DNA of 64,000 bases, taken from Torpedo marmorata (taxonomy: Eukaryota). The stretch covers positions 139,314,001-139,378,000 of the forward strand of contig OZ360225.1 of NCBI GenBank assembly GCA_977017645.1, in the 5' to 3' direction. Under the pieces are notes generated by a model. The model ran no database searches. It had not been told where the DNA came from and worked only from the letters and a program-made list of their open reading frames with translations. Shown here piece after piece: positions 1 to 64,000 of the stretch (position 1 is the stretch's first letter; every line of letters begins with the position of its first letter). Position numbers and translations under genes: made by a program.

Positions 1-91
1 GCTCTTTTATACATTGTGCACGTATGTCTTATTAAATTGTGTGCATTTTTTCCTACGCTCTTTTATACATTGTGCGCGTATGTCTTATTAA
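1..91. repeat. Two near-identical ~35-bp direct repeats (GCTCTTTTATACATTGTGC.CGTATGTCTTATTAA), probably subterminal repeats of a DNA transposon cut by the window edge
   Basis: Copies at 1-35 and 57-91; the element family cannot be determined. Confidence 0.5.
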
Positions 92-271
92 GTTGTGCAC
101 GTTTTTTCCCATGCTCCAGACTCGTCTCTCATTTTTAGTTTTATTATAATTTTTCTCTCTTGATTACCTGAGCTCATCTTCAGTTGGCGTAGAGAGGGCA
201 AACATTGCAAGGGGTTTAAAGTGACTAATAGCTTTGCTAATCTTAAATGCATTTGGCATACACTAGAATCC

Positions 272-1052
272 ATGGTCTCAGGCTCAGGCCAGAAACGTTG
301 GTTATACAGTCATACGCCACATAACGTCCGTTCGGGCAACGTCCGACTGCATATACATCCGTGGTCGGGACGTAGCGGACGTATATGGAACGAGCTGCCA
401 GAGTAAGTGCCAGAATCCGGGTCAACTGTATGGTTCAAAAGGCACTTAGGCAGGGACATGGAATAGGGAGGCTTTGTGGTATATGGGCAGAATGCAGGCC
501 ACTAGAGCTGGCTGGTCGGCGTGTTCAAGCAGGACTGCCGAACAATATGGTTCTGTGCGGCGGTGGCAGGTGAAGCGCGATCAGAGCAACAGTAATGGGA
601 ATTGCCATATTGAAGAAAATCTGCAATTAACAAGACAATGTGTGAACATGAAGCTGAATGTAAACAGAGACAGCTTTGTGAGGTGGTAAATGTGGAAAAG
701 AAAATCAACATCCGATAACAGGGAGATTAAAGTCCTGGGGCACAAATTATACACGACCTGACTTCGGAAGGAAAGAGCTGCCAGATACATTAGTTGAAAT
801 ACAGCACTGTATGTGTACAGTATCTTGGCTATTTAGTCAATACATGTACACTACAGTATCTCATATAGCTTTGCTAAGTATATAATATAGTGTTCGCACA
901 ACGTCCAAATCGCATAACGTCCAATTTCACAGAACGTATCGTGGACTGTACAGTATATGTTTGCATCCTGTGGACATTGCATGACCTGCTGAGTTTCTCC
1001 AGCACTTTTGTGTATTAACTACAATCACAGTGTCTGCAGACTTTCTTGTTTC
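272..1052 (+). mobile_element. Penelope-like element 3' tail remnant (272-306 plus 951-1052) interrupted by the MITE
   Basis: GGCTCAGGCCAGAAACGTTGGTTATA continues after the MITE as ...GACCTGCTGAGTTTCTCCAGCAC...; same tail as at 51450 and 58530. Confidence 0.55.
307..948. mobile_element. Non-autonomous TcMar/Tigger-like DNA transposon (MITE)
   Basis: TA|CAGTCATACGCC...GGACTG|TA ends, repeated ACGTCC/GGACGT subterminal motifs at both ends, right TIR partly deleted; splits a Penelope-type tail at a TA. Confidence 0.6.
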
Positions 1053-1096
1053 ATTCCATGGTCTGTTATATTTTTTTGTTCTCCCAAGTCATTGTT

Positions 1097-2176
1097 TTTT
1101 TTTGTTTCTTTAAAAAAATATTTTATTTAAAAATTTTAAATCACAGAATACATAATATAAAATGCAAAATTATCAAAATACATGTGATACATTTTCACCC
1201 CCCCTCCCTCCCTCCCATCCCTAACCCTCCCACCCCTACTAATCTACTAAAATAGAAAAGAAAGAAAGAAAAAGATAGAGTAAGGAGAAATTCAATCTAA
1301 AAAAGAACAACTATAAGCTCATTTTATTGTGGAAGATAGGTTCGCCAGTCAGATCTGATATCCAGAGATCTTCAAATCCTTAAACCAACAGTTTTTATAT
1401 ATGGGCTCCATATTTTCAAAAAGAAATGATATTTATTACGTAAATTATAAGTAATTTTTTCAAGTGGTATACATGAACGAAGTTCTGCATGCCATCTTTC
1501 TAACCCTAAATCTACATCAGATTTCCATGTAATAGCAATGCATTTCTTAGAAACAGCTAAAGCAATTCGTAAAAATTCTATTTGATACATATTTAATTTC
1601 ATCTTAATACTAATTCTTTTAATATCTCCAAACAAAAATATCATAGGGTCCATTGGAAGTGTAATACTTAGTACTTTATCTAAAAATTTTTTAACTTTCA
1701 ACCAAAAATCATATATCTTTGGGCAGAACCATGTAGAAGTACAAAAGAACCTTCCTCTCTATTACATCTAAAACATAAACCTGATAATGTCGGATTAAAT
1801 TTCTTTAATTTTTTAGGTGTTAAGTATAATTGATGAAAAAAATTATATTGCACTAGTCTATATCTAACGTTAATAATCTTCGTCATACTTAGTTTACATA
1901 ATTCTTTCCAATGTTCTTCGTCTATTGTTACATTCAAATCTGATTCCCAATTTAATCTTGATTTGTGAGTTCCTAATTTAGGCATTTTTCTCTGTAACAA
2001 TCTATACATTTGAGAAATAAATTTATTTACACCTCCATTAGTAACTAATAATTCCAGTTCACTTTGTCTTGGTAAAGTCAAACTATAACCCAACCTTTCA
2101 ACTAAAAATGCTCTGATTTGATAATAAGCAAAAAGTGTATTGTTTAATACATTAAACTTTTCTTTCATTCTTTAAA
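1097..2176 (-). mobile_element. 5'-truncated L1-clade LINE (3' ORF2, G-rich 3'UTR, poly-A)
   Basis: 16-bp TSD CTCCCAAGTCATTGTT at 1081-1096 and 2177-2192; ORFs 1372-2168 match the C-terminus of ORF2 at 22232-25393 (CFRC zinc knuckle). Confidence 0.93.
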
Positions 2177-3575
2177 CTCCCAAGTCATTGTTAATGGATG
2201 TTCCAGTTTGTGTGTTTCCTGTAGAATTATCTTTGCACTAGTTCCTGACTAAACTTGGCAGGAAGCATGTAGTGCAAGATAATGAGAAACATCAATAGCA
2301 AGAATAGAGTGTTCTTTCTTTTCCTCACTGAGCACTGAAGATAAACCTTAAACCTTTTGTACAAGTGGGATTTGCATATGTAGTTGAAGGTGTGGTGTGC
2401 AGTGCTGCAAGCTAAATTTTACAGTAATTCGTACAAATTGATTGTGGCAGATAATTGCATAGTGGTGAATGTCTTGATGTGAGCTGATTAGTGTCATAAA
2501 ACAGGTGCAGGAATCATCTTGTCAATGGCTAAACATTGGCAGAATTCTGCTAATCTGCTACTACAGAACAAATCTATAGGGTTTGATATGCTCACATCAA
2601 TAGTGTGTTTACCTTAGAAGGAAAGACTGGTGGTTCTGTATGTATCAGAAGGTACTTAACATTTGAAAATAAACTGTGCAAATGTGTTCAGTTTTGGAAG
2701 TGGTTGAAACTCCTCTGTGACCATAGTTCTCTTCTTTTACCTGTTGTTAATTATGTTATGAATTATTCTGTTATGGAAGATTGTTGAGAATGGGTTTTGG
2801 TGCTTTGCAGTGGAAGGAATGAAATGAAAATTCAAAGGTTGATGCCATTGAAATACTCTGTGCATTTTCTCTTGCATCACTCAAAATTACTGGATAACTG
2901 ACAGATTGGTGCCAGAAATAAATAATTGGGGCAGCCCTACTGGTGCACTTAAAAACAACTACATCATCATGTTTTGAATTTTTATCCCCCCTCTCTTGGT
3001 CTGAAAATGAGTGATGCATCCTGTGATCAGCGAAATAAAATAACAGCAGTCTATCAGATTCCTAAGTTACCAAGGCATCTCAAAAAGTGTTAGCAAAATA
3101 GTTGTTAGTGATAACCTGTGGAGACTGAGCTGCAGGAACAACTGTACGTTGGCTGGCTAGTTGGCAAACTGTATATCAATGGCAGAAATCCTAAAAAGAA
3201 ACCTGGGAGAACATGCTGTTATGTTAGATGTGGAGATGTTGTCAAAAGTGAGGCAAAAGTCATGTGGTTACAGCTGTTTTATTGGATGTTTATCATAGTA
3301 CAGGTCTGATAGGGTCAGCCTGAACAAGCCAGCAGGCAGGCAAGTAAGTAACAAAGGCACCTGACTACATGCTTTCTTTTTACCCTGAAAACTGGTCTCA
3401 AACCGGGTCAGATTAGAAACCTGTTGAACTGATTTTGTCTGAGTCAGCTTCAGTTTTGTAGTCAAACAGACGATTATACAAACATGAGCATCACTCATGA
3501 TGGTGGGAGAACTCAGCAGGTCAGGCAGCATCCACATAAGGCATTAGATAATCAATGTTTATGAAACATATAACC

Positions 3576-6148
3576 TTTATTACCGAAAACTTTTTTGAAT
3601 GCTATTATTACAGTTATACCAAAGAAAGATAGAGATGTATTAAAAACTGAGTCATATAGACCTATATCATTGTTAAATGTAGATTATAAAATAATGGCAA
3701 AAATTTTGACAAATAGATTAGCTAAGTATTTACCGATTTTAATACATTCAGATCAAGCAGGATTTATTAAAAATAGATATTCGAAAGATAATATAGCAAG
3801 ATTAATAAGTTTAATTAATTTGCAAAAAAGGAAACAAGATTTGCCGTTGGTGATAACATTAGACGTGGAAAAAGCATTTGATAGATTAGAATGGAATTTT
3901 TTATTTAAGGTCAGAGAAATATGGATTTGGGAATACTTTTATAAATTGGATTAAAACTATATATAAAGAACCTACAGCTAGAGTAATTACAAATGGTCAA
4001 ATATCATCTAAATTCCCCTTGATGAGGTCAACAAGACAAGGATGTCCTTTATCACCTGCTTTATTTGTATTGGCAATAGAACCGTTGGCTGAAATGATTA
4101 GGAAAGACATTAATATAAATGGGATTAAAGTAGGTACAGAAGAACATAAAATTAGTTTATTTGCAGATGATGTATTAATATATATGACGAAATCTATTGT
4201 ATCACTTCAACAATTAGCTAAGATATTGAGGGAGTATGGTGAGATATCTGGTTATAAAATAAATTCGGATAAGAGTGAGATAATGGCTTTATCTCAAGGA
4301 GATTATACTAAATGTAAAGAAGTTACAGGATTTAAATGGGGTAAAGAAGGAATTAAATATTTGGGAGTTAAAGTAGATACAAAATTGGAAAATTTATATA
4401 AATTAAATTATATACCTTTATTTCAGAAAATAAAGAAAGATTTGGAGAATTGGAAAGATTTACCTATAACTTTAATGGGAAGAGTGAATTGTATTAAAAT
4501 GAATATTTTTCCAAGAGTTCAATACCTTTTTCAATCTATTCCTTTTGGAATTCCTCAAAATTTTTTTAAAGATTTAAAAATTATTATTAGGAAATTTTTA
4601 TGGAAGGGAAAATTAGCGAGAGTAAGTATGGATAAATTAACTTGGAATTATGAGATGGGTGGATTACAACTCCCCAATTTTCTATATTATTATAAGGCAG
4701 CTCAATTAAAGTTTATTAATGAATTTTTTGATTTAACTAAATCTACTGCTTGGATTAATATAGAATTGAATAATATAGGGGAGAGATATAAAGAAGATAT
4801 TATTTATAAATGGAATTCTAAATTATTATTAGTTAAAAAGAAAAATTCACCGATTATTAAACATTTGTTGGAAATTTGGACACAGTTAGACAATGAGATA
4901 GGACGAAAAGGGTTATTATCTCCAAATACGCCATTGTATCAGAATTTACTAATACCTTTTTCTATTGATAATCAATTTTTAAAAATATGGTTTTAAAAAG
5001 GAATTAAGAAGATTAAAGATTGTTTTGAGGCTGGAAGATTTGTTACATTTTCCAGACTGAAAGAAAAATTTGGAATATTGGATAATACAATTTTAGCTTA
5101 TTATCAGGTTAAAGGATTTTTAGTTGAGAAATTGGGGAATCAATTAATAGCTCCAAGACAGGATGGATTAGAATTATTAATTACTAATGGAAATGTTAAT
5201 AAATTTATATCACAAATGTATAAATTACTTCAGAGAAAAATGCCTACGGTAGGATTTCATAAATCAAGATTAAGATGGGAATCAGATTTAAATATTAGTA
5301 TAGATGAAAAACATTGGAAAGATTTATGTAAATTGAGTATGACTAAAATTATTAATGTTAGGTATAGATTAGTACAATATAATTTTTTTCACCAATTATA
5401 TTTGACACCTAAAAAATTAAAGAAATTTAATCCGGCATTATCAGATATGTGTTTTAGATGTAAGGATGAAATTGGTTCGTTTGTTCATTCAACATGGTTA
5501 TGTTCTAAAATTAAGGATTTTTGGTCTAAGGTTAAAGATTTTTTGGATAGAATTTTTAATATTACGGTTCCAATGGATCCTATGTTATTTTTATTTGGAG
5601 ATATTAAAAATTTAGTATTAGAAATAGATTAAATATGTATCAAATAGAATTTTTGCGAATTGTTTTAGCGGTTTCAAAAAAATGTATTGCCATTACTTGG
5701 AAATCAGATTTAGATTTGAATTTAGATAGATTGCATGCAGAATTACGTTCATGTATACCATTGGAAAAGATTACATATAATTTACGTAATAAATATCATT
5801 TCTTTTTGAAAATTTGGAGCCCATATATGAGAATTATGGGTATGAATTAATTCTCTAGAAGTCGGCTCCGCTGGCGAAATTAACCTCCAATATATAAATA
5901 GAATTAGCTTGTAATTTGTTTTCTCCTCACTTTAATTCTTCTATTCTTTATTATTCAACTTTTTTCTTTTTTTATATAATCTTTTTTTTTTCCTTTTTTT
6001 TTTAGAGTAGTGGTGGGGGGGTTGGGGAGGGGAGGGTGGGAGGGGGGGAGGAAATATATCACATGTACTTGGAATGATATATTATTTTTGATCTTTGTAT
6101 TTTGTGATTTTAAAAATTTAAATAAAATTATAAAAAAAACCAAAAAAA
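3576..6148 (+). mobile_element. 5'-truncated L1-clade LINE, frameshifted RT and C-terminus
   Basis: TSD AAACATATAACC at 3564-3575 and 6149-6160; RT motifs YRPISLLNVD, RQGCPLSP, LFADD; AATAAA plus poly-A. Confidence 0.93.
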
Positions 6149-6985
6149 AAACATATAACCAAGCATAAGGAAAGCAACAAGGAAAACAGAATAAAACAAC
6201 AATCTGGACCTACTCCAAGGCCAGTCACCTCAGATGTTGTTGTAATTATTTCAGCCAGGGGAATGTCCCACGTTGTGAAGGCTTTTGGAGTATTCATTTC
6301 TGGAGCTGCTTTTGTTCAGAAAAGAATTAACTTTTAAGAATCCGAGGTACTGCATGGAGAGCTTCTCCAATGCAACGTGATTGAGATTTGGGGCATGATG
6401 CCTGATGCAGATGTAATCAGGGTCTTCAAAATGGAGCTGAATAAACCTGCAAATAAATGAGGCAAGACCTAGAAGTTGGTCCAAGCCTGTACAGACTCAG
6501 TGGGTTGGATGCCTATCCCCTGCATTGTCCAAAAGAGCAAAAGCGCAAACAGCAAAGACACACAGTTGTCAATCATAAGAATTAATTTAAAATCTGAAGT
6601 TAATAAAGCTTTTCCACTAAAGTTGTTGGGTCAAAGAATAACCAAGATCGCATTGAATTATAGAATAGCCTGCAGGTTTCTCTTGTTCCAATTGTTCAGC
6701 CAAAATAATTATTTTTACAATTCCATTTATTCTTTCTTGAGGAATTCGTACAGTATATCCAGGCGCTGAGATTACTGGCCCCCAGCAGCCACAGTCACTA
6801 TCCTATATGCCAGGTTTAATTTCAGCCAATGAAGTTTTGTTTTCTCCATCCCCATTGACTTTACTGGAATTCATAATTTAATTAGCAAGATGGATGCATT
6901 TTCAGGAGTTACTGAACAATAAATAGGATGAAAACCTGGAGTGTTTCTCACTATTTATCCCCTTTATAGTGTTAGCAAAATAGTT

Positions 6986-7233
6986 GTTTATAGCACCAAT
7001 AGCCTGAATACAACTGGGATTGTCTGATCTCAGAAGCTAAGCAGGCACAGGACTGGTCAGTACTTGGAGGGGAGACCGCCAAGGAACACCAGGTGCTGTA
7101 GGTTTCTGTGAGGGGCGCTAGACAAAATAGCGACCCTTTGTCTGCCTTACGGTAGACAAAAATTAAAGAATTTCATGTATGTTACATTCTAAAAAAATGT
7201 AGTATTACGTGACAATAATGGAACCTTTACCTT
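6986..7233 (+). mobile_element. 5S rRNA-derived SINE (SINE3-like): diverged 5S head 6986-7105 plus ~130-bp unrelated body and tail
   Basis: GTCTGATCTCAGAAGCTAAGCAGG...AGTACTTGGAGGGGAGACCGCC...GGTGCTGTAGGTTT is colinear with vertebrate 5S rRNA over 120 nt with many substitutions; ends GTGACAATAATGGAACCTTTACCTT. Confidence 0.75.
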
Positions 7234-8180
7234 AATTACTGGGATCACACTTAACATCTTTACTGCAGACTTAAACAAAACTTGGTTCATTTTACCACTT
7301 TTCTCCTGGGTTGTACAGTGCAACATGCTATCAGACCGCACTGAATCTATTGGGGAAAGCAGGATATTTTCGTTTTAAATTGATTTTTAATTCACTTTAG
7401 TCTATGCATTTTAACTCAGTAATAAATGTTCCAATTACGTAATTCCATTTTAATTAACAACATATCAGAAAATAAAGTATTTGAATTGCAAGGCATTTAT
7501 TTCCGAAGATACAAAGTTTATCTGAAATGCGCATGTTATTCAGAAAATATAAGAACACTTATTCAAGTAGCATCAGTGGATAGATGATGTTTTAACAGAT
7601 TCAGTGTTAAAGAATATCAGGGTGGAAGGAGAAAAGAAACCGATTAGTCAATATAGAACCAGAGAACATTACAGCACAGAAAACAGGCCCTTCGGCCCTT
7701 CTAGTCTGCACCGAACTATTATTCTGCCTGCTCCCACTGACCTGCACCCAGTCCATATCCTTCCATACCCCTCCCATCCATGTACCTGCCCAGATTTTTC
7801 TGAAATGTTAAAATTGAGCCCACTTTCACCACTTCAGCTGGCAGCTCGTTCCATACTCCCACAACTCTCTGGGTGAAGAAATTCCCCCTAATGTTCCCCT
7901 AAACTTCTCCCCTTTCACCCTTAACCCATGTCCTCTGGTTTGTATCTCACCTAACCTCAGTGGAAAAAGCCTACTTGCATTTACTGTACCTATACCCATC
8001 ATAATTTTGTATACCTCAATCAAATCTCCCCTCATTCTTCTATGCTCCAGTCAATAAAGTCCTAACCTTTCCCTTTAATTCAGTTCTTCAAGTCCTGGCA
8101 ACTTCCAGCAAATCTTCTCTGCACTCTTTCAATTTTATTGATATCTTTCCTGTAGTTAGTGACCAAAACTGTACACAATC

Positions 8181-8303
8181 TGTTCAAAACGTACCCGGGG
8201 TGTAGGTTAATGGGGTGTAAATTGGCCGGCACAGACTCGTAGGGCCGAATTGGCCTGTTACAGTGCTGTATGTCTAAACTTTAAAAAAAAATTAAAAATT
8301 TAA
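8181..8303 (+). mobile_element. V-SINE/HE1-like 3' fragment inserted in CR1
   Basis: Matches the 3' half of the SINE at 19240-19435 (GTAGGTTAAT.GGGTGTAA...GGCCTGTTAC.GTGCTGTATGTC) plus an A-rich tail. Confidence 0.7.
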
Positions 8304-8704
8304 TGATCCAAATTTGGCTTCACCAATGTCTTGTACAACTTTGCCATAACATCCCAACTCCTGCCCTCAATACCGATGAGCCAAAAGCTCTCTTTACAAC
8401 CCTATCTACCTGTGATGCCACTTTAAGAGAATTATGTATCTGTATTCCCAGATCCCTCTGTTCTACCTCACTCCACAGTGCCCTATCGTTTACTGTGATT
8501 GCCCTATCTTGGTTTGTCCTTCCAAAATGCAACACCTCACATTTGTCTGCATTAAATTCCATCTGCCATTTTGCAGCCCACTTTTCCTGCTGGTCCAGAT
8601 TCCTCTGCAGGCCTTGAAAGCCTTCCTTGCTGACCACTATAGACCTCCAATCTTTGTGTCATCTGCAAACATGCTGATCCAATTTACCACATTATCATCA
8701 AGAT

Positions 8705-9080
8705 CAGTGGTTTTCAAACTGCCCCCCTAAACTCACATTCCATCTTAAGCAATCCCTATGCCATAAGTGCTCTGTGAATAGTAAGGAATTGCTTAATGTG
8801 GTATGTGAGTGGAAAGAAAAAGGTTTGAAAATCACTGTTTTAATCGTACCTAATTGACTCGTTAAGTGCACGGTTTCATAACTCCAAAGGAAATGGGCCA
8901 ATGACAATTTTTCTCAAGCAAAATATTTCAGTAACAGTTGGGTCTAGAGCAGTGGTTCTCAACCTTTCCTTCCTACTCACATACCACCTTAAGCAATCCC
9001 TTACCAATAACAGAGCACTTATGGCATAGGGATTGCTTAAGGTGGAATGTGAGTTTAGGGGGGCAGTTTGAAAACCACTG
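8705..9080. mobile_element. hAT-type non-autonomous element (composite MITE), copy 1
   Basis: TIR CAGTGGTTTTCAAACT / AGTTTGAAAACCACTG; 8-bp TSD ATCAAGAT / ATCTAGAT. Confidence 0.88.
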
Positions 9081-9635
9081 ATCTAGATCATTGATATAGA
9101 TGACAAACAACAATAGACCCAACACTGATCCTTGAGGCACACCACTATCATGGGCCTCCACTACCACTCTCTTGCTTCTCCCATAAAGCCAATATCGAAT
9201 CCAGTTTACTACCTCACCATGAATACCGAGTGACTGAACCTTCCTGAGTAACCTCCCATGTAGGATCTTGTCAAAAGCCTTACTAAAGTCTATGTAGACA
9301 ACATGCACAGTCTTTCCTTCATCAATATTCCTGGTAACCTCCTCGAAAAACTAAGATATGTTAAACACAATCCATCACGCACCCTAATCAGTCCCTGACT
9401 ATCTAAATACAAGTATATCCGATCTCTTGGAACACCTTCCAATAACTTACCTACTACTGATGTCAGGCTCACCGGCCTATAATTTCCTGGGTTATTTGTG
9501 GGATCTTTTTTAAACAACGGAAGAATATGAGCTACCCTCCAATCCTCCGGCACCTCACCTGTGGCTAAGGACATTTTAAATATATCTGCCAGGCCCCTGT
9601 AATGTCTGCACTAGCCTCCCTCAAGGTTCGAGAAT

Positions 9636-11750
9636 ATAAGAATCAGAATTTATTGTCATGAACAAGTCATGAAATTCGGTGTTTTGCGGCAGCATCATAG
9701 TGCAAACATTCATATTATAACCATCTTATGACAGTACTATAAAAAAAAAAAATAGTGCACGAAAAGTAAGGCAGTGTCTTTGGTTCATTGATTATTCAGG
9801 AATCTGATGGCAGCGGGGAAGAAGCTGTCCTTGTGATGTTGAGTGCTCGTCTTTAGGCTCCTGTACCTTTTTCCCGATGGTAGCAGAGTGAAGAGGGCAT
9901 GGCCTGGGTGGTGGGGGTCTTTGAGGACAGAGGCTGCTTTTTTAAGACACCGTCTCGTGTAGATGTCCTCGATGGAGTGAAGTCTGGTGCCTGTGATGTC
10001 ACAGGCTGAGTTAACAACCCTCTGGAGTTTATTCTTGTCCTGAGAGTTGGTGCCTCCATACCAGGCAGTGATGCAACCAGCCAGAATGCTCTCCACGGTA
10101 CACCTGTAGAAGTTTACGAGAGTCTTCGGTGACATACCAAATCTCCTCAGACACCTCACAAAGTATAGCCGCTGACGAGCCTTCTTTGTGATTGCATCAA
10201 CGTGGAGGCTCCAGGACAGATCCTTGGAGATGTTGACACCCAGAAATTTGAAGTTCTTGACCCTCTCCACTACTGAGCCCTCAATGAGGACTGGGTCGTG
10301 TTCCCCTGACTTCCTCCTGAAGTCCACAATCATCTCCTTGGTTTTGCTGACGTTGAGCTCAAGGTTGTTGTCGTTACACCATTCAACGAGCTGATCTATC
10401 TCCCTCCTGTACGCTTCCTCATTGCCTTTTGTGATTCTGCCGACAACTGTGGTGTCATCGGCAAACTTGTAGATGGCATTGGAATTGTGCCTGGCCACAC
10501 AGTCATGGGTGTATAAAGAGTAGAGCAGTGGACTAAGCACGCATCCTTGGGGTGTGCCTGTGTTGATAATCAGTGAGGAGGAGACGTTGTTTCCAATTCG
10601 TACTGACTGTGGTCTTCCGATGAGAAAGTCAAGGATCCAGTTGCAGAGTGGGGTACAGAGGCCTAGAGTTTGTAGCTTCTTGACCAGCACTGAGGCCGAG
10701 CTGTAGTCGATGAAGAGCAGCTGTATGTATGAATTGCTGTTTTCGAGGTGATCCAGGGATTCTAGTAGGCACTGTTTTGTTCTTCTCAAAGCGGGCATAG
10801 AAGGTGTTCAGCTCATCGGGTAGTGAAGCATCACAGCCGTCTATAGTGTTCACCCTCGCTTTGTAGGCTGTAATGGCCTGCACTCCCTGCCATAGCTGGC
10901 GTGTATCTGTCTCTGTCTCTAGCTTCCTCCGGAATTGCCACTTTGCTTCAGAGATGGCCTTCCGCAGGTCGTTCCTGGACTTCTTGTAAAGATCCCTGTC
11001 CCTGGCCTTAAACGCCCTTGTTCTCGCCCTCAGCAGGTTGCGAATTCTCTGATTCATCCAGGGCTTTTGGTTGGGGAACACCCGGTATTTGCGCGTTGGC
11101 ACACACTCATCCACGCAGGTCTTGATGAAGTCGGTGACACCTGTTGCATATTCATTCAGGTCTATGGATGAGTGCTTGAATATGTTCCAGTCCACCGATT
11201 CAAAGCAGTCCTGCAGACGCTCCTCCGCCCCCCTCGACCATACTTTAGCCGTCCTCACCACTGGTGCTGTGGTCTTCAGTCTCTGCTTGTACGCCGGGAG
11301 TAGAAGTACAGCCAGGTGATCAGACTTGCCGAAGTGCGGTCGTGGGATGGCTCGGTATGCGTTCTTCACGGTGGTGTAGCAGTGGTCGAGTGTTGGTTCC
11401 CCTGGTCTCGCATGTGATATGTTGGTGGTAGTTTGTCAGTGACTTCTTCAGATTGACCTGATTGAAGTCTTCCACAATGATCGGGAAGGCATCAGGATGT
11501 GTTGTCTCATGGCTGTTTATCACAGTGCTCAGTCCCTCCAGTGCCAGCCTGACGTTAGCCTGGGGCGGAATGTACACTGCGACCAGGATGAAGGCGGTGA
11601 ACTCCCTCGGCAGATAGAATGGGCGACACTTGATCACCAGATGTTCCAGGTCGGGGAAGCAGGACTGGGACATGACCGTCACGTCTGTGCACCACGATGA
11701 ATTGATGATGGCACAAATGCTGCCTCCCCTGGTTTTTCCAGACCCTGGGG
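9636..11750 (-). mobile_element. Rex1/Babar-like non-LTR retrotransposon, 5'-truncated with internal deletions
   Basis: APE fragment (AVYIPPQAN, GKSDH), RT motifs [11 protein letters not shown] and KFADD, C-terminus [10 protein letters not shown]; 3' end CATGACAATAAATTCTGATTCT. Confidence 0.88.
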
Positions 11751-12189
11751 ATTGATACACCTTTATTCGCTTTACAGAGCATACTCTGTAATTGTTTCCA
11801 GATTTATTTGAAAGTGACCTTGTCACAATCTCCTCATTAATCTATTGTAATAATGATTCAAATAGTAGTCTACAATAATTTGTATCTGTGGTGCAGTTTC
11901 TTTTCTGTATCTGGGCACTGTAAGTGTCTTTGTTCAGAAAATAACTGAAGCAGGAAATGCTCCTGTGTGATCGCTGATAACTGCTTGTTTGACATATTCT
12001 CTTTAATATCTCATGTTGGGAGTAGGTTGCTTATGGTAGCTCCATACAAAGTTACTGAGCCGATTGCGATTTAAATGCCATTTATAAAACAAATAATTGC
12101 AATTTATGGAAGCTTTGAAGTTTTAACAAACTTTCAAGGAGAACAAATCACAAAAAAAAAAGATTTCCTGCTAAGATATGCCAGACATT

Positions 12190-15095
12190 AGAACACAGTA
12201 CAGGCCCTTCGGCCCTCAATATTGTGCTGACCCCGACCCATATATCCCTAAAAAAAAGTACTAAACCCACCCTATCCTGTCACCCTCTATTTTTCCTTCA
12301 TCCATGTGCCTGTCTAAGAGTCTCTTAAATGCCCCTAATGCTTCAGCCTCCACCACCATCCCAGGCAAGGCATTCCAGGCACCCACAACTCTGCGTAAAA
12401 AACTTACCCCTAAACTTCCCTCCCTTCACTTTGTACATATGTCCTTGATGTTTGCTATTCCTGCCCTGGGAAACAGGTGCTGGCTTTCCACCCTATCTAT
12501 GCCTCTCATAATCTTGAAGACCTCTATCAAGTCTCCTTTCATCCTTCTACGCTCCAAAGAGAAAAGTCCCAGTTCTGCTAACCTTGCCTCATAAGACTTG
12601 TTTTCCAATCCAGGCAACATCCTGGTAAATCTCCTCTGCACCCTCTCCATAGCTTCCACATCCTTCCTATAATGAGGTGACCAGAACTGAACACAATACT
12701 CCAAGTGTGGTCTTACCAGAGATTTGTAGAGTTGCAACATGACCTCTCTACTCCTGAACTCAATCCACCTATTAATGAAGCCCAGCATCCCATAGGCCTT
12801 CTTAACCATCCTATCAACCTGTGCGGCCACCTTGAGGGATGTATGGATTTGAACCCCAAGGTCCCTCTGTTCATCCATACTCTTAAGTAACCAACCATTA
12901 ACCCTGTACTCAGCCTTCTGGTTAGTCCTTCCAAAATGCATCACCTCACACTTATCCGGATTGAACTCCATCTGCCACTTTTATGCCCAAATCTGCATCC
13001 TGTCTATATCCTCTTGTAACTTTCGACAACCTTCAGCTCCATCCACAACTCCTCCAACCTTCGTGTCATCCGCAAACTTACTGACCCATCCTTCTGCCTC
13101 TTCATCCAGGTCATTTATAAAAATCACAAAGAGCAGAGGTCCCAGAACAGATCCTTGCAGCACTCCACTAGTCACCGACCTCCAGGCAGAATACTTTCCT
13201 TCCACTACAGGTGCCTAACCTTTTATCCGAAAACCTTGGGACCGGACACTTTTCGGAATTCCGATTTTTTCGGATTATAGAATTATTTTAACGGCGGTAC
13301 TTTTAAATAATTGCGTTGCTTCAGATTCGCGCAAAACAAAGACACACTCCAACTAGAAGGGTTTCTGGACGGTGGCGTTGGATGGTGGCGAGTTGCGGCG
13401 GCGCTCGACAGGGGGGGTTCGTGGCGGCACTGGGTCGTGGGGGGGTTGCGGCGGCACTGGACGGGGGTGATCGCGGCGGCGCTGCATGGGGGTGTTCGCG
13501 GTGGCGCTGGGGGTTTCAGCGGCGCTGGACGGGGGTGTTTGCGCCGGCGCTGGATGGGAGGGGGGAAGTGAGATAAAGATAGACCATAAAATTACTAGTG
13601 TACTTTTTATTTTTAAGTAAAACATATAGTAAAACTTCAAACATTAACTGGCTCAAACTAAGCGAAACACCTGAAAATATACTGGAAAAAATGTTCGGTT
13701 TTCGGAATTTCGGATAAAAGGTTAGGCAACTGTACTACTCTCTGCTTTCTTCCTGCAAGCCAATTTTTTATCCACACAGCCAAGGTTCCACTGGTCCCAT
13801 GCCTCATGACTTTCTGGATGAGAATCTCGTGGGAGACCTTGTCAAATGCCTTGCTAAAATCCATGTAGACCACATCTACTGCCCTACCCTCATCAATTTC
13901 TTTTGTTACCTCCTCAAAAAACTCAATTAGGCTCTTGAGGCACGACTTTCCCTTCACAAAGCTATGCTGACTATCCTTGAGTACACTGTACTTCTCCAAA
14001 TGCTCATAGATCCTATCCTTAAGAATCATCTCCAATAGATTGCACACCACTGACGTTCGACTCACCGGTCTATAATTCCCAGGATTCTCCCTATTACCTT
14101 TTTTAAACAAGGGGACTACATTTGCCATTCTCCAATCCTCTGGCACATCCCATGCGGCCATAGAGGATTCAAAGATCATCTCTACTGCCCCAGCTATCTC
14201 TTTTATCACTTCCCACAGCATCCTGGGGTATATCGCGTCCGGCCCTGGGGACCTATCAATCTTGATGTCTCTAAGAAGATCCAATACTTCCTCTTTCTTA
14301 ATCTCCTCATTGTCCAGCGCACAGGCCTGTTCTATTCTGACCTCACCCTGATCAAGGTCCTTTTCTTTTGTGAAACAAAGTATTCATTTAGGACCTCCGC
14401 AACCTCCTCCGCCTCCAGGCACATTTCGCCTCCTTTATCCTTTAGTGGCCCCACCCTCATTCTCGTCATCCTTCTGTTCTTCACATACGCATGGAACGCT
14501 TTGGGGTTCTCCTTAATCCTACATGCCAAGGCCTTCTCATGCCCCCTTCGAGCTCTCCTAAGTCCTTTCTTAAGCTCCTTCCTGGCAACCATATATTTCT
14601 CATGAGCCCATCCTGTTTCCTGCTTCCTATATCTATATGCTTCCTTCTTCCTCTTGACTAGTTGCCTCACCTGTTTTGTCAGCCACGATTCCATTTTCCT
14701 ACCATCCTTTCCTTGTCCCAGTGGGACAAACCTATCCTGAACCCAGCACAAGTGGTTCCTAAACTTCCTCCACATTACTTCCGTGCTTTCACCCTTGAAC
14801 ATCTGTTTCCAATTTACTCTCGCTAGTTCCTGCCTCATCCCTTCATAATTAGCCCTTCCCCAGTTAAGCACTTTCCTATTTTGTCTGTTTTTATCCTTTT
14901 CCATAGCTATGCTGAAGCTAAGGGAGTTGTGGTCGCTCTCACCAAAATGCTCCCCCATCAGGAGGTCCACCACTTGACCAGGTTCATTACCCAGAACTAG
15001 ATCTAGTATGGCCTCTCCTCTCGTCGGCTGGTCCACATACTGTGTCAGGAATCCTTCTTGAACACACCTGACAAATTCAGCCCCATCTATCCCGT
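12190..15095 (-). mobile_element. CR1 LINE (endonuclease end to 3' end), frameshifted, interrupted by a MITE
   Basis: ORFs 14332-15144 (PTRGEAILDLVL, ESDH), 13658-14284, 12981-13205 (KFADD), 12426-12971. Confidence 0.92.
13208..13732. mobile_element. TcMar/Tigger(pogo)-like MITE with GC-rich interior
   Basis: TA TSD; ~25-bp TIR CAG(G/T)TGCCTAACCTTTTATCCGAAA; the CR1 reading frame resumes on both sides. Confidence 0.88.
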
Positions 15096-16460
15096 TAGTA
15101 GTAGGTAAATTATCGGAAGGTGTTCTAAGAGATCGGATATGCAATTATTTGGATAGCCAGGGACTGATTAGGGATAGTCAACATGGCTTTATGCGTGGTA
15201 GATCATGTTTAACCAATCTTATAGAGTTTTTCGAGGAGGTTACCAAGAAAGTTAACGAAGGAAATGCTGTGGATGTTGTCTATATGGACTTTAGTAAGGC
15301 CTTTGACAAGGTCCCGCATGGGAGGTTAGTCAGGAAGGTTCAAACGCTAGGTATTCATGGTGAAGTAGTGAACTGGATTTGACAATGGCTGGACGGGAGA
15401 AGCCAGAGAGTAGTGGTGGATGATTGCTTCTCAGATTGGAGGCCTGTGACTAGTGGTGTGCCTCAGGGATCGGTACTGGGACCATTGTTGTTTGTCATCT
15501 ATATGAATGATCTGGATGACAATGTGGTAATTGGATTAGTAACTTTGCACATGATACTAAGATTGGAGGTGTGGTAGACAGCTAAGAAGGTTTTCAAAGT
15601 TTGCAGAGGGATCTGGACCAGCTGGTAAAGTGGGCTGAAAAATGGCAGATGGAATTTAATGCAGACAAGTGTGAGGTGTTGCATTTTGGAAGGACAAACC
15701 AAGAAAGGACATACATGGTAAATGGTTGGGCACTGAGGTGAGGTAGAACAGAGGGATCTGGGAATACAGATACATAAATCCCTGAAAGTGGCGTCACATG
15801 TGGATAGGGTTGTAAAGAAAGCTTTTGGCACATTGGTCTTCATAAATCAAAGTATTGAGTACAGGAGTTGGGATGTTATATTAAAGTTGTATAAGACATT
15901 GGTGAGGCCAATTTGGAGTATTGTGTGCCGGTTTGGTCGCCTAACTACAGGAAGGATATCAATAAGATAGAGTACAGAGAAGATTTTCTAGGATGTTGCC
16001 CGGACTTCAGGGACTGAGTTACAGGGAAAGGTTAAACAGTTTAGTACTTTATTCCCTCGAGCGTAGAAGAATGAGGGGTGATTTGATAGAGGTATTTAAA
16101 ATTATGAGGGGGATAGACAGAGTAAATGTAGATAGGCTTTTTCCATTGAGGGTGGGTGAGATTCAAACAAGATGACATGGGTTAAGGGTGAAAGGGGAAA
16201 AGTTTAGGGGGAACATGAGGGGGGAACTTTTTCACTCAGAGAGTGGTGGGAGTGTGGAACGAGCTTCCAGCTGAAGTTGTAGATGCAGGCTCGATTTTAA
16301 CATTTAAGGGAAATTTGGACAGGTATATGGATTGGAGAGGTATGGAGGGCTATGAATTGAGTACAGGTCAGTAGGACTAGGCAAGTAAAACTGGTTCGGC
16401 ACAGACTAGAGGGGCCGAAGTGGCCTGTTTCTGTGCTGTTATGGTTCTTTGGTTCTCTCT
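15096..16460 (+). mobile_element. 5'-truncated CR1 LINE (RT and 3' end), followed by a TC/TCTA microsatellite to ~16510
   Basis: QHGFMRGRSCLTNL, DFSKAFDKVPH, RGDLIEVFKI; closely similar to the reverse complement of 7640-9630. Confidence 0.9.
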
Positions 16461-16942
16461 CTATCTCTATCTTTCTTTCTTTCTCTATCTCTATTTCTCT
16501 CTATCTATCGCCACTGCTCCTTTTGGATTTACTTCCACTCTCTGCCATTAGCACATCACTTTTGCAATAAATCAGATTAAAATATAATGAATTCAGTAAT
16601 GAATACAACTAGTGCTGCTGTGATAACACCCAAGAGTTATGCAACTCATAGATTTGAAATTCAGTACCTTTCCCTTGAGAATCCTGAGTAATTGGAGAAA
16701 AGCTCCGAGCTAATGCATATAATCTGTGTGTGCAGTATTCACAACTTTAACGTGGAGCACTGCAGACTGGCATCTTAATACTGTGAAATATTACATTGAA
16801 AAATAAATTACTATTTTTTGCATTCTTGAATACTGGTCTGAGAAAAATAATTAAAGAAACTTATGGGCAAGCATGTTGGTAAATTGTTGGTGGTGCTTTG
16901 TCTTGATTAGTAATGGTGAAAAATTGGAATTTAATTCCACAG

Positions 16943-17147
16943 AACCAGTATATTATTGGCAGCAGACTGATGAAGACCTAACTGTAAATATCCAACTACC
17001 AGAAAGCACAACAAAACAGAGCATAGAGTTCCAGTTGTCATCGGATTACTTGCAAGTTGGAGTAAAAGGACAAGTCGTTTTCTTAGAGGGACAGTTATTC
17101 TCTTCGGTAGACCACGGCCAGAGCACTTGGACAATCACGGAAAATAG
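16943..17147 (+). CDS. NUDCD1: Internal exon of NudC domain-containing protein 1 (CS/p23-like domain)
   Basis: Translates EPVYYWQQTDEDLTVNIQLPESTTKQSIEFQLSSDYLQVGVKGQVVFLEGQLFSSVDHGQSTWTITEN, matching vertebrate NUDCD1 as I recall it (EPLYYWQQTEDDLTVTIRLPE...FLEGKLYSSIDHESSTWII). Acceptor TTCCACAG|, probable donor AG|GCAAGT. No other exon recognised in the window. Confidence 0.9.
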
Positions 17148-17859
17148 GCAAGTACTTTCCCTGCTCTCATTCTTAATAATTGCATGGTAACAGGACAGAA
17201 CTAGCAACAGTTTACGTGGGAAAGACCTCACTGATTACCTGAAGTTTGTTGAAAGCATATGTTGCCATTGTGGAAGTCCCAAACCTTTTGAGAGATCTTG
17301 GCACGGTCATTCCAACTGTACTCTGATATTGGACTTGCTAGAGTTCAGGAACAGAGCTCCAACTTGTTGCAGTCTCAGCAGTCACACGAGGGATTCACCC
17401 ACTGAACCCCTGCAGATTAGGGTTAGCATAGGTTCATCAATTGCATCCTTTTCATGAGAAAAAGGCATAATTAAGACAATGTAATTTTCAGAATTAATTT
17501 ATTTAACAAATGTTTAATAGTTTTAAAATATTGTTGTTTTAATGATTACGGTAATTATTAAAATTTTAAAAATCAATTAAGAAATAATTAAATATTTTAT
17601 GAGATGAATCTTAATAGTTTTTGAGTGCTTTGTGAATGTTGGTGTTATTCACAGGTATTGAGACTTATTTCAACCAACTAAGTTGCCATAACACATAAGA
17701 AGGAGAGAGTAGCAGATGAGTGGCTTGCCAGATCAAGGCAGGCAAGGAAGGGATGCCCTTGGGACAGGGTGGAGGTGTATGCAGAAAGTTGCCAAGGTAA
17801 ACCTTATCCTCAAAAGACTGGTCAGATCCAAACTCATAATTTTTTTGCCCAATCTGTGT

Positions 17860-18590
17860 ACTCCCAATAATTAGTAAAATGAGGAGAGCATTGTCAACAG
17901 TGCTTTCAGGTGGGACTTGCTCACTAGTACCTCGGTTCTGTTTTGCCAGAACCATTCAGTTTGAAGCCTTGTCACAGCCCAGATCCAAACAAAGACAAAG
18001 GGGTGAATTGTAGAGGTGAGGTGCAAGCAACTGCCTTTGAATGAGTCCTGGTAAAGTGCAGTTAATGGAAATCCACAGAAGAACGCTTCGCTGATTGGCA
18101 TCCTAGATTGCACAGAGAGGTCTGATGGCCTACACCTGCTCCTATTTCTTGTGTTCTTATAGTTGAGGTCAATCAAACCAACCACTGAACATTGCTGCAG
18201 AACTGAAAATAAAAAATGGTCGAAATGCTCAGCAGGTCAGGCAGCAACTGTGGAGAAAGAAAGTGTCAATGTTTCAGTTAGGTAATCTTTCTCAAGAAAA
18301 TGTTTCTCTTTTCATAGATTCTTCCTGACCTGATGAGCATCTCCAGAATTTTGTGTTTTGTCATATTTTCAGCATCTGCAGCTTTTTTTAAAGTTTAATT
18401 TAACCCACTGCAAGAGTTCCTTGGGCATATCCTAGGCTCGAACATTTTCTGCTTCATCAAAACCTCTGTCTCTCATGAGGGCAGAAGTTGGAATGATGGG
18501 TGAAGATTGTACAATGTTCATTTCTAATTGCAACACCTCTGAACAAAATCTGGGCATGCTGATGAGCAGCAATATCTGGCTAGCGTTCAA
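17860..18590 (+). mobile_element. Ancient, highly decayed CR1-like RT remnant
   Basis: Residual similarity to ...ELNSRGEVR... and [16 protein letters not shown]...MFADDCTMF-type coding sequence; no intact frame. Confidence 0.4.
18195..18382. mobile_element. Palindromic Penelope-derived short element (inverted tail pair)
   Basis: GCTCAGCAGGTCAGGCAGC ... CCTGACCTGATGAGCATCTCCAG in inverted orientation; similar tails at 3500-3563, 50545-51230 and 63680-63800. Confidence 0.5.
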
Positions 18591-19239
18591 ACTTGTGCCT
18601 ATTGTGCTCTATGGAAGAAATATTTTTCTTTTGTGATGTATCTTCAATGATAAAGGGTTCAGTTCTCTAGGACTGTGATCTCAACCCAAAGCCATGGCAA
18701 CTTGATCCTTTTGTTGTTTGGTTTGAATTTTATGAGCCCGAAGGATCCAGCTCTCCTTTATAATTGATTGGAGCACAAGATTTTGAATCTAATTTCAGCT
18801 ATTCAAGGTTTTTGCAGGTTGTTGGGGATGTGCACTTTGGTTTCCTATATTATGGCTATCCAGCTGTCACCTCAGTTCAGAGGTGATATCGAATGACTAA
18901 TAAAATGTGTCATCAGCAGTAACATCCCTTTTCTAAGAATTGAAATAAAAGTAAAGAAAGGCAGATATTTTCCCGAGAAGATCTTCCAAGAAGCACCTAG
19001 GTGTCTTACTTCTCATTGGTTTTGCTAAATTACCAACATGGCTGTTAGGTTCTAATGCTAGTGTTAATAGTATCCTTCTCCAGAATTCCCAGGTTTTATT
19101 ACACAAGTTTGGTGTCTTGGATAAAAGCATTCCCTCTGTCAGACACTTTTTTCCTTTATTTGCCCCTGTGCTCCTCAGTTTTAAATTTGTAATCAAACAA
19201 TTCACATATGATAAAAGTGCGCATTCCAGATTTTATTCA

Positions 19240-19435
19240 AGGTTCGCGCTGTCTGTAAGGAGTTTGTACGTTCTCCCCGTGTCTGCGTGGGTTTTCCCCG
19301 GGGGCTCTGGTTTCTTCCCACCATTTAAAATGTACCGGGGGTTGTAGGTTAATTGGGTGTAATAGGGCGGCACGGGCACGTGGGCCTAAATGTGGGCCTG
19401 TTACCGTGCTGTATGTCAAAATTAAATTAAATTAT
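19240..19435 (+). mobile_element. tRNA-derived V-SINE/HE1-like SINE (5'-truncated)
   Basis: V-domain core GTAAGGAGTTTGTACGTTCTCCCCGTGTCTGCGTGGGTTT.CC..GG..CTC.GGTTTC. Confidence 0.8.
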
Positions 19436-19442
19436 TTGTATA

Positions 19443-19875
19443 CAGTTTGGTTTGACCATGTAGAAATTACAGCACTTTTTATACATAGTCCCCCATTTCA
19501 GGGCACCATAATGTTTGGGACATTTGGCTTCACAGGTGTTTGTGATTACTCAGGTATGTTTAATTGCTTCATTGGTGCAGGTATAAGAGAGCTAGGCTTG
19601 CTTCTAAGCTTTTGATCACCTTTGGAGTCTGTAGTTGCCATTTTTCAACATGAGGACCAGAGTTGTGCCAATGAAAGTCAAAGAAGCCATTATGAGGCTG
19701 AAAAACAAGAATAAAACAATAAGAGACATTGCCCAAACCTTAGGATTACCTAAATCGACTGTTTGGAACATCATTAAGAAGAAAGAGCGTACTGGTGAGC
19801 TCGGTAATTGCAAAGGGACTGGTAGGCCAAGGAAAACCTCCACTGCTGATGACAGAAGAATTCTCATCATAATGA
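19443..19875 (+). mobile_element. Tc1 transposon remnant encoding the N-terminal DNA-binding region of transposase
   Basis: MRTRVVPMKVKEAIMRL...IAQTLGLPKSTVWNIIKK...GRPRKTS (paired-like HTH plus GRPR motif); DDE domain absent. Confidence 0.85.
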
Positions 19876-20080
19876 AGTTTGGAAATGGACTTGACAGTAA
19901 AAAGTGCAAAATAAATAAGGCCCTGTCGCTATTTATTAACAATGGGAATCGGGGGCGTGGCGTGATGGCGTAGGTGGAAGACGTGAAAATACACCTCTCC
20001 CCACAGATTAGACCAAGAAGCCTTTTTAATAACTTTAAAAGTTTTTAAACAGCTTGAAAATTATTATTAGTTCTTTAACA

Positions 20081-21377
20081 ATGGCCTCTAAAAAATCGAG
20101 GGAACAGAAAGCAAGGAAAGTAATGATTCAATCAACTTTGATACAAGAGGAAAAGCGGCCTACCTGTCTGCTGGAGCCTGGAGCTGTCGTAATGCCCTTG
20201 CCGAAGTCGCAGCGCGAAAGGTCATCTAGTGAGTCTGTAGCGCCGGCGCTGTCTTTTCAGGGAGCTGGGGAAGATGGCGCCGGCGCTCGGAGAAAAACTA
20301 CAAGAGTCCCGTTGGAAGCAACGCGCATGCGCGAAACGACGCGAATACGCGAATCACAGCGGGCATTATCAGAGGAGTTCAGTAGGAGAAGAGATGCTCC
20401 CCAGACATTACTATATGCTGGGGAGCAGGATACATCGTCGGATTCAGAGGCCAAGGATAAGGATATCCAGCAGACTTCAGAGTTACAAGTTGAAGAATAT
20501 GAAACTTATCCAGAAGTCCCTACTACAGAATATTGGTTTTTAAAAGAAAATCAACAGCAAATATTACAGGCCATTTCAAGATTAGAAGTTAATATGCAGC
20601 AAGAATTTAAAGAGGTGAAGCAGAATATTAAGAAATTGGAAAATTCTGTGAGTAAAATGGAAAATAGAGTTCAAAAAGTTGAAGATGATGTTAAGAATAA
20701 TTATGATGAATTTACGGACTATAGAGAAAGAGTTGATAAAATAGATGATTCATTTGCAGGATGGGAATTACAAAGAAATCAATTGATGCAAAAAATGGAT
20801 CAATTGGAAAATCAAAGCCGAAGAAATAATGTTAAAATACTGGGATACTGAAACACTAGATGCAACTCAATTTTTTCAAGATTGGCTTATGCAAATTTTT
20901 GCTTTTGACAAACCAGTGGAGCTGGAAAGAGCACATAGAATTGGGAGACGAAATCAGAGAGATCGGAGACCACGTCCTGTATTGATGAAATGTCTTAGAT
21001 ATCAAGATAGAGAAAAAATATTGAGAGCAGCGATTCAGAAGGCGAGAGATAATAGAGCTCCAATGATGATGGATGGAAATAAAGTGCTTTTTTATCCAGA
21101 TTTAAGTCCAGCGGTAGTTAAGAGTCGTAAAGAATTCAATCCAACAAAAGCATTACTTTGGCAGAAAGGATATAAATTTTTGTTTAAATATCCTGCGGCT
21201 TTGAGAGTTCAAAGTAATGGAAATGACTTCATTCTGTTTATGGATCCTCAACAAGCTTATAAACATGCACAAGCTCTTCCATATTTGTCTAAAAATTTTG
21301 GAATGAATAATCGTCAGCAAGATCAAGAAAATCAACCAATACAAGCTCCTTCACCAAGTTCTTTGCCAAGAGAGTAG
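20081..21377 (+). pseudogene. L1 ORF1p (coiled coil, RRM, CTD); frameshift/deletion near 20845
   Basis: LENQSRRNNVKILG, ELERAHRIG, FYPDLS and YPA motifs. Confidence 0.9.
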
Positions 21378-21720
21378 AGGGTTCGAGTTCAGACTGAGGA
21401 AGAACAAGAAGATTTGGACATTGGATCAGTTAATTGAAGATATGATGTATAAGTTTACGTTAATCTGTTGGGGGGAGGTGGACTTTTTGTCTCTTCTTCC
21501 TAACCGTACACCACCTTAGTGGCGAGAGCCACTTCTCGAACAATGGAGGGGGGTAATACTGGGATAAAAATGCCAGTATTTTATATGCGGGGGTTTTCGT
21601 TTTTCTTTTTCTTTCTTTTCTTTCTATCTTTTACTTTACTTGAGGGGATATCAAGTAGTTTACAATTTAGGAGGGGAAAGCTAGTAGATTTGATTGAAAG
21701 AGATTTGTTACAATTTGATT

Positions 21721-24700
21721 ATGATGGATAGTAAGAGTATAAATTTAGTAAGTATTAATATAAATGGGCTTAATAATCCGATTAAGAGGAAAAGAACTTT
21801 AGCATATATTAAAAAGTTGAGGGTAGATATAGCTTTCTTACAAGAGACTCATTTGATAGACCTGGAACATCAAAAATTAAAAAGAGAGTGGGTTGGTCAT
21901 GTGGTGGCTTCTTCATTTAATTCTAAAGCAAGAGGCATAGCTATATTAATTAATAAAAAAATTACCTTTTAAGATACAATCGGTAGTTACAGATGTAGCA
22001 GGAAGATATGTTTTGATACATTGTCAAATTTATTCAGAATCTTGGACACTTATGAATTTATATGTGTCAAATCCAGATGATGAGCAGTTTATTCAAGATG
22101 CCTTTTTGCATTTGTCAGATGCTAATGAGAATATTTTAATTGGGGGAGATTTTAATTGTTGTTTAGATTCAATAATGGATAAAACCTCAAGATCACCTGT
22201 TAGAGCTAAAATTGTTTAAAAAGTTCTTAATTTGATGAAAGATTTAAATTTAATAGACATTTGGAGGAGATTGAACCCTAGGGAGAAAGATTATTCATTT
22301 TATTCTTTTAGACATGATTCATACTCTAGGATAGATTTATTTCTATTATCATCACAGGTTCAAGATAGAATAACGCAAGCATCTTATAAAGCGAGAGTAA
22401 TCTCTGATCATTCACCTTTGTTATTGTCTTGTATAATTCCGGAAAAAGAAAAAACTATATATAATTGGAGATTTGATTCGTCGTTATTAAAAAGGAAAGA
22501 TTTTTGTGAATATATAAGAAGAGAAATTCAGGAATTTTTACGAATAAATGTTAATTCTATTAATGATAAATTTACAGTGTGGGAAGCTTTAAAAGCTTAT
22601 CTAAGGGGTCTAATAATAAGCTATTCAGTTAAAATTAAGAAAGATTATCTTAAGGAATCAGAAAAACTTGAGAAGGAAATTGAACTTATGGAGAAGGATT
22701 TACAGAGAAATAGATCAATTCAAAAAAGAAATCGTTTAATAGGGAAGAAATTACATTATAATTTGTTACAAACATATAAAATGGAAAAATTAATAGAGAA
22801 AACTAAACAAAGATATTATGAATTAGGAGAAAGAGCACATAAGGTTTTGGCATGGCAATTGAAAAAAGAACAAGTTTCTAAAACTATAAATGCTATAAGG
22901 AAGAAAAATACTGGAGAAATAACTTATAAACCTCAAGAGATAAATGAATCTTTTAAAGATTATTATCAGAATTTATATAAATCGCAGATTGACCAAGATG
23001 ATTCTAAAATTAATAGATTCCTATCTAAAATCATATTACCTAAATTGAATATTCGGAGTAGAGACTCTTTGGATTTGCCTTTCACAATGAGGGAAATTAG
23101 TGAAGTTTTTTCTTCGCTGAAGAGAGGTAAATCTCCGGGTGATTACGGGTTTCCATCAGAATTTTATAAAGAATTTAAAGATTTATTAATACCTCCATAT
23201 ATGGAAGTACTAGATCAAATTACGGAAACTCATTCATTACCGAAAACATTCTTAAATGCTATAATTACAGTTATACCAAAGAAGGATAGAGATGTATTAA
23301 AAACTGAATCATATAGACCTATTTCATTATTAAATGTAGATTATAAAATAATGGCAAAAATTTTAGCAAACAGAATGGCTAAATATTTGCCAGATTTGAT
23401 ACATATAGACCAAGCTGGTTTTATTAAAAATAGATATTCAAAGGATAATATAGCTAGATTAATTAGTTTAATTAGTTTGCATAAAAAGAAACAAGATTTA
23501 CCATTAGTTGTAACATTAGACACTGAAAAGGCTTTTGATAGATTAGAATGGAATTTTTTATTTAAGGTATTAGAAAAATTTGGTTTTGGAACTACATTTA
23601 TAAATTGGATTAAAACTATATATAAAGAACCATCAGCTAAAGTAATTACAAATGGACAAATATCGCCAAAATTTTCTTTGACACGTTCTACGGGACAGGG
23701 ATGTCCCCTGTCGCCAGCTTTATTTGTTTTGGCGATAGAACCCTTGGCTGAATTAGTTAGAAAAGATCCTAAGATAGTGGGTATTAAAGTTGGTATGGAA
23801 GAACATAAGATTAGTTTGTTCGCAGATGATGTATTGATATATATGACAAAATCTATTATATCACTTCAACAACTATCTATTATATTAAGAGAATATGGTG
23901 AAATATCTGGATATAAAATTAATTCGGATAAAAGTGAAATAATGGCTTTATCTCAAGGTGATTATACCAGATGTAAAGAAATTACACAATTTAAATGGGC
24001 TAAAGAAGGAATTAAATATTTGGGGGTTAAGGTCGATACAAAATTGGAAAATTTATATAAATTAAATTATTTACCATTATTTGGGAAAATAAAGAAAGAT
24101 TTAGAGAATTGGAAAGATTTACCCATAACTTTAATGGGAAGGGTAAATTGTATTAAAATGAATATTTTTCCAAGAGTTCAGTATCTTTTTCAATCAATTC
24201 CTTTTGGAATTCCTCAAACATTTTTTAAAGATTTAAATTTTATTATTAGGAAATTTTTATGGAAAGGAAAGTTAGCAAGAGTAAGTATGGAAAAGTTAAC
24301 TTGGAATTATGAGATGGGTGGATTGCAACTTCCTAATTTTCAAAATTATTATAAAGCAGCTCAATTAAAATTTGTTAATGAATTTTTTGATTCAACTAAA
24401 TCTTCTGCTTGGATTAAAATAGAATTAAATAATATAGGAGAAAATCTTAAAGAACAAATTATTTATAAATGGGATTCTAAATTAATATCATTAAAAAAGA
24501 AAAATTCACCGATTATTAAACATTTGTTAGAAATATGGGGTAAGACGGATAAAGAGATAGGTGGAAGAGGATTAATTTCTTCAAATATGCCATTATATCA
24601 AAATGGACTTATATCATTTACTGTTAATAATCAGTTACTTAAAATTTGGTTTCAAAAAGGTATTAAGAAGATTAATGATTGTTTTGAAGCTGGAAAATTT

Positions 24701-25513
24701 ATTACGTTTCAAAGAATGAAAGATAAATTTAATATACCAGATAATACATTTTTAGCTTATTTTCAAGTTAAAGCTTTTTTGACTGAGAAATTAGGTTATG
24801 CTTTGATTTTAACGAGACAAAATGAACTAGAATTATTAGTTACTAATGGAGATGTTAATAAATTCATTTCTCAAATGTATAAATTGTTTCAGAGGAAAAT
24901 GCCTAAAATAGGATTGCATAAATTAAGATTAAAATGGGAATTAGATTTAAATGTAAATATAGATGAAAATCATTGGAAAGATTTATGTAAATTAAGTATG
25001 ACGAAGATTATCAATGTTAGATATAGATTAGTACAATATAATTTTTTTCATCAATTATACTTAACACCTAAAAAATTAAAGAAATTTAATCCGACTTTAT
25101 CAGGCTTATGTTTTAGATGCAATAGAGAGGAAGGTTCTTTTGTTCATTCTACATGGTTTTGTCCACAAATTCAAGATTTTTGGTTGAAAGTTAAACATTT
25201 TTTAGATAAAGTATTTAATATTGTATTTCCAATGGATCCTATGTTATTTTTATTTGGAGATATTAAAAAATTTAGTATTAAAAAGAAATTAAATATGTTT
25301 CAAGTAGAATTTTTGCGAATTGCTTTAGCTGTTTCAAAAAAATGCATTGCTATTACTTGGAAATCTGACTTAGATTTAGGATTAGAAAGATAGCATGCAG
25401 AACTCCGTTCGTGTATACCACTAGAAAAAATTACTTATAATTTACGTAATAAATATCATTTTTTCTTGAAAATCTGGAGCCCATATATGAGAGCTGTGGG
25501 TTTAAGGATTTGA
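21721..25513 (+). pseudogene. L1 ORF2p (APE endonuclease, RT, CCHC); frameshifts at ~21960 and ~22217, nonsense codon at 25391
   Basis: SININGLN, LQETH, GGDFN, SRIDLF, SDH, QGCPLSP, FADD, CFRC...H...C. Confidence 0.93.
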
Positions 25514-25972
25514 AGATCTCTAGATATCAGATCTGCTGGCATACTTGACCTCCATAATAGAATTAGTTTAGAAGGTATTCCCCTCACTCTATTCTTTTTT
25601 TTCTTTCTTTTTCTTCTTTTTTCTATTTTACTTTAATTTTAATTTTTATTTTTTATTAGATTAGTGGGGATGGGGGGGTTGGGGAGGGGAGGGAGGGTGG
25701 GGGGGGGTGAAAATATATCACATGTATTTTGATAATTTTATATTTTATCTTATGTATTTTGTGATTTAAAAGTTTAAATAAAATAATTAAAAAAACAAAA
25801 AAACAATGGGAATCAAAATTTCTGCCATTTTTTCTCACAGTAATCTGAAGGATATGCTATTTCATAATGACAGAAACAGGTGTCACCTGGTCTGGACTCA
25901 GTTAATATAACAAGAGCAATTTTTGAACATGATAAAAGACATAGACATTTCAAATGCTATGTAGATATAAAC

Positions 25973-26336
25973 CAGTGGTTTTCAAACTTTTTCTTTCCAC
26001 TCACATACCACCTTAAGTAATCCCTATGCCATAGGTGCTCTGTGATTAGTAAGGGTATGTGAATGGAAAGAAAAAGTTTGAAAACCACTGTTTTAATCGT
26101 ACCTAATTGACTCGTTATGTGCACGGTTTCATAACTCCAAAGGAAATGGGCCAATGACAATTTTTCTCAAGCAAAATATTTCAGTACCAATTGGGCCCAG
26201 AGCAGTGGTTCTCAACCTTCCCTTCCCACACACATACCACCTTAAGTAATCCCTTACTAATCACAGAGCACACCTATGGGCATAGGGATTACTTAAAGTG
26301 GTATGTGAGTAGAAAGAAAAAGTTTGAAGACCACTG
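25973..26336. mobile_element. hAT-type composite MITE, copy 2
   Basis: Same TIRs and internal spacer as 8705-9080; 8-bp TSD ATATAAAC / GTATAAAC. Confidence 0.88.
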
Positions 26337-26619
26337 GTATAAACTGTTCAAGAAATTATATTTTCGAAAAGGGAATCACCAAAACCTTCAATATATCTTG
26401 AAACAGAAGGAGGAGTCTGCCATTCAGCTCATTGTGCTAGCTCCAACATGGCTGATATGATCTTGGCCACAATGCCGTTTCTTACTTGCTCCTCATAACC
26501 TTTGATAACCCTTTCATCCAAAACATGACTGCCTGACTTGGTTTTGAATGCAGGCAGTCCCGAGTAGAGCTGGGAATGCTGAGCAGGCTTGCTTGCAGAT
26601 GCGGGATGGTGGCTGCTCA

Positions 26620-27318
26620 TCCCGTCCCTCCTTGCTCTCCTATCACAGCTGGTGACTGCTCCTTCTGCTCACTCTCCTATCACAGCTGGTGATTGCTCTT
26701 CCTGCCCCTGCTCTCTCTCCTGTCACAGAGCTGATGGACACTCTTCCTGCCCCTGCTCTCTCTCCTGTCACAGCTGATGGACACTCTTCCTGCCCCTGCT
26801 CTCTCTCCTGTCACAGCTGGCGGACATTCTTCCTGCTCCTGCTCTCTCTCCTGTCACAGCTGGCGGACACTTCCTGCTCCTGCTCTCTCTCCTGTCACAG
26901 CTGGTGGACATTCTTCCTGCCCCTGCACTCTCTCCTATCACAGCTGGCGGACACTTCCTGCCCCTGCTCTCTCTCCTGTCACAGCTGGTGGACATTCTTC
27001 CTGCCCCTGCTCTCTCTCCTGTCACAGCTGGTGGACATTCTTCCTGCCCCTGCTCTCTCTCCTGTCACAGCTGGCGGACATTCTTCCTGCCCCTGCTCTC
27101 TCTCCTGTCACAGCTGGTGGACATTCTTCCTGCCCCTGCTCTCTCTCCTGTCACAGCTGGCGGACACTTCCTGCCCCTGCTCTCTCTCCTGTCACAGCTG
27201 GCGGACATTCTTCCTGCCCCTGCTCTCTCTCCTGTCACAGCTGGCGGACATCTTCCTGTCCCTGCTCTCTCTCCTGTCACAGCTGGTGGACAGTCTTCCT
27301 GTCCCTGCTCTCTCTCCT
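26620..27318 (+). repeat. 43-bp minisatellite, left block
   Basis: Unit CTGGCGGACATTCTTCCTGCCCCTGCTCTCTCTCCTGTCACAG (period 43, with 40-bp variants). Confidence 0.97.
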
Positions 27319-30300
27319 TTTCTTTTTAAAATATTTTTATTGAGTTTCAATAATAAACATGTATACAGAGTAACAAAATTAGGAAAAACATTCAAAAAAA
27401 TCAGCTGGTATTCATACGTGAATATATTAAAAAAAACGAAGTAAATTGTTGTAACTAAATTCTGAATATAGGTTAAAACTCTAGTTCCATATAATTATCT
27501 TAAAAAAACACTTGAAAATAAAATAAAATGAAAGAAAAAAAAGACCAAAAAAACCACTAATAACTAATCTATTCTAACCACTCCCTCTAAGCAAGGTTAC
27601 CTTGATGTTGTAAAAAAGGAAAAAAAAAGGGTATGGATCCTGTAGCGACCTCCAAGCATCGGACAAAGTCCTCGGTATAGTCAGTTTTGTTAATTCTTCC
27701 AATCATGATAGTATTCAATGAATGGCCCCAGATCTTTAAAAATTGAAACTTTCTATCTTTAATATATCGAATTTACTCCAAACTCAGAAAGTACATTACA
27801 TCTAGTAACCACTGTCTATGTGTAGGTGATAACTCATCTTTACATTTCAATAAAATTGCTCGTCTGGCAATCAACGTGGAAAAAGCTAAAACTTTTTCCT
27901 GTGATGCAGACAAAGGTATGTAAGTTCACGTGAAAAACCAAACAGAGCAATTATAGGACATGGTTCAATATTAATCTTAAAAATCAATGATAAAGATTTA
28001 AAAATATCCTTCCAAAATCTCTCCAAATTGGGGATTTCCCAAAACATATGTATCAGTGAAGCTTCAAAAATTTTACATCTCTCACACAATGGATCTATGT
28101 CAGTGTAAAAACGTGATAGTTTAAGTTTAGACATATGAATTCTATGCACCACTTTAAATTGTAATAAACACTGTCTAGCACAAAAAGATGAGGTGTTAAT
28201 TAGATCAAGAGCATTGTACCAATCTTGATCTGAAAATGTAACATTCAAATCTCGTTCCCATTCATTCTTGATCCCCGTCATAGAAGCTACTCTGATTTCC
28301 AATAAATTATATATACATGAAGTTAATCCACGTTGGAAAAATAACTATATTAAAAAGTAAATCGAGAAAATTAGAACTTAAAATTCGAGGAAAATCTGAA
28401 ATCTTAGACTGAACAAAATGTTTAATTTGTAAATATCTAAAAAAATGTCTATTAGTAAGATTAAATTTATTGACCAATTGTTCGAAAGTGGCAAAACTAT
28501 CTCGAATAAAAAGATCATTAAAACTATGAATTCCCAATCTATACCATTCCCTAAATCCTACATCCATCACAGACGGCTGGAAAAGGTGATTATCTATAAT
28601 AGGACTCGCCAGAGAAAAACTATTAAATCCAAAAAAAATTCTAAACTATGCCCATATTCTCAAGCTATATCTCAATACCGGATTATGAGTTATTTTAACA
28701 AATGAAAATGGTAAAAGGGATCCTAAATTTGCTAACATAGATGTTTTTTTTGAAAACTTTAATTCCATTTCCACCCAGGATGGGCGATTCTCTAACTTAT
28801 CAAAATGCAATAACAAAAGCAAATTACGAATATTAATCACCCAATAATAAAATCTAAAATCTGGAAGTGATAATCCTCCATTCCTTTTTGATTTTTTGAA
28901 GATGGGATTTATTTATACGTGGATGTTTTCCATGCCATATATATGAAGAAAGAATCGAATCCAATGAAGTAAAAAAGGTTTTAGGAATAAAAATTGGTAA
29001 GGATTGGAAAAGATATAAAACTTTAGGCAAAATATTCATTTTAATCGAATTAATGCAGCCCATCATTGTAATTGATAAGGGTGACCAACCCACTAGTTGT
29101 AATTTAACCTTATTAACTAATACCCAAAAAATTTCTTTCAGTAAATTTTTATGGTTTTTTGTAATTGTTATTCCTAAGTATTGGAATTGATCGTTCACTA
29201 TTTTACAGAAAATTAGAATAACCAATAAAAGGTCCTTTTAAAGGCAATAGTTCACTCTTTTGTATGTTTAATTTATACCCTGAAAATTGACTAAATTGAG
29301 TAAATAGGGTTAATATATTTGGTATAGAAAATTCAGGATTTGAAATAAATAACAATAAATCGTCTGCATAGAGAGATACTTTATGTTCAATTCCGTTTCT
29401 AGTTATACCTTTAAATTCTCTACAATGTCGAAGAGCAACAGCTAGAGGTTCTAATACTATATCAAAAAGCAAAGGACTTAACGGGCAACCTTGTCGGGTT
29501 CCTCTATTAAGCCGAAACATATTTGATTGTTGTAAATTAGATCGAACTGAGGCCATAGGACAAGAGTATAATAACTTAATCCAGTTAATAAAATCAGAAC
29601 CAAAATTAAATTTATATAAAATAGCAAATAAATATTCCCACTCCACCCAATCAAATGCTTTTTCAGCATCTAGTGAAAGGACACATTCCGTCACCGGAGT
29701 AGAAGGTAAATATAAAATATTCAACAATCTATTAATGTTATAATATGAATTACGATGTTTAATAAATTCAGTCTGATCTGAATCGATAATTAAAGGTAAA
29801 ATATTTTCTAATCTATGTGCTAATACTTTAATGAAAATCTTCATATCTACATTAAGTAAAGAAATGGGTCTATAAGATGTGCATTCAGTCGATTCTTTAC
29901 CCTTTTTAAGAATTAAGGAAATACTGGCCTCATTAAAAGATACAGGAAGCTTACTCTCATTAAATGAGTCACCCAATACCACACTCATGAGGTACAAGCT
30001 GTTTGGAGATAGATTTATAAAATTCCACAGGAAATCCGTCTGGCCCTGGAGATTTACCAGACTGCAGCGAGGAAATAGCGAGGGCTATATCCTCTTGAGA
30101 AATAGGTTTCTCCAAGCTTGCACGTTCATCCTGAGGTAGTACCGGAAGATTCAATGGATCCAAAAATTCAGACATCAAGTCATGATTATTATCAAATTCT
30201 GATTTATAGAGGTTAGAATAAAATTCCTTAAAAGTCTCATTTATTTTAAGATAATCTGTTGTCATTTTTCCATCTTTCATCCTAATCTTGTTTATTTGTT

Positions 30301-30371
30301 TTTTAGCAGAAATTCCTTTCAATTGTCCAGCTAGTAACTTACTAGTTTTTTCTCCATGAATATAAAAGAAA
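27319..30371 (-). mobile_element. 5'-truncated L1-clade LINE of a second family, inserted in the minisatellite
   Basis: SGKSPGPDGF, YRPISLLNVD, RQGCPLSP, LYADD, CERC...HMFW; poly-A-derived end at ~27320. Confidence 0.9.
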
Positions 30372-33064
30372 CTGGCGGATGCTGTTGCTGCCCCTGCTCT
30401 CTCTCCTGTCACAGCTGATGGACACTTCCTGCCCCTGCACTCTCTCCTGTCACAGCTGGCGGACATTCTTCCTGCCCCTGCTCTCTCTCCTGTCACAACT
30501 GGTGGACATTCTTCCTGCCCCTGCTCTCTCTCCTATCACAGCTCACGAACATTCTTCCTGCCCCTGCTATCTCTCCTATCACAGCTCACGGACATTCTTC
30601 CTGCCCCTGCTGTCACAGCTGGCGGACATTCTTCCTGCCCCTGCGCTCTCTCTCCTGTCACAGCTGGCGGACATTCTTCCTGTCCCTGCGCTCTCTCTCC
30701 TGTCACAGCTGGCGGACATTCTTCCTGCCCCTGCTCTCTCTCCTGTCACAGCTGGCGGACACTTCCTGCCCCTGCTCTCTCTCCTGTCACAGCTGGCGGA
30801 CATTCTTCCTGCCCCTGCTCTCTCTCCTGTCACAGCTGGCGGACATTCTTCCTGCCCCTGCTCTCTCTCCTGTCACAGCTGGCGGACATTCTTCCTGCCC
30901 CTGCTCTCTCTTCTGTCACAGCTGGTGGACATTCTTCCTGCCCCTGCTCTCTCTCCTGTCACAGCTGGCGGACATTCTTCCTGCCCCTGCTCTCTCTCCT
31001 GTCACAGCTGGCGGACATTCTTCCTGCTCCTGCTCTCTCTTCTGTCACAGCTGATGGACACTTCCTGCCCCTGCACTCTCTCCTGTCACAGCTGGCGGAC
31101 ATTCTTCCTGCCCCTGCTCTCTCTCCTGTCACAACTGGTGGACATTCTTCCTGCCCCTGCTCTCTCTCCTATCACAGCTCACGAACATTCTTCCTGCCCC
31201 TGCTATCTCTCCTATCACAGCTCACGGACATTCTTCCTGCCCCTGCTGTCACAGCTGGCGGACATTCTTCCTGCCCCTGCGCTCTCTCTCCTGTCACAGC
31301 TGGCGGACATTCTTCCTGTCCCTGCGCTCTCTCTCCTGTCACAGCTGGCGGACATTCTTCCTGCCCCTGCTCTCTCTCCTGTCACAGCTGGCGGACACTT
31401 CCTGCCCCTGCTCTCTCTCCTGTCACAGCTGGCGGACATTCTTCCTGCCCCTGCTCTCTCTCCTGTCACAGCTGGCGGACATTCTTCCTGCCCCTGCTCT
31501 CTCTCCTGTCACAGCTGGCGGACATTCTTCCTGCCCCTGCTCTCTCTTCTGTCACAGCTGGTGGACATTCTTCCTGCCCCTGCTCTCTCTCCTGTCACAG
31601 CTGGCGGACATTCTTCCTGCCCCTGCTCTCTCTCCTGTCACAGCTGGCGGACATTCTTCCTGCTCCTGCTCTCTCTTCTGTCACAGCTGGTGGACAGTCT
31701 TCCTGCCCCTGCTCTCTCTCCTGTCACAGCTGGTGGACATTCTTCCTGCCCCTGCTCTCTCTCCTGTCACAGCTGGCGAACACTGTTCCTGCCCCTGCTC
31801 TCTCTCCTGTCACAGCTGGTGGACAGTCTTCCTGCCCCTGCTGTCTCTCCTGTCACAGCTGGTGGACATTCTTTCTGCCCCTGCTCTCTCTCCTGTCACA
31901 GCTGGCGAACACTGTTCCTGCCCCTGCTCTCTCTCCTGTCACAGCTGGTGGACAGTCTTCCTGCCCCTGCTGTCTCTCCTGTCACAGCTGGTGGACATTC
32001 TTCCTGCCCCTGCTCTCTCTACTGTCACAGCTGGTGGACAGCTTCCTGCCCCTGCTCTCTCTCCTGTCACAGCTGGCGAACACAGTTCCTGCTCCTGCTC
32101 TCTCTTCTGTCACAGCTGGCGAACGCTGTTCCTGCCCCTGCTCTCTCTCCTGTCACAGCTGGCGAACGCTGTTCCTGCCCCTGCTCTCTCTCCCGTCACA
32201 GCTGGCGGACGCTGTTCATGCCCTTGCTCTCTCTTCTGTCACAGCTGGCGGATACTGTTCATGCCCCTGCTCTCTCTACTGTCACAGCTGGCGAACGCTG
32301 TTCCTGGCCCTGCTCTCTCTTCTGTCACAGCTGGCGGACGCTGTTCCTGCCCCTGCTCTCTCTTCTGTCACAGCTGGCGGATACTGTTCCTGCCCCTGCT
32401 CTCTCTCCCGTCACAGCTGGTGGACGCTGTTCCTGCCCCTGCTCTCTCTTCTGTCACAGCTGGCGGATACTGTTCCTGCCCCTGCTCTCTCTCCCGTCAC
32501 AGCTGGTGGACGCTGTTCCTGCCCCTGCTCTCTCTCCCGTCACAGCTGGCGAACGCTGTTCCTGCCCCTGCTCTCTCTCCCGTCACAGCTGGCGGACGCT
32601 GTTCATGCCCCTGCTCTCTCTCCCGTCACAGCTGGTGGACGCTGTTCCTGCCCCTGCTCTCTCTTCTGTCACAGCTGGCGGACACTGTTCCTGCCCCTGC
32701 TCTCTCTTCTGTCACAGCTGGCGGACGCTGTTCTTGCCCCTGCTCTCTCTTCTGTCACAGCTGGCGGATGCTGTTCCTGCCCCTGCTCTCTCTTCTGTCA
32801 CAGCTGGTGAACGCTGTTCCTGCCCCTGCTCTCTCTTCTGTCACAGCTGGCGGATACTGTTCCTGCCCCTGCTCTCTCTCCCGTCACAGCTGGTGGACGC
32901 TGTTCCTGCCCCTGCTCTCTCTTCTGTCACAGCTGGCGGACGCTGTTCCTGCCCCTGCTCTCTCTCCCGTCACAGCTGGCGGACGCTGTTCCTGCCCCTG
33001 CTCTCTCTTCTGTCACAGCTGGCGGACGCTGTTCCTGCCCCTGCTCTCTCTTCTGTCACAGCTG
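30372..33064 (+). repeat. 43-bp minisatellite, right block (~63 units) with a 636-bp higher-order duplication
   Basis: Same unit; 30405-31040 recurs at 31041-31676; the variant GACGCTGTTCC dominates after ~32100. Confidence 0.97.
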
Positions 33065-33869
33065 TTTCTGTCGTACTCTCCCACACACTATTTGAGTCCA
33101 TTTCGGACTTACAGAAAAAATGTAGTTAATAAACGGTTCTCAGTCTCTTTTGTAACCTGGGGACATCTTGTACATTCAAATGGATGCATATCTTTTGAGT
33201 TTTCTCAGGTTCCCTTGGAGAAGATAAATTCCTCCTTGATCACTGAATTGAATGGGCAACTCCCTTTAATGTGGAGTTTCGTTAAATCTGTACTCTGTGA
33301 AATCTTGGGATGAAACTATGCCCCCAATTCTAGATACCTCCATATGGGGAAACTTCCTCTCTGTATCAACCTATTTTACACCCATTATATCTTTACAATA
33401 AAATCACCTCACAGTAATCTTTCAGTGAGTGTATATTCAACCTCCCTTACATCCCAGGAATAAAGATTCTGAATGTTCTCTCAACTGTCTCCAGAGCAAG
33501 TATAACCCTGATTGTGTGTACCTTTAGGGAGTGCCAATATCCTCTTGGATGAGTTAAGTGCCATGGCCAGAAAAATGCAACTTTTGGCAAGGCAAAATCT
33601 GGAAGGTCATGGAGTTGGGAAAGTTAACTCCCACAGAGTCCTGCCCTGATAAAATGCATGATCTTGTATCTGGATATGAAGAGACTTGGTCTGTACATTA
33701 GTAGGAAGTCTCCTGTATTTATACTTACAAAAAATCCAAACATTGAGCCAGCCCTTGCTGACAGTAATTACCAGATGATCATTCTAGAAAACCACCTCCT
33801 CAACTGTGCAACCGCCACCAATAGGCAGCTTATGTGCCACTGACTTCACAGGAAGAGAGTATTTGGCAT

Positions 33870-35330
33870 AGAAACAGGCTTAACTCGTTCATGCCAATCA
33901 AGTTGCCCATCAAAGGTAGGACTACCTGCCTGCACTTAGCTCTTATCCCTCCAACTCTTTCTCATCCATGCATCTGCACCAATGTCCTTTTAGTGTTGTA
34001 CCCACTTCCATCACTTCCTCTGGCAGCTCGTTCCACATACATGAAAAAGTTGCTCCTCGGGTCCCTTTCAAATCTTCCCCCTCTCATCTATGCCTCTCGT
34101 ATTAAACTTTCCTACCCTGGGGAGAAGACTGACCATTCATCGTATCTATGATCCTCATGATTTTGTATGTCTTTCAGGTCACCCCTCAAGCTCCTACACT
34201 TCATAGAGCATGGAACATTGCAATACAGTACAGACCCTTCGGCCCACAATGCTGTGATTACCTACATAAAGCTCAACAATCAAATCCTTCCCTACCTCAC
34301 ACCAGTAACCCTCTATTTTCCTTAAGGGACAAAAAAAAAGTCCCAACCTCTCCCTATAATTCAGAAACAGATTTTATTGTCATGAACAAGTCATGAAATT
34401 CGGTGTTTTGCGGCAGCATCATAGTGCAAATATTCATATTATAACCATCTTACGACATTACTATATAAAAAATATATATAAATAATAGTGCACGAAAAGT
34501 AGGGCAGTGTCTTTGGTTCATTGATTATTCAGGAATCTGATGGCAGCGGGGAAGAAGCTGTCCTTGTGCCGTTGAGTGCTCGTCTTTAGGCTCCTGTACC
34601 TTTTTCTCGATGGTAGCAGAGTGAAGAGGTCATGCCCTGGGTGGTGGGGGTCTTTGAGGACAGAGGCTGCTTTTTTAAGACACCGCCTCATGTAGATGTC
34701 ATCGATGGAGTGAAATCTGGTGCCTGTGATGTCACAGGCCGAGTTAACAACCCTCTGGAGTTTATTCTTGTCCTGAGAGTTGGCGCCTCCATACCAGGCA
34801 GTGATGCAACCAGCCAGAATGCTCTCCACGGTACACCTGTAGAAGTTTACGAGAGTCTTTGGTGACATACCGAATCTCCTCAGACACCTCACAAAGTATA
34901 GTTGCTGGCGAGCCTTCTTTGTGATTGCATCAACATGGAGGCTCCAGGACAAATACCTCAATACCTCAAGTCCCAGTAACACCACTGTGAATCTTTCTAT
35001 TTGTATCCATTCAAATTTAATGTCATCTTTCCTACAGCAAGGCAACCAGAATTGCACACAGTATTCCAAATGTGGCTTTACCAACATCTTGTACAGCTGC
35101 CCCAACTCTTGTAATTTCCCTGATCTATGAAAGCAAACATGCTAAATGCTTCTTCACCACCCTGTCTATCTGTGCCACCACTTTCAGGGAACAATGAACC
35201 TGTGGCCCAAGGTATATTCCATTGTACAACACTCCCAGAGCTCTACCATTTACTGTGCAAGTTGTGAACTGGTTTGACTTAACGAAATGAAACACCTCAC
35301 ACTTGTATGAATTAAACATCGCCTGTTATT
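33870..35330 (-). mobile_element. Decayed CR1 3' region, interrupted by a Rex1-like insertion
   Basis: KCEVFHF...VAQIDRVVKK and LYKMLVKPHLEYCVQFW fragments. Confidence 0.7.
34361..34950 (-). mobile_element. Rex1/Babar-like 3' fragment
   Basis: Near-identical to 9636-10220. Confidence 0.9.
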
Positions 35331-36008
35331 CCTGCATGTTCCTAGATTCTCTGTCTGTCATTCAGCATCAGCCTAGTGATCCATATTCTTCCTTGGTATT
35401 TCATTATAATTTTATTCATTGTTTGGAATATTAATTTTGAGTTATGAGAAAAACAAACGAATGACAGTTTGACACACTTTGCTTGTTGCTGACATTGGTC
35501 ACTGGTTATATGTGGTTTTGCTCCCCACTTCCTTCACCCATCTCCCAACACCCAATGTCCAGAGAACATTGGTGCCAAGTTCTCATTTCAACATACCTGT
35601 GACTTACTGGTTGCTTGGTAGCCTGACTACCACCTTTATTTTGACTATCTGCAAGATTGAGAAACTAAGGATCAGAGTAGTTCATGGAATAAAAATGGTC
35701 ATGGGGTTTTTGACAGAAGCTATTCTCTGGCACAATATTATAAAACCTCATATTGAGCTGAGGTCAGTAATGGATGGTATGTAATATAATCTATACTGAG
35801 TGCAAAGCAGTGATGTAATTAATTTAAAAAAATATATTGCACAACACCACCAGACAGGAGAAGTAATTATCTCATTGCTCACTGCCTTAATAATCCTGGG
35901 TCTGCACATAATGCCACTGTATCCACTGGCTTCAAACACTAGTCCTCCAAGGCTGAAATTTGTATTCACTTTCTGCCTTGCTGCTACAGGAGATAGACTA
36001 GCACATTT

Positions 36009-39000
36009 TTAAAAAATATATATTTTAAAAATATTTTATTTTAAATTTTGAATTTTCTCACAGTAGTACAACATACGTAATATACATTATTAATTCCAGT
36101 AAATAAAAAAACATAATTTGTATTGCAGTGTATCTAACCCATCCCTTAACCCACCCTCTATAATGTTGCTACCTCACCCTCCACCCTTCCCCTCCCTTTA
36201 ATTCCCTCCCCTTACTAAAAACTAAAAGAAAAGAACAGAAAGGAAGGCATTGGTATTACTTATTAAAAAAAACATCTGCACGGATCGCTGCTGGGTCCAC
36301 GATTTGACGCGTGGCATTCAACAATATTTCTTCTTTAACTTTGAGAGAGTCAACAGGGTCTAGGATGTAGAGCAACACATTTAAATATTCATACCTAATG
36401 ATTGGATATATGGACGCCAAATTTGCAAAAATATCCCATATTTGTTTCTTATGTTATATGTTATTTTTTCCAATGGAATACAACTCCGCATCTCTATATT
36501 CCATCTATCCATGCCTAAATTTGTATCTGATTTCCAAGTTACTGCTATACACTTCCTTGCTACTGCTAAAGCAATTTTTACAAATTTCAATTGATATGTC
36601 GATAACTTCAACTTTGGTCTAGTTCCTTCCACATTCCCTAATAAAAATAAATCAGGATTCTCTGAAAATGTAACACCTGTAATTTGTTTTAACCGGTTCC
36701 TAACTCTGTCCAAAAACATTTTACTTTAGGGCATAACCATGTTGAATGTAGAAAGGTTCTCTCCTCTTCACCACATCTAAAACACTTATTTGATAATGTA
36801 GATTTTATCTTATTTAATTTCTGTGGTGTAAGATATAGTTGATGTAAAAAAATTATACTGTACTAATCTATATCTTGTATTAATAGTATTAGTCATACTA
36901 TCTTGACATAAATCCGACCATCTTTTTTCATCAATTATAACATTAAGATCTTGCTCCCATCTTTGTCTAGATTTATGAAGTCCTTGTTTTAAAACTCCCC
37001 TTTGTAACAAAGAATACATTATGGAAGTAAATTTTTTAATATTTACTTTCCTAATAAGGGTTTCTACCTCACTACAATCTTGTAACAACATATCCGGACC
37101 TAGTTTCTCCGTTAAATAACCTCTTAATTGAAAATAACAAGAAAGAGTATTATTGGGTATTCCATATTTGTTTCGTAATTGTGTAAACGACATCAATTGG
37201 TTCCTTTCATAACAATCTTCTATCTTCTTTATTCCTTTCTGTGACCATATGTTTAAAAATTGATTATCTTTTGTAAAAGATATAAGATGATTCTGTATCA
37301 ATGACGTTTTAGGTGATATAGTTCCTTTCATCCCTATCTCATCATTAATCTTGTTCCAAGCATTAATCAAATGTTTTAGTAACGGTGTTTCTTTAACACC
37401 TGTCAATAATTTTGAATTCCATTTATATATAAATTCTTCTGGTACCTTTTCTCCTATTTCTCCAAGCTCTATTCCAACCCATGCAGGTCTTCCTTCACTT
37501 TCAAAAAAAGAAGTAACAAATCTCATTTGTGCCGCTCGATAATAATTTTTAAAATTAGGGAGTTGTAAACCTCCCAATTCGTATTTCCATGTTAAACGTT
37601 CCATAGAAACTCTTGACATTTTACCTTTCCAAAGAAATTTTCGCACTTGTTTATTTAAATCCTGGGAAAAAACCTGTGGTAATAAAATAGGTATAGTTTG
37701 ATACAAATACTGTATCATTGGAAATATATTCATTTTAATACAGTTAACTCTTCCTATCAATGTAATAGGTAAATTAATCCATTTTTCCAAATCTTCTTTA
37801 ATCTTTTTAAGCAGTGGTAGATAATCCCACTTATATAAATTTTTAAAATTATTATCTGTTCGAATCCCGAGATAGTTTATCCCATTATGTGGCCATTTAA
37901 ACTGAGTACTTCTTTTACATAAAGTATAATCTCCTTCTGTTAGAGGCATAATTTCACTTTTATCCCAGTTTATCTTATAACCAGAAACTTTCCCATATTC
38001 CTCCAATTTAAAATGCAATCTTTGCAGAGAAGTCTCAGGCTCTGTCAAATATATTAAAACATCATCCGCAAATAAACTGATTTTATGTTGCTCTTGACCA
38101 ACTGTAAATCCCTTAATTGCCAAATCACTTCTAATTGCCTCTGCCAATGGTTCTTTAGCTAATATAAATAAAGCTGGTGACAATGGGCACCCTTGTCGGC
38201 TAGATTTTGTCAAACAAAACGAAGTTGATATTTGTCCGTTAGTCACTACTTTAGCTTTTGGAGCATTATATAATGCTTTAATCCAAACCATATAAATCCT
38301 CCCAAATCCAAATTTCTCCAATACTTTAAACAAAAAAATCCCACTCCAGTGTATCAAAAGCTTTCTCTGCGTCTAGTGCCACCGCGACACTTAGTACTTT
38401 TCTTTTTTGAGCTAAATGAACAATACTAAGTAACCTTGCTACATTGTCAGCTGCTTGTCTTTTTTTTATATAGCCTGTTTGATCCATATTTACTAATTTT
38501 GGCAAAAAATTTGTTATCCTATTTGCCAAGATTTTCGCCACAATCTTATAATCTGCATTCAGTAATGAAATTGGTCAATATGATGAAGGTTTCAATGGGT
38601 CTCTATCTTTTTTTGGTATTACTGTAATTATTGCAGTAGAAAAGGATTCTGGAAGTGTATGAGTCACAGACGCTTGCTGTAACATATCCATAAAAACAGG
38701 AATTAATAATTCCTTAAACTCTTTATAAAATTCTGGCGGAAAACCATCCTCTCCCGGTGCTTTATTACTTTGTAATGAACTCATTGCATCTTTCACTTCC
38801 TTCTGCGTAAACTGGGTACTTAATTCTAATTGCTCTTGCATATTTAATCTTGGTAAATGTATCTGTGATAAATATCCATCGATTTTACTATCATCTTGCA
38901 GAGACTCTGATTTATATAAATCAGAATAGAATTTTTTAAATTAATCATTTATTATTTGAGGTTTATAGCTAATAAAATCAGCCTCACTTTTAACTGCATT

Positions 39001-39302
39001 AATTGTTCTTGATGCCTGTTCTGTTTTTAATTGCCATGCTAATACTTTGTGAACATTCACCTAACTCATAATATCTTTGCTTAGTTCTTATAATAATCTT
39101 CTCCGTTCTATAAGTCTGTAATACATTATATTGAAGTTTTTTATTAGTTAATTGTCTACGTTTATCTACAGAGCTCCTCTTTTGTAAATCCTTATCTAAA
39201 ATTGTTATTTCTTTTTCTAATTGGTCTATTTCTCTCATATATTCCTTTTTAATTTTTGAGGAATAACTTATGATTTGACCTCTTAAATATACTTTCAAAG
39301 TT
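36009..39302 (-). mobile_element. 5'-truncated L1-clade LINE (third subfamily)
   Basis: 15-bp TSD TAGACTAGCACATTT at 35994-36008 and 39303-39317; RT motifs RQGCPLSP and LFADD. Confidence 0.93.
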
Positions 39303-39321
39303 TAGACTAGCACATTTGAAA

Positions 39322-39550
39322 CGGAACGGTAACAGACCCTTCTGGCCCACAAGCCCTCGCCGCCCAAATACACCCATGTGACAAATTAACCTGCTACCTC
39401 CATACATCTTTGGAATGTGGGAGGAAACTGGAGCACCCAGAGGAAACCCACGCAGACACGGGGAGAACGTACAAACTCCTTACAGACAGCAGCGGATTCG
39501 AACCCAGTCGCTGGTGCTGTAATAGCATTGCGCTAACACCGTGACACCCA
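39322..39550 (-). mobile_element. Near full-length tRNA-derived V-SINE/HE1-like SINE
   Basis: B-box GGTTCGAATCC followed by the V-domain core on the minus strand. Confidence 0.82.
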
Positions 39551-39689
39551 AAATGATGAAACCCTAGTACCAGTAGCAACATTTAGGGAATATACTTCTA
39601 AAATTCTCATCAGGTTATCATCCTGTTTTTATTATTTTTGTTGTTCGTGCCTTGGGTATTTATAAATGTATCCAGAAACTTTATGCCTC

Positions 39690-40335
39690 TAAAGCACATC
39701 AGCGCCTCTACTTCCTCAGGAGTTTGCGGAGGTCTGGTCGGACATCAGAAACCCTGGCAAATTTCTAGAGGTGTGGTGGAAAGTGTGCTGACCGGCTGCA
39801 TCAGGGTCTGGTATGGGAACACCAATACCCCTGAGCATAAAGCCCTGCAAAAGGTAGTGGACACAGCCCAAGACATCACAGGCAAAACCCTCCCCACTAT
39901 TGAGTACATCTACAGGGAACGCTGCCGTCGGAGAGCAGCAGCAATTATCAAAGACCCTCACCTCCCAGCACATGCTCTATTCTCGCTGCTGCCATCAGGA
40001 AAGAGGTATAGGTGCCACAAGACTCGCACCACCAGGTTCAGGAACAGCTGCTACCCCTCCACCATTAGACTCCTCAACGACAAACTCAATCAGAGACTCA
40101 TTTAAGGACTCTTAATTGTGCACTTTATTGATTTTCTTTTGTACTCTCTGTATTGCACAGTTTGTTTACATTCGTTATCTGTTTACAGTTCTTTGTTTGT
40201 TTACATGTTTTACGCTGTGTATAGTTTATTTTTTGCACTACCAATTAGTGGTAATTCTGCTGCGCCCGCAGGAAAAAGGAATCTCAGGGTTGTATGTGAT
40301 GTCATGTGTGTACTCTGACAATAAATCTGAAAATC
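39690..40335 (+). mobile_element. Rex1/Babar-like 3' fragment (different subfamily)
   Basis: [29 protein letters not shown]; tail GACAATAAATCTGAAAATCT. Confidence 0.85.
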
Positions 40336-41083
40336 TAATAACAGTTCTTGCACGATAACTTGGCAGATGATTGCAGGCAAGCTAGTACGCATTAAATAAT
40401 GTTCCAAATCGTTATGCTGATGCTTAGTTAACATTTTTTAAATTGTTTATTAAGTGAGTGGATGTTAATACAAGTTAAATTTGCCAGCAGAGCTGAGTTG
40501 CTCTGGTACAGCAGGTGCATTGCTCTGCAGATGTTAATGATTGTCCATTCTAACACTTCTTTGGCTTCTTTTACATATTTCCTGGCGTGAATCACAAATT
40601 TGTTGATAATGTTCTGAAGGGAGTCATGAAATTTATCTCTGCTTCTTAACATTCCTGCTTTCCCCAACCTAACAGAAGTGTTGAATGAATGAAATTATCA
40701 TCCTACAACCGGTGCATGAGTGCACTCCCCCACTCTTTGTGATTTTGTTTTTTATGTAGGTTGGCCAAATCAATGCAGGCAGCAGGATGCAATTATCAGC
40801 CCTTCTTGAAAGTGCTTTAATGCACAACTGTTCTAAATTGCTAGTTTGAAATGTTCTGAAATTCTTTTTTAATGCCATTAAGAAAGAACTATTGTTTGAT
40901 TCTTCTGTCGCATTTGTTGTTGTCCTTCACTCCTCATCCTCCAAATGTGCGGATCATCCTCGATATTGTGTGAGGAATGATAGTAGCCTATGGTCCATTT
41001 TTCTTGTGGCTTTGGAGATTTTGTGTTCTCTCTGATTAACTTTAAAAGATATTCTGCTTTTACATATTCTAATACTTGAACTC

Positions 41084-41176
41084 TGAATCTATTAATACCA
41101 TAAAATATAATTACATTTTCGCACAGACAACCTGTGTGCGAAAATGTAATTATATTTTATAGTATTAATAGGTTCA
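41084..41176. repeat. Near-perfect 93-bp inverted repeat (hairpin)
   Basis: TGAATCTATTAATACCATAAAATATAATTACATTTTCGCACA - 9-nt loop - TGTGCGAAAATGTAATTATATTTTATAGTATTAATAGGTTCA; 2 mismatches in 42 bp. Confidence 0.9.
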
Positions 41177-41567
41177 CAATGCATTTCCTCTGTCCCACAC
41201 CAGATATCACACTCTATTAATATACTGCACCTGGTTTTAGCATTTGAGTAAATCATGATTCAGCAGGTTTGCAAATAAACAGTCAAAAATCAGAACTAAA
41301 TGAATTAACTACAAATTAGACATTTCATGCTCGGAGAAAGTGTCAATTTTTGAGAACAGTTCCACAAAAAAAACTCTTAAATTATCTTCCCTCAGTGTTT
41401 ATCCCTCTGCCAGAAAACCAAAGACTCTTAGTAACATAAAAATATTTTTAAACTGCATAATTCACAAAACAATTAAACTTCCCTATTTCAAAAATTGGTG
41501 TCAATGCTAACCATTAAGTTAATGTTTCACTCTGTGGTATCAGTTTCTGTCAAGAGCCCAGGGATTG

Positions 41568-44500
41568 CGTTATTCTATCTTGAACCTGTGAAGACAATAA
41601 AAATAAATCTATCCTAGAATATGAATCATGTCTAAAAGAATAATTTTTTTCTCTACGATTCAATTTTCTCCAAATATCTATTAAATTTAAATCTTTCATC
41701 AAAGTGAGAACTCTTTTAGCAATTTTAGTTTTAACAACTGATCTTGATGTTTTATCCATTATTGGATCTAAACAACAATTAAAATCCCCACCAATTAAAA
41801 TATTCTCATTAGCTTCTGACAAATGTAAAAAAGAATCTTGAATAAACTGTTCATCATCCGCATTTGGTACATACAAATTCATAAGTGTCCAAAATTCTGA
41901 ATATATCTGGCAATGTATTAAAACATATCTACCTTATTAAGACAAATCTTCCTGCAACATCTATAACCACAGATTGTATTTTAAAAGGTAACTTTTTATT
42001 AACTAATATAGCTACTCCTCTTGCTTTAGAATTAAATGAGGAAGCCACCACTTGACCAACCCATTCTCTTTTTAACTTCTGATGTTCCGAATCTGTCAAA
42101 TGTGTCTCTTGTAAAAAAGCTATATCTACATTCAATTTTTTAATATACGCTAAAGTTCTCTTTCTTTTAATCGGATTATTAAGCCCATTTATATTAATAC
42201 TTACTACATTTATTATTTTACAATCCATCATTACTAGATAGAATAATGCAAGCATCTTATAAAGCGAGAATAATTTCTGATCATTCACCTTTATTAATAT
42301 CTTGTATAATTCCCGAAAAAGAGAAAACTGTATATAGCTGGAGATTTAATTCGTCTTTATTAAAAAGAAAAGATTTTTGTGACTATATGAGAAGGGAAAT
42401 TCAGGAATTTTTACAAATAAATTCTAATTCTACTGATAATAAATTTATTATTTGGGAAGCTTTAAAGGCTTATTTAAGAGGTCAAATAATAAGTTATTCA
42501 GCTAAAATTAAGAAGGACTATCTTCGGGAGGTAGACAATTTAGAGAAGGAGATTGAATACTTGGAGAAAGATTTGCAAAAAAATAGATCAGATCAAAAAA
42601 GGAATAATCTAGTTGGAAAAAAATTACATTATAATTTATTACAAACATATAAAATGGAAAAATTAATTGAAAGAACTAAACAAAGATATTATGAATTAGG
42701 AGAAAGAGCACAAAGTTTTGGCATGGCAATTAAAAAAAGATCAAACTTCTATAACTATAAATGCTATAAAAAAAAAGAATTCTAGGGAAATAACGTATAA
42801 ACCTCGAGAAATAAATGATTCTTTTAAAGACTATTATTTGAATTTATATAAATCTCAGATTGATCAAGATGATTCTAAAATTAATAGATTCTTATCTAAA
42901 ATTACATTACCTAAATTAAATACTCAAAGTAGGGATTTTTTGGATTTGCCTTTCTCAATGAGGGAAGTTAATGAGGTTCTTACTTCTTTAACGAGTGGTA
43001 AATCTCCAGGGGAAGATGGATTTCCATCAGAATTTTATAAAGAGTTTAAAGATTTATTGATACCACCGTATATGGATGTATTGAAACAAATTACGGAAAC
43101 TCATTCGTTACCGGATACATTTTTGAACGCAATAATTACAGTTATACCTAAAAAAGACAGATGTATTGAAAACTGAATCATATAGACCTATTTCATTGTT
43201 AAATGTAGATTATAAGATAATGGCAAAAATTTTATTTACCAGATTTAATCCATGTAGACCAAGCTGGTTTTATTAAAAATAGATATTCAAAAGATAATAT
43301 AGCTAGATTAATTAGTTTAATTAATGTGCATAAAGAGAAGGAAGATTTACCATTAGTATTAACGCTAGATGCTGAAAAGGCTTTTGATAGATTAGAGTGG
43401 AATTTTTTATTTAAGGTATTGGAGAAATTTGGTTTCGGAACTACATTTATTAATTGGATTAAAACTATATATAAAGAACCATCTGCTAAAGTAATTACAA
43501 ACGGACAAATTTCTTCAAGATTTCCCCTGACTAGATCTACTAGACAAGGATGTCCTTTGTCACTAGCATTATTTACTTTAGCGATAGAACCTTTGGCAGA
43601 ATTAGTTAGAAAAGATCCTAAGAGCCAAAGGTTCTATCGCCAAAACAAATAAAGCTGGTGACAGGGGACATCCCTGTCTCGTAGACCGTGTCAAAGAAAA
43701 TTTTGGCGATATTTGTCCATTTGTAATTACTTTAGCTGATGGTTCTTTATATATAGTTTTAATCCAATTTATAAATGTGTTTCCAAAACCAAATTTTTCT
43801 AATACCTTAAATAAAAAATTCCATTCTAATCTATCAAAAGCCTTTTCAGCATCTAATGTTACAACTAATGGTAAATCTTGTTTCTTTTTATGTAAACTAA
43901 TTAAACTAATTAATTTAGCTATATTATCCTTTGAATTCTTAATAAAACCAGCTTGGTCTATATGTATCTAATCTGGCAAATATTTAGCCATTCTATTTGC
44001 TAAAATTTTTGCCATTATTTTATAATCTACATTTAATAATGAAATAAGTCTATATGATTCAGTTTTTAATACATCTCTATCCTTCTTTGGTATAACTGTA
44101 ATTATAGCATTTAAAAATGTTTTCGGTAATAAATGAGTTACTGTAATTTGATCTAATACTTCCATATATGGAGGTATCAATAAATCTTTAAATTCTTTAT
44201 AAAATTCTGACGGAAACCCATCTTCACCTGGAGATTTACCACTCTTTAATGAATATTTTTCCAAGAGTTCAGTATCTTTTTCAATCAATTCCTTTTAGAA
44301 TTCCTCAAAAAATTTTTAAAGATTTAAATTTTACTATTAGGAAATTTTTGTGGAAAGGAAAGTTAGCAAGAGTAAGTATGGAAAAGTTAACTTGGAATTA
44401 TGAGATGGGTGGATTGCAACTTCCTAATTTTCAAAATTATTATAAAGCAGCTCAATTAAAATTTGTTAATGAATTTTTTGATTCAACTAAATCTTCTGCT

Positions 44501-47088
44501 TGGATTAAAATAGAATTAAATAATATAGGAGAAAATCTTAAAGAACAAATTATTTATAAATGGGATTCTAAATTAATATCATTAAAAAAGAAAAATTCAC
44601 CGATTATTAAACATTTGTTAGAAATATGGGGTAAGACGGATAAAGAGATAGGTGGAAGAGGATTAATTTCTTCAAATATGCCATTATACCAAAATGGACT
44701 TATATCATTTACTGTTAATAATCAGTTACTTAAAATTTGGTTTCAAAAAGGTATTAAGAAGATTAATGATTGTTTTGAAGCTGGAAAATTTATTACGTTT
44801 CAAAGAATGAAAGATAAATTTAATATACCAGATAATACATTTTTGGCTTATTATCAAGTTAAAACTTTTTTGACTGAGAAATTAGGTTATGCTTTGATTT
44901 TACCGAGACAAAATGAATTAGAATTATTAGTTACTAATGGAGATATTAATAAATTTATTTCTGAAATGTATTTGTTTCAAAGGAAAATGCCTAAAATAGG
45001 ATTGCATAAATCAAGATTAAAATGGGAATTAGATTTAAATGTAAATATAGATGGAAATCATTGGAAAGATTTATGTAAATTAAGTATGACAAAGATTATC
45101 AATGTTAGATATAGATTAGTACAATATAATTTTTTTCATCAATTATATTTAACACCTAAGAAATTAAAGAAATTTAATCTGACATTATCAGGCTTATGTT
45201 TTAGATGCAATAGAGAGGAAGGTTCTTTTGTTCATTCTACATGGTTTTGTTCAAAAATTCAAGAATTTTGGTTGAAAGTTAAAACATTTTTAGATAAAGT
45301 ATTTAATACTACATTTCCAATGGATCCTATGTTATTTTTATTTGGAGATATTAAAAAATTTATTATTAAAAAGAAATTAAATATGTTTCAAGTAGAATTT
45401 TTGCGAATTGCTTTGGCTGTTTCGAAAAAATGCATTGCTATTACTTGGAAATCTGATTTAGATTTAGGACTGGAGAGATGGCATGCAGAACTTCGTTCGT
45501 GTATACCACTAGAAAAAATTACTTATAATTTACGTAACAAATATCATTTTTTCTTGAAAATTTTGGAGCCCATATATGAGAGCTGTGGGTTTAAGGATTT
45601 GAAGATCTCTAGATATCAGATCTGCTGGCATACTTGACCTCCATAATAGAATTAGTTTAGAAGGTATTCCCCTCACTCTATTCTTTTCTTTTTTTATTTT
45701 TCTTCTTTTTTCTATTTTACTTTAATTTTTTTTTTTTTTTTAGATTAGTGGGGATGGGGGGTTGGGGAGGGGAGGGAGGGTGGGGGGGGTTAAAATTTAT
45801 CACATGTAGTTTGATAAATTTATATTTTATCTTATGTATTTTGTGATTTAAAAGTTTAAATAAAATAATTAAAAAAAACAAGAAGAAAAAATTCTCCTAT
45901 TCTTAAACATTTGTTAGAAATATGGAACAAGACGGATAAGGAAATAGGAGGAAAAGGAACGATTTCTCCAAAGATGCCTTTATATCAAAATGAACATTCC
46001 ATTTACTATTAATAATCAATTATTTAAAATTTGGTTTCAAAAAGGAATTAAGAAAATAAATGACTGTTTTGAAGCTGGGAAATTTATTACTTTTCAAAGA
46101 ATGAAAGATAAATTCAATATATTGGATAATACACTTTTTGCTTATTATCAAATTAGAGCATTTTTGGTTGGGAAATTAGGTTATAGTTTGATCTTACCAA
46201 GACAGAATGAATTAGAATTATTAGTTACTAAAGGAGATGTAAATAAATTTATTTCTCAAATGTATAGATTGTTTCAGAGAAAAATTCCTAAAGTAGGAAT
46301 TCATAAATCAAGATCAAAGTGGGAATTAGATTTGAATGTAACAATAGATGAAAATCATTGGAAAGAATTATGTAAATTAAGTATGACGAAGATTATTAAT
46401 GTTAGATATAGATTAGTACAATACAATTTTTTTCATCAATTATATTTAACACCTAAAAAATTAAAGAAATTTAATCCGACATTATCAGGTTAATCCGACA
46501 TTATCAGGTTTATGTTTTAGATGTAATAAAAGTATTTAAGATTACATTCCCAATGGATCCTATGATATTTTTGGAGATATTAAAAAATTTAGTATTAAGA
46601 TGAAATTAAATGTGTATCAAATAGAATTTCTGCGAATTGCTTTAGCTGTTTCAAAGAAATGTATTGCTATTACTTGGAAATCTGATGTATATTTAGGGTT
46701 AGAAAGATGGCATGCAGAACTTCGTTCATGTATACCACTTGAAAAAATTACTTACAATTTACGTAATAAATATCATTTCTTTTTAAAAATTTGGAGCCCA
46801 TATATGAAAGTTGTCGGCTTAAGGATTTGAAGATCTCTGGACATCGGATCTACTGGCGAACCATAATAAAATTAGTTTATAGATGTTTTTTTTTAGATTG
46901 ACATTCTCCTTACTCTATCTTTTTCTTTCTTTTTCTTTTTATTTTATTAGATTTGTAGGGATGGGAGGGTTAGAGAGGGGAGGGTGGGAGGGGGGGGCGT
47001 GAAAATGTATCACAAGTATTTTGATAATTTTATATTTTACCTTATGTATTTTGTGATTTAAAATTTTAAATAAAATATTTTTAAAAAA
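41568..47088 (+). mobile_element. 5'-inverted L1 (outer) containing a second 5'-inverted L1 (~43624-45879)
   Basis: 16-bp TSD AAGAGCCCAGGGATTG at 41552-41567 and 47089-47104; segments -41568-42240, +42240-43623, -43624-44247, +44248-45879 (own poly-A), +45880-47088 (poly-A). Confidence 0.88.
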
Positions 47089-47460
47089 AAGAGCCCAGGG
47101 ATTGAAACTTGATTATTCCTGAGTTCGTCACTGAAAGAAGACTAGTAGGCTTGAGGAGAGGGGGCACGATTTTCCATCACTTCCTCTGAAGTACAGGCTG
47201 TTTCCCCATGGTTAACAGAATTAAGAATGCTTTAAATTAAATTAATATTCTAAATTAAGAATGCTTTATAAACTTTCAATGTTTGTCTTTTTCACCAGTT
47301 GATCACTATTTTTCTTTTGTATTAATAAAAACAAACACTTGGTTCCATTGTAATTACTGCTTGTGGAAACAGTTGATTGACCCTGAATAGCTTCACCATT
47401 GATAATTCGGATTAAGTGATGGAGAGTATCTTGGGTACAATTTTTAAGATTCACCTTATT

Positions 47461-48610
47461 AGAATCAGAATATATTGTCACGAAATTCATTGTTTTGCGG
47501 CAGCATTACAGTGCAAACATTCATATAAACCATCTTACAACAATAAATAAAAATAGTGCACGAAAAGTCAAAGTAAGGCAGTGTCTTTGGTTGAGGAATC
47601 TGATGACAGCAGGGAAGAAGCTGACCTTGTGCCGCTGGGTGCTCGTCTTTAGGCTCCTGTACATTTTTCCTAATGGTAGCAGAGTGAAGAGGGCATGGCC
47701 TGAGTGGTGGGAGTCCTTGAGGATAGAGGCTGCTTTCTTAAGACACCACCTCTTGTAGGGTCCTCGATGGAGTGAAGTCTGGTGCCCGTGATGTCACAGG
47801 CCGAGTTAACAACCCTCTGGAGATGTTTCTTGTCCTGAGCATTGGCACCTTCATACCAGACAGTGATGCAACCAGCCAGGAAGCTGTCCACGGTACACCT
47901 GTAGAAGTTTTCGAGAGTATTCTGTGACATACCGAAAGTCAGGGGAACACGAACCAGTCCTCATCGAGGGCTCAGTAGTGGAGAGGGTCAAGAACTTCAA
48001 ATTCCTGGGTGTCAACATCTCCGAGGATCTGTCCTGGAGCCTCCATGTTGATGCAATCACAAAGAAGGCTTGTCAGTGGCTATACTTTGTGAGGTGTCTG
48101 AGGAGATTCGGTATGTCATCGAAGACTCTCAAAAACTTTTACAGGTGTACCGTGGAGAGCATTCTGGCTGGTTGCATCACTGCCTGGTATGGAGGCGCCA
48201 ACTCTCAGGACAAGAATAAACTCCAGAGGGTTGTTAACTCGACCTGCGACATCACAGGCACCAGACTTCACTCCATCGAGGACATCGACATGAGGCGGTG
48301 TCTTAAAAAAGCAGCCTCCATCCTCAAAGACCCCCACCACCCAGGCCGTGCCCTCTTCACTCTGCTACCATCGGGAAAAAGGTACAGGAGCCAAAAGACG
48401 AGCACTCAACGGCACAAGGACAGCTTCTTCCCCGCTGCCATCAGATTCCTGAATAATCAATAAACCAAAGACACTGCCTTACTTTTTGTGCACTATTATT
48501 TTTTATATAGTAATGTTGTAAGATGGTTATAATATGAATATTTGCACTATGATGCTGCCGCAAAACACCAAATTTCATGACTTGTTCATGACAATAAATT
48601 CTGATTCTGA
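47461..48610. mobile_element. Two Rex1/Babar-like 3' fragments joined head-to-head (- 47461-47935, + 47936-48610)
   Basis: Both outer ends carry the (A)TTCTGATTCT-type tail; ORFs 47670-47930(-) and 47924-48463(+). Confidence 0.88.
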
Positions 48611-48638
48611 CGATAGGCGAATTGCAGTGGGACCAGAC

Positions 48639-49105
48639 CAGCGGTGGGCAACCTACGGCCCGCGATCCAAATTTATCTGGCCCACAACCCCAGCGCGGGC
48701 CGCCTCATGCGCGGTGTCCACTCTCCAGCGCGAGCCGCCTCACACGCGGCGTCCTCTCCCCAGCGCCAGCCGTTTATTGGATTGGGGAGTCGGTTGGCGC
48801 GAGCTCTTTAACGCGGGGTGTGGCGACGATTGCTTGACTTTAGCCGATGGCGCCCGCTCACCAACGTGTAACCCGTCGTCTCGCATCTGCTGGCTGCACG
48901 GCGACGGACGGCTGCGGCCATGGCGCATGGACAGGAGGGGGCCTTCATGCACTCTCAGGTACCCAGCTGGTTTGGCTACAGCCGTGGCCAGGGGGCAGAG
49001 GGGAGACGGTCTGGGTGATCTGCCCCAGGGAATGGGGGGCTTTGTGGCGGAGGCAGGGGAGGGGGGTAACCGCTGCACCCCGCTCCGGGTTCATTCCCAC
49101 CCCTC
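48639..49105 (+). mobile_element. hAT/Charlie-like left TIR followed by CpG-rich cargo
   Basis: CAGCGGTGGGCAACCTACGGCCCGCG...ATCTGGCCC is a typical hAT end; the right TIR and TSD are not confirmed. Confidence 0.55.
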
Positions 49106-49145
49106 ATGAACTCCAATGTTGTCTTCAAACTGCTGTTACACTGAT

Positions 49146-50310
49146 AGGACATCTGTACAAAGTGAAGGGAGGGAAGTTTAGGCGAGACATCAGGGGTGTT
49201 TTTTACGCAGAGAGTTGTGGGTGCCTGGAATGCCTTGCCAGGGGTGGTGGTGGAGGCTGGAACATTAGGGGCATTTAAGAGACTCTTCGACAGGCACATG
49301 GATGAAAGAAAAATAGAGGGTTACGAGGTAGGAAGGGTTTAGTATATTTTTTTTGGTAGTGTTATGGACCATGACTGACCATTTGGACTGCAGACGGTCA
49401 GCAGGAAGGATGAAGTCTTTTGGAGTACACACTGGGACCTGGTACTGAAAGAGTTAACTTGCCCAGGACTTGTTGTACTCACAGAGAGAGAGAGAGACAC
49501 CAGAGAGAGACAGACTGTGGAGAGATACTTTGTTGCACTTTTGCAAAAGCAGGTGTAAACCTCTGCAAAAAGCATTGAGGTTCAGTTGTGTTTTGGAGTT
49601 GCAAAGGCTGGAGAACACAGCAAAATCCAGGCTTGTGCATCCCAGGGGAAAAGGCTGGGAGAATAGCACGTGGCCTCCTGTCTCAGCAAAATCCTGAGTT
49701 AAAACAACTTTTGTGAAGAACAGGCGTGAGATCAGCGAGACCGGCTGTGAGATCCAAGTACACGCCTCAATCAGTGGTATACTGATTTGGAGTCGCAATC
49801 CTCGTGAATCTACCAAAAGGGAAAGTCATCAGAGAAGAAAAGCAGGCCAAGCATTCGTAAGCTTAAACAGTCATTGTCTCTCTCTCCAACGTTCATTAAG
49901 AAGTCCTTCTTGCCAGCACACAGAGCTGAATTTGGACGCTGAACATAGAGAGTGAATTTTTGTGGACTGTATTTTTGGGACTGACTTATTTTATTTTTAT
50001 GACTGACCTGGGGGTTTTGGGGAAGGTTTTCCATTTTTACAAGAGGGTTGGGCACAGACTGTAATGGTCTGGGCTTTATATACACACACACACACTCTTT
50101 AGATAAGAATAGTGTTTATAGACGTTTATAGTGGGGTTAATTGTGAAATTACAGTATATGTTTAATTGTCTTTAATAAATATAAATTTCAATTTTACCCC
50201 TTTTGCTTTGCGTCTTCTGTCGTTGCTGGTTTGAATTTGTAACAGTAGGAATATATAGGTCGGCACAACATCGAGGACCTGTGCTGGCCTGTACTGTGCT
50301 GTAATGTTCC
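49146..50310 (+). mobile_element. CR1 3' tail split by a solo LTR
   Basis: Matches the reverse complement of 12190-12440 on both sides of the LTR. Confidence 0.8.
49360..50244 (+). mobile_element. Solo LTR (885 bp)
   Basis: TGTTA...TAACA termini, 4-bp TSD GTAG (49356-49359 and 50245-50248), AATAAA ~70 bp from the 3' end. Confidence 0.85.
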
Positions 50311-51450
50311 ATCTATCTATTTCTGATTTATCCCTGACCTGAAATGCATTATCGTAGTTTTTGGAAGGAAAACGGTTGATCTCGTTGCTTGAACATTTTC
50401 TGTGGATTGTTTTGTGGCTCTAAATACATTTTGAAAATGTCAACAACAAGCTCTATTAAATAGAAGTTGGGTTCATCCTAAATCCCAGTCACCCATTACA
50501 TTTGTTGACTTAAATTGGTTTCCAGCCATCAGCACCTCAAATTTAATAAAACAAACTGCTGGAAGAGCTCAGCAGGTCAAGCAGCATATGTACGGGCAAG
50601 GGGGTGGTTGATATTTTGTGTCAGGAACCTGCATCAGAACTGGGGGTGCAGAGGGAATATAGCAGGTATATAGAAGTGAGAGGGAGAGTTGAAATGAAAG
50701 CTTGGAGGGGGAGCACATTTACTGAGCAAGGACATGCGGCTGTGATACTGAGTCTTGGTGAGCAGTTGAGGCGATGGAGGGAGAACTGTGAGAGAGGAAC
50801 TCGTAGAACTCCCATTGAAGAGAGGAGGAGAACTTCAAAGTGGATATGCCTTGAAGAGAATTTGCAGTGGAGAATAGACAAGAGACTGCAGATGCTGGAA
50901 TCAAATAAAAAAATCTGGCCAAGCAGCATCTGTGAAGGCAGGGTTGATGTTTCAGGTCAAAACCCTGGATTTGCAAAACTCATGTTAAAGGGAGGAGGAA
51001 AGCTTCATGGATCTCTCTTTTTGTTTCAACTGCTCACCTGCTCTTCGACAATGTTCTCACTAAGACTTTGTACCATAACTGCATGTTCTTTCTCTCAATG
51101 TGCCAGCTTCTTAACTTCAAGGCCTCGACCATCCCCTGCCTCCACAGGTGCTGCTCAACCTGCTGAGGTTATCCAGCAGCTGTTTTCTGGTCCAGATTTC
51201 AGCACCTACAGTCTCTTGTGCTTTGGTTTTAACATTTTTATGCTTGTGCAGATTTTTCCAGGCCCTTAATCCTCACTGCCTCTAGAACCTCTTCCTCAAC
51301 TGTGCAACGCTCCAAGCTCTGGATGGAATGGATGCGTTGGGCATAAGGGCCTGTTCCCGTGCTGTATAGCTCCATGTCTCTGAGACCATGGTGTTACTCT
51401 AATTTTGAACTCTAGTATTTTTCATCCCCTTGCCACTAACAGTCATTTTT

Positions 51451-51495
51451 CTTATACCTGAAGAAGAGCTCAGGCCTGAAACATTTGTTACCCTT
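51451..51495 (+). ncRNA. Minimal hammerhead-ribozyme-like motif in a Penelope-type tail (probably degenerate)
   Basis: CTGAAGA (51458-64), stem II AGAGC-TCAG-GCCT, GAAA (51478-81), C ATTT G TT; stem I is weak. Confidence 0.5.
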
Positions 51496-51589
51496 TACTT
51501 CCTCTGGCTGCTGAGTGACCTGCTGAGTTTACCAATGTGTATTGCATTTCATTCATCATCTGTCTCTGTTGCTCCTTTAAGTGTTCCTA

Positions 51590-52643
51590 AAACCAGTATC
51601 TCTTCATCGACTACAGCTCAGCCTTCAACACCATCATTCCCTCAGTGCTGGTCAAAAAGCACCAAAACTTGGGCCTCAGCACCTCTCACCCCCTGCAACT
51701 GGATCCTTGACTTCCTCATCGGAAGACTACAGTCAGTACGGATTGGAAACAGCGTCTCCTCCTCACTGAAGATCAACACAGGCACACCTCAAGGATGCGT
51801 GCTTAGCCCACTGCTGTATTCACTCTACACCCATGACTGTATGGCTAGGCACAATTCAAATGCTGTCTACAAATTTGCTGAATCATTGGCAGAATCACAA
51901 ATGACAATGAGGAAGCATACAGGAGGGAGATAGATCAGCTAGTTGAGTGGTGTCACAACAACAATCTTACACTCATCGTTAGTAAAACCAAGGAGCTGAT
52001 TGTGGACTTCAGAAGGAAATCAGGAGAACACGAATCAGTCCTCATCGAGGGGTCAGCAGTGGTGAGGGTCAAGACCTTCAAATTATTGGGTGTCAACATC
52101 TCTGAGGATCTGACCTGAGGCTTGCATTTCGATGCAATCACGAAGAAGGCTCACCGGCGGCTCTACTTTGTGAGGAGTTTGAGGAGATTTGGTATGTCAC
52201 CAAAGACTCGAAAATTTCTACAGCATTCTGACTGATTAGCATCTCCATACCAGACAGTGATGCAATGCACAGGACAGGAAAAAACTCCAGAGTTGTTAAC
52301 ACTCTTCACTCCATTGAGGACAAAAACAAGAGGTGGTGTCTTAAGAAAGCAGCCTCTATCCTCAAGGGCCCTCACCATCCGGGCCATGCCCTCTTCACAC
52401 TGCTACCATCAGGAATGAGGTACAGGAGCCTGAAGACGAGCACCCAACAGCACAAGGACAATTTCTTCCCCTCTGCCATCAGATTTCTGAATGGACAATA
52501 AACCACAGTCACGACCCCACTTTCTCCTTTTATTTTGCATTATTTATTTATTTTGAAATGTAATTTATAGCAATATTTGCACTGTTATGCTGCCTCAAAA
52601 CAACGAATTTCGTAACATGTTCATGACAATAAATTCTGATTCT
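51590..52643 (+). mobile_element. Decayed Rex1/Babar-like RT and 3' end
   Basis: [24 protein letters not shown], tail CATGACAATAAATTCTGATTCT. Confidence 0.88.
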
Positions 52644-53783
52644 ATCTGGGACCAAGCTAGCTATCTTCTATCCTAACATGCTCCTTTAGCTACGGTGTCA
52701 CATTGTTAACGTCATATTTGCATGAGGTACCTTCGAATGCTTCGCTATATTATTGACACTGCATCAACTTGTTGAGGCTGCTAAAATGTAATTCACATGA
52801 CTTTTGATCGTGTAGCATCTGACTTTCTGGAATGGATGTGATCTGGTTTGGTGCAGAATCAGGGCCTGAAGTTTTGTGTGTCATGTCACTAAGCATTATC
52901 TTGAATGCTCCTTTTCCATTTTAAGTTAAATAGTATTTTCTACATGCCAAGTATCTGAACATTTTTTGGTATGAATTTGGGGATAAATAGCCAGTATTTT
53001 CTTATCCTATTATTGCAAAATAACTTCTGTGCATTGCACCTCCTTGAGAAATTTGTGGAAATGTGAAAATTGCCTGTTTTTGAAACCGTATCTTTGAAAT
53101 TTCAGAAGTGGAGCTTCAAGATGTATACAGTCTGAATCTGGGAATCCATAAATCTATTAAGTGGGGAGTCATCAGACTAAGGAAGGCAGTAACAGGTGGT
53201 GCACTGGGCGGAGGGAGAAGAGTAATTGCTCATTATTCAGCAGCAGTATCACATGTTAGATTGAAGTGCCTTTTAAGAAAATTTGCAACAAATTGTTCAG
53301 CTTCAAACAACTGGGCTAATATAAAAATCGTTCATCTGCCAGAAGTCTAGTACCCTCTGTTCCACACTTGATTACATTTGAATTTGTTATCATTAATCAG
53401 TATTTTAGGAATGGCAAGAGCAGTTGGCTTTTTACAAAGCTGACAGTAAAATAAGTCACGGATTCCTGGATCAAAAATAAGGGAATGTTGCCTGCCTCAA
53501 TCCAAAACAGTGTACTTAATATTCTTAAAATCCTTCACATTGAAAAATGTCCTAAGGTACTGCAGAGCAGCATTATTGAGCCAAGTTTTACACATGAGGA
53601 AATGTTTTAATAGGTAGAAGACTAAAATATTTAGCAGATTTTTTAAGGAGCTTCTTAAGAAGGTGAGAGATTTAGGAGAGGAATTCTAAGCATTGCTTAG
53701 ACAAAAAGTAATCTTCTCTTTTAAAAATGAAATACTTTTGGAATTCATAGTTTTTCTCTTGCCAGTCCTATTTATTATAGCTA

Positions 53784-54673
53784 CCGTATATTTCGACGTA
53801 TAAGTCGAGTCTCGAAACCCTCAAAAATCTCTCAAAAAACGGGGGTCGACTTATAAGCCAGATATACTTTTAACTACTCCACGCCGATTCGGCGTATAAG
53901 TCGATCCTTGAAAACCCGATTCAGCGTATAGGTCGACCCATGAAAACCCGATTCGGCGTATAGGTCGACCCTGGAAGCACCTCCCCACCGCCAGTGCCGC
54001 CGCTCCCTGACACCTCCCCACCGCCAGGTGCCGCCATAAACCACCCAAACATTCTACAATTGTAGAGCCCGAGGTCCCCGCTCCTACCTGGGAGCCTGAG
54101 GTCGCCGCTCCTGCCCGGTAAGCCGAGGCTCCTGGCCGCTAGGGTGAGGTTCCTGCTCCTGCCACGTAGTCCGAGTCCATTCCCGACCTGCCTGGAGAAC
54201 GAGGTCGCCGCTCCTGCCCGGGAGAACGAGGTCGCCACACCTGCCTGGGAAAACTAGGTCGCCGCTCCTGCCCGGGAGTCGACACGCAGCCGTGGTTCCT
54301 GCACCGAGCACACTTGGGCAGCAAGGTGACTTCTTCGATGCGGACAGCACTGCACCTGATGTGGAGAATGGAGTCGCCTGTCGCCGACTCTGGCTGAAGC
54401 CGATGTTGAAGACTTGGACCCAGCTCCTTTTGGCATCTTCCTGGCCAGAAGCAAAGTTTTTTTTACAGTTTTTTTACTTGCTTGCTTAATTTACAGCTTT
54501 GTTACTTGGTGATTGGGGTGTTGTAACAAATTTTGGGTTGTTGCTGGGAGGCCCGGACAGCCCGAAAATTGGGGGTCGACTTATACACCGGATATACAAT
54601 AAAACCATTAAAATGAGGCTGAAAAAGGGGGGTCGACTTATCCACGAGTCGACTTATACGCCAAAATATACGG
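53784..54673. mobile_element. Non-autonomous TcMar (Tc2/pogo-like, CCGTA-ended) DNA transposon with captured cargo
   Basis: TA TSD; 25-bp TIR CCGTATATTT(CGA/TGG)CGTATAAGTCGA, 23/25 identical; subterminal GTCGAC(T/C)TATA repeats; internal ~27-bp GAGGTCGCCGCTCCTGCCCGGGAG repeats at 54068-54278. Confidence 0.92.
54280..54436 (-). pseudogene. DMRT1: Captured 5' fragment of a DMRT1-like gene (N-terminus and first half of the DM domain, two frameshifts)
   Basis: Minus strand reads MPKGAGSKSSTSAS.. / ..ATPFSTSGAVLSASKKSP / [14 protein letters not shown]; compare DMRT1 MPNDEAFSKPSTPS...[20 protein letters not shown]. Confidence 0.85.
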
Positions 54674-55899
54674 TAATTATCTCTTTTTTTTTACCTTCTT
54701 TGTTAGATACAGGTCTTAGGGAGTGGTATAGACTGGGTATCAAATTTTTTAAAGATCTTTTTATTTGAGATAATTTTGCTTCTTTTGAACAATTGAGGGC
54801 AAAATTTAAATTACTCAACAGTCATTTTTTCAGATATTTACAAGTCAGACATTTTGTTCAATCCAAGCTCTCTGATTTTCCAAGGATTGCTGAAACAAAC
54901 ATTCTCGCTAGTTAAGATTAAGAGTGATTGGGAGCATGAATTGGATTTGTCATTTACAGATGAGGACTGGGCTAAGGTTCTAAATTTGATTAATGACTCC
55001 TCCTTCTGTGTGCGACATTGTTTGTTGCAATTTAAAGTAGTGCATAGAGTACATATGTCAAAAGTTAAACTATCTCGCTTTTATTCTGATATTGATCCAT
55101 TATGTGATAAGTGTAAAATTTTTGAGGCTTCATTGATACATATGTTTTGGACTTGTCCTAGTTTAGAAAATTTTTGGAAAAATTATTTCCAAACTTTATC
55201 AATCATTTTTAGGGTCAATTTAGAACCATGTCCATTAATTGCTTTATTTGTTTTTTTCTCAAGAAGAAGATATATTATTAACTTCATCTCAGAAGTGAAT
55301 TTTAGCTTTTACCTCATTGATAGCTAGACGGGCAATTTTGATGAAATGGAAAGACAGTAACTCCACCTACTCACATTCAATGGTTACAGGAGGTCATGTC
55401 CTTCCTAAGTTTAGAAAAAAATCAGATATAATGTTAAGGATGTAAAGGTGAATTTTTACAAGATGTGGGGCCCATTCATGGACTATTACTACAATTTAAA
55501 GAATTAGGGTGTTTGGATGCTCCTGAGAAGTGTTGACTGGTTTCCAAATATCATCTTTCGTTCCTATATTTATTAGATATGCAAGTTAACCTTGTTTAGA
55601 GGGAAGGGTTTGATGAACAGGGGGGGGTCTTTTCTTTTCCTTTTTTTGTGTTTACTTTATTTTTCTTTTGAGATATTTTGATAAAATGGGTTTGATTGAG
55701 AATGGTACACACAATTTATACTACGTATGACTAAGGTACTATTTGAGAAGTACTTATTATCTGTCTCTCTTATAGTTCAGCCCATGTATTAGATTACTGT
55801 GTGTATGTTTTTTTATATTAAGCTCAATAAAGATATTTTAAAAAGTAAAAAATAAAATACTGCATTGACAGAATATTTAAGATGGAGCTGTTACTCAGT

Positions 55900-57625
55900 T
55901 CATAGAGTTATATGGCATGGAAATGGGCTGTTCAGCCGCAAATTATTTACCCATGTGTTTGTGTGTTTCTTCCATATCCCTTGAAATCTTTCTTATACAT
56001 GTACATGTCAAATTGTTTTTTTTAAACATTGCAATTGTACCTGCCTCTCCTCTCTGACAGCTTATTTCATGTACCTACCACGCACTGTGTTGGGTAAAAC
56101 TTGCTCCTCAGATCACCTTACATTATTTCCCCCCTCACTTTAAACCTATCCTCTTTAATTTTAGACTCCCCTATATTGGGGAAAAGATTGTGACCATATT
56201 CCCTATCTATGCCCCTCATTTTTTTTTTATAAACCTCTCAGCCTCCTCTCCAGGGAAATCAATCACAGCCCACACAATCTCTCCTTTTTTTTTCTAAGCT
56301 CTCCACTCCAGGCAACATCCTTTTTTTAAAAATATTTTATTTAAAATTTTAAATCACAAAATACATAAGGTAAAATATAAAATTATCAAAATACTTGTGA
56401 TACATTTTCACCCCACCCTCCCCTCCCTAACCCTCCCAACCCTACTAATCTAATAAAATAAAAATAAAAAAGAAAGAAAAAGATAGAGTAAGGAGAATGT
56501 TAATCTAAAAAATACATCTATAAACTAATTCTATTATGGAGATTAGGTTTGCCAGTAGATCCGATGTCTAGAGATCTTCAGATCCTTAAACTGACAATTT
56601 TCATATATGGGCTCCAAATTTTTAAAAAGAAATGATACTTATTACGTAAATTGTAAGTAATTTTTTCAAGTGGTATACATGAACGAAGTTCTGCATGCCA
56701 TCTTTCTAACCCTAAATCAACATCAGATTTCCAATAATAGCAATACATTTCTTTGAAACAGCTAAAGCAATTCGCAAAAATTCTATTTGATATATATTTA
56801 ATTTCATCTTAATACTAACTTTTTTGATATCTCCAAACAAAAATATCATAGGATCCATTGGGAATGTAATTTTTAATACTTTGTCAAGAAACTTTTTAAC
56901 TTTCAACCAAAAATCATAAACTTTTGGACAAAACCATGTAGAATGTACGAAAGAACCTTCCTCTTTATTACATCTAAAACATAAACCTGATAATGTCGCA
57001 TTGAATTTCTTTAATTTTTTAGGTGTTAAATATAATTGATGAAAAAAATTGTATTGTACTAATCTATATCTAACATTAATAATCTTCGTCATACTTAATT
57101 TACATAATTCTTTCCAATGATTTTCATCTATTGTTACATTCAAATCTAATTCCCACTTTAATCTTGATTTATGAATTCCTACTTTAGGGATTTTTCTCTG
57201 AAACAATCTATACATTTGAGAAATAAATTTATTTACATCTCCTTTAGTAACTAATAATTCTAATTCATTCTGTCTTGGTAAAATCAAACTATAACCTAAT
57301 TTCCCAACCAAAAATGCTCTAATTTGATAATAAGAAAAAAGTGTATTATCCAATATATTAAATTTATCTTTCATTCTTTGAAAAGTAATAAATTTCCAGG
57401 CAACATCCCTGTGAATCTTTTCTGCACCCTTCCTCATTTAATAATGTCCTTCCTATAGCGTGGCACCAGAACTACAGCAGTCCAACAGACATGATGTCCT
57501 AATTAAGTTCCCTCTATTTTTCCCTTGCCCACCAATTTTAATATCATCTGTAAATGTACTAATCCTGCCACCTGCGTTCCCGTCCAAATCATTAATATTA
57601 ATATCGATATATTGTGACAAACACA
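55900..57625 (-). mobile_element. Decayed CR1 3' region hosting an L1 insertion
   Basis: CR1-type 3' sequence at 55900-56320 and 57395-57625 (KIHRDVAW, STFTDDIKIGG). Confidence 0.65.
56321..57394 (-). mobile_element. 5'-truncated L1 (same subfamily as 1097-2176 and 45880-47088)
   Basis: 14-bp TSD TCCAGGCAACATCC at 56307-56320 and 57395-57408. Confidence 0.93.
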
Positions 57626-57725
57626 GGGGCCAGCGCCCATCACTGCAGCACACCTCTGGTCACAAACACAGGAGGCCCAGCACTGATCCCTGCAACATAC
57701 CTCTGGTCACAGAAAAACAGGAGTG

Positions 57726-58630
57726 AAACACAAAAGTCTGTAGACGCTGTGATTGTAGTAAAAACACAGAAATGCTGGAGGAACTCAGCAGGTCTCACAG
57801 CGTCCATAGGAGGTAAGGATATATAACCGACGTTTAGGGCCTAGGGCCTGAGCCCTTCTACAAAGTATGTGTAAAAAGTAGGTAGGTGCCTGAATTAAAA
57901 GGCTGGGGAGAAGGAAAGAAAGGGCAGGGGGTGGAGTACAGACCAACAGACAAAAGGTGTTAATTGGATGTGGAGAGGAGGACAGGAGAGAGGAAAGGTC
58001 AAAATTAATTGGGGGAGGGGGGTCAGCTCTGTGAATGCAGAGCTGGGCGAAAGGAGACAAGGAAAAGGAAATAGAGACAGAGCTAGAGGAAGGGAGACAT
58101 AGGGATAAATTGGAGGGGGGGAACGGAAACATCCCCACCCCATTCCTTTGCCGTTGTGTCTCTCCATGGTCTCATGCACTGCCAGACAAGGCTGCCCACA
58201 AATTGGAGGAACAACGCTGTACTATGTCTGGGCACCCTCCAACCGGATGGCGTTAACATCAACTACTCCAGTTTCTGTTAGCCCTACCCCCCCATATATA
58301 TATATATATATATATATATATCTTCTCCTCCCCCGCACGCCCCCTTTTCCCTCGGTCTCCTTTCCCCCAGCTCTGCATTCACAGAGCCAACCCTCCCCCA
58401 ATCAATTCTCACATTTCCTCTCTCCTGTCCTCCTGTGCATATCCAATTAACACCTTTTGTCTGTGCTCCTCCCCCTGCCCTTTCTTTCCTTCTCCCCAGC
58501 CTTTTAATTCAGGAGCCTGCCTGCTTTTTATTCATACCTTGAAGGCTCAGGCCCTAAACATCAGTTATATATCTTTACCTCCTTTGAATGCCAAGAGACC
58601 TGCTGAGTTCCTCCAGCATTTCTGTGTTGT
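57726..58630. mobile_element. Penelope-like element remnant: inverted pseudo-LTR followed by GIY-YIG C-terminus and direct pLTR
   Basis: + strand 58140-58282 encodes ...HGLMHCQ...KLEEQ...LGTLQPDGVNINYSSF; 57765-58135 is the reverse complement of 58270-58625. Confidence 0.8.
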
Positions 58631-59294
58631 AACAGACAAACAGGAGGCCCACCTATCACTGCAGCATACCTCTTTTCATCGACAAACAGGGGGCCCAACA
58701 CCGATCCCTGCAGCACCCCTCTGGTCACAGCCAAACAGGAGGCCCAGTACACCACCGGCTACAAGCAAACAGGGTACTCAGCACTGATCCCTGTGGACAT
58801 CATTGTTGACAGGCAAACAACAGGGGGCTCAGCACTGATCCCTACAGCACACCACTGGTGACAGGCAAACAGGGGGCTCACCACTGATCCCTTCAGCACG
58901 CCACTAGTGACATGCAAACAACAGGGGGCTCAGCACTGATCCCTGTGATGGTTCTTCTATTACAATAAAGAAACTTGGGTTCTTTTTAAACAACTACATT
59001 TATTAACTAAAGCAAACAGCACTAAGAACAGAACACACACAGACAAGACCACATGTGGAGGCATCCATCTTGATTCTACCCAAGATGCAACACGATTACA
59101 AAGATGCAACAGCTGCCACACAACTCATCTCCGACTCCTCCTAGTGGTAGCACACTATCACTACATCCCCTTTCCTTGAGATGTTTCATCTAACAACATG
59201 ACTCACTAATACAGTATTATTTCAATTTAAAGTTCAACACAAACGTAAACACAAACATCAGCAGCACAAACTGAAGTGTGCAGTTCTTTTTCTT

Positions 59295-62200
59295 TTAGAG
59301 ATTCAGTCTGTCAGGTGCTTTGATAGCATGTGTGGATCTTCTTAACACAGGTGCTTGTGTCGGTTCTGCTGGTCCACTACTGTCTAGCACTGGTGGTGTT
59401 TCCTCTGTTGCTGTGCAGGCTGGATCTTCTGCATCTGACTGTTCCTGCAGAATCTTTTGCGTTTTCAGAAGACTCTTTCGATTCCTCCTCAGTATTTGAC
59501 CATCCTCTGTTCTGACAGTGTAGGATCTTGGATTTACTTCCTCCAGAACAGTAGCCTTTTTGTCCAAAGTGTTGGAATCTCTGAGTCTTACCGTGTCATG
59601 TTGTGCCAGTGGCCCTAAGCTTCTTGCTGACTTGTCATAGTTTGCTTTTTGTCTCCCTTGCAGACGCTTTTGTTTCCGTTTGACATCTTCGACATCTCTG
59701 TTCTTGTTTGGGTCTGCAGAGTAGGGAAGTGTGGTGCGTAGTCTACGTCCCAACAGAAGCTCAGCGGGTGACGTGCTATGTTCAAGTGGCGAAGCTCTGT
59801 AACTCAATAGAGCTAGATACGGGTCTGAGCCACTGTTTTGTGCTTTCTTGAGCAACTGTTTAACTACGTGAACTCCTTTCTCTGCTTTACCGTTTGACTG
59901 TGGATACAGAGGACTTGAAGTCACATGTCGAAAATCATACTCTTCTGCAAAGTTCTGGAATTCTCTACAGCTGTAGTATGGTCCATTGTCACCGTAGACA
60001 ATTTGAGGAATTCCATGTCTTGCAAAGATCGATTTAATATATTTGATCACACAAGCAGCAGACATGCTTGGAAGCAGTGCTATCTCCGGATAGTTCGATA
60101 GATAATCAATAACCAGCAAGTAATTATTTCCATCCATGTAGAACAGATTAGTCCCAACTTTATGCCATGGTTCTGCTGGTAAGTCAGTTATTACCATGGG
60201 TTCCTTTGCCTGCTTTGCGTGATGTTTCAAACAGGTCTCACAGCTGGAAACCATTCTGTCAATGTCAGCATTTATCCCTGGCCAATAAACAGCAGTTCTG
60301 GCCCTCCTCTTGCATTTTTCCATTCCAAGGTGCCCCTCATGCACCCTTTTCAGCATCTCTTGTCGCAGTGATTGAGGAATGACAATTCTGCTCTGTCTGA
60401 GTAGAAGCCCATTGACAACAGCTCAGCTCTGATGTTGTAGTATGACTGACATTCACCTCTAGGCCATCCTTCATTCAGATTCTGGATGACGTTCTGTAGA
60501 ACTGTGTCCTTTTCTGTTTCAGCTGTGATCTGCTTGGATTTCATGTCAGATAGCGGAAGAGATTCAGTGATCAGATTCACGTGGAGATTCACATCTGTCT
60601 CTGTGGAACTCTCATTGTGTGCTTCACTCTGCGTCGTTGCCCTGGATAACGCATCAGCTAACACAATAAGTTTCCCTGGTGTGTTCAAATTCATAACGTT
60701 GTAGCTTCATCATCAGTCTTTGGATTCTCGTTGACATTTCACTGAGATTTTTCTTGATTATCGCTATTAATGGCTTGTGGTCTGTCTCTGCCACGAATGT
60801 TGGTAGATCATACACATAACTGAAATTTCTCGAGTCCATAGACCAGACCTAGACACTCTTTCTCGATCTGTGCATATTGACATTCAGATGTTGTCATCGT
60901 CCTTGATGCATATGCTACTGGCTTCCAATTTTCTCCCACATCCTGAAGTAGTACGGCACCTATTCCATCTTTTGAAGCGTCCGTTGTTATTTTCGTCCTT
61001 CTGGATGCGTCAAAGAACATCAAAAGTACTGGTTCTGCAGTTAGAATGGTCTTCTGTCGTCCCCATTCTTCCTCGTGGTTGTCTGTCCACTTGAATTCAC
61101 ATTTGTCTTGTAACAACTTCCTTAGGTACATTGTTTTGGAAGACAGGTTTGGTATGAATTTACCAATGAAATTGATCATTCCCAGCACACTCAATATGCC
61201 TTTTTTGTCAGTTCAGTGGGTCTGGGCATCTCTAAAATTGCTTTCACCTTGCTCTTGTCTGGCTCCACACCTGCCTCTGACAGTTTATCTTCCAAAAAGG
61301 TGATTTCCTTCACACCAAACGGACATTTTTCTCTGTTTAACTTTAATCCATACTTCAGGAAGCATTGTAGCACTTTGATGAGCCTCTCATTGTGTTGTTC
61401 TTGTGTGGTTCCCCATAGGATCATGTCATCCATGTACACACGTACCCCATTTATGCCTTCTATGATGTGCTCCATTGTCCTGTGGAACACTTCTGGAGCT
61501 GAGGAAATTCCAAAAGGAATCCTCAGACAGGAGTATCGGCCAAACGGTGTATTAAATGTACAGTATTTTGTGCTATCTTTATGCAGTTTCATTTGCCAGA
61601 AGACCTGGGATGCATCCAATTTAGTGAAAAACTTTGCACCGGCCATTTCACTTGTAATTACGTCCCTGGTTGGAATCTGATAATGTTCCCTCTTTATATT
61701 GGCATTCAAATCTTTTGGGTCTGTGCACATGTGGAGGTCACCGTTCTTCTTGTTGACACACACCATTGAATTCACCCATTCTGTGGCCTCCTCCACTTTC
61801 TTTATGACCCCTCGTGCCATCATTCGGTCGAGTTCCTGCTTGAGCTTTTCTTTTAGTGGCGCTGGAACCTGCCTCGGGGCATGCACTACTGGCTGTGCGT
61901 CCTCCTTTAACTGTATCTTATTGGTGAATGGTTGAACTCCAAACCCCTTGAAGGTGTCTGGAAATTGATCCAGTATTTCCTCTATGCTGTTCTGTGCATT
62001 GTCACTGTTAATGTGGTACACCCTCTTGACTAGGCTTACGTTTTCACATGCTTTGTCACCAAGCAGTGAATAATGTCCATCTGCGACTACTGTGAACCTG
62101 AGGTGGTGCTCTTTATCTTTAACGTTCACCTTGAGTTTACATGTACCTTTCGTGTTGATGTTCTGTCCATTGTAGACTTTGAGCAGTACAGGATTTGCAT

Positions 62201-63225
62201 GGATGTATAGCTTTATCTTCATTGCCCTGATGTCGCACTCACAGATCAAATTGACCTTTGCCCCTGTGTCCAGCTTGAAAGGAATATTTGTTCCATTTGT
62301 ATGCAGTGACACAGTCCACTTGTGCTGCTCGACACTGTTCACTTCCTGCACGACCATGCCCACAAAAAGTGCATCACTGAGAGCAGTTTCTTGTACAGTG
62401 TCTTCTATAGTGTCTTCTATAGTGTGTACACTTTTACTTCTGTTTTGTTTCCCTTTTGAAAAACATTGCCTTGCATAGTGATTGTGCCCTTTGCACTTAT
62501 TATAGACATTCCCATAGGCTGGGCATTGCTTTGGCGCATGTTTAGTCCCACATCGTTTACAATTGAATGTCTCTCCATCTTTTTGTTGTTTCCTATATCT
62601 CATTTTTTGTTTGAGTTTGTGTCCAGACACTGTGGCTGTGGCTACGACTGTGCCTTCATTTTCACTGGCTTTTACACTATCACTGAACTTTTTCGCGTGC
62701 TGCAGAGCTAATTCACTGGCGTGGCATATCTTCACAGCTCCAGCTAAGGTAAGCTCTGTCTCTCGCAGCAACCTCTCTCTCTCTCACTTTCCCATCATTA
62801 ATTCCGAACACAATTTTATCACGGATCATTAAATCTTGCAGCTGTCTGAAATTGCATGTTCTTGCTTTTAATTTTAAGTCAGTTAAGAAAGTATCAAAGC
62901 TCTCTCCCTGCAGCTGCATGCGCGAGCAAGACACGTACCTCTCAAAGGTTTCGTTTTACTTTGGTGAACAGTGTTCATCAAACATCTCGAAGACCTTGTC
63001 GAATTTGCTCTAGTCTTCTGCCTTGGCAAAAATAAATGTGTTGAAAACCTCTGGAGCTTTAGGTCCTGCCACGCACGGTAAGTAGCATTGCAATCTTCCG
63101 TGTATCCGGTTTGCTATCGATTCAAATCACTTGCAGGTACGCATGAATCTTTGTTTAAAGAGCCTCCACTTGTGGTCGACATTTCCAGTCCATTTTACAG
63201 CGTCAGGAGCTTTTATACTCTCCAA
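59295..63225 (-). pseudogene. gag-pol of the Gypsy element, several frameshifts
   Basis: Order: Gag CCHC (CKRCGTKHAPKQC), protease FKLDTGA, RT YMDD, RNase H DASKDG, integrase (HEGHLG..CETC, QSNGKAE). Confidence 0.93.
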
Positions 63226-63338
63226 ATTTTCTCTGCTGATATCGACTATTACTCACTATGCACACTGTGTTGTTTCTTTCACTCATGTTCCTGGTTTTTC
63301 TTCCACTCCTGGCTGTTTCTTCACTCTTGGTGATTCTT

Positions 63339-63353
63339 CCACTCCTGGTACCA
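63339..63353 (-). promoter_or_regulatory. Primer binding site complementary to the tRNA-Leu(UAA) 3' end
   Basis: + strand CCACTCCTGGTACCA abuts the 5' LTR; equals the recalled 3' end of vertebrate tRNA-Leu-TAA plus CCA. Confidence 0.8.
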
Positions 63354-64000
63354 TGTGATGTTTCTTCTATTACAATAAAGAAACTTGGGTTCTTTTTATC
63401 AACTACATTTATTAACTAAAGCAAACAGCACTGAGAACAGAACACACACAGACAAAACCTCATGTGGAGGCATCCATCTTAATTCTACCCAAGATACAAC
63501 ACGATTCCCAAGATGCAGCAGCTGCCACACCCTCATCTCCGACTCCTCCTAGTGGTAGCACACTATCACTACAATCCCTGCAGCACATCATTGTTGACAG
63601 GTAAACAACAGGGGGCTCAGCACTGATTCTGACAGCACACCAAAGATATCAGCAAACAACAGGATATTTAACCTCAAATGTTGACTCTGTTTCTCTTCCT
63701 TCTTCTCCTCCCACAGATGCAGCCTGACCTACTGAGTGGTTCCAGTGTTTTTTGCTTTTATTTTAGAGTTCCAACATCTGTAGTTTTTTTTTTTGATTTT
63801 CAGAAACAAGACAGTAAAATATTCAATGTATGATTTCAGTTTCTAATATCAAACCTGAATATAATTCTCAACATATGAAGTTCTAGCTAAATTAAAATTA
63901 CTAACACTTGGGAAGGTTATCGAGCTTGTAGGAGAAGCTAACTATTGCGAGAAAGGTTCAATTATACAGTAATTTGGTAGAAGGGAAATAATATTTTTTC

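Follow-up and report, generated by a model that had tools for sequence, protein, structure and literature searches.

DMRT1 is the most widely reused sex-determination gene of vertebrates, and the question raised by the window (i.e., the whole 64-kb stretch of DNA analyzed here) is how a piece resembling the very beginning of this gene came to lie inside a transposable element, and what it means there. We consider, at a probability of roughly 70%, that the element is one copy of an abundant non-autonomous family with terminal inverted repeats (TIRs), and that an ancestor of this family captured the 5′ end of DMRT1 and amplified it as non-coding sequence.

Positions 53784-54673 of the window make up an 890-bp non-autonomous DNA transposon of the cut-and-paste type. 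TIR-pattern matches place its two 26-nt TIRs at 53784-53809 (+ strand) and 54648-54673 (− strand), the left end reading CCGTATATTTCGACGTATAAGTCGAG and the right end, once reverse-complemented, CCGTATATTTTGGCGTATAAGTCGAC, and a TA target-site duplication (TSD, no strand assigned) lies directly outside each of them (53782-53783 and 54674-54675). A degenerate 26-mer TIR pattern is matched twice in the 64-kb window, both times by the element ends (expected, 0.00), and the eight GTCGACTTATACGCC-like motifs of the window (up to 3 mismatches; expected, 0.47) are all inside the element, five near its left end and three near its right end. Motif and repeat scans further resolved a left subterminal block (53795-53969, no strand) with five GTCGACTTATA-type motifs (53795-809 −, 53845-859 +, 53891-905 −, 53923-937 − and 53955-969 −) and a 32-nt tandem repeat of 2.9 units (53884-53976), and a right subterminal block (54575-54662, +) with three such motifs (54575-589, 54632-646 and 54648-662). 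The interior consists of a GC-rich region (53978-54279, no strand; GC 0.67), the DMRT1-like cargo (54280-54436, −) and, directly upstream of the ATG of the latter, an AT-rich stretch (54437-54560, −; GC 0.41, CpG observed/expected 0.2) that may be DMRT1 5′UTR or promoter, or else the element's own sequence. Repeats are also found within the GC-rich region, i.e., a 17-nt direct repeat (53978-94 and 54011-27) and two 27-nt GC-rich tandem arrays (54069-54128, 2.2 units; 54187-54278, 3.4 units). The open reading frames (ORFs) of the element are at most 105 aa long and include no transposase of its own, and the three longest minus-strand ORFs over the cargo hit no Pfam family besides a weak DM match. 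Scans of the 64-kb window with the TIR pattern and the subterminal motifs found neither an autonomous partner nor a second copy, a search of 53600-54850 against Rfam gave nothing at E ≤ 1, and when the element was folded as single-stranded DNA (z = −1.2) only the pairing of the TIRs stood out. The idea that a DMRT1 binding site travels aboard the element was dropped, as ACAWTGT, which we take to be the binding core of DM proteins, occurs 13 times in the window and 0 times in the element.

The element sits in an L1 fragment, and the target can be followed on both of its sides. The left part (53736-53781, +) aligns over 53736-53772 with 28634-28598 at 89% identity and shows repeat-level depth from bin 53734-53783 onwards, while the right part (54676-55400, +), from the C-terminal region of ORF2, aligns with 28576-27793 at 73-79% and holds an ORF (54854-55327) with a Cys/His motif, presumably of L1 type. 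An L1 paralogue elsewhere in the window (27793-28634, −) is colinear with both flanks (53736-53772 and 54694-55399; 73-89% identical) and reads ...attatagaTAatcac... across the homologous site, with one TA, i.e., the empty-site configuration. Parts of the stretch are also present in 12 public runs from six coded organisms, none of them on record as RNA, although X3 might be of that kind, and four of these runs (X1, X2, X3 and X5, from coded organisms A-D) were aligned to 53484-54973 at 80% likeness, as contigs and not as raw reads. Among these contigs, six in X1, two in X2 and three in X3 join 53772 to 54682, 54686 or 54693 and thus represent L1 copies without the element. The CpG observed/expected ratio is 0.95 within the element and 0.16-0.20 in the two flanking kilobases, so the insertion is younger than its surroundings. 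The TIRs, the TSD and the empty-site paralogue all agree with the earlier note on this DNA, in which a TIR element with a TA TSD was described as having moved as a unit and landed cleanly in an L1 fragment.

The host gene around the element is NUDCD1, recognized by an exon at 16912-17151 (+) that corresponds to residues 272-352 of the coelacanth protein, at 54-57% identity. Identity over this exon amounts to 44-45% with a teleost NUDCD1 and 52-60% with the coelacanth, mammal, bichir and sturgeon proteins; the closest named NUDCD1 among 301 stored proteins reaches ~60%, and 79% is attained only against an 86-aa ORF. Such values would suit a host outside the bony vertebrates, for instance a cartilaginous fish as assumed in the earlier note, but fall short of proof. 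No further NUDCD1 exon was found in the window, be it in the 16.9 kb upstream or in the 46.8 kb downstream, and therefore the introns of this gene must be very long, as in a large genome. Given that the element lies 36.6 kb downstream of the exon and that no later exon follows in the window, it is probably situated in such a very long intron. The earlier view of the cargo as antisense to the NUDCD1 pre-mRNA thus stands as far as orientation is concerned, the cargo being opposite to the exon, and is only probable with respect to the intronic position. Other remnants of retroelements lie nearby: a 167-aa ORF at 51430-51933 (+) has a reverse-transcriptase-like stretch, which we take to be probably a LINE fragment of another family than L1, and a 241-aa ORF at 56712-57437 (−) belongs to the C-terminal part of L1 ORF2, its nearest Atlas clusters carrying zf-RVT (PF13966) and being from Chordata.

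The cargo itself is a DMRT1-derived pseudo-coding piece that was recognized from its frames, a Pfam DM match, a PDB match and the majority letters of the family. From its ATG (54436-34) it runs through a Ser/Ala/Gly-rich N-terminus, KKSP(R), a 1-nt gap, an 11-residue DM stretch and (Y)VS, and in the window copy this order is spread over three minus-strand frames, i.e., MPKGAGSKSSTSAS... after the ATG, ...SASKKSP..., and a 15-residue DM piece ending at 54280, with GTCGAC (54278-83) closing the cargo. The reading of 54436-54280 (−) in the earlier note was thereby reproduced, including the three frames and the end at GTCGAC. Two frameshifts are implied, of which the first is putative, as is the homology of the N-terminal stretch, both being read off the sequence. 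The ORF holding the DM piece matches Pfam DM (PF00751) at E = 0.002 and 18.4 bits, below the cutoff of 27, and covers 13 of the 47 profile positions (positions 3-15); the other two cargo ORFs have no Pfam match. Among solved structures, the best match is 4yj0_A, the DM domain of human DMRT1 (E = 0.015), with 11 residues identical, and Drosophila Doublesex scores E = 0.21. A protein search with the 61-aa ORF of the DM piece yielded five candidates, none at E ≤ 1, among targets of 0.55-1.75 times the query length, a range that excludes full-length DMRT1. The cargo lacks both an intact frame from the ATG and a full DM zinc module, which has 47 profile positions and a pair of intertwined zinc sites; it is a fragment, not a gene.

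More can be learned from the rest of the family. The X1 majority letters, obtained blind to the protein reading, were put into the window copy, which was then translated. Within the cargo the majority differs from the window copy at seven positions, i.e., 54287 C>T (58,271 of 58,384 depth), 54323 A>G, 54327 T>C, 54357 T>C, 54379 T>C, 54397 A>C and 54406 T>C, whereas 54363, a minority change in X1, was left out of the count. In translation, KKSPC turns into KKSPR and HGC into HGY, and HGY is also the reading of the human DMRT1 chain 4yj0_A. We take KKSPR before LPKC and Y after HG to be the features that separate DMRT1 from DMRT2, DMRT3 and DMRTA, and as the majority letters restore two DMRT1-type residues, they strengthen a DMRT1-type origin. 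Thus, the Pfam DM match, 4yj0_A and the restored R and Y all point the same way as the earlier note, which had called the internal piece DM-derived and of DMRT1 type. Could the likeness nevertheless be an accident of GC-rich, repeat-derived sequence? The Pfam score below cutoff, the mere 13 matching residues and the blank search with the 61-aa ORF (in which length limits excluded full-length DMRT1) speak in favor of this, but 11 residues that agree exactly with the DMRT1 chain have, by our own codon-degeneracy arithmetic, a chance of ~1e-14 per codon position and ~1e-9 per window, and the independent majority letters improve both diagnostic residues and bring KKSPR next to LPKC. We therefore regard chance as a scarcely credible explanation.

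The majority reading also tells when the frame was lost. In it, KKSPR and LPKC abut with a single base missing between them, and no indel at this junction reaches 10% of depth in any of the four runs, which makes the frame break family-wide (at least 90% of depth). Because the gap is shared in the majority reading, a single capture is probable, with the frame lost ahead of the rise of most copies, and the letters indicate that coding capacity was gone before the amplification or at an early stage of it. This leaves without support the suggestion that truncated DM peptides could come from less decayed copies, as the break is family-wide and only 13 of the 47 DM positions are there at all. The GTCGAC that closes the cargo, described in the earlier note as identical to the core of the subterminal repeats, does not generalize to the family either: at 54279 the majority has C for T (44,560 of 44,688 depth in X1) and hence GCCGAC, so the identity is private to the window copy. 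Position 54379 is also subject to a 1-nt deletion, at 3% of the depth for X1, 47% for X2, 53% for X3 and 18% for X5. When this base is left out of the majority-letter version, a frame of ~190 codons opens that places the ATG in frame with a 12-residue DM stretch and continues through the 27-nt repeats; we consider it probably a coincidence, because KKSPR is then out of frame. No copy carrying this frame was seen among the contigs, the frame having been built from letters of different runs.

How abundant is this piece? In X1, 33,620 contigs align to the 1,490-base stretch (L1 flanks included), 3,416 of them at 99% likeness or more, 10,002 at 95-99%, 15,372 at 90-95% and 4,830 below 90%. Summed contig depths, which are to be read as orders of magnitude and not as copy numbers, rise in this run from 5.6 in the single-copy left flank (53484-53683) to 1.04-1.65 million over 53784-53983 and to 2.29 million in 54584-54633, i.e., as a rough indicator, an excess over the flank of up to ~4 x 10^5-fold. 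For the cargo bins (54284-54433), the summed depths are 104,877, 126,483 and 285,061, which is ~19,000-51,000 times the flank in summed depth (not copy number) and ~5-20% of the contig depth at the element ends. The lowest bin of X1 is 54134-54183 (15,632), and towards the AT-rich side the depth reaches 200,000-516,000 over 54434-54533 and 1.08 million in 54534-54583. Cargo bins stand at 5,838-15,817 vs 2.3-10.4 for the flank in X2, at 422-995 vs 0 in X3 and at 727-1,322 vs 0 in X5. An indicator that is independent of depth is the number of distinct X1 contigs with the majority letter at each of the seven cargo positions (75-109, on a count that goes no higher than 128), from which it follows that the DM piece exists in very many non-identical copies; individual cargo positions are spanned in X1 by at least ~100 different contigs. 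The one copy in this 64-kb window would fit 10^4-10^5 copies in a several-gigabase genome. The earlier note had thought that a family may be dispersing DMRT1 pieces in this genome, an expectation that is far exceeded, with the cargo found in all four coded organisms examined.

The family is at the same time heterogeneous, and in many of its members the cargo may be missing or altered. Contig joints that leave out the DM start were seen at 54231>54329, 54224>54322, 54278>54324 and 54118>54328, and another one (53841>54572) skips nearly the whole interior. Most family members have a segment after 53871 that is absent from the window copy (loose ends in 105 X1, 52 X2 and 5 X3 records), and the number of 27-nt repeats varies among copies, contig joints as well as loose ends falling at 54065, 54115 and 54194. 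Such a wealth of deletion forms lends itself to a different account, by which the DM-like stretch would be the remnant of the family's own ORF, coding for a protein with an N-terminal DM-type zinc module or for a whole DMRT1 copy, and the 890-bp form an internal-deletion derivative in which the 5′ end of this ORF was retained. With the ATG 237 nt from the right end and the reading directed inward, the layout is that of deletion derivatives of autonomous elements, and an ORF belonging to the transposon itself would begin at the same place; the similarity, moreover, breaks off abruptly inside exon-type sequence at ...YVS. However, KKSPR and the Y after HG are of DMRT1 type and not those of a generic DM protein (the comparison with the paralogues being one we presume from general knowledge), and a transposase that has a DM domain is not known to us. 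Nor did a longer form come to light: the TIR pattern had 0 matches in a metagenome scan and 0 in a viral scan, and the cargo pattern 0 in a further metagenome scan, searches in which such a form could hardly have shown itself. Taken together, we judge an origin from the family's own ORF to be unlikely.

The wide occurrence of the cargo calls for a further comparison, i.e., between capture within this lineage and arrival from outside. Horizontal transfer of the element with the cargo already aboard would make the fragment a piece of another species' DMRT1, and elements with a TA duplication of the Tc1/mariner kind do often transfer horizontally. Parts of the stretch are found in the runs of six coded organisms, with the cargo in 4 of the 4 examined (A-D), but vertical descent explains sharing among related species equally well, and the 25,374 of the 33,620 X1 contigs that are 90-99% like the window copy (L1 flanks included) are compatible with a long residence. 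We hold such an arrival from elsewhere to be improbable.

Capture in the ancestry of this family thus remains our preferred reading, and we postulate the following course of events. The ancestor of the family, or of a large subfamily, would have acquired a stretch from the 5′ end of DMRT1, ~160 nt in length and perhaps as much as 280 nt, that begins with the start codon and reaches position 13 of the DM zinc module; this extent, and nucleotide colinearity with the host DMRT1, are presumed from a match that exists at the protein level, and among the contig pieces listed for the four runs none could be recognized as the parent locus. Template switching during the repair of excision gaps is the usual route by which Pack-type elements capture sequence, and the piece was presumably acquired in this way. 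One base between KKSPR and LPKC would have been lost before most copies arose, after which the piece could have been amplified as a non-coding passenger, the element being moved in trans by a transposase encoded elsewhere, which the TA duplication would suggest to be of the Tc1/mariner type. The window copy would finally have inserted at a TA in the L1 fragment, probably in a NUDCD1 intron and in antisense orientation, and have gathered its private changes since.

For plants there is ample documentation of TIR transposons that capture gene fragments, and a vertebrate Pack-type element at very high copy would be an uncommonly successful case of this kind. The element of the window is a Pack-type TIR element of very high copy, notable for its copy number and its cargo. 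Like Pack-TIRs and Pack-MULEs, it has TIRs and a TSD, no transposase, and an internal piece that is a putative host-gene fragment including exon sequence. According to the main text of a survey by Tan et al. (2021), 100 animal genomes contain 370 Pack-TIRs, mostly single-copy with few multicopy ones, and the median captured size is 224 bp (PMC8277862). The cargo of the window element (~160-280 nt) is near that median, whereas the 10^4-fold excess contig depth of its cargo part sets it apart from the mostly single-copy Pack-TIRs of animals, and “dmrt” has 0 occurrences in the main text of the survey, supplementary element list aside (PMC8277862). In being short and non-coding, with TIRs and a TSD and in high copy, the element also qualifies as a MITE, and its TA TSD is that of Tc1/mariner MITEs, with which it shares shortness, high copy, TA duplication, TIRs and lack of coding capacity. 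Unlike these, it is long (890 bp), with many subterminal repeats, 27- and 32-nt arrays and a host-gene piece, and the TcMar label given to it in the earlier note is putative, with the TA TSD as the single trait behind it. DNA transposons have been linked with DMRT1-family genes before, as described for the Izanagi element in the promoter of medaka dmrt1bY (PMC2820524) and for the hAT-derived exon 4 of Xenopus dm-W (PMC9250109). In those two cases a transposon contributed to a DMRT1 duplicate, whereas here it is the transposon that carries a DMRT1 piece, of which only a fragment can be read. Literature searches, judged largely by title, brought up no account of a DMRT1 fragment aboard a transposon, and the cargo peptide strings and TIR strings had no match in the literature.

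As to what the cargo does, we consider it a likely neutral passenger, as no function is needed to explain the data. That antisense or small RNA from it acts on DMRT1 would be speculation. It is conceivable that tens of thousands of copies of the first ~160 nt of DMRT1 coding sequence, many of them antisense in transcribed introns, feed the germline piRNA machinery and so couple transposon silencing to the dosage of a master gene of testis determination, or that a sex-linked copy or cluster acts as a regulator of DMRT1; such a reading, which appears very unlikely to us, has its whole basis in what the cargo is by sequence and in how many copies there are. Annotation is concerned as well. The cargo corresponds to the 5′ coding end of DMRT1, and its copies will give thousands of spurious DM-domain or DMRT1 matches in tblastn searches and gene-prediction pipelines applied to these genomes, and can pass for DMRT1 duplicates where sex-determining genes are sought.
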